Origin: Bacteroidota bacterium
GTDB lineage: Bacteria; Bacteroidota; Bacteroidia; AKYH767-A; OLB10
DNA length: 57,367 nucleotides
Reading direction: 5' to 3'
NCBI GenBank assembly: GCA_947453935.1
Contig: CANGJU010000004.1
Coordinates: forward strand, 1 to 57,367
Part shown: one piece after another, positions 1 to 57,367 of the stretch
Layout of the letters: each line of letters starts with the position of its first letter
How positions within the stretch are numbered: position 1 is the stretch's first letter
Program-made: the position numbers and the translations under genes
The notes under the pieces: model-generated
What the model was told of the DNA's origin: nothing
Database searches by the model: none
Seen by the model: the letters and a program-made list of their open reading frames with translations, nothing else

Positions 1-42
1 ACTGTTCAAGGTCCTTATAAAAATGATGCATACCGTTATTAA
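1..42 (+). CDS. ahcY: 3' end of adenosylhomocysteinase (partial, runs off left edge)
   Basis: Frame 1 reads TVQGPYKNDAYRY-stop, matching the characteristic AhcY C-terminus (GPFKPxxYRY); a terminator hairpin follows. Only 13 codons are visible. Confidence 0.75.
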   Translation, partial: TVQGPYKNDAYRY

Positions 43-63
43 TCGATAGCGTTATATAAAACG

Positions 64-96
64 AAAGGGGATGAATTAATTTCATCCCCTTTTTTA
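64..96. terminator. Bidirectional intrinsic terminator between ahcY and the convergent lipoprotein gene
   Basis: AAAGGGGATGAA-ttaat-TTCATCCCCTTTTTT perfect stem with T-tract. Confidence 0.85.
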
Positions 97-113
97 TTCA
101 ATGTGATTGGCGT

Positions 114-536
114 TTAGTTGTAAATATGAAGCTGATTAGCCGATATATTATAAGTACATCTATATTGCTGCAAAGGTCGACTTGCAGGGCCATTAATTAT
201 TGAACCATCGAAGATGAAAAACTTACTTCCGCATATAGAATCTTTAGCATCGATTCCATTAGCTAACATATAAATTACAGCACCAGTAGTATTGGGGTCA
301 AAAGTGCAGGCTCTTTCATAAGCCACAAATTCGGTGGTTGATTTTCTGAAAATAATTAAGCCTTTGGCCCCAGCGGGATAATAGATCCAGTTGTTTACCG
401 CATTAAGGTTTGAATAAGAAGGTAAGTTAAGGTCAATGTATTCATTTACAGATACATTTGGTATTAATTCGTCGTTCTTTCGACACGCTAAAAAGGTAGA
501 TAATATGATTAGGCAAATAATTAATTTCTTTAGCAT
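114..536 (-). CDS. Lipoprotein with Rieske-ferredoxin-like fold (Bacteroidota conserved hypothetical)
   Basis: Lipoprotein signal (FLAC), FVAYERAC and CGSKF..DGSIINGPASRPLQQY motifs typical of Rieske-like domains; His ligands absent. Confidence 0.7.
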   Translation of the reverse strand: MLKKLIICLIILSTFLACRKNDELIPNVSVNEYIDLNLPSYSNLNAVNNWIYYPAGAKGLIIFRKSTTEFVAYERACTFDPNTTGAVIYMLANGIDAKDSICGSKFFIFDGSIINGPASRPLQQYRCTYNISANQLHIYN

Positions 537-540
537 GACA

Positions 541-548
541 CAAAGATA
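541..548 (-). promoter_or_regulatory. Bacteroidota -7 promoter element (TATCTTTG) for 114..536
   Basis: Matches TAnnTTTG consensus just upstream of the ATG. Confidence 0.5.
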
Positions 549-582
549 TAGTTTGGATTTGCAAATGTAGGGTTCAATGTAT

Positions 583-590
583 TATATTTG
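583..590 (+). promoter_or_regulatory. Bacteroidota -7 promoter element (TATATTTG) for 613..1014
   Basis: Matches TAnnTTTG consensus about 22 nt upstream of the ATG. Confidence 0.5.
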
Positions 591-612
591 ACTGACTAAA
601 AATAAAAAGGCA

Positions 613-1014
613 ATGAAAAAAATTATTTTATTAGCTGCAATAACATTTATGCTAGGTGGTATTGTCAATGCACAAACATCAGAAAATGTTGTAAAAGGAA
701 TGCATGGTGGAGTTGTATTTGGAAAAGAAGATTTGCAATTTGAATTTGTTGAGAAAGGAAGCGATGTTTTGGTTTATCCAATCGCTGCTGATGGAAAAAT
801 ACTAAGTGCTGTTCCTACACATGCTACAATTAACATAGTGCCTATGGCTTTGAAATTAGGCGAAGAATTTAAAAATGTTGAATTTGCAAATGGCTGCTTT
901 AAGGTTACAAGAGACAATGCTCAACTACCATTATATATTGTAGGAATTTCAACTTCATTAAATGAGAAACGTTATGATGCTAAGTATGTAATTCCTAATG
1001 TTCAGGTAAAATAA
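613..1014 (+). CDS. Hypothetical exported protein
   Basis: Sec signal peptide (MKKIILL...VNAQ), GMHGG motif, own promoter element and terminator. Confidence 0.75.
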   Translation: MKKIILLAAITFMLGGIVNAQTSENVVKGMHGGVVFGKEDLQFEFVEKGSDVLVYPIAADGKILSAVPTHATINIVPMALKLGEEFKNVEFANGCFKVTRDNAQLPLYIVGISTSLNEKRYDAKYVIPNVQVK

Positions 1015-1030
1015 TTTCATACAATAAGAG

Positions 1031-1062
1031 AAGCCCCGACATAAAATAGTCGGGGTTTTTTT
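1031..1062 (+). terminator. Intrinsic terminator
   Basis: AAGCCCCGAC-ataaaata-GTCGGGGTTTTTTT. Confidence 0.85.
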
Positions 1063-1076
1063 ATTCCAAATAATTT

Positions 1077-1394
1077 ATGCGATTCAATCAGAAAATTAAA
1101 ATAGTAGCAACAGTTGTTTTTTTATTATTCTCATCTGTATTATTTGCTCAGTCAGATAAGCAGTCTGGTGGATCAAAAAAAATACGCAAAGCAGAAAAAG
1201 TAAAAGAGGAGCAAGAAAAAAAACAAGAGAAAGCGCTTATTGAAGGAAAAAAGAAGCATCGTAAGTTGCAATCGAAGGAAGTGCGAAAAAGAATGAAAAG
1301 AAATGATAGACGTTATCATCATTCGGATGCTAATGACCATCGACCTAATTGGCTAAAGAGATTGTTCCCTAAAAAACGACCTTCGGCAAACTAA
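1077..1394 (+). CDS. Hypothetical exported Lys/Arg-rich protein
   Basis: Signal peptide ending LFAQ followed by a very basic helical region; terminator follows. Confidence 0.65.
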   Translation: MRFNQKIKIVATVVFLLFSSVLFAQSDKQSGGSKKIRKAEKVKEEQEKKQEKALIEGKKKHRKLQSKEVRKRMKRNDRRYHHSDANDHRPNWLKRLFPKKRPSAN

Positions 1395-1395
1395 C

Positions 1396-1428
1396 AAAAA
1401 AGGAGATTAAATTTTTAATCTCCTTTTT
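1396..1428. terminator. Bidirectional terminator between 1077..1394 and smc
   Basis: AAAAAAGGAGATTAAA-t-TTTTAATCTCCTTTTT inverted repeat with A/T tracts on both sides. Confidence 0.8.
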
Positions 1429-1446
1429 CCTTGTATGAATTAAATT

Positions 1447-4400
1447 TTATTCTGCAAATGTTCTCATGTCAACAGGAACAACACTCGTAACTCCAGGTTC
1501 AGCCATTGTAATACCATACATGATATCTGTTGCTGCCATTGTTTTCTTGTTGTGCGTGATAATAATAAACTGGGATTCTGCACTGAACTTCTTAATGATA
1601 TTGTTAAATTTATCAATATTATTATCATCCAAAGGAGCATCAACCTCATCAAAAATACAGAACGGAGCAGGCTTCAATAAGTAAATACTAAATAGTAAAG
1701 CCGTAGCCGTTAGTGTCTTTTCTCCTCCCGATAATTGATGAATCGACAATGGTTTTTTACCTTTCGGTTGTGCAATAATATTTATGTCTGACTCTAGCGG
1801 ATTGCTCATATCAGAAATTACTAAGTCGCAGTTGTCGTCATCAGTAAATAATGAACGGAACACACGAATGAAATTGGTTCTTACATGCGTAAATGCATCC
1901 ATGAATACGGTTTGTGCAGTTGTATCAATTTCGCTGATGGTCAACAACAATGCATCTTTTGCATTCTGTAAATCCGTTTTTTCTTTAACGATAAAGTCGT
2001 AACGCTCCTTAATTTCTTTGTATTGCTCAAGCGCCATAGGATTAATCGGACCGAATTCATTTAATCGTTTTTTCAATTGTTCTGCTTTCGGACGCATTTC
2101 AGGCTCGTTAAATTCAGGGTCTGGTTCAATGCCCGTCAAATCTTCAATTTCAATATTGAACTCTATGCTTAATCGCTCTTTAAGCGAGTTCATTTGAAGT
2201 TTGATGCCGTTCAACTCATCGTTTACTTGTTGAAGTTTAGTATCGTTCGCCTCTTTTGATTTTCTAAAGTCGCCTAAGCTCTTCTCTTCTGATTCAATTT
2301 CAATTTTAGCTGCATTGTAATTCTTTTCTGTTTCTTTAACACCTGTTTCAAGTTGATGTTTTTCATCAATTAATTTCTTTAGTTCATCACTTGTCGATGC
2401 CATGCCATTTGACAGCTGATCGATTTGGTCTTTAACGCTCGTTAATTCGTTGGCGTTAGATTCAATATTTTTCTTCAGCGTGGTGATTTGATTATTTCGA
2501 TAACCAATATCACGTAATGTATTTTGAATGCGGTTTTGCTGTTGAAGAACCTGAATATTGAAATTATTTAATTCCTGATTTTTTTCTCCTGATTCTTTTT
2601 GAAGTGAAGTAGATTGCTCTTGCTGAACATTTAATTGTTGAATTAGATGATTCAGCTTTTCTGTTAATATTTCTGGCGATAAATCAGGATTTTCTTTTTC
2701 AGCTGCAATGGTATTTTCAATAGTTGTTAATTCTTCGTTTAGCTTTGCAAAACTAATTTTTGATTGATCAATAGCACGATTAATAAAGTCGCAGTTGCTT
2801 TGAATTGAATTAACATCGCCACTCAACTTCATAAACTCATTTTCTTTGCTGGAAACAAGTTGTTGGTTTTCGGAAATTTTAATTTTAATTCCAGCGAACT
2901 GTTCTTCTGATTTTGATAGGTCCGTTTTTAAGTCTTCAATCATTTGCTCTTGCGACTTAATTTCTTCTGCTAACTTCTCAAGGTTTTTGAATTTACCAGT
3001 ACGCTTTCCGTCAAATTTTCCAATCGAACCTCCACCAACAGCATATTTCTGACGAAGGAAATTCCCACTCTTCGATAAGACTACTGCACTTTGCTGATTC
3101 GATAAATCGACATTTTCTAAAGTGCTTTGTTCATTGGAAATATAAACATGTGAAAGCAAGAAGTTAAACAAATTTGAATACTGTCCGTTGTTTTCAATGA
3201 CATCTAACGCCTTAGTACATCCGTTAATAGTGGAGGATATATTCTGGTTATAAGATTTTAATGAATCCAGAATGAAAAAGTTAGCGCGACCCTTTGAAGA
3301 ATCATTCAATAAGTTTAAGGCTGTCCAAGCCTCCGCCTGATTTTGAACCACGAAATAATTTAAATAAGGCTCTAAATAATTTTCAATTGCAATTTTATAT
3401 TCATCGTTGCAAACAATTATTTCAGATAATAGAGGAGCCTTTTTGAATTGTTCGTGATTAATTTTTAAATAACGAATAGAGTCTGGGTAACCTTCCATTT
3501 GTTCGAGAAGGTTTTTAGTCAGTTGGTACTCGTTATTTTTTGAATCCAGTTTCCTTGACTCTATCTGAATTACCTGATTGGCTTCTCTTATGCGATTGTC
3601 TGTAGATTTTAATTCTTCATCAAGCTCTAATCGAATTTGCTTTAATTTTTTCAACTCTTCATCAGCAGTTGACTTCTTTGGAAGTAAATCGGATAGTTGA
3701 TGTTCAAGTTCTTTTAAACGACCTCCATTTTCATCCTGATTAGCCTGAAGTCGTTTAATTTCATCAGATATAGATTGATGACGCGTTTGGCGAACTGCTT
3801 GTTTCGTTTCAAACTCGTTTATCATCGAGCGCTGCTGATAAATTTTCTGGTTTAATTCTTTGATAGTATTAAGTGAAGCTTCATAGGCAGCTTTACTAGA
3901 ATCGCTATTTTGTCGAAGTACGGTAACATCTTCTTCTAATTTTTTCAGATGTTCTTCTTCGCGAAGTTTTTCTTCTTGCAAAAGTAAGATAGATGACTCC
4001 GTTTCTTTCAGTGAATTTTCATCATTGAAAGTAGAAGTTTGTAGTTGCTTTTGTTTTTCGATTAAAAAATTAAACTTTTCATTTTTGTTTTTTTCTTCGT
4101 TTTCAAAACGAGTTATTTCAAGAAGCTTTTCGTTTAATAATTTCTGTGCTGTTTGTAAAGCGATTTCTTTTTCGCTCGTTTGACTTTTTATTGATGCAAG
4201 ATTCAGTTCGAATTCTTCTAACTTGATTTGCATTTCCAGTTTCGTTTCACTGAATGATTTCTCTTTACTTTGTAAATCTTCTAATGATGAACTGTTATTA
4301 CGAATAGTATAAAGCGCAAGTTGAGTGCTTAACTCCTTGTATTCTTCTTTTAAACGATAATATCGATCAGTTTTCTTAGCTTGCGTTTCAAGCTGCTTTA

Positions 4401-5004
4401 AACTTTTTTCAATTTCAAAAAGTAAATCGTTTACGCGATTTAAGTCTGCATCTGTTTCTTCTAATTTTTGAAACGTTTGCTTCTTTCTGATTTTATACTT
4501 TGAAATTCCCGCAGCTTCTTCTAGGAGTGTCTTGATAGTATTATTTCTATCCTTTATAATATCATCCACCATATTTAGTTCGATGATAGCATACGAATCA
4601 GGACCAATACCTGTGTCCATGAACAAATCATTGATATCTTTCAGACGGCATGTAACGCCATTTAATTGATACTCACTTTCACCTGTTCTGTAAAGGCGCC
4701 GAGTAATACTAACCGTTGTAAATTCAGTGGGAAGAATGCCTTTATTATTTTCAAATGATAAAGACACCTCTGCTAGGTTAGCTGCTTTTCTTGTTTTCGT
4801 TCCGTTGAAGATGATGTTCTCCATTTTTTCAGAGCGAAGCATTCTGGTTTTTTGTTCACCAAGTACCCAGCGCATAGCATCTACAACATTCGATTTACCT
4901 GATCCATTCGGGCCAACGATCGATGTAACACCTTCATCAAAGTGGATAATTACCTTATCTCCAAAACTTTTGAATCCTTTTATTTCAAGTGATTTGAGTC
5001 TCAT
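1447..5004 (-). CDS. smc: Chromosome segregation protein SMC
   Basis: GFKSF, Walker A GPNGSGKSN, coiled coils, hinge (GRANF), LSGGEK signature and DEVDAPLD Walker B/D-loop; 1185 aa. Confidence 0.97.
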   Translation of the reverse strand: MRLKSLEIKGFKSFGDKVIIHFDEGVTSIVGPNGSGKSNVVDAMRWVLGEQKTRMLRSEKMENIIFNGTKTRKAANLAEVSLSFENNKGILPTEFTTVSITRRLYRTGESEYQLNGVTCRLKDINDLFMDTGIGPDSYAIIELNMVDDIIKDRNNTIKTLLEEAAGISKYKIRKKQTFQKLEETDADLNRVNDLLFEIEKSLKQLETQAKKTDRYYRLKEEYKELSTQLALYTIRNNSSSLEDLQSKEKSFSETKLEMQIKLEEFELNLASIKSQTSEKEIALQTAQKLLNEKLLEITRFENEEKNKNEKFNFLIEKQKQLQTSTFNDENSLKETESSILLLQEEKLREEEHLKKLEEDVTVLRQNSDSSKAAYEASLNTIKELNQKIYQQRSMINEFETKQAVRQTRHQSISDEIKRLQANQDENGGRLKELEHQLSDLLPKKSTADEELKKLKQIRLELDEELKSTDNRIREANQVIQIESRKLDSKNNEYQLTKNLLEQMEGYPDSIRYLKINHEQFKKAPLLSEIIVCNDEYKIAIENYLEPYLNYFVVQNQAEAWTALNLLNDSSKGRANFFILDSLKSYNQNISSTINGCTKALDVIENNGQYSNLFNFLLSHVYISNEQSTLENVDLSNQQSAVVLSKSGNFLRQKYAVGGGSIGKFDGKRTGKFKNLEKLAEEIKSQEQMIEDLKTDLSKSEEQFAGIKIKISENQQLVSSKENEFMKLSGDVNSIQSNCDFINRAIDQSKISFAKLNEELTTIENTIAAEKENPDLSPEILTEKLNHLIQQLNVQQEQSTSLQKESGEKNQELNNFNIQVLQQQNRIQNTLRDIGYRNNQITTLKKNIESNANELTSVKDQIDQLSNGMASTSDELKKLIDEKHQLETGVKETEKNYNAAKIEIESEEKSLGDFRKSKEANDTKLQQVNDELNGIKLQMNSLKERLSIEFNIEIEDLTGIEPDPEFNEPEMRPKAEQLKKRLNEFGPINPMALEQYKEIKERYDFIVKEKTDLQNAKDALLLTISEIDTTAQTVFMDAFTHVRTNFIRVFRSLFTDDDNCDLVISDMSNPLESDINIIAQPKGKKPLSIHQLSGGEKTLTATALLFSIYLLKPAPFCIFDEVDAPLDDNNIDKFNNIIKKFSAESQFIIITHNKKTMAATDIMYGITMAEPGVTSVVPVDMRTFAE

Positions 5005-5472
5005 TACTAATTTAAAATTGAATTATTTCTCACACGAATTAATCTGCCCTTCTGCAACAGCGTAAACCAGTATTAATTACGGGAACCAACAAATTTAAAA
5101 AATGCTTTCACTCTAATGCTAATAATGAGAAATTATTCGTGAAATTATTTGTTTGGCATCCGTTGTTTGAGAAAAATCGGGTTTTATTGTGCTTCAAAAC
5201 CACTAAACTTTATTAACAAAGTGTATTTTATTGAAATTGTAAAACTGTAAATAGTCTATGTCTTACTAAATTGAAAACCAGTTTAAAGATTGATTCTTAT
5301 TGGGTAGATGGTTAGGCCATTAGAAGGTAGATTTCTGTTAAAAATCGAATTGTGAATAAAATTCAATTCTAAATTCAAAAGACTATTTGGGAATTTGAAT
5401 CTTTTATTTCTATTTTTAACCCCTTAACTGATTAACGAAACATTAACACCAAGAAGACAATAAATTAACTCT

Positions 5473-8400
5473 ATGATAAGGAAAGCTTACTTAACCCTAG
5501 TGTTTTTACTGGTTGTATGCGCCGGAGCATTTGCACAATCCGGAGCTATCAGAGGTAAAATCCTTGACAAAGCCAACAAACAACCGATTCCTTTTGCAAC
5601 TGTGATTGCAGAGATGAATGGAACTCAAGTTTCAGGCGGACAGTCAGATTTTGATGGTGAATATAATATCAAGCCGTTAGCGGCTGGTAAATACACCATC
5701 CGTTTAAAGTACACCGGTTACAAAGAATTGGTGATTAATGACGTAGTTGTGTCGATTGACAAGACTACATTCCAGGACTTAATGATTTCAGCTACTACCA
5801 TTGAATTGGGTGGTGTTGAGATTATCGAGTACAAAGCTCCATTATTCGGCAAGGATGATGTGCAGCGAGGAGCAACGTTAACGCGTGAAGATATTCAGGC
5901 TGCTCCAACTCGTGATGTTAAATCAGTAGCTGCTCAGGCAGCCAGCGTATTCCAGAAGGATGAGGGCGATGACCTTAACGTTCGTGGGTCACGTGCTGAT
6001 GCAACAGATTATTATGTGGATGGTATCCGTATTCGCGGTTCTCAGAAACTGCCTCAATCTGGTATTGAGCAGGTAACTGCAATCGTAGGTGGTACGCCAG
6101 CACAATATGGTGATGCAACTGGAGGGGTTATCTCAATTACAACAAGAGGTCCGTCAAAAGATTTCACTGGTGGTTTAGAGGTTGTTTCTTCGGAAATGTT
6201 TGACCAATATGGATACAACTTGGTTTCTGCGGATTTATCTGGTCCATTGATGAAAAAGAAATTAGAAAACGGTGGAGAAAAAGCTGTTTTAGGGTTCTTC
6301 TTATCAGGTGAATACCAATCAGAAAAAGACCCTGATCCATCAGGCATCGGAATGTATAAACTAAAAGATAATGTATATCAGGATTTAATTCAAAATCCGA
6401 TTGAGTTATATCAAACATCAGCAACCAGCTTTGGTTCTTACAATGCTGCTCAATATTACACGGCTGATGATTTTGAAAAGGTGAAAACAAAAAGCAACGT
6501 AAAGCAAACAGGGTATCGTTTCACGGCTAAGTTCGATTATCAGCCAGCTGAATTTACAACATTCACTTTGGGTGGTAGTTTTAATACGAATGATAGAAGA
6601 AGCTATGCTATCAACCGCGTAGCTTATAACTTCGAAGAGAATCCACAAATCATTGATCGTGATTACCGTGTATTCGGACGTTTAACGCAACGTTTGGCTT
6701 CAACATATAAGTCAGAAAAAGAAAATTCATCTGTATTTAAAAATGTATATTTTACAGTACAGGCTGAATATTCGAAAAACCAACAAATCAATCAAGATCC
6801 TGTTCATAAAGATAATTTATGGGATTATGGATATATTGGTAAGTTCTCAAGATCAAATAGTCCACTTTATGTTGCTACGGATGATACAACTCGTGAGCAA
6901 ATTGGTTACTCTAATACGTTTGACTTCCAGGCTGGTGGTATGAACTCTATTGCTGAAGCATATACAAATGCTGCTTACGGAGCATTCAACGCTGCTGGTG
7001 TTAACGTTAGTTCATTAGACCAGATTAGAAGTGCTGGTGGTGTTAGAAATGGTGACGGGACGAATAGTGTTATGGCTATCTGGGAAGGAGTAGGTAACCT
7101 AAGAAATACATATCAGAACTTTGATAATGATCAATATCGTGTTACATTAAGTGGTAATGCCGATATTAAGAAGCATTCAATTTTAGTAGGTTTCGAATTC
7201 GAACAACGTGTTGACCGTGGATATAGTGTTGCTCCAAGAAGTTTGTGGGGGTTAGGTCGTCAGTATGCTAATTTCAACTTGACTGAAACAGACTTCAGTG
7301 TTGGTGATACAGTATACGGAATGAATGTGACTGCTGGTGATACAACTTATTATACAATTAATCACCCGTCAACATACGCTCCAACGTTAGATGAGAACGG
7401 CCAAATAATTAATGGTTTCTACGAAAACTTACGTAACGAACTAGGAATAGCTAATAATGCATATGTTGATTTTGATGCTTTATCTCCGGATCAATTAAAC
7501 ATTGGAATGTTTAACGCAGACCAATTAGTAGCTAACGGTTTGGTTAGTTATTATGGTTTTGATTATTCAGGAAATAAGATCAATACAAATCCAACTTTTA
7601 AGGATTATTTCACGCAAAAAGATGGTGCTAACTATACTCGTGCGATCGGTGCTTTCCGTCCTACTTACATGGCTGGATATATTCAAGATCGTTTCACAAT
7701 TGATAATTTAAGTTTCAACATTGGTTTACGTGTTGACCGTTTTGATGCAAATCAAAAAGCATTAAAAGATAAGTTCTTATTATTAGATGCTTACACTGTA
7801 GAAGATTTTCCTCAGGCTATTGAAGGAAAACCAGATAATATTGAAGGTTCTTTCGTTCCTTACTTAGCTAACGCTGGTGACTTAGGTTCAATCATTGGCT
7901 ACCGTGATGGAAATGTGTGGTATGACAAGTATGGTCAAATTGTTAGCGATCCAGATATCATCGCATCTCAATCATCAACAGGAACAATTGTACCTGCTGT
8001 AAAACCTGATGCTGGTAAATTAGCTACTGAAACTTGGAATATTGATGGAGTATTTGAAGACTACAAACCTCAAATTTCAATCATGCCACGTATCGCGTTC
8101 GCGTTTAACATTACAGATGAAGCACAATTCTTTGCTCACTATGATGTATTGACGCAACGTCCTTCATCTGCTTTAAGAAATGACCCTTCTGAATATCTTT
8201 CATTAAAAACAAATCCTGATGGTTCATTAAACAACGCAGGATTAAAGCCTGAAAGAACAACTGACTATGAAGTTGGTTTCAAACAAAAAATAAGTAAGTC
8301 ATCTGCATTAACAATTTCTGCTTTCTATCGTGAATTGAAAAACATGATTCAGATTACGAAAGTAAACTTTGCTTATCCTAATACCTATACTACATACGAC

Positions 8401-9138
8401 AATATCGACTTTGGTACAGTTAAAGGTATTTCAATGAGCTACGATTTACGTCGTACAGGTAACGTACGTATGTTAGCAAGCTATACTTTACAGTTTGCTG
8501 ATGGTACAGGGTCTAGTGCAAGTTCAAACACTGAATTAACGAACACAGATCAACCAAACTTACGTTTCATTATTCCTTTAGATTACGATACTCGTCATCA
8601 GTTGACAGCTTCATTTGATTACCACTATAAGTCAGGTGAAGATTATGATGGTCCGATTGTATTTGGCAAGCCAATTTTTGCAAATGCAGGAGCAAACTTC
8701 GTTTTCCGTGCAAATTCTGGAACTCCTTATACTCGTCAATCGCGTCCAACTCGTGAAGCTGCTGCAATCGGCTGGCAGTCTAACGGACAACGTGCTGTAG
8801 AAGGTTTAGTAAACGGTGCTCGTACACCTTGGCAGTTCAGAGTTGACTTACGTTTAGATAAGGATATTGAAGTGAAATTCTCTGAGAAGAAATCAGGTAC
8901 TTTCAACGTGTATTTACAGATTCAAAACCTATTGGATACTCGTAACGTGGTTGGTGTGTATCGTGCTACTGGTAATGCAACAGATGATGGATTCCTTCAG
9001 TCAGCTGACGGTTTACAATTATCATCTGCTCAGTTATCACAACAAGCATTCATCGATCAATACAATATTCGCTTATTGAACCCAGATAATTATAGCTTAC
9101 CAAGAAGAGCTAGATTAGGTGTGAGATTCGATTTTTAA
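5473..9138 (+). CDS. TonB-dependent outer-membrane receptor with N-terminal carboxypeptidase-regulatory-like domain
   Basis: Signal peptide, GAIRGKILD..PIPFATV domain, plug motifs (NVRGSR, YYVDGI, AQYGDATGGVISITTR), LKPERT..YEVG, C-terminal PRRARLGVRFDF ending in Phe. Confidence 0.92.
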   Translation: MIRKAYLTLVFLLVVCAGAFAQSGAIRGKILDKANKQPIPFATVIAEMNGTQVSGGQSDFDGEYNIKPLAAGKYTIRLKYTGYKELVINDVVVSIDKTTFQDLMISATTIELGGVEIIEYKAPLFGKDDVQRGATLTREDIQAAPTRDVKSVAAQAASVFQKDEGDDLNVRGSRADATDYYVDGIRIRGSQKLPQSGIEQVTAIVGGTPAQYGDATGGVISITTRGPSKDFTGGLEVVSSEMFDQYGYNLVSADLSGPLMKKKLENGGEKAVLGFFLSGEYQSEKDPDPSGIGMYKLKDNVYQDLIQNPIELYQTSATSFGSYNAAQYYTADDFEKVKTKSNVKQTGYRFTAKFDYQPAEFTTFTLGGSFNTNDRRSYAINRVAYNFEENPQIIDRDYRVFGRLTQRLASTYKSEKENSSVFKNVYFTVQAEYSKNQQINQDPVHKDNLWDYGYIGKFSRSNSPLYVATDDTTREQIGYSNTFDFQAGGMNSIAEAYTNAAYGAFNAAGVNVSSLDQIRSAGGVRNGDGTNSVMAIWEGVGNLRNTYQNFDNDQYRVTLSGNADIKKHSILVGFEFEQRVDRGYSVAPRSLWGLGRQYANFNLTETDFSVGDTVYGMNVTAGDTTYYTINHPSTYAPTLDENGQIINGFYENLRNELGIANNAYVDFDALSPDQLNIGMFNADQLVANGLVSYYGFDYSGNKINTNPTFKDYFTQKDGANYTRAIGAFRPTYMAGYIQDRFTIDNLSFNIGLRVDRFDANQKALKDKFLLLDAYTVEDFPQAIEGKPDNIEGSFVPYLANAGDLGSIIGYRDGNVWYDKYGQIVSDPDIIASQSSTGTIVPAVKPDAGKLATETWNIDGVFEDYKPQISIMPRIAFAFNITDEAQFFAHYDVLTQRPSSALRNDPSEYLSLKTNPDGSLNNAGLKPERTTDYEVGFKQKISKSSALTISAFYRELKNMIQITKVNFAYPNTYTTYDNIDFGTVKGISMSYDLRRTGNVRMLASYTLQFADGTGSSASSNTELTNTDQPNLRFIIPLDYDTRHQLTASFDYHYKSGEDYDGPIVFGKPIFANAGANFVFRANSGTPYTRQSRPTREAAAIGWQSNGQRAVEGLVNGARTPWQFRVDLRLDKDIEVKFSEKKSGTFNVYLQIQNLLDTRNVVGVYRATGNATDDGFLQSADGLQLSSAQLSQQAFIDQYNIRLLNPDNYSLPRRARLGVRFDF

Positions 9139-9173
9139 CCTTTACTAAAAAAAACAAACAGAAAATTAACGCT

Positions 9174-12100
9174 ATGAAAATGCTTCGATATAAGATCTTA
9201 TTTAGCCTTGTGGTATTGGCTGGATGGTCCGCGTCTACATTCGCGAAGATGAATGTAGGAGGGAAAGCAGCACATGCACCTGTTCGCAATACAAAAGTTG
9301 CGGCTAGCTGTCCTGTTACTTCCTCACAAATTGATCTGGATATTAACCAGGTTCGTGCTCGTGTTTTAGTCGGTGGTGACCTTTGGTGGGATCCAGTTGG
9401 TCAAACACCTTACTATGAAGTTCCAATTGGAAGTGGAAAGAATTCAATTTATTCAGGAGCGCTTTGGATTGGTGGTTTTGATCAAGCTGGTCAGTTAAAA
9501 GTGGCTGCTCAAACTTATCGTCAAGGTGGTTCAAATGATTTTTGGGGTGGACCAATAGATACAGCTTCAGGTTCCCCTTCAATTGATAATGCAACTTGTG
9601 ATGCGTATGATAAATTTTGGCCAATCAGCCGTAAAGAAGTTACTGATTTTGTTGCTACCGGAACTGCTACAAACGAAATTAAAACTTGGCCAGGTAACGG
9701 TGATATCGCCAAAGGTGAATTGCCGACATTAGCACCATTCTTTGATGCTGATAATGATGGGGTTTATAACTATGAAAATGGTGATTATCCTTATTTCTTA
9801 TTAGCAGGTGACTATCCAGCAAATCCAAATACGGGTAAAGTAGAGTGTAACGATTACTTGTTTGGTGATAAATCAATCTGGTGGGTATTCAATGATGTAG
9901 GTAACATTAAAACAGAAACTAGTTCAGATCCTATCGGATTAGAAATTCGTGCACAGGCTTTCGCATTTAAGACTGCAAACGAAATTAACTTCATGACGTT
10001 CTATAAATATCAAATCATTAATCGTTCAAGTGATGAATTAGATTCAACTTATTTTGGTGTATGGTGTGATCCAGATTTAGGAAATGCTGCTGATGACTTA
10101 GTAGGTTGTGATGTAGGCTTAGGTTTAGGTTATGTATATAACGGAGATCCAGACGATGAAGGTGGTGGTGGTTATGGATTAAATCCTCCTTCAGTTGGTA
10201 TTGATTTCTTCCAAGGACCATTAGCAGATCCAGGTGATGGAATAGACAACAATCGTGATGGTGAAATTGATGAAATTGGAGAGCAAATTATTATGTCACG
10301 TTTCGTTTACTATGTAAACACCAATAGTGTTCCCAACGGAAATCCAAATACAACGGATGACTACTATGAGTATTTATCAGGTAGCTGGTTAGATGGTTTA
10401 CCAATTACTTATGGTGGCGATGGACGTGGAGGCGCTTCTGGTGCAACTGCAACTCCTTGTAATTTCATGTTCCCAGACAATACAGATCCGAATTTTTCTA
10501 CGCCATGGACAATGGTAACAGCAAATATTCAACCTGACGATATGCGTTGGTTACAATCTGCTGGAACATTTACATTACAACCAGGGGCAGTAAATTATAT
10601 TACAACAGGTGTTATCTGGCAGCGTACTACTGCTGGTGGTCCTTTAGCTTCTGTTTCATTATTAAAGTTAGCTGACCAAAAAGCTCAAGCTATTTTTGAT
10701 AACTGTTTCAAAATCTTAGATGGTCCTGATGCACCAGATTTAGCTATCCGTGAAGACGATAGAAAATTGATTTTATCACTAGAAAATGTAGCAACTAAGA
10801 AAGTTGAATTATACAACGAAGTTGATGCGGTAATCCCGAAAGCAGTACAAAATGCAACAGGTGGTTTCGATACATTAACAGATGCTGAAAGATCGTATAC
10901 ATTCCAAGGATACAAAATTTATCAGGTTGCTGATGAGACAGTATCTGATGCAGATGTGAATGATATTGCTAAAGCGAAACTAATTGCACAAGTAGACTTA
11001 AAAGACAATATTGGTCAGATTGTGAATTATGAATATGATAATAATATTTCTGCTTGGGTACCTTCGGAAAAAACAACTGTGGTTAATAATGGATTACAAC
11101 ATTCATTCATTATTACCAAAGATTTATTCTCACAAAAGGACCTTGTAAACTATAAGCCTTACTATTTCTTAGTAGTTTCTTATGCTTACAACAATTATCG
11201 TCCGTTTGATCCATTAAACGCAAATACGCAGAACAGACCATATGTTCAAGGTCGTAACAACATCGGAACATATAGTGGAATTCCTCATAAGTCTGTGGTT
11301 AATAATGCAGGTTCTGTATTGAATTCAGCTTATGGTCAAGGGGTACAAGTGAAGCGTATCGAAGGTCAGGGTAACGGAGGGAATTTCCTTGAAATGACAC
11401 AAGCTTCTGTTGATGAAATTTTTACTGGTACAACTAACAGTGTTCAAAATCCTGTTTACGAAGTAGGTAAAGGTCCAATCAATGTTAGTGTTTACGATCC
11501 TTGGGCTGTTAAGTCTGGTTCATTTGAATTAGCATTCAGCGGGGTAAGTGATGCAGATTATTATTATTTATATAACAATCCTTCACAGTATGTTGGTATC
11601 AATGATATCACAGCTAACGGTACAACTGTAACACTTATTACTTCGGGTAATTCAGGCATTACAGCTGGTACATATATCACGTTAAGTAATGTACAAGGAA
11701 TTACATCTACTCCTTCAATTAATGGATCGTTTGAAGTTCAATATGCAAATGCAGATACATTGAAGTTTACTACAACAACATTTACAGGAACATTCACTAC
11801 TGGTTCAAATGCTCAATTGCGTAGTTCATTAGCTCGTTCTACATTTAGTATTTCTAGCATTAATGAGCAGTTATATGAGAAGAATAAAATCTCGATGAAC
11901 ATTTCTAAAATCAATGGTCAGGAACCAGGAAATTTTGGAGCTGCTAATAATGGTTTAATTGGAGGTACAAAAACATATAAGAATGCTAGCGACCAATGGT
12001 TAGGTGGTATTAAAGATGTTGATGCTACGTCTATCTTAACCTCGACAACCAACTGGATTTTAAGTGGTACTCAAACAAACGTTGACTTATTGAATCCTTC

Positions 12101-13400
12101 ACCAAGTTATTTCTTGGATTCAACTGAAGCATACGAATCAATTCTTGAAGGAACATGGGCACCTTATATTGTTGCTAGTAATGCAAAAACTGTTGCTGCA
12201 CCTAAGCCATCAAGAACACCAGGAACAAGTAACTCATTAGACTTACGTTCTTTCATTAAGTGGAGCTATATGCCTTCGGTAGATGTAGTTATCACTTCTG
12301 ATAAATCAAAATGGACACGTGCGGTAGTAATGGAAATGGGAGAAGATACTATGCCAACTGTTGGTAATGCGAAGAAGTTCATGATGCGTAATCAGCATTC
12401 AGTAGATAAAAACGGTTTAGCTTGGGACGCTCCAGGAGCAAATGTTTCTGAAGCATCATTAACAGATACAGTAGGTATGGGTTGGTTCCCAGGATATGCA
12501 GTTAATGTTGAAACTGGAGAGCGTTTAAACATTGCTTTCGGTGAAAACTCTGCATTAGCAAATGAAAACGGAACAGATATGAAATGGAATCCTACAGGTA
12601 ATTCTGGAAGAGATGCCAATGGTCGTTTAAGCTATGGCGGTATGCATTATATTTACGTATACGGAATTGATACGATAGCAAGTACTCCTGCAGCACCTAC
12701 AGTTGGTAAATATGACAATGGTGCTAAGGTTGATACCCTATTTAGAAGATTTAGTAATGCGTATACAGCAACTGCTTCTGCGCCTTCTGCAAGAGCAGCA
12801 TTCAGAGCTATTACTTGGTGTTCATTACCATTAGTTAATGATGGATTTACTTATAATGAAAGTTCATCGTCAGATGTTAAAGTTAGCTTACGTGTTAAGA
12901 AAAACTATAAGCAGTTTACATCAGAAGGTGCAACTCAGGTTAACGGAGGAAACCCTTACTATCAATTTACGATTCCAGGATCTTATGAGTTAAGTACGAA
13001 CGTAACAGAAAAGGCTAAGACAGCATTAGATTATATCAATGTAGTTCCAAATCCTTATTACGCTTATTCAACTTACGAGAAAACTAGAAAAGATCAATTA
13101 GACAATCGTGTACGTATAATTAACTTGCCTTCTAAGTGTACAATTTCAATATATACTTTGAATGGAACATTGGTAAGACAATTCAAGCGTGATGTTTCTT
13201 CTGATGTGACTTCAGGACAAATAGTATCTGAAGGTCGTGATGAGAACTTAGCAACAACATTAGACTGGGATTTGAAAAACACAGCTGGTATCACGGTATC
13301 AAGTGGTGTTTATATTATTCACGTTGATGCAGGTGCATTAGGAGAAAAAGTTGTTAAATGGTTTGGTATAATGCGTCCAATTGACCTTGATTCTTTCTAA
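9174..13400 (+). CDS. Large T9SS-secreted protein (1408 aa) with C-terminal sorting domain
   Basis: Signal peptide; DxDxDG-type Ca-binding loops; C-terminal VVPNPY...TISIYTLNGTLVR...WDLKN.AG..VSSGVYIIHV resembling a T9SS CTD. Confidence 0.85.
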   Translation: MKMLRYKILFSLVVLAGWSASTFAKMNVGGKAAHAPVRNTKVAASCPVTSSQIDLDINQVRARVLVGGDLWWDPVGQTPYYEVPIGSGKNSIYSGALWIGGFDQAGQLKVAAQTYRQGGSNDFWGGPIDTASGSPSIDNATCDAYDKFWPISRKEVTDFVATGTATNEIKTWPGNGDIAKGELPTLAPFFDADNDGVYNYENGDYPYFLLAGDYPANPNTGKVECNDYLFGDKSIWWVFNDVGNIKTETSSDPIGLEIRAQAFAFKTANEINFMTFYKYQIINRSSDELDSTYFGVWCDPDLGNAADDLVGCDVGLGLGYVYNGDPDDEGGGGYGLNPPSVGIDFFQGPLADPGDGIDNNRDGEIDEIGEQIIMSRFVYYVNTNSVPNGNPNTTDDYYEYLSGSWLDGLPITYGGDGRGGASGATATPCNFMFPDNTDPNFSTPWTMVTANIQPDDMRWLQSAGTFTLQPGAVNYITTGVIWQRTTAGGPLASVSLLKLADQKAQAIFDNCFKILDGPDAPDLAIREDDRKLILSLENVATKKVELYNEVDAVIPKAVQNATGGFDTLTDAERSYTFQGYKIYQVADETVSDADVNDIAKAKLIAQVDLKDNIGQIVNYEYDNNISAWVPSEKTTVVNNGLQHSFIITKDLFSQKDLVNYKPYYFLVVSYAYNNYRPFDPLNANTQNRPYVQGRNNIGTYSGIPHKSVVNNAGSVLNSAYGQGVQVKRIEGQGNGGNFLEMTQASVDEIFTGTTNSVQNPVYEVGKGPINVSVYDPWAVKSGSFELAFSGVSDADYYYLYNNPSQYVGINDITANGTTVTLITSGNSGITAGTYITLSNVQGITSTPSINGSFEVQYANADTLKFTTTTFTGTFTTGSNAQLRSSLARSTFSISSINEQLYEKNKISMNISKINGQEPGNFGAANNGLIGGTKTYKNASDQWLGGIKDVDATSILTSTTNWILSGTQTNVDLLNPSPSYFLDSTEAYESILEGTWAPYIVASNAKTVAAPKPSRTPGTSNSLDLRSFIKWSYMPSVDVVITSDKSKWTRAVVMEMGEDTMPTVGNAKKFMMRNQHSVDKNGLAWDAPGANVSEASLTDTVGMGWFPGYAVNVETGERLNIAFGENSALANENGTDMKWNPTGNSGRDANGRLSYGGMHYIYVYGIDTIASTPAAPTVGKYDNGAKVDTLFRRFSNAYTATASAPSARAAFRAITWCSLPLVNDGFTYNESSSSDVKVSLRVKKNYKQFTSEGATQVNGGNPYYQFTIPGSYELSTNVTEKAKTALDYINVVPNPYYAYSTYEKTRKDQLDNRVRIINLPSKCTISIYTLNGTLVRQFKRDVSSDVTSGQIVSEGRDENLATTLDWDLKNTAGITVSSGVYIIHVDAGALGEKVVKWFGIMRPIDLDSF

Positions 13401-13433
13401 TACCTATCAATCCTAAAAAAGAAAAAAAGAGAT

Positions 13434-14498
13434 ATGAAGAAAATTCTAATATATATTTCAGTTGCAACAGTGGCGTTTTCTGCCATCAGTTCGCAAACTT
13501 TTGCTGGTAACGAAGATCGTGCTGGCCAGAGTGGTGCTCACGAGTTGCTTATTAACCCATGGGCTAAAAATTCAGGATGGGGTGTTGCAGGACTTGCTAA
13601 TGTAAGAGGTGTTGAATCATTTGGTTTAAACCCTGCATGTGCAGCCTATTCAAAAGGAACAGATATTTCCTTTTCACATACTGATTGGTTAAAAGGGTCA
13701 GACATTAAAATTAATGCTTTCGGTATTTCTCAAAAAGTTGGAGAAAGCGGAGCATTAGGATTAACATTAATGTCGATGAGCTTTGGAGAAATCCAACGTT
13801 TAACAGAATCAAATCCTGATGGTGGAAATGGTACTTACTCTCCCCAGTTCTTAAACATCGGTTTAACTTATGCGAAAGAGTTCAGTAATAGCATCAAAGG
13901 TGGTATTACAACTCATATCGTATCGGAATCAATTAATGATGTTAAGGCCCAAGGTATTGCAATTGATGCAGGTATTCAGTACACAACTGGTAATAATGCC
14001 GACCACGACAATGTTCGTTTCGGAATCGCATTAAGAAATGTTGGTACTCCTATGAAGTATCAAGGTGAAGGTTTGTCATACAGAAATGATAATGCAACTC
14101 AAAACATCAACGTTCTTCAAGAGCAACGTACTGAGAATTTTGAATTACCAGCGTTAGTGTCAATCGGTGCTGCTTATGATATCAAAGCAGGAACTGATTC
14201 TCGTATCACACCTTCTGTAGCATTTACGTCAAATTCGTTTATTCGTGATCAAATTGGAGTAGGTGTTGAATACGGCTTCAAAAATTCATTCGCAATTCGT
14301 GCAGCTTATACAATCGATAAGAAAGATAAGAATGCAATTATCGATGAAGATATCACTGCTTTAAAAGGATTAAGTGGTGGATTAACGTATGAAGTTCCAT
14401 TAGGAAAATCAGGGAAACGTTTCGGAGTTGATTACTCTTACCGTGCTACAAAAACGTTCGATGGAACACATTCTATCGGAGCGCATATCGCACTATAA
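13434..14498 (+). CDS. PorV/PorQ-family outer-membrane beta-barrel protein
   Basis: G..ELLINPWAK..GWG..G.A, NPA, SFSHTDWL, AIDAGIQY, FGIALRNVG, VDYSY motifs typical of PorV/FadL-like barrels. Confidence 0.85.
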   Translation: MKKILIYISVATVAFSAISSQTFAGNEDRAGQSGAHELLINPWAKNSGWGVAGLANVRGVESFGLNPACAAYSKGTDISFSHTDWLKGSDIKINAFGISQKVGESGALGLTLMSMSFGEIQRLTESNPDGGNGTYSPQFLNIGLTYAKEFSNSIKGGITTHIVSESINDVKAQGIAIDAGIQYTTGNNADHDNVRFGIALRNVGTPMKYQGEGLSYRNDNATQNINVLQEQRTENFELPALVSIGAAYDIKAGTDSRITPSVAFTSNSFIRDQIGVGVEYGFKNSFAIRAAYTIDKKDKNAIIDEDITALKGLSGGLTYEVPLGKSGKRFGVDYSYRATKTFDGTHSIGAHIAL

Positions 14499-14516
14499 TA
14501 ATCAATCAAAATAATT

Positions 14517-14546
14517 GGAAGACCTTCTCGGAAGAGGAGGTCTTCC
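14517..14546 (+). terminator. Hairpin/likely terminator ending the TBDR-cargo-PorV operon
   Basis: GGAAGACCTTCTC-ggaa-GAGGAGGTCTTCC stem with GNRA loop; weak U-tract. Confidence 0.6.
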
Positions 14547-14588
14547 TTGCTTTAATAACAGCAGCGTAAATTTTTTAATTTTAGTAAC

Positions 14589-15065
14589 ATGTCGAACATC
14601 ACTTATTTAACTGAAGAAGGTTTAAAAAAATTACAAGACGAATTAGCGCATTTGAAAAACGTCGAGCGACCAAGTATTTCTCGTCAGATAGCAGAGGCAC
14701 GTGACAAAGGTGATTTATCAGAAAATGCAGAATATGATGCAGCGAAAGATGCACAAGGATTGTTGGAGTTAAAGATTTCTAAAATGGAAGAGCTTCTTGC
14801 AAGCTCACGCTTAATTGATGAATCTAAATTAGATATTTCTAAAGTTTCTGTTTTATGTAAAGTTAAAATCAGAAATATGGCAAATAAGGCAGAGATGTCG
14901 TATATGCTCGTAGCTGAAAATGAGGCCGATTTAAAATCAGGAAAGATCTCTGTCGGTTCGCCAATTGGTAAAGGATTGTTAGGAAAAAAAGTAGGTGAAG
15001 TAGCTGAAATTACCACGCCAGCTGGCAAACTAAATTTCGAAATCCTTGATATATCACTAGGTTAA
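14589..15065 (+). CDS. greA: Transcription elongation factor GreA
   Basis: ARDKGDLSENAEYDAAK and ISVGSPIGKGLLGK motifs; 158 aa. Confidence 0.97.
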   Translation: MSNITYLTEEGLKKLQDELAHLKNVERPSISRQIAEARDKGDLSENAEYDAAKDAQGLLELKISKMEELLASSRLIDESKLDISKVSVLCKVKIRNMANKAEMSYMLVAENEADLKSGKISVGSPIGKGLLGKKVGEVAEITTPAGKLNFEILDISLG

Positions 15066-15469
15066 TGGCCAGTATATTTTCAAAGATTGTTGCAGGTGAA
15101 ATACCCTGCTATAAAATAGCCGAAGACGAAAACTTTTTGGCTTTTTTAGATATTATGCCTCTGGCAATTGGACACACATTGGTGATTCCTAAAAAAGAAA
15201 CGGATTATATTTTCGATATCCAAAGTGATGAGTATCTGCAATTATGGATGTTTGCGCAAAAAGTGGCAAAAGCAGTTGGTGCTGCCATTCCTTGTAAGCG
15301 GGTAGGCGTAGCCGTTATTGGACTTGAAGTTCCGCATGCTCACATTCATTTAGTGCCATTAAATAAAGTGAGTGATATTAATTTTGAGAGAAGTAAATTG
15401 TCGCCTACAAAAGAAGAAATGACCACTGCTTACGAAGCAATTTTAAAAGCTTATCAGTTTATTTCTTAA
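15065..15469 (+). CDS. HIT family nucleotide hydrolase
   Basis: SIFSKIVAGEIP N-terminus, GHTLVIPK, histidine triad HAHIH; TAATG overlap with greA. Confidence 0.95.
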   Translation: MASIFSKIVAGEIPCYKIAEDENFLAFLDIMPLAIGHTLVIPKKETDYIFDIQSDEYLQLWMFAQKVAKAVGAAIPCKRVGVAVIGLEVPHAHIHLVPLNKVSDINFERSKLSPTKEEMTTAYEAILKAYQFIS

Positions 15470-16064
15470 TTCGGTCGGGATTTTTATTGATAAATGCCGA
15501 CCATGAAGCCTTGCTTTTTTTAGCACTTGCCTTCTTGGTAGTTGTATTTGCAGTGGAACTGGTTTGTTGAAAGCCTTTCGTCTGAAAATAATGACAAACA
15601 GCAACCCCTAACGCATCTGTTGCATCCAGAAATTTCGGAGTCTCTTCAAATTTTAAAATTGTTTTAAGCATACTTGCAACTTGCTCTTTGCTAGCCGCAC
15701 CTTTACCTGTGATAGATTTTTTAATTGTCCTAGGACTATAACCATGTACCGGAAGATGATGATGCAATGCAGCAGAAATGGCTGCACCTTGTGCACGGCC
15801 CAGCTTTAACATTGATTGTATATTTTTTCCAAAGAATGGTTCTTCAATAGAAAATTCGTCGGGTTTGTATTCTTTGATTAATTTTTCAACGGTGTCAAAT
15901 ATTTCTTTGATACGAAGAAAGTGATCTTCTTTTTTGTCTAATGATAAAACTCCTGCCGAAATTAATTTCAAGTTATTACCTGTAATATGAATAATTCCAT
16001 AACCCATTACAACCGTTCCGGGGTCGATGCCTAAAATTACTTTGTCTGTTTTATTTGAGTTCAT
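15459..16064 (-). CDS. ruvC: Holliday junction resolvase RuvC
   Basis: ILGIDPG, IEEPF, KLGRAQG, ITGKGAASKEQV, DATDALGVA motifs. Confidence 0.96.
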   Translation of the reverse strand: MNSNKTDKVILGIDPGTVVMGYGIIHITGNNLKLISAGVLSLDKKEDHFLRIKEIFDTVEKLIKEYKPDEFSIEEPFFGKNIQSMLKLGRAQGAAISAALHHHLPVHGYSPRTIKKSITGKGAASKEQVASMLKTILKFEETPKFLDATDALGVAVCHYFQTKGFQQTSSTANTTTKKASAKKSKASWSAFINKNPDRIKK

Positions 16065-16589
16065 TTATTTCAACTGACGATAAATTTCCCAACACACCAC
16101 ACCAGCACAAACAGAAATATTGATAGAGTGTTTAGTGCCTGATTGAGGAATCTCAATGACACCATCACAAATATCAATTACACTTTGTTGCACACCATCC
16201 ATTTCATGTCCGAAGATAATTGCAAAAGGATTACCCGCCGCATCAAATTCATTTAACATACAACTTTGAGTTGCTTGTTCAACAGCATAAATTAAATAGC
16301 CTTGATTTCTCAGGTGCTGAACAGCGTCTTCTGTTTTTTCAAAATATTCCCAATCCACAGATTCAGTTGCTCCGAGTGCTGTTTTTGAAATTTCTTTGTG
16401 TGGAGGAGTGGAAGTTATACCGCAAAGAATTATTTTTGAAGTATTGAAAGCGTCTGCTGTTCGAAATACAGATCCAACATTCAGCGCACTTCGAACATTA
16501 TCCAAAATAATTACATAAGGAAGTTTATCCTGCTTTTTATAGTCCATTAAAGCAGGTCGATTGAGTTCATCATTTTTAAGCTTCTGCAC
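16065..16589 (-). CDS. TrmH/SpoU-family RNA 2'-O-methyltransferase
   Basis: LDNVRSALNVGSVFRTADAF, FGHE..GV, IPQSGTKHSINISV; GTG start. Confidence 0.92.
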   Translation of the reverse strand: MQKLKNDELNRPALMDYKKQDKLPYVIILDNVRSALNVGSVFRTADAFNTSKIILCGITSTPPHKEISKTALGATESVDWEYFEKTEDAVQHLRNQGYLIYAVEQATQSCMLNEFDAAGNPFAIIFGHEMDGVQQSVIDICDGVIEIPQSGTKHSINISVCAGVVCWEIYRQLK

Positions 16590-16607
16590 GATATTTTATC
16601 TTTACCA

Positions 16608-16615
16608 CAAAGTTA
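16608..16615 (-). promoter_or_regulatory. -7 promoter element (TAACTTTG) for the methylase-ruvC operon
   Basis: TAnnTTTG match in the short divergent intergenic region. Confidence 0.5.
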
Positions 16616-16618
16616 ACA

Positions 16619-19237
16619 ATGGCAGCGAAAGAAGAAACACCTTTAATGAAACAATATAACAGCATCAAGGCAAAATACCCTGATGCGCTTTTGTTATTTC
16701 GCGTGGGCGATTTTTATGAGACCTTTAATGAAGATGCTGTTAAAGCATCGAAGGTGTTGGGAATTGTTTTAACAAAGCGTAGTAATGGTGCAGCCTCTGA
16801 GATGGATTTGGCAGGATTTCCTCATCATTCTCTTGAAACCTATCTTCCTAAACTAGTGCGTGCAGGATTACGAGTAGCAATTTGTGATCAGTTGGAAGAT
16901 CCGAAGATGACCAAGACAATAGTTAAGCGTGGTGTAACTGAAGTTGTAACACCTGGGACTGCGTTTAGTGATAAAATTTTAGATCATAAGTCGAATAACT
17001 TTTTAGCGGCTGTTTATTTTCAATCAGAAAATTTAATTGGATTGTCCATTCTGGATGTATCAACGGGAGAATATTTTGCAGCCGAAGGATATTGGGAATA
17101 CATTGATAAATTGATTCAGAGTTTTTCTCCTACCGAAGTATTGGTTTCGCGCAAAGATCAGCAAGCATTAAAAGATCGTTTAGGCAATAAGTTTTATATC
17201 TATACGCTGGATGAGTGGGTTTTTCAGCAACCATACACAGAAGAGTTATTGTTAAAGCAGCTTAATACTACCTCTTTAAAAGGATTTGGTATTCAGGATT
17301 TAGTTGCAGCAACAATTGCGGCGGGTGCTGCATTGCATTATGTTCAGCAAACGCAACAGGTATCATTAAGTCATATAAAATCAATTGCACGTATAGACGA
17401 AGATCAATTTGTATGGCTCGATCGATTTACTATTCGTAATCTTGAAATTATTTCATCACCGCATGAAAAGGCAACGACCTTGTTGGATGTAATGGATCAT
17501 ACGGTATCGCCTATGGGCGCACGTTTGTTGCGCAGGTGGTTGTTGATGCCTTTGAAAAATATTCATGCAATTAATGAACGCCATGAAGTCGTATCAAGTT
17601 TTTTTGAGCAAGAAGATTTTAGTGGAAGGATTGAGCAGATATTAAAGTCGGTTGGAGATTTAGAGCGATTGTCTTCGCGAATTGCAATTAAAAAACTTAC
17701 TCCTCGCGAAGCAGTTCAGTTGAAAAGAGGCGTTGCATTATTATCACCTCTTAAAAACGAATTAGCTTCAAGCAATAATAAGGCTTTGCAAAAGATGGGA
17801 GATTTGATAAATCCCTGTGTGCAGCTTTTTAAAATGCTTGATGAATCAATTGCTGACGAAGCGCCTGCTGTTGCTGCTAAAGGAGGATTTATAAAAGACG
17901 GATATTCGTCGGAGTTAGATGCGTTGAGAAAAATTTCATCAGAAGGAAAAGATTATTTGCTGAAAATTCAACGCGAAGAAAGCGAGCGTACAGGAATTAC
18001 TTCGTTGAAGGTTGCTTACAACAACGTGTTTGGTTATTACATTGAAGTTACCAATGCGCATAAATCGAAGGTGCCTGAAGGCTGGATCAGAAAGCAAACA
18101 CTGACGAATGCAGAGCGATATATTACAGAAGAATTGAAAGTGTATGAAGAAACAATTTTAGGTGCAGAAGGGAAAATTCTTGATATTGAAATTAAACTGT
18201 ACGATGAAATATTGAATTCTACTATGTCGTACATTCAGGCCTTGCAGCAAAATGCTTATCAAATTGCGCAAGCCGACTGTTTACGTTCATTTGCAGAAGG
18301 TGCGAAAATTAATAATTACGTACGACCATCATTAAACGAAGGGCTGGTAATTAATATTAAGGAAGGACGACATCCAGTATTGGAAAAGCAATTGCCATTA
18401 GGAGAATCGTATATTCCTAATGATGTGTTCTTAGATAACGAATCGCAGCAGATTATTATGATTACGGGTCCTAATATGTCCGGTAAGTCTGCCATTCTTC
18501 GTCAGACAGCATTAATTGTTTTGATGGCACAGGTCGGCGCTTATGTGCCTGCATCAGTTGCAGAAATAGGCTGGGTTGATAAAATTTTTACCAGGGTAGG
18601 GGCGAGTGATAATTTATCGCAGGGTGAATCAACGTTCATGGTAGAGATGAATGAAACGGCCAGTATCCTTCATAATATTACCAATCGTAGTTTAGTACTG
18701 TTGGATGAAATTGGTCGTGGTACATCGACCTACGATGGGATATCAATTGCATGGGCTATCGCTGAGTATTTACATCAGCATCCTAAGTATAATCCTAAGA
18801 CATTATTTGCAACTCACTATCACGAGTTAAATGATATGGCTGCGAAGTTTAATAGAGTGAAGAATTATAATGTTTCCATAAAAGAGATGGGTAATACTAT
18901 TCTGTTTTTAAGGAAGTTAGTCCCAGGTGGAAGTGAACATAGCTTCGGGATTCATGTTGCACGTATGGCTGGTATGCCCATTCAGGTATTGAATAAGGCA
19001 GAGGAAGTATTGAAAAAGCTGGAATACAACCATGACTTGAAAAACGATGGTAAGTCAACAGCAATTAGTACGGAAACTGGAGAAATGCAGTTGAGTATAT
19101 TTCAGTTAGACGACCCGCTTTTGATGCAGATAAGAGATGAAATTGTTGATACAGACATCAATTCATTGACTCCTGTGGAGGCATTAATCAAGTTAAATGA
19201 AATTAAGAAGTTGATTTCTAAAGAAAAAGTAAAATAA
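16619..19237 (+). CDS. mutS: DNA mismatch repair protein MutS
   Basis: TPLMKQY, FRVGDFYE, TGPNMSGKS Walker A, DEIGRGTSTYDG, FATHYHEL. Confidence 0.98.
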   Translation: MAAKEETPLMKQYNSIKAKYPDALLLFRVGDFYETFNEDAVKASKVLGIVLTKRSNGAASEMDLAGFPHHSLETYLPKLVRAGLRVAICDQLEDPKMTKTIVKRGVTEVVTPGTAFSDKILDHKSNNFLAAVYFQSENLIGLSILDVSTGEYFAAEGYWEYIDKLIQSFSPTEVLVSRKDQQALKDRLGNKFYIYTLDEWVFQQPYTEELLLKQLNTTSLKGFGIQDLVAATIAAGAALHYVQQTQQVSLSHIKSIARIDEDQFVWLDRFTIRNLEIISSPHEKATTLLDVMDHTVSPMGARLLRRWLLMPLKNIHAINERHEVVSSFFEQEDFSGRIEQILKSVGDLERLSSRIAIKKLTPREAVQLKRGVALLSPLKNELASSNNKALQKMGDLINPCVQLFKMLDESIADEAPAVAAKGGFIKDGYSSELDALRKISSEGKDYLLKIQREESERTGITSLKVAYNNVFGYYIEVTNAHKSKVPEGWIRKQTLTNAERYITEELKVYEETILGAEGKILDIEIKLYDEILNSTMSYIQALQQNAYQIAQADCLRSFAEGAKINNYVRPSLNEGLVINIKEGRHPVLEKQLPLGESYIPNDVFLDNESQQIIMITGPNMSGKSAILRQTALIVLMAQVGAYVPASVAEIGWVDKIFTRVGASDNLSQGESTFMVEMNETASILHNITNRSLVLLDEIGRGTSTYDGISIAWAIAEYLHQHPKYNPKTLFATHYHELNDMAAKFNRVKNYNVSIKEMGNTILFLRKLVPGGSEHSFGIHVARMAGMPIQVLNKAEEVLKKLEYNHDLKNDGKSTAISTETGEMQLSIFQLDDPLLMQIRDEIVDTDINSLTPVEALIKLNEIKKLISKEKVK

Positions 19238-19273
19238 TTTGTCGAAAATTTGGTTTCAAACCGATTAAAAACT

Positions 19274-19281
19274 TAATTTTG
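19274..19281 (+). promoter_or_regulatory. -7 promoter element (TAATTTTG) for tRNA-Gly
   Basis: TAnnTTTG match with a TTTG at 19248-19251 upstream. Confidence 0.55.
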
Positions 19282-19343
19282 CGACCCGTTCAATAGGATT
19301 CATGTTGAACACGTTCTTAAAAATAAATTCTCAAAAGGAATAT

Positions 19344-19416
19344 GCGAAAGTAGCTCAGTTGGTAGAGCGCGACCTTGCCAAGGTCGAGGTCGCGGGTTCG
19401 ACCCCCGTCTTTCGCT
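19344..19416 (+). tRNA. trnG: tRNA-Gly (anticodon GCC)
   Basis: Cloverleaf: acceptor GCGAAAG/CTTTCGC, D-arm AGCTCAGTTGGTAGAGC, anticodon stem CGACC-ttGCCaa-GGTCG, T-loop GGTTCGA; CCA not encoded. Confidence 0.97.
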
Positions 19417-19420
19417 CAAG

Positions 19421-19441
19421 GCCTCCCTCAGGAGGCTTTTT
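19421..19441 (+). terminator. Intrinsic terminator/hairpin after tRNA-Gly
   Basis: GCCTCC-ctca-GGAGGC-TTTTT. Confidence 0.75.
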
Positions 19442-19483
19442 CATTCAGTTCTAAAATATTTCTTAGACCGATGTCTTGGAAAT

Positions 19484-19568
19484 GCCCAGGTGGTGGAATT
19501 GGTAGACACGCAGGACTTAAAATCCTGTGGCCTTAACAGCCGTATCGGTTCGACTCCGATCCCGGGTA
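19484..19568 (+). tRNA. trnL: tRNA-Leu (anticodon TAA)
   Basis: GCCCAGG..TGGTGGAATTGGTAGACAC D-arm, CAGGA-ctTAAaa-TCCTG anticodon arm, long variable arm, ATCGG-TTCGACT-CCGAT T-arm, discriminator A; 85 nt. Confidence 0.95.
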
Positions 19569-19919
19569 CAACAAAACCCTGTAGTTTTTACTACAGGGTT
19601 TTTTATTTTCGAGAAAGCCGTATCGGTTCTCCCGATTACTATCGGGACCGATCCCGGGTACAACAAAACCCTGTAGTAAAAACTACAGGGTTTTTTATTT
19701 TCGAGAAAGCCGTATCGGTTCTCCCGATTACTATCGGGACCGATCCCGGGTACAACAAAACCCTGTAGTAACAAACTACAGTCCCGATAACCATCGGGAT
19801 TATTTTCGAGAAAGCCGTATCGGTTCTCCCGATTACTATCGGGACCGATCCCGGATACATCAAAACCCTGTAGTATGCACTCAGTCCCGATAGCTATCGG
19901 GATTTTATTTTCAAGAAAG
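19538..19919 (+). repeat. Tandem array of tRNA-Leu 3' end + terminator units (native copy plus 3 derived copies) containing inserted palindromes
   Basis: AGCCGTATCGGTTC...CCGATCCCGG(G/A)TACA..CAAAACCCTGTAGT...TTTTC(G/A)AGAA recurs at 19538, 19616, 19708 and 19813 (periods 78, 92, 105). Confidence 0.93.
19573..19604 (+). terminator. Intrinsic terminator after tRNA-Leu
   Basis: AAAACCCTGTAGT-tttt-ACTACAGGGTTTTTT. Confidence 0.85.
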
Positions 19920-20309
19920 TTGTACCTGGTAGTATGCTGCACTTTCTCGAAGACTCGGGATTGTTTTCCAAAAAGACATTGGGGATATGTCCTCCAAAGA
20001 AAGTTAAAAACCTACGGTGATTCATTGTCTATTTAAGTCAAAAGCTTTTGTTTTATTATAAATATAAAAAATATAAATAAAGTTTTATAATGGTACGGTT
20101 GAAGTTTGATAGAGTTGACAAATGGAGATAGGTGTATGCACTTATGTAGTTTTGGGAGTGAGTTCGCTTGTTCAGTAGTGTTTTTTACCTTATTAACAAT
20201 TGATTGTTCTTGTTTGATAAGTTTATCGACAATGGCTTGTATAATACTGTGGATTTTCTAATTTAGAAAGTGGCTTTTTATTATTTATAACATTTTAATT
20301 ATTTCCGCT

Positions 20310-20744
20310 ATGAATCAATTATTTGGATTTTGTTTTATTATGCTTTGCATTATTAATATGAATGCTATTGCTCAAACAGCCAAAACGAATAATAATTCTA
20401 TTGAGCAATTGATTTATTCAAAAATTGATTTTAATCGTTTGCCCGATGATGTTAAACAACAAATCAATAAAAATAAATTAGCGAATATTTCTCTTTTTGA
20501 TGGAGTAGCGCGTGCTTTCATAGTGGATGTAGCGACAATAAATTCATCAAATGATATAAAGACAAAAATTTCATTTTTATATTCTGTGACAAATCTTAAA
20601 GACGTAAAATATTTGTCAGGTAATAGAATCGAAATTATTGCATCCATTGAAACAGAAGCTTCATTGTTTAAAGAAATATTCTTGTCGCATTCAGTAAATG
20701 CAAATTTCATTGAACAGAAATTTGTTCTTTATAAAGCCAACTAG
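20310..20744 (+). CDS. Hypothetical exported protein immediately upstream of the giant adhesin
   Basis: Signal-peptide-like N-terminus (AIAQ); stop codon 3 nt before the adhesin ATG, implying co-transcription. Confidence 0.7.
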   Translation: MNQLFGFCFIMLCIINMNAIAQTAKTNNNSIEQLIYSKIDFNRLPDDVKQQINKNKLANISLFDGVARAFIVDVATINSSNDIKTKISFLYSVTNLKDVKYLSGNRIEIIASIETEASLFKEIFLSHSVNANFIEQKFVLYKAN

Positions 20745-20747
20745 CCT

Positions 20748-23700
20748 ATGAAAATACGTTTACTATTTAATATACTCTTCTCTTTATTTGTTAGCAGCGC
20801 AGTATTCGCACAGGCTCCTGTTAACGACGATCCTTGTAATGCAACTCCGTTAACTGCTAGTACTGGATGTAATTATGTAACTGGAACAAATCTAAATGCA
20901 ACTGCAACTGCTGGTGTTCCAGCACCTGGTTGTGCAAATTATGTAGGTGGTGATGTATGGTTTTCTGTTACAGTTCCTGCATCTGGTAGTCTGATTTTCG
21001 ACTCCAACACAGGTGTTGTTACTGATGGTGGTATGGCAATCTATTCTGGTACCTGCAGTAATCTTACGCTTATTTCTTGCAATGACGATGGAAGTGCTAA
21101 TGGATTGATGCCATCAATATCAGCAAACGGATTAACTCCAGGCTCTACTATATATATTCGTTTTTGGGAGTATGGCAATGATAACAACGGGGATTTTTCT
21201 ATTTGCGTTGAACAAATAACTCCTTGCGCAACTGTTTCAACAAACTCATCGTGTGTTAGTGCAGATCCGTTTTGTACGGGAACATCCTATAATTATTGCA
21301 ACACGGTAAACGTGCCTTCATTAGGAGGAGGTGGCATTTACGGTTGTTGTGGTTCAACACCAAACCCTGCTTTTTATTTCATGAATATTCAGACATCAGG
21401 CTCAGTTGTTTTTAATATTTCTCAAACATCTAATGCAGGATTAGGTATAGATGTCGACTTTGTATTGTGGGGGCCATTTGCTTCTCAGGCTGCGATGTGT
21501 GCAGGATTAGCAGCAGGGAATATTATCGATTGTAGTTTTTCTATTGCGGCTGTTGAAACTGCTACTATTTCTAATGCAATTGCAGGTCAATGGTATATGA
21601 TTTTAATTACAAATTATTCTAACCAGCCTGGTAATATTCAATTTAATCAAACAAACACAGGTAATGCAAATGCTGGTTCAACAAATTGTAATATTCTTAC
21701 TGCGATTCCAAGTCCATGCAGTAACGGATTATATACACTTGCCGGAAGTGTTGAAGTTCCAGCGCCACCCACAACTGGTACGTTAACGGTTTCATCGTCG
21801 TGTGGAGGAAGTGTAGTTTTTAATGCACCATTTGTTACGCCAATTTCATATTCAATTCCTAATATTTGTGCAACAGGGGATACTTGCACAGCAACGGCTG
21901 TTTTTTCAGCAGCAGGGGCGCCTACAATACTTCCTACGTCCTTTTTAGCCTCAAGTTGTAATTCGCTTACAGCAGTCCCATCGGTATGTACAGGAAATGG
22001 ATATAGTGTTAGTGGAATTATGACCGCTTATTGCTTGCCTGTTACTGGAACACTAACATTTACTTCTTCATGTGGAGGCAGTGTCACGTATAACGCGCCA
22101 TTTTCATCTCCATTTTCATATACAATTCCAAATATGTGCGCTAATGGAGGAAATTGCACAATAACAGCTGCATTTTCCGCGGCTAATGCTCCTGTAATTC
22201 CTAATGCAAGCTATTCTGCACCAGTTTGTAATTCACTTACTGCTACACCAGGGATATGTACAGGTGGGCAATATATAATGTCGGGAGTTTTAATTAATAA
22301 TGGATGTATTCCTGCAACTGGTACATTAACTATTGCAAGCTCATGCGGAGGCAGTGTAGTTTATAATGCACCTTTTACAAGTCCCTTGAATTGGTCGTTG
22401 CCAGCATCAAACGGTAATGGTGGAAACTGCACAATCACTGCAGTTTATTCTGCAGCAGGAGCCCCATTAATTACGTCAGTTGTTGTAGCAGAACCACAAT
22501 GTTGCAATGCAAATGCAGGAACAATTGATGTGACCGTTAATGGTGGCACAATAACAAGTACAGGAAATGCAACACAAGTTGTATTGTGTTCCGGTGGTTC
22601 AGTAAGTCTTATTAGTAATGACGATTATATTTTACCGCCTGCATTTGATCCAGGTTGGGATGATTCTGAATTATTTTATGCTATTTATGTTTCTCCAGGA
22701 CCAACAGTGCCCGATCCTGATTTAGATCCTAATTGGACAGGTTATTATTGGACTGGCGAAGATTTTTTTAATAATGCTTATGCTACTTCTACGGGAGGAT
22801 GTTCTCCCTTATTGTCATTACCAGCAGTGCCAGGTTATGCATCTCCATCTTCCCCAACAAACACATTGGTTTTTGTACCAATCACCGCAGATGATAGCGA
22901 TAATGGATTAGATTGGGATGGCGTAGTTGCACATGATCAAAATGGAGATGGTTGCTTTGATATTGGGGATCCCATTTCTATTACATTTTTAAATCCAATA
23001 GAATTATCATCATCAGTTAGTTGTGCAGGTACAGTTAGCATTCAGATTAATGGGGGTAATCCACAGTTTTTTAATAATAGTTATACAATTTCAAATACTG
23101 GAGCTGGTACATTGAGTTCAACAACAGCCACAGCTGGTGGAGTTGTTTCAATTTCAGGATTAACTTCAGGTCAGACATATTCAGTTTCAGTAACAGACGC
23201 AACAGGGTGTACCCCAACAATAATTAGCGGGGTTTACCAAGGACCACCAACAGTTAATTTAACAGCTAATCCTGCCACAATATGTCTTGGTGAGTGTTCG
23301 TCATTAAATGCGACTGTTAGTTCTGGTCTTTCTCCGGGAAATAAAACAATTAAAAGTACAGAGTGTGCAATTATTAAGGACGCTGGTATTAGTGCTGTTA
23401 ACGGCTCTCCAATAGTTAATACTGGTAATTGGGCACATACATGTATTGATGTTACTGGGGTTTGTGATGATGTTTGGAATACAGGAGAGTTTTTATCGGT
23501 GCAGTTAAATATTCAGCATTCATGGGTAACCGATTTAGATATTTATTTGCAAGCACCAAATGGTGTTTTCTATCTTTTGAGTCAAGATAATGGAGGAGGT
23601 AATTCAAATTATACGAATACCATTTTTACAGCTACAGCAGCAACAAGTATTAACGCAGGAACAGCACCATTTACAGGTTCATTTAGGCCACAAGGAGCAG

Positions 23701-26700
23701 GAGGGAACTTTAATGCGTTAAATGGAACGACAATTAATGGTTCTTGGTGTTTGTGGGTTGGAGACGACGGCGCTATTGATCAAGGTTCAATAGTCAATTG
23801 GTCAATTACTTTTGCCAATCAAAATTCGTATACTTATTCATGGTCACCAACGATAGGGCTATCATCAACAACTGTTTTAAACCCGTTGGCTTGTCCCACT
23901 GTATCAACATCGTATACGCTTACCGTTACTAATTCGTGTGGATGTACTACAACTGCTTCAGTACCTGTAATTATTTCGCCACCTATTACTCCAACCTTTA
24001 ATACTATTGGGCCAATTTGTTCAGGAGCATTAGTGCCATCTTTACCAACAACTTCAACAAATGGTATAATAGGAACATGGTCGCCAAATACTATTAATAA
24101 TACAGCTTCTGCCTCATATACTTTTTCTCCATCCGCTGGTCAATGTGCTGATACAATTACTATTTCTGTTGTGATTGATAATGCACCAACCTTATCCAGT
24201 ATAATTACAAAGCCATTGTGCCTTGGTAATACTAATGGTGCTATCGATTTAACTGTTAATGGAGGAACAGGTCCTTTCGCTTATCAATGGTCGAATGGCT
24301 CTACTAATCAAGATTTGTCAAGTTTAGCAGTAGGAACGTATACGGTTACCGTTAGTTCTGCCAACGGGTGTACTGCAGTATTGTCAAATGTGGTTGCTGC
24401 ACCACTCGCGGTTGTGGCTTCAATAGCTTCTACAAGCAACATTAATTGCTTCGGACAAAGTACAGGAGGAGTTACGGCAAGTGGAAGTGGAGGAACTAGT
24501 CCTTACACTTATTTATGGTCCACTGGTGCAACTACAAATGTGATCAGCAATTTACCTGCAGGTGTTTATACTATTACAGTTACAGATGCCAATGGATGTA
24601 CAAATAATACAAACGTGTCTGCTACATTATTACAGCAACCTCAACTTACGGTAAATATTCCAATTGTGACGAACGTGAGTTGCTTTGGTGGTAATAATGG
24701 TAGCATTACAGCAAGTCCAACAGGAGGAACTGCTGGCTATACTTATTCATGGAGCAATGGTGCAACTGGTCCCACAACCTCTGGTTTAACAATAGGAAGT
24801 TATACGGTTACGGTGACTGATTCAAGAGGTTGTACAAACACAGCTTCAACAACAATCGCACAACCTCCTCAATTGGTAATTTCGATTCCTTCTACAACTA
24901 ATGTACTTTGTAATGGCGGTGCTACAGGTATCGCAACCGCATTGGCAACAAGTGGAACACCAGTGTATACTTATCTGTGGAGTAATGGAGGAAGCACCGC
25001 TACAGTGAACAATCTAACGGCAGGGACTTACGTCGTAACCGCAACAGATGCTAATGGATGTACAATTTCTACAAGTGCTACTATAACTCAGCCACCATTG
25101 CTAACAGCTACAATTCCAATAACTACAAATGTGCTTTGTAATGGAGGTTCAACTGGAAGTGCAACTGTGTCAACTAATGGTGGTACTACTGGTTATACTT
25201 ACTTATGGAATACTGGTTCAATAAGTTCGTCGATTTCTAATTTAACTGCAGGGACATATACAGTTACTGCAATGGATGTAAATGGATGTACTAGTTCTGC
25301 TTCAACGAATATTTCGCAGCCAACATTATTGGTAGTTTCAATACCATCAACAACGAATATTTTATGTAATGGAGGTGCGACAGGAATTGCAATTGCAAAT
25401 GCTTCAAATGGGACGCCCATTTATTCATATGCATGGAGCACTGGTGCAACAACATCTACAATAAGTAATCTGCAAGTTGGAACTTATACAGTAACAGTAA
25501 CCGATGCGAATGGTTGTACAAATTCTACTTCAACAACATTGTCGCAACCCGCTGCGATAGCATTAACACCTTCAAGTACAACATCTACTTGCGGACAAGC
25601 AAATGGAAGTGCAGGTGTTAGTGTTTCTGGAGGTGTGTCAAGCTATTCTTATTTATGGTCAAGTGGTCAGACAACTGCTGCGATTAACAACGTTGCTTCA
25701 GGTGGGTATGTAGTTACAGTAACTGATGCGAACGGCTGTACTAGCTCTACTACGGCTAATGTTGGAAGTATTGGTGGTCCAACAGTAACTTTAACAAATA
25801 GTTCTAATGTAAGTTGTTTTGGTGGTACTAACGGTAGTGCACAGGTGAATGTAAGTTCAGGAACAGGTCCATTTATTTATAATTGGCTACCGTTTGGTGG
25901 AGGTTCAAATACAGCATCTAATCTTTCCGCTGGTAGTTATTCGGTAAATGTTACAGATGGAAATGGCTGTACTTCTTCTGTTTCTGTTGTTATTAGTCAA
26001 CCAGCTCAATTGGCGCTTTCAATTCCCACAACTTCGAATGTATTATGTAATGGAGGAAGTACAGGAAGTGCAACAGCATTAGCATCCAACGGAACAATAG
26101 GTTATTCTTATTTATGGAACAATGGATCAACTAGTGCAACAAATAACAATCTAACTGCCGGAACATATACTGTTACTGCAACTGATGGAAATGGATGTAC
26201 AATATCAACTACGGCTTCAATTGCTCAGCCATCTGCATTAACAATTGCAATTCCATCAACAACAAATGTCTTATGTAATGGAGGTGCAACAGGTAGCGCA
26301 ACTGCACTAGCATCGAATGGTTCCGTTGGATACACTTATCAATGGAATACTGGTGCAACAACATCAACAATTAATAATCTATTGGCAGGTACTTACACAG
26401 TAACTGCTACTGATGCAAATGGATGTACAACATCAACAGCTGCGCTAGTGACACAGCCATCAGCATTAACATTGTCAATTCCATCAACAACAAATGTGTT
26501 ATGTAATGGAGGTGCAACAGGTAGTGCAACTGCAATAGCAGCGAATGGTTCGCCAGTTTATACCTACTTATGGAGTAATGGTGGAAGTACTGCTACATTG
26601 AACAATCTAACGGCAGGCGTATACGCCATTACAGCCACAGATGCAAATGGATGTACAACATCAACTACGGCTTCAATTACTCAGCCATCTGCATTAACAA

Positions 26701-29700
26701 TTGCAATTCCATCAACAACAAATGTTTTATGTAATGGAGGTGCAACAGGTAGTGCAACTGCAATGGCAGCGAATGGGTCGCCAGTTTATACGTACTTATG
26801 GAGTAATGGTGGAAATGCAGCCACCGCAAATAATCTAACAGCAGGTGCTTACGTAGTAACCGCAACAGATGCAAATGGATGTACAACATCAACTACGGCA
26901 ACAATTACTCAACCAAGTCAATTGACTTTGTCGATTCTTTCAACAACAAATGTTTTATGTAATGGTGCCGCCAATGGAAGTATAACAAGTCTTGCAACAA
27001 ATGGTACTATCGGATATAATTATAATTGGAGTACGGGTGCAACTTCTGCAACAGTTAGTAATTTAACTGCAGGAACATACACTGTAACTGCAACGGATGG
27101 GAATGGATGTACAGCATCAACAACAGCAATTGTTAGTCAGCCAACCGCTTTGGCCATTTCAATACCTTCAACAACAAATGTGTTATGTAATGGTGGTGCA
27201 ACTGGTAATGTAACTGCACTAGCATCGAATGGTTCCGTTGGATACACTTATCAATGGAATACTGGTGCAACAACATCAACGATTAATAATCTAATAGCAG
27301 GTGTGTACACAGTAACTGCTACTGATGCAAATGGATGTACAACATCAACAACGGCGCTAGTTACACAGCCATCAGCATTAACATTGTCAATTCCATCAAC
27401 AACAAATGTGTTATGTAATGGAGGCGCAACAGGTAGCGCAACTGCACTAGCAGCGAATGGTACACCAGTTTACACCTACTTATGGAGTAATGGTGGAAGT
27501 ACTGCTACAGTGAACAGTCTAACGGCAGGTGTATACGCCATTACAGCCACAGATGCAAATGGATGTACAACGTCAACAACTGCTACGATAAGCCAACCAA
27601 TACCTCTTACGCTTTCAATTCCATCAACATCAAATGTATTATGTAATGGAGGAGCAACAGGGAGTGCATCTGTCTCTGCATCTGGTGGAGCTGGAAGTTA
27701 TACATACTTATGGAGTACAGGATCAACAACTTCATCAGTTTCAAATTTAGCTGCGGGGACATACACGGTTACGGCTACTGATGCTAACGGATGTACAACA
27801 TCAACAACGGCGATAATTACTCAGCCATCTTTGCTTACACTTTCAATTCCTTCAACAACGAATGTTTTATGTAATGGAGAATCAACAGGAAGCGCAACTG
27901 CATTAGCAGCTAGTGGATCTCCTGGATATACGTATCAATGGAATACCGGTGCAACAACATCAGCTTTAAATAGTCTAACGGTAGGGATATATACCGTAAC
28001 AGCAACGGATGCGAATGGATGTACGTCAGCAGTATCTGTTACTATCACGCAGCCTTCTGCAATTGTATTGTCGACAGGCAATAATCCAACCTTGTGCGGA
28101 CAGGCAAATGGTAGTGCGAATGTATCGGCCGTAGGAGGAAATCCTGCGTATACTTATAGTTGGTCTAGCGGACAAACAACTTCTTCCATCAGCAATATTG
28201 TTTCAGGAGGATATGTTGTAACCGTCACCGATGGTAACGGTTGTACGATCTCGACATCTGTTAATGTTGGAAGTATTGGCGGACCTACTGTTGCAATTAC
28301 AACTAGCAGCGATGTTAGTTGCTTTGGTGGATCTAACGGTAGTGCACAGGTGAATGTTAGTTTAGGAACTGGTCCGTTTAATTATTCTTGGTTGCCTAGC
28401 GGTGGTACTGGAGTTACGGCATCAAATCTTTCAGCGGGTAGTTATACAGTAAACGTGACAGATAACAATGGATGTACATCGTCAGCATCAGTGCTAATTT
28501 CAGAACCATCATTACTTACAGTTTCAATTCCAGTAACAACGAATGTTTTATGTAATGGAGGAGCTACAGGAAGTGCGACTGCTCTTGCATCAAATGGAAC
28601 AGCAGGATATACCTACCAATGGAACACGGGATCAACATCTGCCATCATTAATAATCTAATAGCAGGTATTTACACTGTAACGACTACCGATGGAAATGGC
28701 TGTACGACTTCGGCTACAGCAAGCATTGCTCAGCCATCTGCGCTTGTACTTGCAATTTCATCAACAACAAACGTTTTATGTAATGGAGGATCAGCAGGAA
28801 GTGCGACTGCTCTTGCATCAAATGGAACAGCAGGATATACCTATCAATGGAATACGGGTGCTACAACATCAGTAATAAACAATCTAACTGCAGGAACCTA
28901 CACTGTAACTGCAACCGATGCAAATGGATGTACAACGTCAACATCAACTATTATTACGCAACCATCTGCATTATCATTAGCAATTCCTGCTATGACAAAT
29001 GTTTTATGTAATGGAGGGAATACAGGCGGTGCAACAGCATTAGCATCCAACGGAACAGCAGGATATACTTATCAATGGAATACTGGAGCAACAACTTCAG
29101 TGATTAACAATCTAACGGCAGGTATATACACCGTTACTGCAACGGATGCGAATGGATGCACGACTTCTGCAACGGCTACGATTAGTCAACCAACTTTGCT
29201 TACACTTTCAATTCCATCAACGTCCAATGTTTTATGTAATGGCGGTAATACCGGTAGTGCAACTGCACTTGCTTCGGATGGAACGGCTGGATATACTTAT
29301 TCGTGGAGCAATGGATCAACTAATGCTATAAATAATAATCTTACTGCAGGAACCTACACTGTTACGGCAACTGATGCCAATGGCTGTACAATATCAACTA
29401 CAACTAATATCATTCAACCATCTGCATTAACATTGTCAATTCCTGCAATAACAAATGTTATCTGTAATGGAGGAGCGACTGGAAGTGTAACTGCTTTAGC
29501 ATCGAATGGGTCGGCTGGTTATACTTATATATGGAGCAATGGTTCAACTACTGCAATAAATAATAATCTAACTGCAGGGACATACACTATAACTGCAACA
29601 GATGCAAACGGATGTACAACATCTACTACAGCAAACATTGCTCAGCCATCTGCACTTGCACTTGCAATTTCATCAACAACAAATGTTTTATGTAATGGAG

Positions 29701-32700
29701 GTAATACAGGTAGTGCAATAGCATTAGCATCCAACGGTACAGCTGGATATTCTTATTTGTGGAGTAATGGATCAACCAATGCAATAAATAATACTCTAAC
29801 GGTAGGGACATACACCGTAACTGCCACGGATGCGAATGGTTGTACTACTTCAACAACAGCATCGATTATTCAACCTTCTGCATTATCAATAGCAATTCCT
29901 GCTGTAACAAATGTTTTATGTAATGGAGGGAATACTGGCAGTGCAACAGCATTAGCATCCAACGGAACATCAGGATATACTTATCAATGGAATACAGGAG
30001 TAACAACAGCAGCAGTTAATAATCTAACCGCAGGAATATACACTGTAACTGCGACAGATGTCAATGGTTGTTCAATATCAACTACAACTAATATTACTCA
30101 ACCATCTGTATTAACAGTATCAATTCCTACTACAACAAATGTTTTATGTAATGGCGGTACAACAGGAAGTGCAACTGCATTAGCAGCTAATGGAACATCA
30201 GGATATACCTATCAGTGGAATACGGGTGTAACAACTGCAATAAATAATAATCTAGCTGCAGGGACATACACTGTTACAGCAACGGATGCGAACGGATGTA
30301 CAACATCAACAACTGCGACAATAAGTCAACCAACATTGCTTACAATTTCAATTCCTTCAACAACGAATGTGCTTTGTAATGGCAATGCAACTGGAAGTGT
30401 AACAGCTTTAGCAGCTAATGGAACATCAGGATATACCTATCAATGGAATACCGGAGCAACAACTCCAACGATGAATAATCTAACGGCAGGGACATACACT
30501 GTGACAGCAACTGATGCGAATGGATGTACGGTTTCTTTATCAGCTTTAATTTCACAGCCAACTGCTATAAGTCTTAGTTCTAATTCTTCTTCAACTTTAT
30601 GTGGTCAATTGAATGGTAGTGCAAGTGTAGTAGCAATAGGTGGTAGTGGAGCCTATAGTTATTTGTGGTCTGGTGGACAAACAACTCCATCAATTAATAA
30701 TGTTGCGTCTGGTGGTTATGTAATAACTGTAACGGATGCAAATGGATGTACAATTTCAACTTCGGTAAATATTGGAAGTATTGGCGGGCCAACTGTGGCC
30801 ATTGCTAATAGTAGTAACGTAAGTTGCTTTGGTGGTACTAACGGTGATGCGCAGGTGAATGTAAGCGCAGGACAAGGTCCATTTACTTATTCTTGGTTGC
30901 CAAGTGGTGGAAATGGATTAAGTGCAACAAATCTTTCAGCAGGAAACTATACAATTAATGTAACAGATATTAATGGATGTACTTCATCAGCTACTGTTGT
31001 TATTAGTCAGCCTACCCAATTATCGATTTCAATTCCTTCATTCAGCAATGTGCTTTGTAATGGTGGAAGCACCGGAAGTGCAACGGCATTAGCGACGAAT
31101 GGGACAAGTGGTTATTCTTATTTGTGGAGTAATGGATCGACAACTTTAACGATTAATAATTTATCAGCAGGAACCTATACGGTAACAGTTACTGATGGCA
31201 ATGGATGTTCGGCTTCTTCATCGGCGATAATAACACAACCTTCTTTACTAACAGTCGCTATTCCTTCTGCAACTAATGTTCTATGTAATGGTGCTGCTTC
31301 GGGAAGTATAACTGCTTTAGCTTCAAACGGAACTTCTGGTTACTCTTATTTATGGAGTAATGGAGGAAATAATTCAGTTGTTAATAATCTAACGGCAGGT
31401 GTATACGTAGTAACAGCAACGGATGTTAATGGATGTACAGCATCAGCATCTGCTACAATAACTCAACCTTCAATAATCAATATTCAAACGAATAGTGCCG
31501 CGTCAACATGTGGACTTTTAAATGGTAGTGCGGGTGTTAATGTTTCCGGCGGGACAAGTGGTTATACTTTTCAATGGTCAAACGGACAAACATCATCAAC
31601 GATTAATAATTTAGCAACAGGTTTTTATACTGTAACGGTGACGGATGCTAATACATGTACTGCATCCGTAATAATTAACGTAGGTAATATTGGAGGTCCT
31701 TCAGTTGCAATTGCAAGTTATAGTAATGTTGGATGCTTTGGTGATGCTACTGGTACGGCACAGGTTAATATCAGTTCTGGTACAGCACCCTACACGTATA
31801 ATTGGTTGCCAACAGGAGGTTCTGCTAGTAGTACTTCTAATTTAACTGCGGGAAATTATTCTGTTGTTGTAACTGATGCTAATGGATGTACAACATCAAC
31901 CTCTTTAATAATTACAGAGCCATCAGCATTGGGAATCCAAACTTCAACTATATCATCAGCATGTGGTCAGTTGAATGGAGGTGCTAGTGTAATTGTTTCA
32001 GGTGGTGTTGCTGGATATAATTATCAATGGTCAAATGGACAAACTACATCTGCAATTAATAATGTTGCAGCTGGTGGTTATACAGTAACTGTTATTGATG
32101 GCAATGGATGTACGTCTACAACGGCTGTTAATATTGGAACTATTGGTGGTCCAACAGTAGCAATTGCTAATAGTGCAAATGTAACCTGTTTTGGCGGGTC
32201 TAACGGTAGTGCACAGGTGAATGTAAGTGCAGGCGTTGCGCCATTTACATATGCTTGGACACCTTCTGGAGGTAGCAACCTTGCTGCTACTAATTTAACC
32301 GCAGGTAATTATACGGTGAGTGTAACCGATGCTAATGGTTGTTCAAATTCAGTTTCAGTTAATATTACTGAGTCAGCATCAATAAATTTAAGCACAAGTT
32401 CAGTTTCTTCAAGTTGCGGACAATTAAACGGAAGTGCGACTGTTAGTGCAAATGGTGGTAGTGGAGCGCTAAGTTATTTGTGGAATGGTGGACAAACTAC
32501 AAATTCAGTTAACAATATTGCCTCAGGTAGTTACTCAGTTACTGTAACCGATGCGAATGGATGTACAAATTCTACAACTGTTAATATTGGTAATATTGGC
32601 GGACCAACAGTCGCCATTTCAAATAGTACCAATGTAAATTGCTTTGGAGGAACTAACGGTAGCGCACAGGCGAATGTTAGTTCAGGGTCAGCGCCGTTTA

Positions 32701-35700
32701 CTTATGCATGGTTACCCTTAGGAGGGAACAGCGCAACAGCAAATAATCTAACAGCTGGAAATTATTCGGTAAATGTAACAGATGCAAATGGTTGTACTTC
32801 GTCAGCATCAATTGTTATTTCGGAACCATCGGTTTTAAATTTATCAGCTAACAGTATTTCTGCAGCATGTGGTCAGTCGAATGGAAGTGCTACATTAAAT
32901 GTAACTGGCGGGGGAAGTAGTTATTCTTATTTATGGTCAGGTGGACAAACTACATCTTCAATATCTAATGTTCTTTCAGGGCCGTATTCAGTTACAGTGA
33001 CGGATGCTAACGGGTGTTCATCTTTAACATCTGTGAATGTTGGTAGCATTGGTGGTCCTTCTGTAGCAATAGCGAGTAGTACTAATGTTAGCTGCTTCGG
33101 CGGATCTAACGGTAGCGCACAGGTGAATGTAAATGCTGGTGTTAGTCCTTATGTATATTTATGGGTACCTTCTGGTGGAAATAGTGCTTTGGCAAATAAT
33201 CTGGCTGCTGGAAATTATACGGTGAATGTAACCGATGCTAATGGATGTACTACATCTGTTTCAGTAGTTATTGGACAACCATCACAAGTAAGCGTTACCA
33301 TTCCATCAACAACGAATGTTTTATGTAATGGCGCTGCAACAGGAAGTGCAACAGCGCTTGCATCAAATGGAACATCAGGATATACTTACCAATGGAATAC
33401 AGGTGCAACAAGTGCAACCATAAACAATCTAACGGCAGGCATATACACGGTAACTGCAACTGATGGTAACGGATGTACGATATCAACTACTGCAAGTATT
33501 ATTCAGCCGACACCATTGGTTGTTTCAATTCCATCAACCACGAATGTTCTTTGTTATGGAGGTGCTACAGGAACTGTAACTGCGCTTGCATCAAATGGAA
33601 CATCGGGATATTTATATCAATGGAATACAGGTGCAACAGGCGCAACGATTAATAATCTAACGGCAGGGACATATACTGTAACAGTAACTGATGCGAATGG
33701 ATGTACAATAACAACAAATGCAATTATAAGTCAACCGACACAATTGACTGTTTCGATTCCATCAACAACAAATGTACTTTGTAATGGTAATGCAACAGGA
33801 AGTGCAACAGCATTGGCAACGAATGGAACATCAGGATACACTTATCAATGGAATACGGGTGCAACAAACGCAACAATCAATAATCTAACGGTAGGGACAT
33901 ACACCGTTACTGCAACCGACGCGAACGGATGTACAACATCAACCACTGCATTTATAAGTCAGCCGACACAATTGACTGTTTCTATTCTATCAACAACGAA
34001 TGTTCTTTGTAATGGTGGACCATCAGGAAGTGCAACGGCTTCAGCATCGAATGGAACTTCAGGATATAATTATCTATGGAGTAACGGAACCACTTCATCA
34101 ATTGCGTTTGGTTTAATTGCTGGTATATACACGGTAACTGCAACCGATGCGAACGGATGTACGACAACAACTACTGCAAGTATTAGTCAACCAACACTAT
34201 TGACTGTTTCAATTCCATCAACAACAAATGTGCTTTGTAATGGTAATGCAACAGGAAGTGCCACGGCATTAGCTACGAATGGAACAGCGGGATATTCCTA
34301 TCAATGGAATAACGGAGCAATTACTGCAACAATCAATAATCTAACGGCAGGAATATACACTGTAACAGCAACGGATGCGAACGGATGTACATCTACAATA
34401 AATGCGAATATTACTCAACCATCAGCATTAGCATTAACAATTCCTTCCACAACAAATATTCTTTGTTATGGAGGCACGAACGGAACTGCGACGGCGTTAG
34501 CATCAAATGGAACGGCAGGTTATAACTATTTATGGAGTAACGGATCAACATCATCTACGAACAATAATTTAACAGCAGGTGTTTATACAGTAACTGCAAC
34601 GGATGCGAATGGTTGTTCTACATTTACATCAACAACAATTACACAGCCTAATCAATTAATAGCAGCGATTCCAAATACAACGAATGTTTTGTGTTATAGT
34701 GGTGCTACTGGTACGGCTACAGCTACTGCATCGAGTGGAACTGCAAATTATTCTTATCTATGGAGCAACGGTACAACAACAGCTTTAAATAGTAATTTGA
34801 CTTCCGGTAATTACACGGTGACAATTACTGATGCGAATGGATGTACTGCTACTGCAACAACTCTTATCAATACGCCAACAGTATTATCACTCTCTAATTT
34901 CAACTCTCAAGATGTTTCTTGTAATGGATTGTCTGATGGTGTTGCGTCGTTGTCTGCTACTGGCGGAACAATTCCTTATGTTTATTCTTGGAATCCTTCT
35001 GTTTCTAGTTCTGGATTCGCAGGTAGTTTAACAGTGGGTAATTATTCAGTTGTTGTTACAGATGCGAATGGTTGCTCTTCTAATCATGCATTTACCATCA
35101 CGCAGCCCTCTGCAATTGTTTCTAACGCAACAATTACAGATGCAAGTTGTCATGGAAGTACCAACGGTAGTATTGCTATGAATGTAAATGGTGGTATTTT
35201 TCCATATACGTATAATTGGTCAAATGGCTCAACACTTTCTTCTAGCACAGGATTAGCTACAGGAAATTATGCGGTAACAGTTACAGATGCTCATGGGTGT
35301 ACTAATCTTACAACTTGGTCGGTGAATGAGCCTGCTGCTTTAAGCTCAAACGTGACTAATAATGATGCGAGCTGTTACGGATTATCCGATGGGTCGATAC
35401 AGGTAAACATGAATGGGGGAACTCCTTCTTATCAAATTGTGTGGACGCCTTCTAATACTGGATTTAATTTAAGTAATCTTCAAGCAGGAACTTACATCGC
35501 AGTTATTACCGATGCGAACGGATGTACGCATGCATTGTCAAAATCAATCGCACAGCCTTCACAAATTGTGGTTAATGCATCAACTCCTACAACACTTTGC
35601 ATTGGTCAATCGCAAACGTTAAGTTTAATAGCGAGTGGTGGTAGTCCTGGTTATACTTACTTATGGAGTAATCAACAAACAACTCCATCAATAAATGTTT

Positions 35701-36806
35701 CGCCTGCTGTAACAACAAATTACTCGGTAGTGGTTACAGATGTAAATGGTTGTACGACTTCGTTAAACAATCTTCTTGTTAACGTGCATCCTCCATTGCA
35801 ATTAAACATTGCAGCGAATAATGATACGATTTGCTTAGGACAAAGTGTTTCATTGTCAGCTAATGCATCTGGTGGTAACGGTGGTCCATATACGTACAAT
35901 TGGAATAACGGTATTAATACAACATCGCAGATGATTACTCCTTCAACAACAGGAGTTTATTCTGTAAGCGTTAGTGATGGATGTACAACTCCTAATGCGC
36001 AACAATCATTAACTGTTGTTGTGAATCCAATTCCAACACCTGCATTTACACCTGGAAATATTCAAGGGTGTAGTCCTGTAAGCGCAACGTTCAATCTATC
36101 ATCTGCTTCAGGTTCTGGTAATACATACTTATGGTCGTTTGGTGATAACACAACATCAACAAGTGCAAATCCAACACATCAATATTCGGGTGCAGGTTCG
36201 TATAATGTTACATTAACCGTTACCAATCAGTATGGTTGCACAGGCTCTGTAACTAATAATAATGTGGTGAATGTTTTTGCTCTGCCAATTGCTAAGTTTA
36301 CTCCTGATCCAAGCGAGACACAATTGTTGACAGCCAATATTAATTTCAATAATTATAGTGTTGGGGCTGCTTATTACAACTGGAATTTTGGCGATAATGC
36401 CACATCTACTGATTTTAGTCCTTCGCATATTTATGGCGATACTGGACTTTATGAAGTTCGATTAATTGCATCTTCGTTACAACAATGCCGTGATACAGCT
36501 TATGAATATGTGCATGTCGTAGGTAGCTTTACTTTCTGGTGCCCAAATGCGTTTTCTCCGAATGATGATTTGAAAAATGATGGGTTTACCGGATATGGGG
36601 TAGGCATTAAATCCGCAACCTTCGTGATCTTTAATCGTTGGGGTGAAAAGATTTACACTTCGGACAATTTAGCAAATCCTTGGGATGGAACCTTCTGGAA
36701 TAAGGGTGATAAATGTCCCGAAGATGTCTACGTTTATTTGTTTGATGTGGTCTCTGAAGACAACGAGCATCATAAATATACAGGCAGAGTATCTTTGATT
36801 AAATAA
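20748..36806 (+). CDS. Giant SprB-like surface adhesin (5352 aa): Cys-rich N-terminal domains, proprotein-convertase P-domain, about 50 SprB repeats, PKD domains, type B T9SS (gliding-motility-associated) CTD
   Basis: Signal peptide (VFAQ); repeated NVLCNG...YTYxW...GTYTVTATDANGC units; P-domain (IQHSWVTDLDIYLQAPNG...INGSWCLWV); PKD WSFGD/WNFGD; C-terminal PNAFSPNDDLKND...IFNRWGEKIY..WDG...YTGRVSLIK. Confidence 0.95.
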   Translation: MKIRLLFNILFSLFVSSAVFAQAPVNDDPCNATPLTASTGCNYVTGTNLNATATAGVPAPGCANYVGGDVWFSVTVPASGSLIFDSNTGVVTDGGMAIYSGTCSNLTLISCNDDGSANGLMPSISANGLTPGSTIYIRFWEYGNDNNGDFSICVEQITPCATVSTNSSCVSADPFCTGTSYNYCNTVNVPSLGGGGIYGCCGSTPNPAFYFMNIQTSGSVVFNISQTSNAGLGIDVDFVLWGPFASQAAMCAGLAAGNIIDCSFSIAAVETATISNAIAGQWYMILITNYSNQPGNIQFNQTNTGNANAGSTNCNILTAIPSPCSNGLYTLAGSVEVPAPPTTGTLTVSSSCGGSVVFNAPFVTPISYSIPNICATGDTCTATAVFSAAGAPTILPTSFLASSCNSLTAVPSVCTGNGYSVSGIMTAYCLPVTGTLTFTSSCGGSVTYNAPFSSPFSYTIPNMCANGGNCTITAAFSAANAPVIPNASYSAPVCNSLTATPGICTGGQYIMSGVLINNGCIPATGTLTIASSCGGSVVYNAPFTSPLNWSLPASNGNGGNCTITAVYSAAGAPLITSVVVAEPQCCNANAGTIDVTVNGGTITSTGNATQVVLCSGGSVSLISNDDYILPPAFDPGWDDSELFYAIYVSPGPTVPDPDLDPNWTGYYWTGEDFFNNAYATSTGGCSPLLSLPAVPGYASPSSPTNTLVFVPITADDSDNGLDWDGVVAHDQNGDGCFDIGDPISITFLNPIELSSSVSCAGTVSIQINGGNPQFFNNSYTISNTGAGTLSSTTATAGGVVSISGLTSGQTYSVSVTDATGCTPTIISGVYQGPPTVNLTANPATICLGECSSLNATVSSGLSPGNKTIKSTECAIIKDAGISAVNGSPIVNTGNWAHTCIDVTGVCDDVWNTGEFLSVQLNIQHSWVTDLDIYLQAPNGVFYLLSQDNGGGNSNYTNTIFTATAATSINAGTAPFTGSFRPQGAGGNFNALNGTTINGSWCLWVGDDGAIDQGSIVNWSITFANQNSYTYSWSPTIGLSSTTVLNPLACPTVSTSYTLTVTNSCGCTTTASVPVIISPPITPTFNTIGPICSGALVPSLPTTSTNGIIGTWSPNTINNTASASYTFSPSAGQCADTITISVVIDNAPTLSSIITKPLCLGNTNGAIDLTVNGGTGPFAYQWSNGSTNQDLSSLAVGTYTVTVSSANGCTAVLSNVVAAPLAVVASIASTSNINCFGQSTGGVTASGSGGTSPYTYLWSTGATTNVISNLPAGVYTITVTDANGCTNNTNVSATLLQQPQLTVNIPIVTNVSCFGGNNGSITASPTGGTAGYTYSWSNGATGPTTSGLTIGSYTVTVTDSRGCTNTASTTIAQPPQLVISIPSTTNVLCNGGATGIATALATSGTPVYTYLWSNGGSTATVNNLTAGTYVVTATDANGCTISTSATITQPPLLTATIPITTNVLCNGGSTGSATVSTNGGTTGYTYLWNTGSISSSISNLTAGTYTVTAMDVNGCTSSASTNISQPTLLVVSIPSTTNILCNGGATGIAIANASNGTPIYSYAWSTGATTSTISNLQVGTYTVTVTDANGCTNSTSTTLSQPAAIALTPSSTTSTCGQANGSAGVSVSGGVSSYSYLWSSGQTTAAINNVASGGYVVTVTDANGCTSSTTANVGSIGGPTVTLTNSSNVSCFGGTNGSAQVNVSSGTGPFIYNWLPFGGGSNTASNLSAGSYSVNVTDGNGCTSSVSVVISQPAQLALSIPTTSNVLCNGGSTGSATALASNGTIGYSYLWNNGSTSATNNNLTAGTYTVTATDGNGCTISTTASIAQPSALTIAIPSTTNVLCNGGATGSATALASNGSVGYTYQWNTGATTSTINNLLAGTYTVTATDANGCTTSTAALVTQPSALTLSIPSTTNVLCNGGATGSATAIAANGSPVYTYLWSNGGSTATLNNLTAGVYAITATDANGCTTSTTASITQPSALTIAIPSTTNVLCNGGATGSATAMAANGSPVYTYLWSNGGNAATANNLTAGAYVVTATDANGCTTSTTATITQPSQLTLSILSTTNVLCNGAANGSITSLATNGTIGYNYNWSTGATSATVSNLTAGTYTVTATDGNGCTASTTAIVSQPTALAISIPSTTNVLCNGGATGNVTALASNGSVGYTYQWNTGATTSTINNLIAGVYTVTATDANGCTTSTTALVTQPSALTLSIPSTTNVLCNGGATGSATALAANGTPVYTYLWSNGGSTATVNSLTAGVYAITATDANGCTTSTTATISQPIPLTLSIPSTSNVLCNGGATGSASVSASGGAGSYTYLWSTGSTTSSVSNLAAGTYTVTATDANGCTTSTTAIITQPSLLTLSIPSTTNVLCNGESTGSATALAASGSPGYTYQWNTGATTSALNSLTVGIYTVTATDANGCTSAVSVTITQPSAIVLSTGNNPTLCGQANGSANVSAVGGNPAYTYSWSSGQTTSSISNIVSGGYVVTVTDGNGCTISTSVNVGSIGGPTVAITTSSDVSCFGGSNGSAQVNVSLGTGPFNYSWLPSGGTGVTASNLSAGSYTVNVTDNNGCTSSASVLISEPSLLTVSIPVTTNVLCNGGATGSATALASNGTAGYTYQWNTGSTSAIINNLIAGIYTVTTTDGNGCTTSATASIAQPSALVLAISSTTNVLCNGGSAGSATALASNGTAGYTYQWNTGATTSVINNLTAGTYTVTATDANGCTTSTSTIITQPSALSLAIPAMTNVLCNGGNTGGATALASNGTAGYTYQWNTGATTSVINNLTAGIYTVTATDANGCTTSATATISQPTLLTLSIPSTSNVLCNGGNTGSATALASDGTAGYTYSWSNGSTNAINNNLTAGTYTVTATDANGCTISTTTNIIQPSALTLSIPAITNVICNGGATGSVTALASNGSAGYTYIWSNGSTTAINNNLTAGTYTITATDANGCTTSTTANIAQPSALALAISSTTNVLCNGGNTGSAIALASNGTAGYSYLWSNGSTNAINNTLTVGTYTVTATDANGCTTSTTASIIQPSALSIAIPAVTNVLCNGGNTGSATALASNGTSGYTYQWNTGVTTAAVNNLTAGIYTVTATDVNGCSISTTTNITQPSVLTVSIPTTTNVLCNGGTTGSATALAANGTSGYTYQWNTGVTTAINNNLAAGTYTVTATDANGCTTSTTATISQPTLLTISIPSTTNVLCNGNATGSVTALAANGTSGYTYQWNTGATTPTMNNLTAGTYTVTATDANGCTVSLSALISQPTAISLSSNSSSTLCGQLNGSASVVAIGGSGAYSYLWSGGQTTPSINNVASGGYVITVTDANGCTISTSVNIGSIGGPTVAIANSSNVSCFGGTNGDAQVNVSAGQGPFTYSWLPSGGNGLSATNLSAGNYTINVTDINGCTSSATVVISQPTQLSISIPSFSNVLCNGGSTGSATALATNGTSGYSYLWSNGSTTLTINNLSAGTYTVTVTDGNGCSASSSAIITQPSLLTVAIPSATNVLCNGAASGSITALASNGTSGYSYLWSNGGNNSVVNNLTAGVYVVTATDVNGCTASASATITQPSIINIQTNSAASTCGLLNGSAGVNVSGGTSGYTFQWSNGQTSSTINNLATGFYTVTVTDANTCTASVIINVGNIGGPSVAIASYSNVGCFGDATGTAQVNISSGTAPYTYNWLPTGGSASSTSNLTAGNYSVVVTDANGCTTSTSLIITEPSALGIQTSTISSACGQLNGGASVIVSGGVAGYNYQWSNGQTTSAINNVAAGGYTVTVIDGNGCTSTTAVNIGTIGGPTVAIANSANVTCFGGSNGSAQVNVSAGVAPFTYAWTPSGGSNLAATNLTAGNYTVSVTDANGCSNSVSVNITESASINLSTSSVSSSCGQLNGSATVSANGGSGALSYLWNGGQTTNSVNNIASGSYSVTVTDANGCTNSTTVNIGNIGGPTVAISNSTNVNCFGGTNGSAQANVSSGSAPFTYAWLPLGGNSATANNLTAGNYSVNVTDANGCTSSASIVISEPSVLNLSANSISAACGQSNGSATLNVTGGGSSYSYLWSGGQTTSSISNVLSGPYSVTVTDANGCSSLTSVNVGSIGGPSVAIASSTNVSCFGGSNGSAQVNVNAGVSPYVYLWVPSGGNSALANNLAAGNYTVNVTDANGCTTSVSVVIGQPSQVSVTIPSTTNVLCNGAATGSATALASNGTSGYTYQWNTGATSATINNLTAGIYTVTATDGNGCTISTTASIIQPTPLVVSIPSTTNVLCYGGATGTVTALASNGTSGYLYQWNTGATGATINNLTAGTYTVTVTDANGCTITTNAIISQPTQLTVSIPSTTNVLCNGNATGSATALATNGTSGYTYQWNTGATNATINNLTVGTYTVTATDANGCTTSTTAFISQPTQLTVSILSTTNVLCNGGPSGSATASASNGTSGYNYLWSNGTTSSIAFGLIAGIYTVTATDANGCTTTTTASISQPTLLTVSIPSTTNVLCNGNATGSATALATNGTAGYSYQWNNGAITATINNLTAGIYTVTATDANGCTSTINANITQPSALALTIPSTTNILCYGGTNGTATALASNGTAGYNYLWSNGSTSSTNNNLTAGVYTVTATDANGCSTFTSTTITQPNQLIAAIPNTTNVLCYSGATGTATATASSGTANYSYLWSNGTTTALNSNLTSGNYTVTITDANGCTATATTLINTPTVLSLSNFNSQDVSCNGLSDGVASLSATGGTIPYVYSWNPSVSSSGFAGSLTVGNYSVVVTDANGCSSNHAFTITQPSAIVSNATITDASCHGSTNGSIAMNVNGGIFPYTYNWSNGSTLSSSTGLATGNYAVTVTDAHGCTNLTTWSVNEPAALSSNVTNNDASCYGLSDGSIQVNMNGGTPSYQIVWTPSNTGFNLSNLQAGTYIAVITDANGCTHALSKSIAQPSQIVVNASTPTTLCIGQSQTLSLIASGGSPGYTYLWSNQQTTPSINVSPAVTTNYSVVVTDVNGCTTSLNNLLVNVHPPLQLNIAANNDTICLGQSVSLSANASGGNGGPYTYNWNNGINTTSQMITPSTTGVYSVSVSDGCTTPNAQQSLTVVVNPIPTPAFTPGNIQGCSPVSATFNLSSASGSGNTYLWSFGDNTTSTSANPTHQYSGAGSYNVTLTVTNQYGCTGSVTNNNVVNVFALPIAKFTPDPSETQLLTANINFNNYSVGAAYYNWNFGDNATSTDFSPSHIYGDTGLYEVRLIASSLQQCRDTAYEYVHVVGSFTFWCPNAFSPNDDLKNDGFTGYGVGIKSATFVIFNRWGEKIYTSDNLANPWDGTFWNKGDKCPEDVYVYLFDVVSEDNEHHKYTGRVSLIK
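21687..22500 (+). repeat. Three tandem 90-aa (270-nt) Cys-rich repeats in the adhesin N-terminal region
   Basis: CNxLTAxP.C...TGTLT..SSCGGSV.(F/Y)NAPF...CT.TA.(F/Y)SAA.AP starting at 21687, 21957 and 22227. Confidence 0.85.
24183..35561 (+). repeat. About 50 intragenic SprB-type repeats of about 75-76 aa
   Basis: Counted from the translation; each unit has 2 Cys, one Trp and a TDANGC-like motif. Confidence 0.9.
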
Positions 36807-36839
36807 TTTACGGCGTATGTATTAACTTCGCATTTAATT

Positions 36840-37298
36840 ATGCAAGTAGATACTAAACAAATTAACGCTTATATCGACACCTTAGATGCAGATAGAGCGG
36901 CAGTAGTTTTAAAGCTATTTAACACCATTAAGAAAGCCCTGCCAAAAGGGTTTGAAGCAACTATTTCCTATGGTATGATTGGATTTGTTGTGCCTTTCGA
37001 TTTATATCCCAAAGGGTATCACTGTAAGCCTTCTTTACAACTGCCATTTATCAATTTAGCTTCGCAGAAAAATTTTGTGGCTATTTATCATATGGGTATT
37101 TATGCTAAGCCAGATTTGATGGATTGGTTCGTGAAGAGTTATGCTGCTCTTGGAATTGGAAAGTTAGATATGGGTAAGAGCTGTATCCGATTTAAAAAAA
37201 TGGAGTCAATCCCTTATGATTTAATTGCGGAGCTATGTTCAAAAATGAGTCCGCAGGATTGGATTACTTGCTATGAATCCGCATTTATAAAAAAATAA
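36840..37298 (+). CDS. DUF1801 (YdhG-like) domain protein
   Basis: LPKGFEATISYGMIGFVVP..YPKGYHC..LPFINLASQKN, LDMGKSCIRFKK; TAACTTCG promoter-like element at 36823. Confidence 0.85.
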   Translation: MQVDTKQINAYIDTLDADRAAVVLKLFNTIKKALPKGFEATISYGMIGFVVPFDLYPKGYHCKPSLQLPFINLASQKNFVAIYHMGIYAKPDLMDWFVKSYAALGIGKLDMGKSCIRFKKMESIPYDLIAELCSKMSPQDWITCYESAFIKK

Positions 37299-37309
37299 AA
37301 TTAATCAAC

Positions 37310-38203
37310 GTGGCTATTAAAAAACTAATTAAATACGGAGCAATTGTTCCCTCTGCATTATCGGGTAATACAACTCCTGAAAGTGAATTTTTATTGCAAG
37401 AAATTGAGTACGATGAAAAAGGAAATGTACTTGTCGATTCCAAATATAATTCGGATGGTGAATTAGAAGAACGTCATTCTTATAAAATAAATCAACATGG
37501 ATCTATTCTTTCTCATACTGTTGAAATGCCGTTGGATGAAGTTATAGAGCGGTTTAATTACGATAGAAATGAAAGTGATCAGCTAAGGTCCGTTACTAAG
37601 TATTACGGCGAAGAAGCAGGTGAGCTCACGGAGTATTTGTATAATGAAAATAATCTTCCGGTTACAATCATTTATTACGATGCTGATGGTGAAAAAGAAT
37701 TGACAGAAAATTATACGTATAATGATCAGAAAGAAGTCGTAAAAAAAGTAATCGACCATCATACTGATGAAGCGCAAAGCAAAACGTATTTGTATGAATA
37801 CAACGATAAAGGATTATTAATGCGTTATATTGTAGAAGGTGAGAACGATAAAACAATTACAGAATACTTGTATAATTCTCATGGTTTAGAAGAGAATTGT
37901 ATTCAGAATAATTCGAATGGTAAGAAGTTGCTCGAAATTATTTCTGAATACGATAAGAATCTTCGATTGGTTAAACGTTCTACAAAGGGGTATTACATAC
38001 GTATCACTACGATCGCATATGATGATCAAGGTCGCGTGATTGAAGAGCAATTAGCAGATGAAAATAATTTTGTTATTGCCCGCAACGCTTTTGAATATAC
38101 TGATGACGGACGTATTTCCGAAGAAGTTGTTTATGAAACTGATTTAACTCGTGCAGGACGTGATACACACATGATCATGCGTTACGAATATGAATTATAC
38201 TAA
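37310..38203 (+). CDS. Hypothetical acidic protein with YD/RHS-like beta-hairpin repeats
   Basis: Recurrent EYDEKGN / YNSDGE / YDADGE / YNDKG / YDDQGR motifs; GTG start. Confidence 0.75.
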   Translation: MAIKKLIKYGAIVPSALSGNTTPESEFLLQEIEYDEKGNVLVDSKYNSDGELEERHSYKINQHGSILSHTVEMPLDEVIERFNYDRNESDQLRSVTKYYGEEAGELTEYLYNENNLPVTIIYYDADGEKELTENYTYNDQKEVVKKVIDHHTDEAQSKTYLYEYNDKGLLMRYIVEGENDKTITEYLYNSHGLEENCIQNNSNGKKLLEIISEYDKNLRLVKRSTKGYYIRITTIAYDDQGRVIEEQLADENNFVIARNAFEYTDDGRISEEVVYETDLTRAGRDTHMIMRYEYELY

Positions 38204-38250
38204 CAACAAAACATTTTCAAAGAGTTCATTGTTGTAAAGAAAAAATAAAA

Positions 38251-40170
38251 ATGGCGTTTAAAGATCTATCAGCATTTATATCCTATCTGGAATCGAAAGG
38301 CGAATTAGTGCGCATAAAAGAATATGTCAATCCCGAATTAGAAATTGCAGAAATAACAGACCGCGTTTCTAAAGTATATGGTCCTGCGTTGTTGTTTGAA
38401 AATACAGGCTACGATTTTCCGGTATTGATTAATTCAATGGGAACAGAAAAGCGTATGGCAATGTCCTTAGGCGTAGATACTTTAGATGAGATAGGACATG
38501 ATATCGAGAATTTATTCAAGACGTTAACTGGGCCAAAGAACTCTATGTTCGAGAAGCTAAAAGTTATTCCTCAGCTCGGAGAAATTGCTTCATGGATGCC
38601 AAAGAACATTAAAGGAAAGGGTGCATGTCAAGAGGTAGTAATGAAAGATCCAGATGTAACCAAATTGCCAGTCCTTAAATGTTGGCCAGAAGATGGTGGT
38701 CCTTTTATCACTCTGCCTGTGATACAAACAAAAGACCCTCTTACAGGAATTCGTAATGTGGGATTGTATCGTATGCAGGTTTTTGGTCCTACGCTTACCG
38801 GTATGCACTGGCATCGACATAAAGTTTCTGCACGTCATTTTAATGAGTATAAAAAATTAGGAAAGCGTATGCCCGTAGCCGTTACTATCGGTGGAGATCC
38901 TGCCTTAACCTATTCTGCTACTGCGCCACTTCCTGATGGAGTAGATGAGTTTATGCTTGCAGGATTTTTACGCAAGAAAAAAGTAGAGCTGGTAAAATGT
39001 TTAACCATTGATATGGAAGTGCCTGCTGATGCAGACTTTGTAATCGAAGGTTATGTTGATCCAGAAGAGGATTTTATCTGGGAAGGACCGTTTGGTGATC
39101 ATACGGGTTATTATTCACTCGCAGATTATTATCCTCGTTTTCACATCACAGCAATCACCCATAAAAAGAATCCTGTTTACTTAACTACCATTGTAGGAAT
39201 TCCTCCGCAAGAAGATGCTTGGATTGGTAAAGCAACTGAACGTATTTTCTTAGCACCAATCAAGATGACATCAGTGCAGGAAATAGTAGATATGATTCTT
39301 CCTGTTGAAGGTGTGTTTCATAATCTGGTGATCGTAAAAATTAAAAAGGATTATCCTGGTCAGGCATTAAAAGTCATGAATGCATTGTGGGGCGCAGGAC
39401 AAATGATGTTTACCAAAATGATGATTGTAGTAGATGGTGATGTGAATATTCATAATACCTTGGAAGTTGCTAAATACATTGCTGAAAATGTGGATGTAGC
39501 TCGCGATATTATCTTTAATCAAGGTCCTACAGATGTACTCGATCATAGTTGTTCAACAATGGCGTTTGGAGGAAAGATGGGAATTGATGCGACGAAGAAA
39601 TTGAAGGAAGAGTTGATGGATTCTAATAATCCTACTCACGTTCATCATTTTTCAAATAACGAATTAGAAGCTATTTCATCTGAACTTCAAAAGCATAGCG
39701 AAATCATTCATATCAATAGTTCTTTATTGCAAGCTGGCATTCCTTTGCTGTTTGTTTCTATCGAGAAAAATAGAAAAGGACATGTGAAAGAGATGGCGAA
39801 GATTTTATTTAAGTCGGAAGCTTTAAAGCAAGTTAAAGTGTTGATTTTCCTCGAAGCGAATATGGATATTTCTAGTGTAGCTGATGCTGTATGGCGTTTC
39901 TCAAATAATGTAGATCCAAAGCGTGATCACAAAGTAATTGAAGCGGAAACTGCTGATGAAGTGAATCATATTGTTTTTGATGGAACCCGCAAAACAAAAG
40001 AGTTTGATGGTTTCGAACGCGACTGGCCGAATATCCTTGCTGCTGATGAAGCAACTGCAAAACACGTCGACGAGATTTGGTCACGGTTAGGGCTAGGTGC
40101 TTTTATTCCTTCTCCTTCGGAACGCTATCGTAAGCAGCTTTATAAAGGTGGAGCTGTTGCGGAAAATTAA
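38251..40170 (+). CDS. UbiD-family decarboxylase, menaquinone (futalosine pathway, MqnL-like)
   Basis: CWPEDGGPFIT, RNVGLYRMQ, EGPFGDHTGYY, VGIPPQED, GPTDVLDH; duplicated C-terminal segment; mqnD lies nearby. Confidence 0.88.
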   Translation: MAFKDLSAFISYLESKGELVRIKEYVNPELEIAEITDRVSKVYGPALLFENTGYDFPVLINSMGTEKRMAMSLGVDTLDEIGHDIENLFKTLTGPKNSMFEKLKVIPQLGEIASWMPKNIKGKGACQEVVMKDPDVTKLPVLKCWPEDGGPFITLPVIQTKDPLTGIRNVGLYRMQVFGPTLTGMHWHRHKVSARHFNEYKKLGKRMPVAVTIGGDPALTYSATAPLPDGVDEFMLAGFLRKKKVELVKCLTIDMEVPADADFVIEGYVDPEEDFIWEGPFGDHTGYYSLADYYPRFHITAITHKKNPVYLTTIVGIPPQEDAWIGKATERIFLAPIKMTSVQEIVDMILPVEGVFHNLVIVKIKKDYPGQALKVMNALWGAGQMMFTKMMIVVDGDVNIHNTLEVAKYIAENVDVARDIIFNQGPTDVLDHSCSTMAFGGKMGIDATKKLKEELMDSNNPTHVHHFSNNELEAISSELQKHSEIIHINSSLLQAGIPLLFVSIEKNRKGHVKEMAKILFKSEALKQVKVLIFLEANMDISSVADAVWRFSNNVDPKRDHKVIEAETADEVNHIVFDGTRKTKEFDGFERDWPNILAADEATAKHVDEIWSRLGLGAFIPSPSERYRKQLYKGGAVAEN

Positions 40171-41300
40171 TGCTTTCCTCTTGGTTTTAATGTGACAACT
40201 ATAGGGTAGTGGTCGCTTAGTTTTTTGCGCACCATCGAATATTTCAAACATTCGAAATAATCGCTGTGTAAAATATAATCGATGCGGTAAGGAATGAAAA
40301 ATCCATTGTAGCTAATACCAAATCCTTTTCCTTTTTCAGAGTAAGAGTCGATTAAATGACGCGCAATGCTCGTATAGGCGTAGGAGTAAGGAGGGTCGTT
40401 AAAGTCGCCACATAGTATAATTGGATACGGACAATTTTCAATATGATTACTTAATTCATCTACCTGTGTGCTGCGAATAACAGCCCCTCTCTTAATTCGC
40501 TTGAAGATAGACAAACTGCCTTTTAAAAATTGGTTTTGGTCTTCTACATTCGGATTATCGATGAAATTGTAATCGTTTTTCTTAAAGTGATTCGATTGTA
40601 AATGCACATTGTAAATCCTTACGGTATCGTTGTTATAAAGCACATCGCAAAACATCCCGAAGTTGGTGCTCCCTTCTTTGAAAAAAAGTTTTCCTTTATT
40701 GATGATTGGGTAATTACTAAATGTTGCTAATCCCCAATGGTATTTATCTTTTAACGTTAATCCGTATTCGATATGTGCGTGTTTTAAATTTAGCAACGAT
40801 GTTAGTGTATCATTGTTTGAAAAATCTTTTTCATCACTGTGATAGTATTCTTGAAAGCAAACAACCTGCGGCGACTCTTTCTTCAACATATCAAAAATTT
40901 CGCTTCTCGTTTTTTGATTCCCACTCCAGTTGTACAAATCAAATAAGCGAACATTGTAACTCATTACTTTGAACTGGTTCTTCGATACTGGCGACTCCAT
41001 CACAAACATAGGAGGCTGATACATCAAGGCGAGCTTATCATAACCCATAATTATAATCGCAAGCGAGATAAATGCGTATTTACTTCTTCTGATAGCCCAG
41101 AAAATAAGAAACAAAATATTAATGATAACAATAAACGGATAGGTGTAGGAAAGTGGCTCAAATACCCAGAAGGATTCAGGTGAAATTTTGCAGGACAACT
41201 GAACACATAAAAGCAGGAAAGCAACAGCGACATTAATTAAAATTAATAGTCGTATCAGTTTGCTTTTCTTTTGACTCGTAACGGGTTGTTCGGGCTGCAT
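40167..41300 (-). CDS. Membrane-anchored endonuclease/exonuclease/phosphatase (EEP) family protein
   Basis: The protein MQPEQPV... is encoded on the MINUS strand (CAT at 41298-41300, stop read from TTA at 40167-40169) although the ORF track says +. N-terminal TM helices, VMSYNV, CFQE, YNVHLQS, CGDFND, RIDYI, SDHYP motifs. Confidence 0.92.
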   Translation of the reverse strand: MQPEQPVTSQKKSKLIRLLILINVAVAFLLLCVQLSCKISPESFWVFEPLSYTYPFIVIINILFLIFWAIRRSKYAFISLAIIIMGYDKLALMYQPPMFVMESPVSKNQFKVMSYNVRLFDLYNWSGNQKTRSEIFDMLKKESPQVVCFQEYYHSDEKDFSNNDTLTSLLNLKHAHIEYGLTLKDKYHWGLATFSNYPIINKGKLFFKEGSTNFGMFCDVLYNNDTVRIYNVHLQSNHFKKNDYNFIDNPNVEDQNQFLKGSLSIFKRIKRGAVIRSTQVDELSNHIENCPYPIILCGDFNDPPYSYAYTSIARHLIDSYSEKGKGFGISYNGFFIPYRIDYILHSDYFECLKYSMVRKKLSDHYPIVVTLKPRGKH

Positions 41301-41354
41301 CAGTCTGCAAAATAAACAATTTTAGGATTATTCTTCGAAATAATTTACAAATTC

Positions 41355-41362
41355 TACCTTTG
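41355..41362 (+). promoter_or_regulatory. -7 promoter element (TACCTTTG) for mqnD
   Basis: TAnnTTTG match; overlaps the GTG used by the ORF track, which favours ATG 41371 as the real start. Confidence 0.55.
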
Positions 41363-41370
41363 TGCCTCCA

Positions 41371-42201
41371 ATGAATAAAAGCTACACCATCGGGTTTTCA
41401 CCTTGTCCCAATGACACTTTTATTTTCGATGCAATGATTAACAATCGTTTGCCCGAAAATGAGACGTGGAATCCTCATTTGCTCGATGTAGAAGCCCTTA
41501 ACAAAAATGCGGCTGTTGGATTATACGATGTTACTAAAATGAGTTTTGCTGCCTTTGCTTTTGTATCGGATAAGTACCAGATACTAAATGCAGGTAGCGC
41601 CCTAGGTCGTGGGTGTGGACCATTAATCATAAGTAAGTCCCCTCTGAAATTGGAGGAGCTTACGGATAAAACGATTGCTATTCCTGGTGCGCGTACTACG
41701 GCTAATTTGCTGATGAGTATTTTCGTTCCGGAATGTAAAGCGAAAGTTGAAATGGTTTTTTCAGATATTGAAGAGGCTGTGCTTAACGGTCGTTGTGATG
41801 CTGGATTAATCATTCATGAAAATCGCTTTACCTACGAGCAAAAAGGACTTTTTAAAGTTGCTGATTTAGGAGAATTATGGGAGCAAAAAACGGGGTTACC
41901 AATTCCGTTAGGATGTATTGCCGTAAAGCGTAGTTTATCCGAAGAGGAAAAAAAACAAATTGATAGTTTGATTCGTCATTCAGTGGAGTTTGGCTTTCAA
42001 AATCCAACGGCAAGTAAGGAATATATTGCACATCACGCTCAGGAAATGGACCCTGCCGTTCAGCAGCAGCATATCGACTTATACGTGAATGATTTTTCGA
42101 TAACTTTGGGCGTTGATGGTAAAAATGCCATTCAGACGTTGTTTAATGAAGGAAAAAAATCAGGTTTGTTGCCTGATGTAGTTCAACCTATATTTGTATA
42201 G
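41371..42201 (+). CDS. mqnD: 1,4-dihydroxy-6-naphthoate synthase MqnD
   Basis: GFSPCPNDTFIF, GSALGRGCGP, IPG..TTANLL, GLIIHENRFTY, LPIPLG, HIDLYVN. Confidence 0.93.
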   Translation: MNKSYTIGFSPCPNDTFIFDAMINNRLPENETWNPHLLDVEALNKNAAVGLYDVTKMSFAAFAFVSDKYQILNAGSALGRGCGPLIISKSPLKLEELTDKTIAIPGARTTANLLMSIFVPECKAKVEMVFSDIEEAVLNGRCDAGLIIHENRFTYEQKGLFKVADLGELWEQKTGLPIPLGCIAVKRSLSEEEKKQIDSLIRHSVEFGFQNPTASKEYIAHHAQEMDPAVQQQHIDLYVNDFSITLGVDGKNAIQTLFNEGKKSGLLPDVVQPIFV

Positions 42202-42204
42202 ATT

Positions 42205-43170
42205 ATGATTGTAGTAACTGGTGCCGCAGGTTTTATCGGAAGTGTATTAGTCGGAAAATTAAATAGCATCGGAATGGAAAATATTCTGATGGTGGATGAT
42301 TTTTCCAACGAATTGAAAAAAGTAAACTGGTCAACTAAAAAGTATAGCGATAAAATGGATCGTGCTGTTTTTCTTGATTGGTTCAAAGCCCATGCATCGC
42401 AGGTTTCTTTTGTGTTTCATATTGGTGCCCGCACTGATACAACCGAGTTTAATAAAGAGATTTTTGATGATTTGAATGTAAACTACACAAAGTCTATCTG
42501 GAATACCTGCACGGAGAATAATATTCCGTTAGTGTACGCATCCTCTGCCGCGACTTATGGAGGTGGCGAGCAGGGTTATGCCGATAATCATGCTGCAATT
42601 TCTTCTTTACATCCACTAAATCCTTATGGATGGTCGAAGCAGGAATTTGATATTTGGGCACTGCAACAAACGAATACGCCTCCACAATGGCAAGGATTAA
42701 AATTCTTTAATGTCTATGGTCCGAATGAATATCATAAAGCACGTATGGCTTCTGTGATTTTTCATGCGTTTCATCAGATCAATAATACAGGTAAAGTAAA
42801 ACTGTTTCGCTCGCATCGCCCCGATTTTAAAGATGGCTGGCAGCTTCGCGATTTTATTTATGTGAAAGACCTCGTGAATGTTTGTGTGTTCTTGATGCAA
42901 AATAAAGTGCAATCAGGAATCTACAATTTAGGAACAGGGCAAGCACGTTCGTTTTATGATTTAGCAGATTCAACGTTTAAAGCGATGGATAAGCAAACAG
43001 AAATCGAGTACGTCGATATCCCTGCTGATATCCGAGATAAGTATCAATACTTCACCGAAGCAGATATGAGTAAATTAATTGCTCAAGGATATACAACACC
43101 ATTCACTTCGTTGGAAGAGGGTGTACGCGATTACGTTAGTAACTACCTTTCTAAGAATACCGTTTATTAA
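42205..43170 (+). CDS. rfaD: ADP-L-glycero-D-manno-heptose 6-epimerase
   Basis: MIVVTGAAGFIGS, YASSAATYG, PLNPYGWSK, FFNVYGPNEYHKARMAS, YQYFTEADM. Confidence 0.92.
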   Translation: MIVVTGAAGFIGSVLVGKLNSIGMENILMVDDFSNELKKVNWSTKKYSDKMDRAVFLDWFKAHASQVSFVFHIGARTDTTEFNKEIFDDLNVNYTKSIWNTCTENNIPLVYASSAATYGGGEQGYADNHAAISSLHPLNPYGWSKQEFDIWALQQTNTPPQWQGLKFFNVYGPNEYHKARMASVIFHAFHQINNTGKVKLFRSHRPDFKDGWQLRDFIYVKDLVNVCVFLMQNKVQSGIYNLGTGQARSFYDLADSTFKAMDKQTEIEYVDIPADIRDKYQYFTEADMSKLIAQGYTTPFTSLEEGVRDYVSNYLSKNTVY

Positions 43171-43622
43171 TGGATAAGATTTTCGAGTTTCTTCAGTCGC
43201 GCGTATTTAAATATTTCATTGCAGCTGGTGTTGCAACTGTGGTCGATGTAGGATTGTATTACTTATGTTTTAACTATGCATTCGATAAGCAACCTGTAAC
43301 TTTATTCGGAAGTTTTGCTTTGAAAGCAACAACTATTTCCCTCGTGATTTCTTATTCTTGCGGATTAGTAACTAACTTTTCTATCTCGAAATATTTAGTA
43401 TTTACTGATTCGGAAATGAAAACTACCTCTGCATTTTCTCGTTTTGTATTGGTAGCATTGTTTGTTCTGATGCTAAACTATTTCTTTATGAATTTCCTGA
43501 TTCATCAATTGGAATGGTTCCCGACAATTGCGCGTGCAGTATCGGCACTTTCTATTGGAGTGCTTAGCTTCTTATTCCACAAATTTTTTACGTTTAAAGT
43601 TAGTAGCTTAAAAAAGTCATAA
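43170..43622 (+). CDS. GtrA-family membrane protein
   Basis: FKYFIAAGVATVVD, four TM segments, FLFHKFFTF end. Confidence 0.85.
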   Translation: MDKIFEFLQSRVFKYFIAAGVATVVDVGLYYLCFNYAFDKQPVTLFGSFALKATTISLVISYSCGLVTNFSISKYLVFTDSEMKTTSAFSRFVLVALFVLMLNYFFMNFLIHQLEWFPTIARAVSALSIGVLSFLFHKFFTFKVSSLKKS

Positions 43623-43958
43623 CGATTCTTTCAGCTCTGTCAAAAAGCCCTTCATGCGTGTAAGGGTGTCTTTCAATTGCATCTGAATTTCGATATCGTT
43701 TTTGTTGCCAGCTAATTTTTTCTTGGCTCCTTCTAGCGTATAGCCTCTTTCTTTTACGAGGTGAAAAATAATCTTCAGATTTTTTAAGTCTTCAGGCGTA
43801 AACAAACGATTCCCTTTTTTATTCTTCTTCGGTTGAAGAATTTCAAATTCATTCTCCCAGAAACGAATCAGTGAAGTGTTCACTTTAAACATCTCTGCTA
43901 TCTCGCCGATGCTGTAATACAAGCGCTCAGGCTCTTTGTCGAAATCCATGATTGGCAT
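43617..43958 (-). CDS. MerR-family transcriptional regulator
   Basis: YYSIGEIAEMFKVNTSLIRFWE.EF..L.PKKNKKGNR HTH; the usual Bacteroidota neighbour of M23/alaS. Confidence 0.92.
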   Translation of the reverse strand: MPIMDFDKEPERLYYSIGEIAEMFKVNTSLIRFWENEFEILQPKKNKKGNRLFTPEDLKNLKIIFHLVKERGYTLEGAKKKLAGNKNDIEIQMQLKDTLTRMKGFLTELKESL

Positions 43959-43970
43959 AAGGCAATAGTT

Positions 43971-44942
43971 TTAGTCGAATGATTGATTTTCCTGTGCTGC
44001 AAGAATTCGAATCTGTTCGTATTCCTGTGGCGTTAAGTCGTTATAAAAATAATTAATCGGATCTATTTTGTTTCCATCTTTAATCACTTCGTAATGGCAA
44101 TGCGGACCAGTAGATGATCCTGTGCTGCCAACATACCCAATTAAATCGCCGCGTTGCACTTTTTGTCCTGGACGTACCACAAACTTCGTCATATGTCCGT
44201 ATAAGGTCTGATAACCATATCCGTGATTAATTACCACATTGTTCCCATAGCCACGGCCGTTAAACTCTGTCTGACTCACCACACCATTTCCAGTCGAATA
44301 TATCGGTGTTCCTGTAGGCGCGGCAAAGTCGATACCTGTATGCATCTTAGCTGTTTTGTAGATAGGGTGGATTCGATACCCAAATCCTGAGGCAATATGC
44401 GACGAACCCTTCAATGAAACAGGCTGTATTCCCGGAATAGAAGCTAACATCTGCGATTTCTGCTTGGCTAATTTAAATACCTCATCAAACGATTTACTCT
44501 GAATATAAAGCTGTCTTGTAAGTTGGTCAATGCGTTGTGTGGTCTTAATTAATAGGTCAGAGTTATCAAACCCTTCCAAAAGCTTATAACGATTAATTCC
44601 GCCGGCACCCGCCTGACGTACTTCCGCTGGAATAGGTTCCGCCTCAAAAACCACTCGGTAAATTTGATCGTCGCTAACCTGTAAGTCCTTCAAAACAGAA
44701 TTAGCCAAATCAATACGTTGATTCAATAAATCATACTGATCTTGTAGCTGTGCAATCTCGCGTTTTAGCTGTTTTTCCTTCGGGGAATCAAGGAAATTGT
44801 AGGCAATCAAAAGGACAATTGTTCCAAATACCGAAGCCGTTGCAAGCCATCCCAAAACACGCCCTAAGCGCTTTTTAAAGCTCACAATAACCTTTTCGTA
44901 TTTCAACGATTCAGTATTGAAGTAATATTTTGCCTTCGGCAT
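43971..44942 (-). CDS. M23-family metallopeptidase
   Basis: HTGIDF, YGHM, STGPHCHYEV zinc motifs; N-terminal TM and coiled coil. Confidence 0.93.
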   Translation of the reverse strand: MPKAKYYFNTESLKYEKVIVSFKKRLGRVLGWLATASVFGTIVLLIAYNFLDSPKEKQLKREIAQLQDQYDLLNQRIDLANSVLKDLQVSDDQIYRVVFEAEPIPAEVRQAGAGGINRYKLLEGFDNSDLLIKTTQRIDQLTRQLYIQSKSFDEVFKLAKQKSQMLASIPGIQPVSLKGSSHIASGFGYRIHPIYKTAKMHTGIDFAAPTGTPIYSTGNGVVSQTEFNGRGYGNNVVINHGYGYQTLYGHMTKFVVRPGQKVQRGDLIGYVGSTGSSTGPHCHYEVIKDGNKIDPINYFYNDLTPQEYEQIRILAAQENQSFD

Positions 44943-45013
44943 TGGTTATATTTTTAAATTTGCCTGTTATTACAAAAATAGAATAAATTAATTAGTAAAC
45001 GAAACAAGGCATT

Positions 45014-47617
45014 ATGCAAACAGCTGCTCAAATCAGACAAGGGTTTTTAGATTATTTTAAATCGAAAGGTCATACCATTGTCGCATCAGCACCCATTGTA
45101 GTGAAGAACGATCCAACCCTGATGTTTACCAACGCAGGAATGAATCAATTTAAAGATATTATCCTGGGTAATGTAACCCCATTCGCAACGCGTGTAGCCA
45201 ATACGCAAAAATGTCTGCGTGTATCTGGGAAGCACAATGATCTAGAGGAAGTAGGAGTAGATACCTACCATCATACCATGTTCGAAATGCTAGGCAACTG
45301 GTCGTTTGGCGATTATTTTAAAGAAGAAGCTATCGAGTGGGCGTGGGACCTTTTAGTGAATGTTTACAAGCTTCCGAAAGACCGTTTATACGTAACCGTT
45401 TTCGAGGGTGATGCAAAAGAAAATTTAGCTTTTGATAAGGAAGCCTACGATTTCTGGAAGAAATGGATTGATGAAGACCGTATCCTTCGCGGAAATAAAA
45501 AAGATAATTTCTGGGAGATGGGGGAGCAAGGACCCTGCGGACCATGTTCTGAAATTCATATCGATTTACGCTCTGACGAAGCGCGTAAGCAAATCGATGG
45601 AAAAGACTTAGTCAATACTTCCGATCCGCAAGTGATTGAAATCTGGAATAACGTATTCATGGAGTTTAACCGCAAAGCGGATGGCTCTCTTGAACCACTT
45701 CCAGCAAAGCATGTCGATACCGGAATGGGCTTCGAACGTTTGTGTATGGCCATGCAAATGAAAATATCTAACTATGATACGGATGTATTTACGCCAACTA
45801 TTAATTTCATTGAAGTAGCATCAGGCATTAAGTACGGAACTTCTGAAAAGACAGATATCGCAATGCGAGTATTGTCAGATCATATTCGTGCGATTTCTTT
45901 TGCTATCGCAGATGGACAATTACCTTCCAACAACAAAGCAGGGTATGTGATTCGTCGTATTTTACGTCGTGCAGTGCGTTATGCATTTACCTTCTTGAAT
46001 TTAAAAGAAGCATTTTTATATAAGCTGGTCGATATTATCGCAACGCAATTTGCGCATGTATTCCCTGAGTTAGATGCACAGCGCGATTTTGTAGCGCGTG
46101 TGATTAACGAAGAAGAACTTTCTTTCTTGCGTACGTTAGATACAGGGATTAAAAAGTTTGAAGCCTATGAAGGAAATACCATTGCTGGCGATTTCGCTTT
46201 TGAGTTGTATGATACCTTCGGTTTCCCTATCGACTTAACCCAACTAATGGCGCGTGAGAATGGAAAAGTGGTAGATATGGAAGGGTTTGATCGTTGCATG
46301 CAAGAGCAAAAAAATCGTTCGCGTAAAGCAACTGCAATGACTACCGACGACTGGACGCAGGTGAGTGAAGATGATAGCGTAGAGTTTGTTGGATACGATG
46401 AAACAACCAGCGCTTGTGAAATCGTAAAGTATCGTAAAATCAAAAAGGGAAATAAAGAGCAATATCAAATCGTATTAAGTCGTACACCTTTTTACGCAGA
46501 GAGCGGCGGACAAGTCGGTGATACGGGAACGTTAGAAGCTGATGGCGATAAAATATTTATTACCGACACGCAAAAAGAAAACAATCTGATTGTTCATTAC
46601 GCTGATGCCTTACCGAAAAATGTAGAAGCAACCTTCACAGCAATCATTAATACAAATCGTCGTTCATCGATTACTAAAAATCACAGTGCAACGCATTTAA
46701 TTCATTCGGCATTAAAGCAGGTGTTAGGTACGCATGTAGCGCAGAAGGGTTCATTGGTAAATGAGCAACAAACACGTTTCGACTTCTCGCATTTTTCAAA
46801 AGTAACCGACGAAGAAATTTTACAGATTGAAAAAATCGTGAATCAAAAGGTGCGCGAAAACATCCTATTGAACGAGCAACGAAATGTACCTATTCAAAAA
46901 GCCATCGATGCTGGTGCAACCGCATTGTTTGGAGAGAAGTATGGCGACTTTGTTCGTGTTATCACATTTGACCCTGCATACTCTGTCGAGCTTTGTGGAG
47001 GAACACACGTTGCTGCAACAGGTGAAATAGGAATGGTGAAGTTAGTTGTAGAAAGTGCAGTCGCTGCAGGCGTTCGACGTATAGAAGCAATCACTGGTGA
47101 AGGTGCTGAGAATTATTTCAAAGAGCAGTCGCAGGTAATGACGCAGATAAAATCACTCTTAAATAATCCGAAGGATGTTGTGAAAGGTGTTGAATCGTTG
47201 ATTGAAGAAACGAATGCGTTGAAGAAGCAAGTCGAACAATTTGTTCACGAGAAAGCGCAGGGCATCAAGAAAGAATTGTTAGGTAAAGTAGAAAGCATTA
47301 ACGGTGTGAACTGCATAATTGCAACAGTTAATTTACCAGCTGAAGCAATTAAAAATATTTCTTTCGAGCTAAAAAATCAGATTGATAATTTATATTGTTT
47401 ATTGGCTTCTGATGTGGATGGCAAACCGATGATCTCTTTAATCATTGCAGAGAATTTAGTTGCAGAAAAATCATTGAACGCAACGGCTATCATTCGTGAA
47501 TTAGCGAAAGACATACAAGGCGGCGGTGGAGGACAACCTTTCTACGCAACTGCGGGAGGAAAGAATGTGGATGGAATTAAAGTGGTGTTAGAGAAAGCGA
47601 GTGGGTATGTGAAGTAG
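45014..47617 (+). CDS. alaS: Alanine--tRNA ligase
   Basis: DPTLMFTNAGMNQFK, HHTMFEMLGNWSFGDYFK, DTGMGFERL, NHSATHL, ELCGGTH, GGGGG C-Ala. Confidence 0.98.
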   Translation: MQTAAQIRQGFLDYFKSKGHTIVASAPIVVKNDPTLMFTNAGMNQFKDIILGNVTPFATRVANTQKCLRVSGKHNDLEEVGVDTYHHTMFEMLGNWSFGDYFKEEAIEWAWDLLVNVYKLPKDRLYVTVFEGDAKENLAFDKEAYDFWKKWIDEDRILRGNKKDNFWEMGEQGPCGPCSEIHIDLRSDEARKQIDGKDLVNTSDPQVIEIWNNVFMEFNRKADGSLEPLPAKHVDTGMGFERLCMAMQMKISNYDTDVFTPTINFIEVASGIKYGTSEKTDIAMRVLSDHIRAISFAIADGQLPSNNKAGYVIRRILRRAVRYAFTFLNLKEAFLYKLVDIIATQFAHVFPELDAQRDFVARVINEEELSFLRTLDTGIKKFEAYEGNTIAGDFAFELYDTFGFPIDLTQLMARENGKVVDMEGFDRCMQEQKNRSRKATAMTTDDWTQVSEDDSVEFVGYDETTSACEIVKYRKIKKGNKEQYQIVLSRTPFYAESGGQVGDTGTLEADGDKIFITDTQKENNLIVHYADALPKNVEATFTAIINTNRRSSITKNHSATHLIHSALKQVLGTHVAQKGSLVNEQQTRFDFSHFSKVTDEEILQIEKIVNQKVRENILLNEQRNVPIQKAIDAGATALFGEKYGDFVRVITFDPAYSVELCGGTHVAATGEIGMVKLVVESAVAAGVRRIEAITGEGAENYFKEQSQVMTQIKSLLNNPKDVVKGVESLIEETNALKKQVEQFVHEKAQGIKKELLGKVESINGVNCIIATVNLPAEAIKNISFELKNQIDNLYCLLASDVDGKPMISLIIAENLVAEKSLNATAIIRELAKDIQGGGGGQPFYATAGGKNVDGIKVVLEKASGYVK

Positions 47618-47658
47618 TAGAGTTTTTATTATTGTTTGATAAAGTAGTAATCCTTCTT

Positions 47659-47916
47659 ATGATGAAAAAAATAAAGTTGATTTTTGTTTTATTCATGTTT
47701 ATCTTTATTTCATGCAGTAAGCAGAACTTTATATATACAATCAATTACAGCACTACTATAGAGGATTACACTAGTGTTACGTTGGAATCAATCACTCTGT
47801 CCCAAAAGGATAGTTTAAAAGCTATCAATAAATTCAAGAAATCTAAAAATTATAAATTGTATGCACCACAATCCGATTCCGTTTGGATGGACTTATGGAT
47901 TCCGGATAAACAATAG
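47659..47916 (+). CDS. Small hypothetical lipoprotein
   Basis: MMKKIKLIFVLFMFIFISC lipobox; ATG 47659 preferred to the TTG at 47632; very AT-rich. Confidence 0.6.
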   Translation: MMKKIKLIFVLFMFIFISCSKQNFIYTINYSTTIEDYTSVTLESITLSQKDSLKAINKFKKSKNYKLYAPQSDSVWMDLWIPDKQ

Positions 47917-48374
47917 ACAATAATCTAAAGCCGGAGCATTCTTTTGAACGTAATTTGTTCTAATTAAAAATCATACTTAAATGAATAATAAAACATTTAA
48001 AGGAAATTGTAAATGCTTTAGTAAACATTAATAACAGTATATTTTCATATAAATAAATGGCAGCCTAAAATACTATTGTAGTCAATATCAAATATTCATT
48101 GATTTATAATCCCTAGAGTCATCTTGGGATTTTTTGTTTGAATGATATGCTTGATATCATTAAACGTTTGTAAATGAATATAAGCGTTTAATAACGGAGT
48201 ATAAATTATAAATTTCAATTATGTTTTATTCCTTAGGTTTTCTCGGTATAAAGCGGTGGGTGGTGGCCATCCTTGATTTTATAAGATTTAATTAGAATAG
48301 TTAAATAGTTTTTATATATTTGATGGCAAGTAACTAAGAATCGCATAACTAGAAAGTTATTATCCTTAAATAAT

Positions 48375-49925
48375 ATGATTAAAAATAAATTTTGGATGTT
48401 GTCTTTATTGAGCATTATTAGTTTTGCTAGTAATGCCCAATTCACCGACCGATTCTGGGCATTTGGCGATAGTGCGGCAATAAATTTCAAAAATTTAAAT
48501 AATCCTGTTCCTGACTCAAGCATTTTACGTGTAAGAGGAACTTGTTTTAGTATTTGCGATAGCTTAGGCGATTTGATATTTTATGGTGGTTCGCCAAACC
48601 AAACTATTTTTCGTCCACCAGGTCCGCCGTACACATACGATATGGGTTTTATAATAAATAAAAATCATAATATTATAACAAATGGCGATAGTTTAAAAGG
48701 AATAGAATTGTATAATGAAATGACCATTGTTCCAAACCCTGCTAATATTAATCAATTTTATATATTTACTGCCGGCGTTACACCAGCTAACCAAGGGCTT
48801 TATTATAGCTTGCTCGATATGAGTTTAAATAATGGCGCCGGTTATGTTTTGCAGAAAAATGTGCAACTGCAAACTTTTCAAACAGCTGACTGTGTTACAG
48901 CAATTAAGCATGGCAATGGTAGAGATTGGTGGATTATCATTCGTGAATGGAGCTATACGCAATCATTAAATTCTTATTATTTGTATTTAATATCCCCGAG
49001 TGGCATTACTCTTTCAAGTCATCAGAATATTGGTACCTCCTATATTGGGGGGGGGGGGCAAAAAATTGAATTTACTAGTACAGGTGACAGATTTTATGAG
49101 AGTATTAATGGTGGATTGATAGAACGATTTGATTTTGATCGATGTACTGGCGTTATATCTAAGGATACAATTTTAGCCCCCATGGCCTCAACTGTGAGCA
49201 GATCATATTATAGTCTAGCATTATCGCCTGATGATTCAAAACTGTATGCTACTACCGCTTGTACTGCTAATAAATCGTATTTTGTCCAATATGATTTAAA
49301 TGCAAGTAATTTTTTGGCGAGCGCAGATACATTGTTAATGTTGCGGGCAAGTAATCTTAATTCTCAAGAGATTGGGGCAGTGCAACCTGGGCCCGATGGT
49401 AAAATATATTTAACTGCTGAAGGCAACTCTTTAGATTGTGGATTTGATTATTTGTATTGTGACACTACTTGGAACTTGGTTAATTCAAATCTCTCAGTTG
49501 TAAATAACCCCAATGGCCTTGGGGCAGCATGTAATTTTCAGCCTTTTAGTTTTTATTTAGGAGGTCATCGCGCTTATGCAGGATTACCCAATAACCCTAA
49601 TTACGAACTAGGTCCCTTACGAGGCAGCACATGTGATACTTTAACCGTAGGTATTACCGAAGCAGTAGGCTACAAAAACAACATAACCGTTTATTACGAT
49701 GAAAACTGGCAAACGGCTTTTGTAAATGCAAAAGGTTTAAGAGGTAAAAAATTTGCATTTGAATTATATAATATTAACGGGCAATTAATTCAACAGCAGC
49801 AAGGTTTTTTGGATTCTGAGTATTATACCAATAACTTGAGCATGGTAGATGTAGCAGATGGATTATACATTGTTAGATTGAAAACCGATAAAGAAGTACT
49901 AACATCGAAATTTATTAAACGCTAA
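48375..49925 (+). CDS. T9SS type A sorting-domain protein, probable beta-propeller
   Basis: Signal peptide (SNAQ), WAFGDSAAINF, KHGNGRDWWII, FDFDRCTG, GPDGKIY, GLPNNPNY, CTD ending LYNINGQLI...GLYIVRL...KFIKR. Confidence 0.85.
   Translation: MIKNKFWMLSLLSIISFASNAQFTDRFWAFGDSAAINFKNLNNPVPDSSILRVRGTCFSICDSLGDLIFYGGSPNQTIFRPPGPPYTYDMGFIINKNHNIITNGDSLKGIELYNEMTIVPNPANINQFYIFTAGVTPANQGLYYSLLDMSLNNGAGYVLQKNVQLQTFQTADCVTAIKHGNGRDWWIIIREWSYTQSLNSYYLYLISPSGITLSSHQNIGTSYIGGGGQKIEFTSTGDRFYESINGGLIERFDFDRCTGVISKDTILAPMASTVSRSYYSLALSPDDSKLYATTACTANKSYFVQYDLNASNFLASADTLLMLRASNLNSQEIGAVQPGPDGKIYLTAEGNSLDCGFDYLYCDTTWNLVNSNLSVVNNPNGLGAACNFQPFSFYLGGHRAYAGLPNNPNYELGPLRGSTCDTLTVGITEAVGYKNNITVYYDENWQTAFVNAKGLRGKKFAFELYNINGQLIQQQQGFLDSEYYTNNLSMVDVADGLYIVRLKTDKEVLTSKFIKR
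49047..49058 (+). repeat. G12 homopolymer inside the T9SS cargo gene (encodes Gly4)
   Basis: tatatt-GGGGGGGGGGGG-caaaaa read directly; currently in frame. Confidence 0.85.
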
Positions 49926-50060
49926 TTAAGTATAAAGTTAGTTGCTATGTGCTTTTTTCATAGCATTAAAATTGATGCTGTTTGGTAGTGATTAGTTTGC
50001 TTTCATTTTCTATTTAGTCTTTACCATTGTAGCATTTTATTTCCATCTAAATCAATAAGT

Positions 50061-50203
50061 AACTTAAACGTTTGTAAATGCTTATCAACCGAATAATTAT
50101 TCTGAACAAAATAATTTTACTGCGGGGCGGGGCTGCCGTCCCCCCATGGTGTTGAGGCTCCCACTTTTTTGGGACTTCGCTCTACTGGGCCTTCAGGGGT
50201 CGA
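50061..50203. repeat. Non-coding dispersed repeat, copy A (short)
   Basis: Aligns by eye with 52946..53122: AACTTAAACGTTTGTAAAT..CCGAATAATTATT..TAATTTTACTGCGGGGYGGGGCTGCYGTCCCCCCATGGT..TGAGGCTCC..GGACTTCGC..CAGGGGYCG. Confidence 0.9.
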
Positions 50204-50242
50204 ATACATTTTGAAACCCATTTTCAAATCATCACAACGCGA

Positions 50243-50258
50243 TCCCGATTCTTCGGGA
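50243..50258. repeat. REP-like palindrome TCCCGA-ttct-TCGGGA
   Basis: Same arms as the palindromes in the tRNA-Leu array; further flanked by CGCG/CGCG. Confidence 0.7.
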
Positions 50259-50318
50259 CGCGAGCACATTTTCAAATTGTCTCTCTTTTTCCTATTTTTA
50301 AAAACTCAAACGACAGTT

Positions 50319-51941
50319 ATGAAAAAACATCCTTCCGGATTACCATTTCTATTCTTCTCTGAAATGTGGGAACGCTTCGGCTATTATTTAATGATTGGAA
50401 TCTTTACGCTCTACCTCAAAGATGTGAAAGATGGTTTTGCCATGACAGAAGCCGAAGCATCTGATTTATACGGGACCTTTATTGCGTTGGTATTTCTTAC
50501 TCCGTTTTTAGGCGGATTAATAGCAGATCGTTATTTAGGATATTCGCGAGCGGTAGTTATTGGTGGTATTATGATGGGACTTGGTTATTGTCTCATGGGT
50601 ATTCATCATATCACGGCCTTGTATGTTGGTATGACGCTCGTAATTGCTGGTAACGGATTTTTCAAACCGAATATTTCTACGTTGCTCGGTAATATTTATT
50701 CAACGGATGAATATCGAGAGAAAAAAGACGAAGGATATAACATCTTCTACATGGGAATTAATATCGGTGCGTTCATCTGTAACTTCTTTGGTGCTGCTTT
50801 GCAGATTATGCTCGGCTGGGGTTGGGCGTTTATGGCTGCTGGTATAGGTATGTTCATCGGACTCATCGTTTTTACCTCAGGAAAAAAACATTACGAAGGA
50901 TACGATCAGAAAAAAGGATTTCAAGATGGTGATATGCCAATGTCGAAAATTATTGCACTCATACTTTTACCTGCAGTTGTGTTTGGTGTGATAGGATGGA
51001 TGATTCCTGATAATATTTTTGGTAGCGATAGCACCGATGCATTTATTTTAAGTTGTTTGCCGGTTCTTTATTTCTATGCAAACTTGTATTTCACTGCGCC
51101 GAAAGAAGAGAAAGCTCCAATTGGTGCAATGCTTGCTATTTTTGCTGTAGTAATTTTATTCTGGGCAGTATTTAAACAAAACGGATCTGCTCTAAACACA
51201 TGGGCCGATCGTTATACGGATCGTTCGTTAACAGGAACGAGTGAAGTTGTTTTTAATTCATTGAAGCAATCGAAACAATTAACGTATGCAAAAGATTCTG
51301 TGCCTGTTTATGATGAGTACTTCCGATTACAAAAAGAAAATGGCGTTGTTAAGCAAGAATTAAATTACCCAATCTATTTCCGTAACGAAGCGAAAGCAGA
51401 ATTGCCTGCCGAAGGCGAAAAGGTGAGTGTTTGGGCAACTAATTTAAGTCAATCAATTAACCCAGGTTGGGTAATTATGCTCACGCCATTAGTCGTAGCA
51501 TTTTTTACCTGGCTTCGCGGAAGAAAGAAAGAACCTTCTACACCTGCTAAAATAGCCTACGGATTATTTATCTCTGCACTATCAGCCTTAGTGATGGTGG
51601 CTGCAGCAAAAGCGGGTAGCAACGGACAAGAAAAAGTAACGGTATGGTGGCTGATAGCCTGTTACGGTGTAATTACCATTGGTGAATTATTCTTGAGTCC
51701 TATGGGATTAAGTCTCGTTTCTAAATTAAGTCCACCACGAATTACGGCACTCATGATGGGAGGTTGGTTTTTAAGTACATCTATCGGAAATAAATTGAGT
51801 GGCGTACTCGCAAGCATGTGGGATAAATACGAGCAAAAAACAGATTTCTTTATACTGAATTGTGTTTTACTATTGATTGCAACTGCGATTGCCTTCTCAA
51901 TGTTAAAATGGTTAAATAGAATTTTTAAAGAACATACCTAG
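50319..51941 (+). CDS. POT/PTR-family proton-dependent oligopeptide MFS transporter
   Basis: HPSGL..LFFSEMWERFGYY (ExxERF), GNGFFKPNIS, FYMGINIG, GELFLSPMGLS; real start is ATG 50319 because the 50169 extension translates the non-coding repeat. Confidence 0.93.
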   Translation: MKKHPSGLPFLFFSEMWERFGYYLMIGIFTLYLKDVKDGFAMTEAEASDLYGTFIALVFLTPFLGGLIADRYLGYSRAVVIGGIMMGLGYCLMGIHHITALYVGMTLVIAGNGFFKPNISTLLGNIYSTDEYREKKDEGYNIFYMGINIGAFICNFFGAALQIMLGWGWAFMAAGIGMFIGLIVFTSGKKHYEGYDQKKGFQDGDMPMSKIIALILLPAVVFGVIGWMIPDNIFGSDSTDAFILSCLPVLYFYANLYFTAPKEEKAPIGAMLAIFAVVILFWAVFKQNGSALNTWADRYTDRSLTGTSEVVFNSLKQSKQLTYAKDSVPVYDEYFRLQKENGVVKQELNYPIYFRNEAKAELPAEGEKVSVWATNLSQSINPGWVIMLTPLVVAFFTWLRGRKKEPSTPAKIAYGLFISALSALVMVAAAKAGSNGQEKVTVWWLIACYGVITIGELFLSPMGLSLVSKLSPPRITALMMGGWFLSTSIGNKLSGVLASMWDKYEQKTDFFILNCVLLLIATAIAFSMLKWLNRIFKEHT

Positions 51942-51989
51942 TTGAAAATTTACTGTTCTACTTCTTTACTGCTTGATTTAATTTAGAAA

Positions 51990-52784
51990 ATGGATTTTGT
52001 AAATCTGTTCGCTGATTATTCTCCGATAACATTAGTATCGTTGGTGCTATTAGCATTCACAGCGGGATTCATTGATGCAATTGTTGGGGGAGGAGGTTTC
52101 ATTCAGCTGCCTGCATTACTCGTGAATTTTCCGAATACTGCATTGCCTACATTAATGGGTACCAATAAAATTTCAGGATTTTCTGGGACATTCGTTTCTG
52201 CTATTCAATATGGCAAGCGAATAAAATTTGATTACCGACTTTTACTTTATATTTCGATAGTCACATTAATCTTTTCTTACGCAGGCGCAAGTGTTGTCAG
52301 CTATCTAAACTCAGAGCAATTAAAACCAGTCATACTTTTAATTCTGATTGTGATGGCCATTTATACATTCATAAAAAAAGATTTAGGTCAGCTAAAAAGT
52401 AATGAGCTTTCAGAAAAACAAAAACTACTCTACGGATTATTACTAGGAGCTTTTGTTGGATTCTATGATGGATTTTTTGGTCCTGGTGCTGGAAGTTTTT
52501 TAGTGTTAGGCTTTGTTGTGATATTCGGATTCGAGTTTATCATGGCATCGGCCTATTCTAAATTCATTAATTGTGTTTCTAACTTCGGAGCCTTATATGT
52601 TTTTATTTCACAAGGAAATTATCTGATAGAAATTGCAATATTAATGGCAGCATGTAATGTTACTGGGAGTTTAATCGGCACTAAGCTCGCTTTTGCAAGA
52701 GGCAACGGATTTATTCGAATACTTTTTCTCGCAATTGTTTCTTTTTTGATACTTCGCTTTGCGTATGATATCTTTTTGAAATAA
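51990..52784 (+). CDS. TSUP (TauE/SafE) family membrane transporter
   Basis: AGFIDAIVGGGG..QLPAL, GTNK, GFYDGFFGPGAGSF motifs. Confidence 0.9.
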   Translation: MDFVNLFADYSPITLVSLVLLAFTAGFIDAIVGGGGFIQLPALLVNFPNTALPTLMGTNKISGFSGTFVSAIQYGKRIKFDYRLLLYISIVTLIFSYAGASVVSYLNSEQLKPVILLILIVMAIYTFIKKDLGQLKSNELSEKQKLLYGLLLGAFVGFYDGFFGPGAGSFLVLGFVVIFGFEFIMASAYSKFINCVSNFGALYVFISQGNYLIEIAILMAACNVTGSLIGTKLAFARGNGFIRILFLAIVSFLILRFAYDIFLK

Positions 52785-52913
52785 AACGTTGGAGAAAATT
52801 ACATTAATTTCCATTGAAGTTTTTATTAAGCACTTTGAATTCATCATGCAACAATTCAAATGAAAAGGAGGAATATGCGTAACGGATTTTGTGTTTTATT
52901 TTCAAATCTTCAA

Positions 52914-52929
52914 TCCCGATTTATCGGGA
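52914..52929. repeat. REP-like palindrome TCCCGAT-tt-ATCGGGA between 11-bp direct repeats
   Basis: CAAATCTTCAA at 52903-52913 and 52932-52942 flank the palindrome. Confidence 0.75.
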
Positions 52930-52945
52930 GACAAATCTTCAAATC

Positions 52946-53372
52946 AACTTAAACGTTTGTAAATACTTAATAACCGAATAATTATTTTTTGAATTGTAAT
53001 TTTACTGCGGGGTGGGGCTGCTGTCCCCCCATGGTATAGAGAGCCATGAGGCTCCTGCTTTTTTCTGGACTTCGCCTCGCGATTAATCGTGACGAGTCGC
53101 AAGGCTTCACAATCAGGGGCCGTAGTATAGTGGATTAAAAGAAGCACTGAAAAAATAAATTAAATGGCCTCAGTTTATTCGGTTTTTGACGAAGGTAAAA
53201 TTGCGTTAAACAAATTTAGAAGTTCCGAGCCCGTGAGGAAATCACTGAATTTGTAGCAATTTTATCAAGGAAAAAATTTGCAAGTTTTGTATAAAGTGGG
53301 GTGTAGTAGCTTGCTCACTACACCCACTTTTTCTTTGGTTCTTTCATTTTGTATCAAGACAAAAGAAAGAAC
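52946..53372 (+). other. Non-coding dispersed repeat, copy B (long), multi-hairpin structured element; candidate ncRNA or non-autonomous mobile element
   Basis: First ~175 nt homologous to 50061..50203, followed by hairpins at 53194-53266, 53293-53330 and 53338-53372; identity and strand are inferred. Confidence 0.6.
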
Positions 53373-53535
53373 ATGTAGAATGATAAATTAAAAACTTCAA
53401 TTAATGGAGTTGCTATTTATTCCAATCATTAAAATCTCTATAAAATTGTTTGTTTAATAATTGCAAATTACTCGAGAAATAAAAAAGTGCAGAAAGCCTT
53501 CCTCTTAATAGATCAGAAAAAACTATTTGATTAAT

Positions 53536-53566
53536 AAAAAAGCCCCGAAGAAATCCTCGAGGCTTT
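53536..53566 (-). terminator. Intrinsic terminator downstream of citrate synthase
   Basis: Minus strand AAAGCCTCGA-ggatttct-TCGGGGCTTTTTT. Confidence 0.7.
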
Positions 53567-53624
53567 AATTATTAATTGTTTTATTTAAATCGGTTAAAGC
53601 ATTAGCAAATTAACCCATTAGCAA

Positions 53625-53640
53625 TCCCGAGTAATCGGGA
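53625..53640. repeat. REP-like palindrome TCCCGA-gtaa-TCGGGA just 3' of citrate synthase
   Basis: Same arms; embedded in AGCAAATTAA short direct repeats. Confidence 0.7.
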
Positions 53641-53651
53641 AGCAAATTAAA

Positions 53652-54956
53652 TTACCCTTTCTTAATCTGCGCCTTCATCCACTCCGTAGTCACAGAACCT
53701 GGTCTTTCAATCGGATGACCTAATGCACGATCCCATAATAACGATGTCAATACTCCAATTGCACGTGATACACCAAATAATACAGTATAGAAATCATATT
53801 CTACTAATCCGTAGTGAATCAATAAAACACCAGAGTGTGCATCAACGTTTGGCCAAGGATTTTTAATCTTGCCTGTCGATTTTAATATCTCCGGTACTAC
53901 TTCGTATAACATCTGCACGATTTTAAATAATTCGTCGTCTGCTAAATTCTTTTGAGCAAACTCCATCTGTGCAATGTATCTTGGATCGGTCTTTCTTAAT
54001 ACTGCATGTCCGTAACCTGGAACAACACGTCCTGCAGCTAATGTTTGTTTTACATAGTCCGCAATCTCTTCTTTGCTCGGCAAACGTCCTTCGTAATGTT
54101 CGCGTAAGTCGTAAATCCAACGCACTACTTCCTGGTTAGCTAATCCGTGTAAAGGACCCGCTAATCCATTCATACCTGCAGATAATGAGTAGTATGCATC
54201 ACTTAATGCAGATCCCACTAAATGTGTCGTATGTGCGGAAACGTTACCACCTTCATGATCAACGTGGATTGTCAGATATAAACGCATCAACGATTTCATA
54301 CCATCATCATCGAAACCTAACATGTGAGCGAAGTTTGCACCCCAGTCTAATTTCGGATTTGGTTCGATATGAACTCCGTCTTTGTATGTTCTACGATAGA
54401 TGTAAGCGGCAATTCTTGGTAAACGCGCGATGCAATTCATTACATCTTCAAACATCGGATCCCAATATTGCTTTTTGTTGATTCCTTTGCGGTACTCAGC
54501 AGCGAAATTACTTTCCGTTTGCATTGCTAAAATTGCAAGACTAAACTGAGTCATTGGATGTGTTCCCTTCGGAAGAGAATCTAACATATCAAACACATGC
54601 TTAGGTACATGACTTCTACGCGCCCATGCATTGCTTACTTCTCTTGCATCTTCTTCAGTAGGTAACTCGCCAGTTAATAACAAATAAAACATTCCTTCAG
54701 GCAAGTTCTCTCCACCAACTCCTTGCGGTAGCTTTTCGCGTAATTCAGGAATTGAATATCCTCTGAAACGAATACCTTCTTCAGCATCAAGCTTAGAAGT
54801 TTCTGTAACCATTCCAATCATTCCCTTCATTCCGTGATATACTTGCTCAAGTGTATAGCTTCCTAAAACAAGGTCACCATGTTCTTTAATCATGGCTTTC
54901 ACTTCATCTGCAAGTGGTAATGCTTTCTGTGCGAATTTTTCTTTTAACTTATCCAT
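53652..54956 (-). CDS. gltA: Citrate (Si)-synthase, eukaryote-like type
   Basis: ETSKLDAEEGIRFRG, HVDHEGGNVSAH, GLAGPLHGLANQEV, VVPGYGHAVLRKTDPRY, NPWPNVDAHSG. Confidence 0.95.
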   Translation of the reverse strand: MDKLKEKFAQKALPLADEVKAMIKEHGDLVLGSYTLEQVYHGMKGMIGMVTETSKLDAEEGIRFRGYSIPELREKLPQGVGGENLPEGMFYLLLTGELPTEEDAREVSNAWARRSHVPKHVFDMLDSLPKGTHPMTQFSLAILAMQTESNFAAEYRKGINKKQYWDPMFEDVMNCIARLPRIAAYIYRRTYKDGVHIEPNPKLDWGANFAHMLGFDDDGMKSLMRLYLTIHVDHEGGNVSAHTTHLVGSALSDAYYSLSAGMNGLAGPLHGLANQEVVRWIYDLREHYEGRLPSKEEIADYVKQTLAAGRVVPGYGHAVLRKTDPRYIAQMEFAQKNLADDELFKIVQMLYEVVPEILKSTGKIKNPWPNVDAHSGVLLIHYGLVEYDFYTVLFGVSRAIGVLTSLLWDRALGHPIERPGSVTTEWMKAQIKKG

Positions 54957-55018
54957 TGTATGTATTGCAAAAGGTATTATAAAATTTGTTTGGCGAATTT
55001 AATCATTTAGGTAACACT

Positions 55019-55426
55019 TCACAATAAGAAATGTTTATCATTTGTAAAAGTGTTGCTCGGATGTAAAACGTTATCCGTAGCAGTGTTCATTCCCACTGAA
55101 CGAATCTTCTTGTTCTTCGTGTTTAAGTCCAATTGAAGGATTAAAATAACTAACGTTGTAACAAAGGCAGCCACAACAATAATCCAGATGATGGTTTCAA
55201 AGGTTTTTTTAACGCGCTTCTTCGGACTAGCCTTGCGTTTAATTTTAACACGCTTGCGAATTTTGATTTTTTTACGTCTTCTTCTTCTCCTTCCAGAGCC
55301 TAAGTGTTCTTCTATTACTTCTCCTTCGAAATCGTTTTCGTCGTCGCCATACTGTTCGTTTTCATCTTCGATTTCATTGTCATTTTCATCTTCGTTTAAT
55401 TCTTCGTCTGATGGATTAGTATTCAT
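55019..55426 (-). CDS. Hypothetical single-pass membrane protein with acidic then basic blocks
   Basis: Starts 6 nt after the eno stop on the same strand; D/E-rich N-terminus, R/K-rich block, one TM helix. Confidence 0.7.
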   Translation of the reverse strand: MNTNPSDEELNEDENDNEIEDENEQYGDDENDFEGEVIEEHLGSGRRRRRRKKIKIRKRVKIKRKASPKKRVKKTFETIIWIIVVAAFVTTLVILILQLDLNTKNKKIRSVGMNTATDNVLHPSNTFTNDKHFLL

Positions 55427-55432
55427 ATTAGG

Positions 55433-56815
<1,383 letters not shown>

Positions 56816-56832
56816 TTAGGGAGGATACTTCC

Positions 56833-56840
56833 TAACTTTG
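56833..56840 (+). promoter_or_regulatory. -7 promoter element (TAACTTTG)
   Basis: TAnnTTTG match 4 nt before ATG 56845. Confidence 0.5.
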
Positions 56841-56844
56841 CAAC

Positions 56845-57237
56845 ATGTCAAAGACGCAACGATTCCGACGTTTGTTTTTGCTGTTGCTCATTGTTTGGGG
56901 AATAGCAGGAGGGTTAGTGTCCTTGCATACTTGCATGGACAATAGCGAAAGCAAGCAAGTTGTCAGCTCTTGTTGCTGTGATGAAGGACACCAGTCCATA
57001 AAGAACTTGAGTCAGGGTGATTGTTGTAAAACAGTTACAAGTTATGTAGGCATACCACTTTACTTTGTTGATACCAATGGTTCAATTTCATTTTTTGATA
57101 GCGCAACATTTATTTCTTCGGAACTCGTTAGTCCAATAGTTGAACATCTTTCATTAACTTTTATAGCGGTACATCCGCCTCCCGAAAATCTCTTTTTATC
57201 AGGGTTGGGTAAGTGCATATTGGCAATGAGAATTTAG
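56845..57237 (+). CDS. Small Cys-rich protein of the Bacteroidota HxC..CC..PP type
   Basis: N-terminal hydrophobic segment, LHTC, SCCC, DCC and HPPP motifs. Confidence 0.65.
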   Translation: MSKTQRFRRLFLLLLIVWGIAGGLVSLHTCMDNSESKQVVSSCCCDEGHQSIKNLSQGDCCKTVTSYVGIPLYFVDTNGSISFFDSATFISSELVSPIVEHLSLTFIAVHPPPENLFLSGLGKCILAMRI

Positions 57238-57279
57238 GATTCAGTCGCACGATTGTTTCTCTAAATCTTATTCCCAATT

Positions 57280-57367
57280 ATGAAAAAAATAATCTTCATT
57301 ATTATCTCCGGATGTTTGCCTTTGCTTTCCTTCGGACAAATAAAAACATGTGATGCGAGCCTGTTTA
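57280..57367 (+). CDS. 5' end of an exported protein (partial, runs off right edge)
   Basis: MKKIIFIIISGCLPLLSFGQIKTCDASLL: signal peptide, frame open to the window end. Confidence 0.6.
   Translation, partial: MKKIIFIIISGCLPLLSFGQIKTCDASLF

Follow-up and report, generated by a model that had tools for sequence, protein, structure and literature searches.

Genus-specific intergenic repeats with predicted, covarying RNA folds in uncultured freshwater Bacteroidota

INTRODUCTION

What kind of element occupies the 867-nt spacer (52785-53651) between two convergent genes of an uncultured freshwater Bacteroidota bacterium, a TauE/SafE-type gene (51990-52784, plus strand) and a citrate synthase gene (53652-54956, minus strand; both by Pfam assignment)? 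The original prediction placed one structured non-coding element of about 430 nt at 52946-53372 and suggested, on account of partial copies, that it is mobile. The stretch of DNA analysed here, called the window, is 57,367 nt long and represents contig C4 of a genome of 2.23 Mb (203 contigs, 80% complete). Copies were compared within a genus set of 12 genomes, consisting of this genome and 11 sisters, and with an outgroup of 71 genomes from 22 other genera. To judge from these comparisons, the element belongs to a new genus-specific repeat and structured RNA family of uncultured freshwater Bacteroidota, and it is a chimera of two repeat modules.

RESULTS

Structure, coding potential and RNA family membership

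Every hairpin named in the original prediction was found at its position when the coordinates were re-read from the sequence. The plus strand of 52946-53372 folds at -125.1 kcal/mol, compared with a mean of -99.1 (sd 5.5) for shuffled sequences (z -4.73), and none of 100 shuffles equalled this value. The minus strand folds at -102.8 (z -3.25). With respect to coding, only two GTG-started frames (67 and 42 aa) are present, both on the minus strand and overlapping 52944-53147, in agreement with the proposed lack of a credible ORF. A 30-codon frame on the plus strand opens at the start of the 3′ part of the element (module B, below), and its ATG is absent from two of the four copies in this genome. 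Because this ATG is not conserved and the indels in the hairpin loops are not multiples of three, we rejected a coding function of module B.

No Rfam 15 family matched the element at its gathering score, so the assignment to no known RNA family holds. In the whole window, Rfam 15 returned only two tRNAs, both located outside the element. When the spacer was searched at E values up to 10, the lowest value inside the element belonged to a chance-level U2 match (22.5 bits versus a gathering score of 46, E 0.037). The sole match for six full loci of the longer X-B unit, described below, was an unrelated RNase P RNA in one flank. Identity as tmRNA, RNase P RNA, riboswitch, ribozyme or 6S RNA is without Rfam support in the window, the spacer and these six loci; for 6S RNA, one or two copies per genome would be expected, compared with 1-12 matches to the B rod at E<=0.01. 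A search of the literature, covering publications apart from their supplementary files, returned no description of such an element.

The element is a chimera of two repeat families

BLAST with the spacer yielded 31 further matches in the same genome, a wider spread than the partial copies that had been proposed. The stretch is made up of two repeat families: module A, a promoter-like cassette, and module B, which is the 3′ half of an X-B unit of ~440 nt. Structured and non-coding are thus accurate descriptions of the ~430-nt stretch, while its treatment as a single element does not stand, and its predicted left edge at 52946 cuts through the upstream part of module A.

Module A (52949-53064, plus strand) carries a promoter-like box, an invariant GC hairpin and a hairpin with a T-run. 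Housekeeping promoters of Bacteroidetes have the consensus TTTG at -33 and TAnnTTTG at -7 with a spacing of 19-21 nt. The box of module A (52949-52988), conserved in all aligned copies, contains TTTG at 52956-52959 and, after 19 nt, TAATTATT at 52979-52986, which departs from TAnnTTTG at two positions, both among the last four. Given this closeness to the -33/-7 consensus, the box is a candidate Bacteroidetes-type promoter. A second -7-like motif, TAATTTTAC, is located at 52997-53005, and a loose regular expression for the box matched 54 sites genome-wide. The GC hairpin GCGGGGTGGGGCTGCTGTCCCCCC (53007-53030, plus strand) has stems that are near-invariant among copies, with variation mostly in the loop. 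In addition to the 40-nt box, TAATTTTAC and GCGGGGTGGGGCTGCTGTCCCCCC, the aligned copies share CCATGG and, a few bases later, a T-run. The module ends in the hairpin GAGCC-ATGA-GGCTC followed by CTGCTTTTTT (53041-53064, plus strand). Here a GC-containing hairpin is directly followed by a T-run, as in intrinsic terminators, and the site was flagged by the terminator scan. The same segment and the initial ~25 nt of X are homologous; in X, it corresponds to stem 2 of a predicted pseudoknot and the 5′ arm of helix P2.

A BLAST search with module A (~52925-53080) gave 23 further segments at 22 places in the same genome. A second copy in the window (50061-50180, plus strand), 79% identical to 52946-53075, lies directly upstream of a POT-family transporter gene. 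Besides this transporter, full copies precede seryl-tRNA-synthetase-like, 2OG-oxygenase-like and ComEC-like genes, often with two or three copies in tandem. The core of the A hairpin was counted 14 times in this genome; 9 of the 11 sister genomes have 1-17 cores each, and the 71 genomes of the 22 other genera have none.

Between the modules lies a filler (53065-53165, plus strand) that contains a CTTCG..CAGGGGCCG mini-repeat and leads into B with an A-rich stretch; it stands in place of the body of X. BLAST detected no second copy of the filler in this genome, and a homologue precedes B in G006 and G010.

Module B (53166-53372, plus strand; 207 nt) consists of a rod of 133 nt followed by two hairpins, one terminator-like and one terminal. 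Its boundaries are sharp: all 39 collected copies start with GGCCTCAG (53166) and end with AAAGAAAGAAC (53372), and the sequence 3′ of this end is unrelated in every copy. The rod (53166-53298, plus strand) is an irregular hairpin of four nested helices with the apical loop GAGCCCGTGA. Read from the sequence, GGTAAAATTGC (53194-53204) pairs with GCAATTTTATC (53256-53266), the inner stem is formed by ACAAATTTAG (53210-53219) and CTGAATTTGT (53245-53254), and TTCC pairs with GGAA within 53223-53240. Among 38 copies, 66 of the 133 rod positions are invariant and 45 nearly so, loops included.

The intrinsic-terminator-like part of B (53293-53338, plus strand) was read directly: AAAGTGGGGTGTAGT (53293-53307) pairs with ACTACACCCACTTT (53317-53330) in a 15-bp stem with a 9-nt loop, followed by TTTTTCTTT. 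It was not listed by the terminator scan because the scan allows a maximum of 8 loop bases. This site is variable, as other copies carry no hairpin, a CCCGAT..ATCGGG hairpin or a hairpin of the window type. The orthologous B copy in G010 has another hairpin here, the segment being only 49% identical to that of the window, and at a third locus, too, orthologous B copies differ in the hairpin that occupies the site. The terminal hairpin GGTTCTTTCATTTTGT..ACAAAAGAAAGAAC (53337-53372, plus strand) marks the 3′ end, and conservation stops right after GAAC in the 39 copies. BLAST with 53150-53380 found three further full copies of B (80-84% identity) and one 39-nt fragment in the same genome. A pattern for the terminal hairpin with at most one mismatch hit this genome only at the four B copies and occurred once in one of four other genera tested; its strictness makes this pattern uninformative.

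In at least 14 copies, B is preceded by X (~211 nt) and an AT-rich variable linker of 25-45 nt, resulting in an X-B unit of ~436-460 nt. The window retains only the first ~25 nt of X (53041-53064), which lie behind A and are followed by the filler and then B. The same architecture is present at the orthologous site in G010 and at another locus in G011 and G006, and a complete A-X-B unit is located on contig C2 of the window's own genome. Thirteen of 26 distinct X copies run into an intact start of B, and several of the remaining ones end in truncated B stumps. At the 5′ end of X, a 4-bp stem, NNAC..GTNN, is predicted to interlock with an AGCC/GGCT pairing to form an H-type pseudoknot. This stem is fully paired in all 23 parsed copies (26 examined), in five sequence versions.

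Covariation and strand

The homologues show the covariation that the original prediction had called for, above shuffles in both B and X. In B, 98.5% of the alignment cells of 32 pairs are paired (38 copies), and 11 pairs changed on both sides, compared with 1.6 (sd 1.1) after shuffling (0 of 500) and 1-4 after sliding of the partners; since the copies are related, the shuffle controls overstate support and independence here and for X. In X, 96.0% of the cells of 50 predicted pairs are paired, and 20 pairs and 79 cells changed on both sides; shuffling gave 10.3 and 18.1 (0 of 500), and sliding gave 2-10 pairs. By a measure that counts further pair types, X was not above shuffles (32 versus 30.1; 130 of 500).

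Module B folds as the plus strand. This strand gave the better fold in all 38 rods and all 39 full copies (consensus -23.4 versus -11.0), and the helices predicted on both strands contain 14 G-U against 4 A-C appositions. The G-U bias that had been noticed on the plus strand was borne out for the long stem, where G-U is invariant at two positions and common at three more (38 copies). For X, it is the minus strand that folds better, in 25 of 26 copies (consensus -45.5 versus -34.9), and the plus strand shows 15 A-C against 3 G-U. Transcription of X and B from opposite strands is one possible reason; a strand bias of mutation that mimics it is another. Since X folds better on the minus strand, a single plus-strand X-B RNA fits badly. 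Three loci (the window and G010; G011:C34 and G006:C78; G000:C2, G013:C130 and G009:C117) carry A upstream of B or X-B and co-oriented with it, which favours plus-strand transcription through at least those copies. Searches by eye and by regular expression for promoter motifs of B alone or of the minus strand of X gave only AT-rich near-matches.

Distribution

A covariance model of the B rod, R1, scores the window rod at 153 bits (E 4e-36). R1 gave 42 strong matches in 10 of the 12 genus genomes, with 1-12 matches per positive genome at E<=0.01, and no match in the 71 genomes of the 22 other genera. B and the A core share the same 9 of 11 sister genomes, both being absent from two genus members, G003 and G004. 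X was detected by BLAST in all 11 sister genomes and was absent from the other genera searched. Exact matches to a 22-mer of the element were found only in MAG records of uncultured Bacteroidota, some of them labelled Chitinophaga pinensis. We rejected a plasmid origin, as X-B had no BLAST match among 72,556 plasmid records, and likewise a phage origin, as the window element had none among 50,697 phage records and its motif had no exact match in viral contigs.

The original prediction had likened the terminal hairpin to dispersed repeats of other bacteria, and it does recur as a dispersed repeat in related genera: the final ~45 nt of B, consisting of CTTTTTCTTTGG and the hairpin, have matches in six other genera of the family. 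There, the similar hairpin is preceded by CTTTTCTTTGG and, in most of the copies inspected, lies 3′ of a different rod element, here called R; elsewhere the upstream sequence differs. R, which was found in the present analysis, is previously undescribed. Across seven copies, 14 of its 48 pairs are compensatory, and ten loci from other genera, eight of them with R copies, had no Rfam match at E up to 0.001. R and B are alike in being multi-copy rod hairpins with plus-strand G-U pairs, CTTTTCTTTGG and a near-identical terminal hairpin. They differ in rod sequence, which is unrelated save for a shared GAGCCTGTG in the apical region, and R1 does not find R. The 3′ module common to other genera suggests that the phenomenon is wider than one genus.

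Gain, loss and inversion at orthologous loci

The genus has hypervariable spacers that are packed with small repeats. The 52 copies are intergenic; the genes on either side of them are unrelated, fall into all four orientation classes and include no consistent neighbour. Five of the 52 overlap a mechanical open frame of at least 90 codons. At the window locus, a two-way terminator (53537-53566, flagged on the minus strand by the terminator scan) separates the TauE and citrate synthase genes. This ancestral terminator is kept in the empty spacer of G011, which consists of only 42 nt and the shared terminator. In G010, A, B and a 160-nt tail stand just before this terminator, bracketed by a diverged duplicate of the terminator-proximal sequence, which points to recombination and not to clean transposition. 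The tail (53373-53532 in the window) travels with the A-B block and is unique; it is absent in G011, and the 277 nt 3′ of B have a single weak BLAST match in the own genome (E 2.7e-4). G006 carries B alone between two terminator copies, and in G007 and G003 the spacer is short and lacks both modules. A second locus has X-B in the plus orientation in G008, G009 and G013 and inverted in G006. It is absent there in G003, G004, G010, G011 and G012 and reduced to a remnant in G000 and G007, while G005 was not assessable.

The element thus behaves like mobile DNA, as had been suggested, with gain, loss and inversion at orthologous loci. Alignments also agree with the claim that there are no terminal inverted repeats: neither in B nor in X-B does one end repeat the other in inverted form, and upstream of X inspection by eye found only a weak T-rich resemblance as a candidate. 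No shared flank indicating a target-site duplication was found in ~10 X-B and five near-identical B copies. An AAAAAG repeat brackets the G010 block and is part of the duplicated terminator-proximal stretch. The linked enzyme for which the original prediction had asked to look, a HUH transposase, reverse transcriptase or recombinase, did not turn up, as none is consistently linked to the copies. With terminal inverted repeat, target-site duplication and linked enzyme all not found, the term mobile rests on presence/absence patterns, of which recombination between spacers could be an alternative source.

Sequence identities differ strongly between segments. Between the window and G010, the A hairpin is 99% identical, the filler 96%, the B rod 95%, the terminal hairpin 100% and the tail 99%, with flanking genes at 90% and 82%. 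Between G008 and G013, the B rod (99%) and the B 3′ end (100%) exceed the spacers (70-76%). Between G008 and its closer relative G009, the rod is 96% and the spacers are 99-100% identical. The G008 copy of B shares 132 of 134 positions with the G013 copy and 128 of 134 with that of G009, which suggests exchange between copies. As far as the aligned segments can tell, this mixture speaks for both constraint and recent exchange or conversion.

The region has 5-6% of its sampled words in common with four riverine metatranscriptomes, whose contigs on 51000-55000 mainly represent the citrate synthase gene of relatives. The element is covered by one 178-nt contig over 53165-53281 (depth 2.2, from a library that may hold DNA) and, at depths of 0.47 and 0.89, by traces at 53010-53143; elsewhere the spacer is uncovered. 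This coverage neither shows nor excludes transcription.

DISCUSSION

Of the readings considered, we favour non-coding RNA genes that form a mobile-like family, with the stretch being a chimera of two lineage-specific modules selected to fold as RNA, and put the chances of this reading at about even. Module A would supply a Bacteroidetes-type promoter, a GC-clamp hairpin and a leaky hairpin/T-run stop, and module B would supply a plus-strand RNA rod closed by its own intrinsic terminator and the terminal hairpin. At the window locus, A most likely fires rightwards and would give a free-standing non-coding transcript, with a predicted length of ~70 nt if transcription stops at 53064 and ~345 nt if it reads through to ~53338. 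Within one genus, duplicative insertion or recombination may have carried the family into AT-rich spacers next to terminators, and its decay may proceed by internal deletion, so that the window copy would be a decayed chimera that has lost nearly all of X. For the truncated B stumps on many X-only copies, decaying selfish DNA would look the same.

The copies could instead be ordinary chromosomal sRNA paralogues with a cellular function, for example protein-binding or regulatory, whose number changes by duplication and loss and not by mobility. We consider this possible, though on balance unlikely. It agrees with the strong conservation of loops and stems alike (66 plus 45 of 133 positions), with the near identity of the G008 and G013 rods and 3′ ends amid diverged spacers, with the covariation in B and X, with the promoter cassette upstream at three loci and with the element's own terminator. 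The distribution argues against it: copy number ranges from 1 to 12, loci are not shared among sister species, truncated stumps occur and an inverted copy lies in the same spacer, B and the A core are missing from two genus members, and the G008 copy of B is nearer to that of G013 than to that of the closer-related G009. Multi-copy sRNA families such as Qrr, PrrF and LhrC are ~100 nt long and occupy fixed syntenic loci. They resemble the present family in having several paralogues, each with promoter and intrinsic terminator, and in conserving sequence and fold. In the present family, by contrast, sister species carry copies at different loci, and there is truncation and inversion as well as nesting with other repeats.

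R allows a broader version of the favoured family of mobile-like RNA genes. The whole family of freshwater Bacteroidota might carry an unseen class of self-propagating ncRNA genes, each combining an RNA peculiar to its lineage, rod-shaped or multi-helix (B and X in this genus, R in others), with a shared 3′ module (CTTTTCTTTGG plus hairpin) and sometimes an own promoter. The RNA would be the partner of a protein machine that copies the element, and X and B might be a divergent RNA pair. This scenario we regard as rather improbable.

Movement as single-stranded DNA has a low probability in our estimation. Here, REP/PATE-like hairpin modules would be moved by one of the HUH (Y1, RAYT/IS200-like) transposases of the genome. 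As in REP/RAYT or IS200/IS605 elements, neither a terminal inverted repeat nor a duplication was found, folding is strand-specific, and a terminal hairpin stands at the 3′ end. Each of five genomes tested has 2-4 Y1 genes, and small CCCGA..TCGGG hairpins are inserted in variable loops of A and B. These hairpins are ~18-fold over-represented in the window's own genome (106 matches to CCCGA-N3-12-TCGGG, both strands counted, versus 6 in a shuffled genome), and one of them, the REP-like dispersed repeat TCCCGA..TCGGGA (52914-52929), lies beside the A-B block; a second hairpin type, GTAGT..ACTAC, was not enriched (26 versus 42). The opposite strand signals of X and B, which one-strand RNA leaves unexplained, would also fit. 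Against this reading, the Y1 genes look single-copy and orthologous across species, and each of the three in this genome (C129, C167 and C1) is flanked by its own distinct hairpin family, none like the ends of A, X or B. The hairpins at the two ends of X-B are also unlike each other, and, to our knowledge, long-range helices and a covarying pseudoknot are not features of known REP or IS200 ends.

Known intergenic repeats offer partial parallels. BIME/REP of E. coli, BOX of pneumococcus and Correia of Neisseria are modular interspersed repeats. As in the present case, they are short, hairpin-rich, non-coding multi-copy spacer modules that occur singly or combined, sometimes carry promoters or terminators and vary between close relatives. 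X-B differs from them by its ~440 nt with long-range helices, a pseudoknot and covariation, by its lack of terminal inverted repeats and by its restriction to one genus; a matching transposase was not found among the three Y1 genes of the genome. Like a MITE, the element is short, non-coding, multi-copy and polymorphic between relatives. In the available part of its description, the MITE with minisatellite of Porphyromonas gingivalis is an inverted-repeat element (PMC4596501). Compared by this description alone, both are non-autonomous intergenic repeats with internal repeat structure in the phylum Bacteroidota, and terminal inverted repeats are not seen in the present element.

We also give little credence to the element being a passive by-product, in which terminators, insulators or mRNA-stabilising hairpins pile up in long spacers without a product of their own. 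Its position between convergent genes and beside a two-way terminator, its two internal terminator-like hairpins and the hypervariable, repeat-filled spacers of the genus are in line with this idea. However, other copies lie between divergent or tandem genes, the insertion has left the ancestral terminator in place beside it, and termination requires far less than a 133-nt rod whose internal loops are conserved or a multi-helix X of 211 nt with a pseudoknot.

Reverse transcriptase genes (RVT_1), found in two of the five genomes with one gene each, lie next to no copy, which argues against a retron msr/msd.

A guide-type RNA acting in trans (omega-RNA, tracrRNA or similar to a dCas12f gRNA), with the variable 3′ flank as guide, is highly improbable, since PF07282 (TnpB/Cas12f zinc ribbon), the sole effector domain model searched, occurs in none of five genus genomes and no effector gene neighbours any of the 52 copies; omega-RNA/Cas12 guide RNA membership was rejected on these grounds. 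A scaffold whose 3′ end is sharply defined and whose downstream sequence is unrelated from copy to copy does recall the guide RNAs with 3′-end guides known from the same phylum, according to the accessible portion of the source (PMC13472631). In that portion, the gRNAs of Bacteroidetes measure 85-105 nt and lie directly downstream of dcas12f (PMC13472631), compared with a dispersed, 207-nt B with an effector neither adjacent nor detectable, and together with the PF07282 search these features led us to set aside a dCas12f-sigmaE guide RNA.

RNA folds above 200 nt that are supported by covariation and lack a curated family are uncommon, and the present one includes a predicted pseudoknot. The family is multi-copy, and the sister species, part of an abundant freshwater lineage that is uncultured, show it being gained, lost and inverted and swapping modules. 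Should the RNA have a protein partner, it could represent a new RNA-protein system, and the family could also represent a new way of spreading for non-coding genes; if it is merely selfish DNA, it would still be a useful marker of spacer turnover. For annotation, a warning follows from the fact that promoter cassette A stands before ordinary genes. Its box also occurs alone in this position, for example before a purK-like ORF on contig C25.

Distribution of X and of a second rod element

X, the domain of ~211 nt that forms the 5′ part of the X-B unit, is represented by a diverged subfamily (67–70% identical) in G003 and G004 (loci L135–L138), the two members of the genus that lack both B and the core of module A. 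In this subfamily, sequence conservation runs past both ends of X. This suggests that X predates both A and B.

In other genera of the same family, a multi-copy rod element distinct from B, here called R, was observed at loci L041, L042, L043, L044, L050 and L060. R follows the pattern GTGCG..GTGCGAAC..GTTGG.. and shows clear compensatory changes. A Rfam search of R loci from these genera, with E up to 0.001, gave no match. The CTTTTCTTTGG-plus-hairpin module found 3′ of R is the same as in B.

Surroundings of the X-B unit

The spacer that carries X-B in other species is packed in G011 (contig C19) and G012 (contig C9) with repeats of a motif of ~22 nt, CGCTTCGAGAGCCTCAGCGACC, arranged both in tandem and in inverted orientation (loci L157 and L158). 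A motif related to it is inserted in the loop of helix P2 in some X copies, and is also present in the filler between A and B in the window. At locus L078, a class A RNase P RNA gene (1569–1794, 131 bits) lies ~400 nt away from an X-B copy, a proximity that is probably incidental.

Module A, mini-hairpins and Y1 genes

The predicted promoter box of module A (window 52949–52988) contains a AAACGTTT core and matches 54 regex sites genome-wide, and the box was also found upstream of ordinary genes. On contig C80 of the same genome (2143–3330), the divergent spacer between rhomboid-like and ComEC-like genes is taken up by three tandem units of ~320–440 nt, each containing module A, TCAAAT-type heptad runs and a GACCCGTCCTAAAAAAG motif. 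A fourth copy, comprising the promoter-like part only, directly adjoins the gene.

The mini-hairpin CCCGA..TCGGG is strongly in excess over chance in the genome, with 106 matches over the two strands together, compared to 6 in a shuffled genome. In the window it occurs at 19631–19886, 50244, 52914–52929 and 53625–53640; the two tRNA genes of the window are followed by an array of five copies. Modules A and B also carry this hairpin, inserted into their variable loops.

The genome also carries three intact genes for Y1 (IS200/RAYT-like HUH) transposases (C129:2943–3287, C167:859–1200 and C1:39675–40019), with orthologues in sister genomes. Each is bordered by hairpin arrays, with a separate hairpin family per gene.
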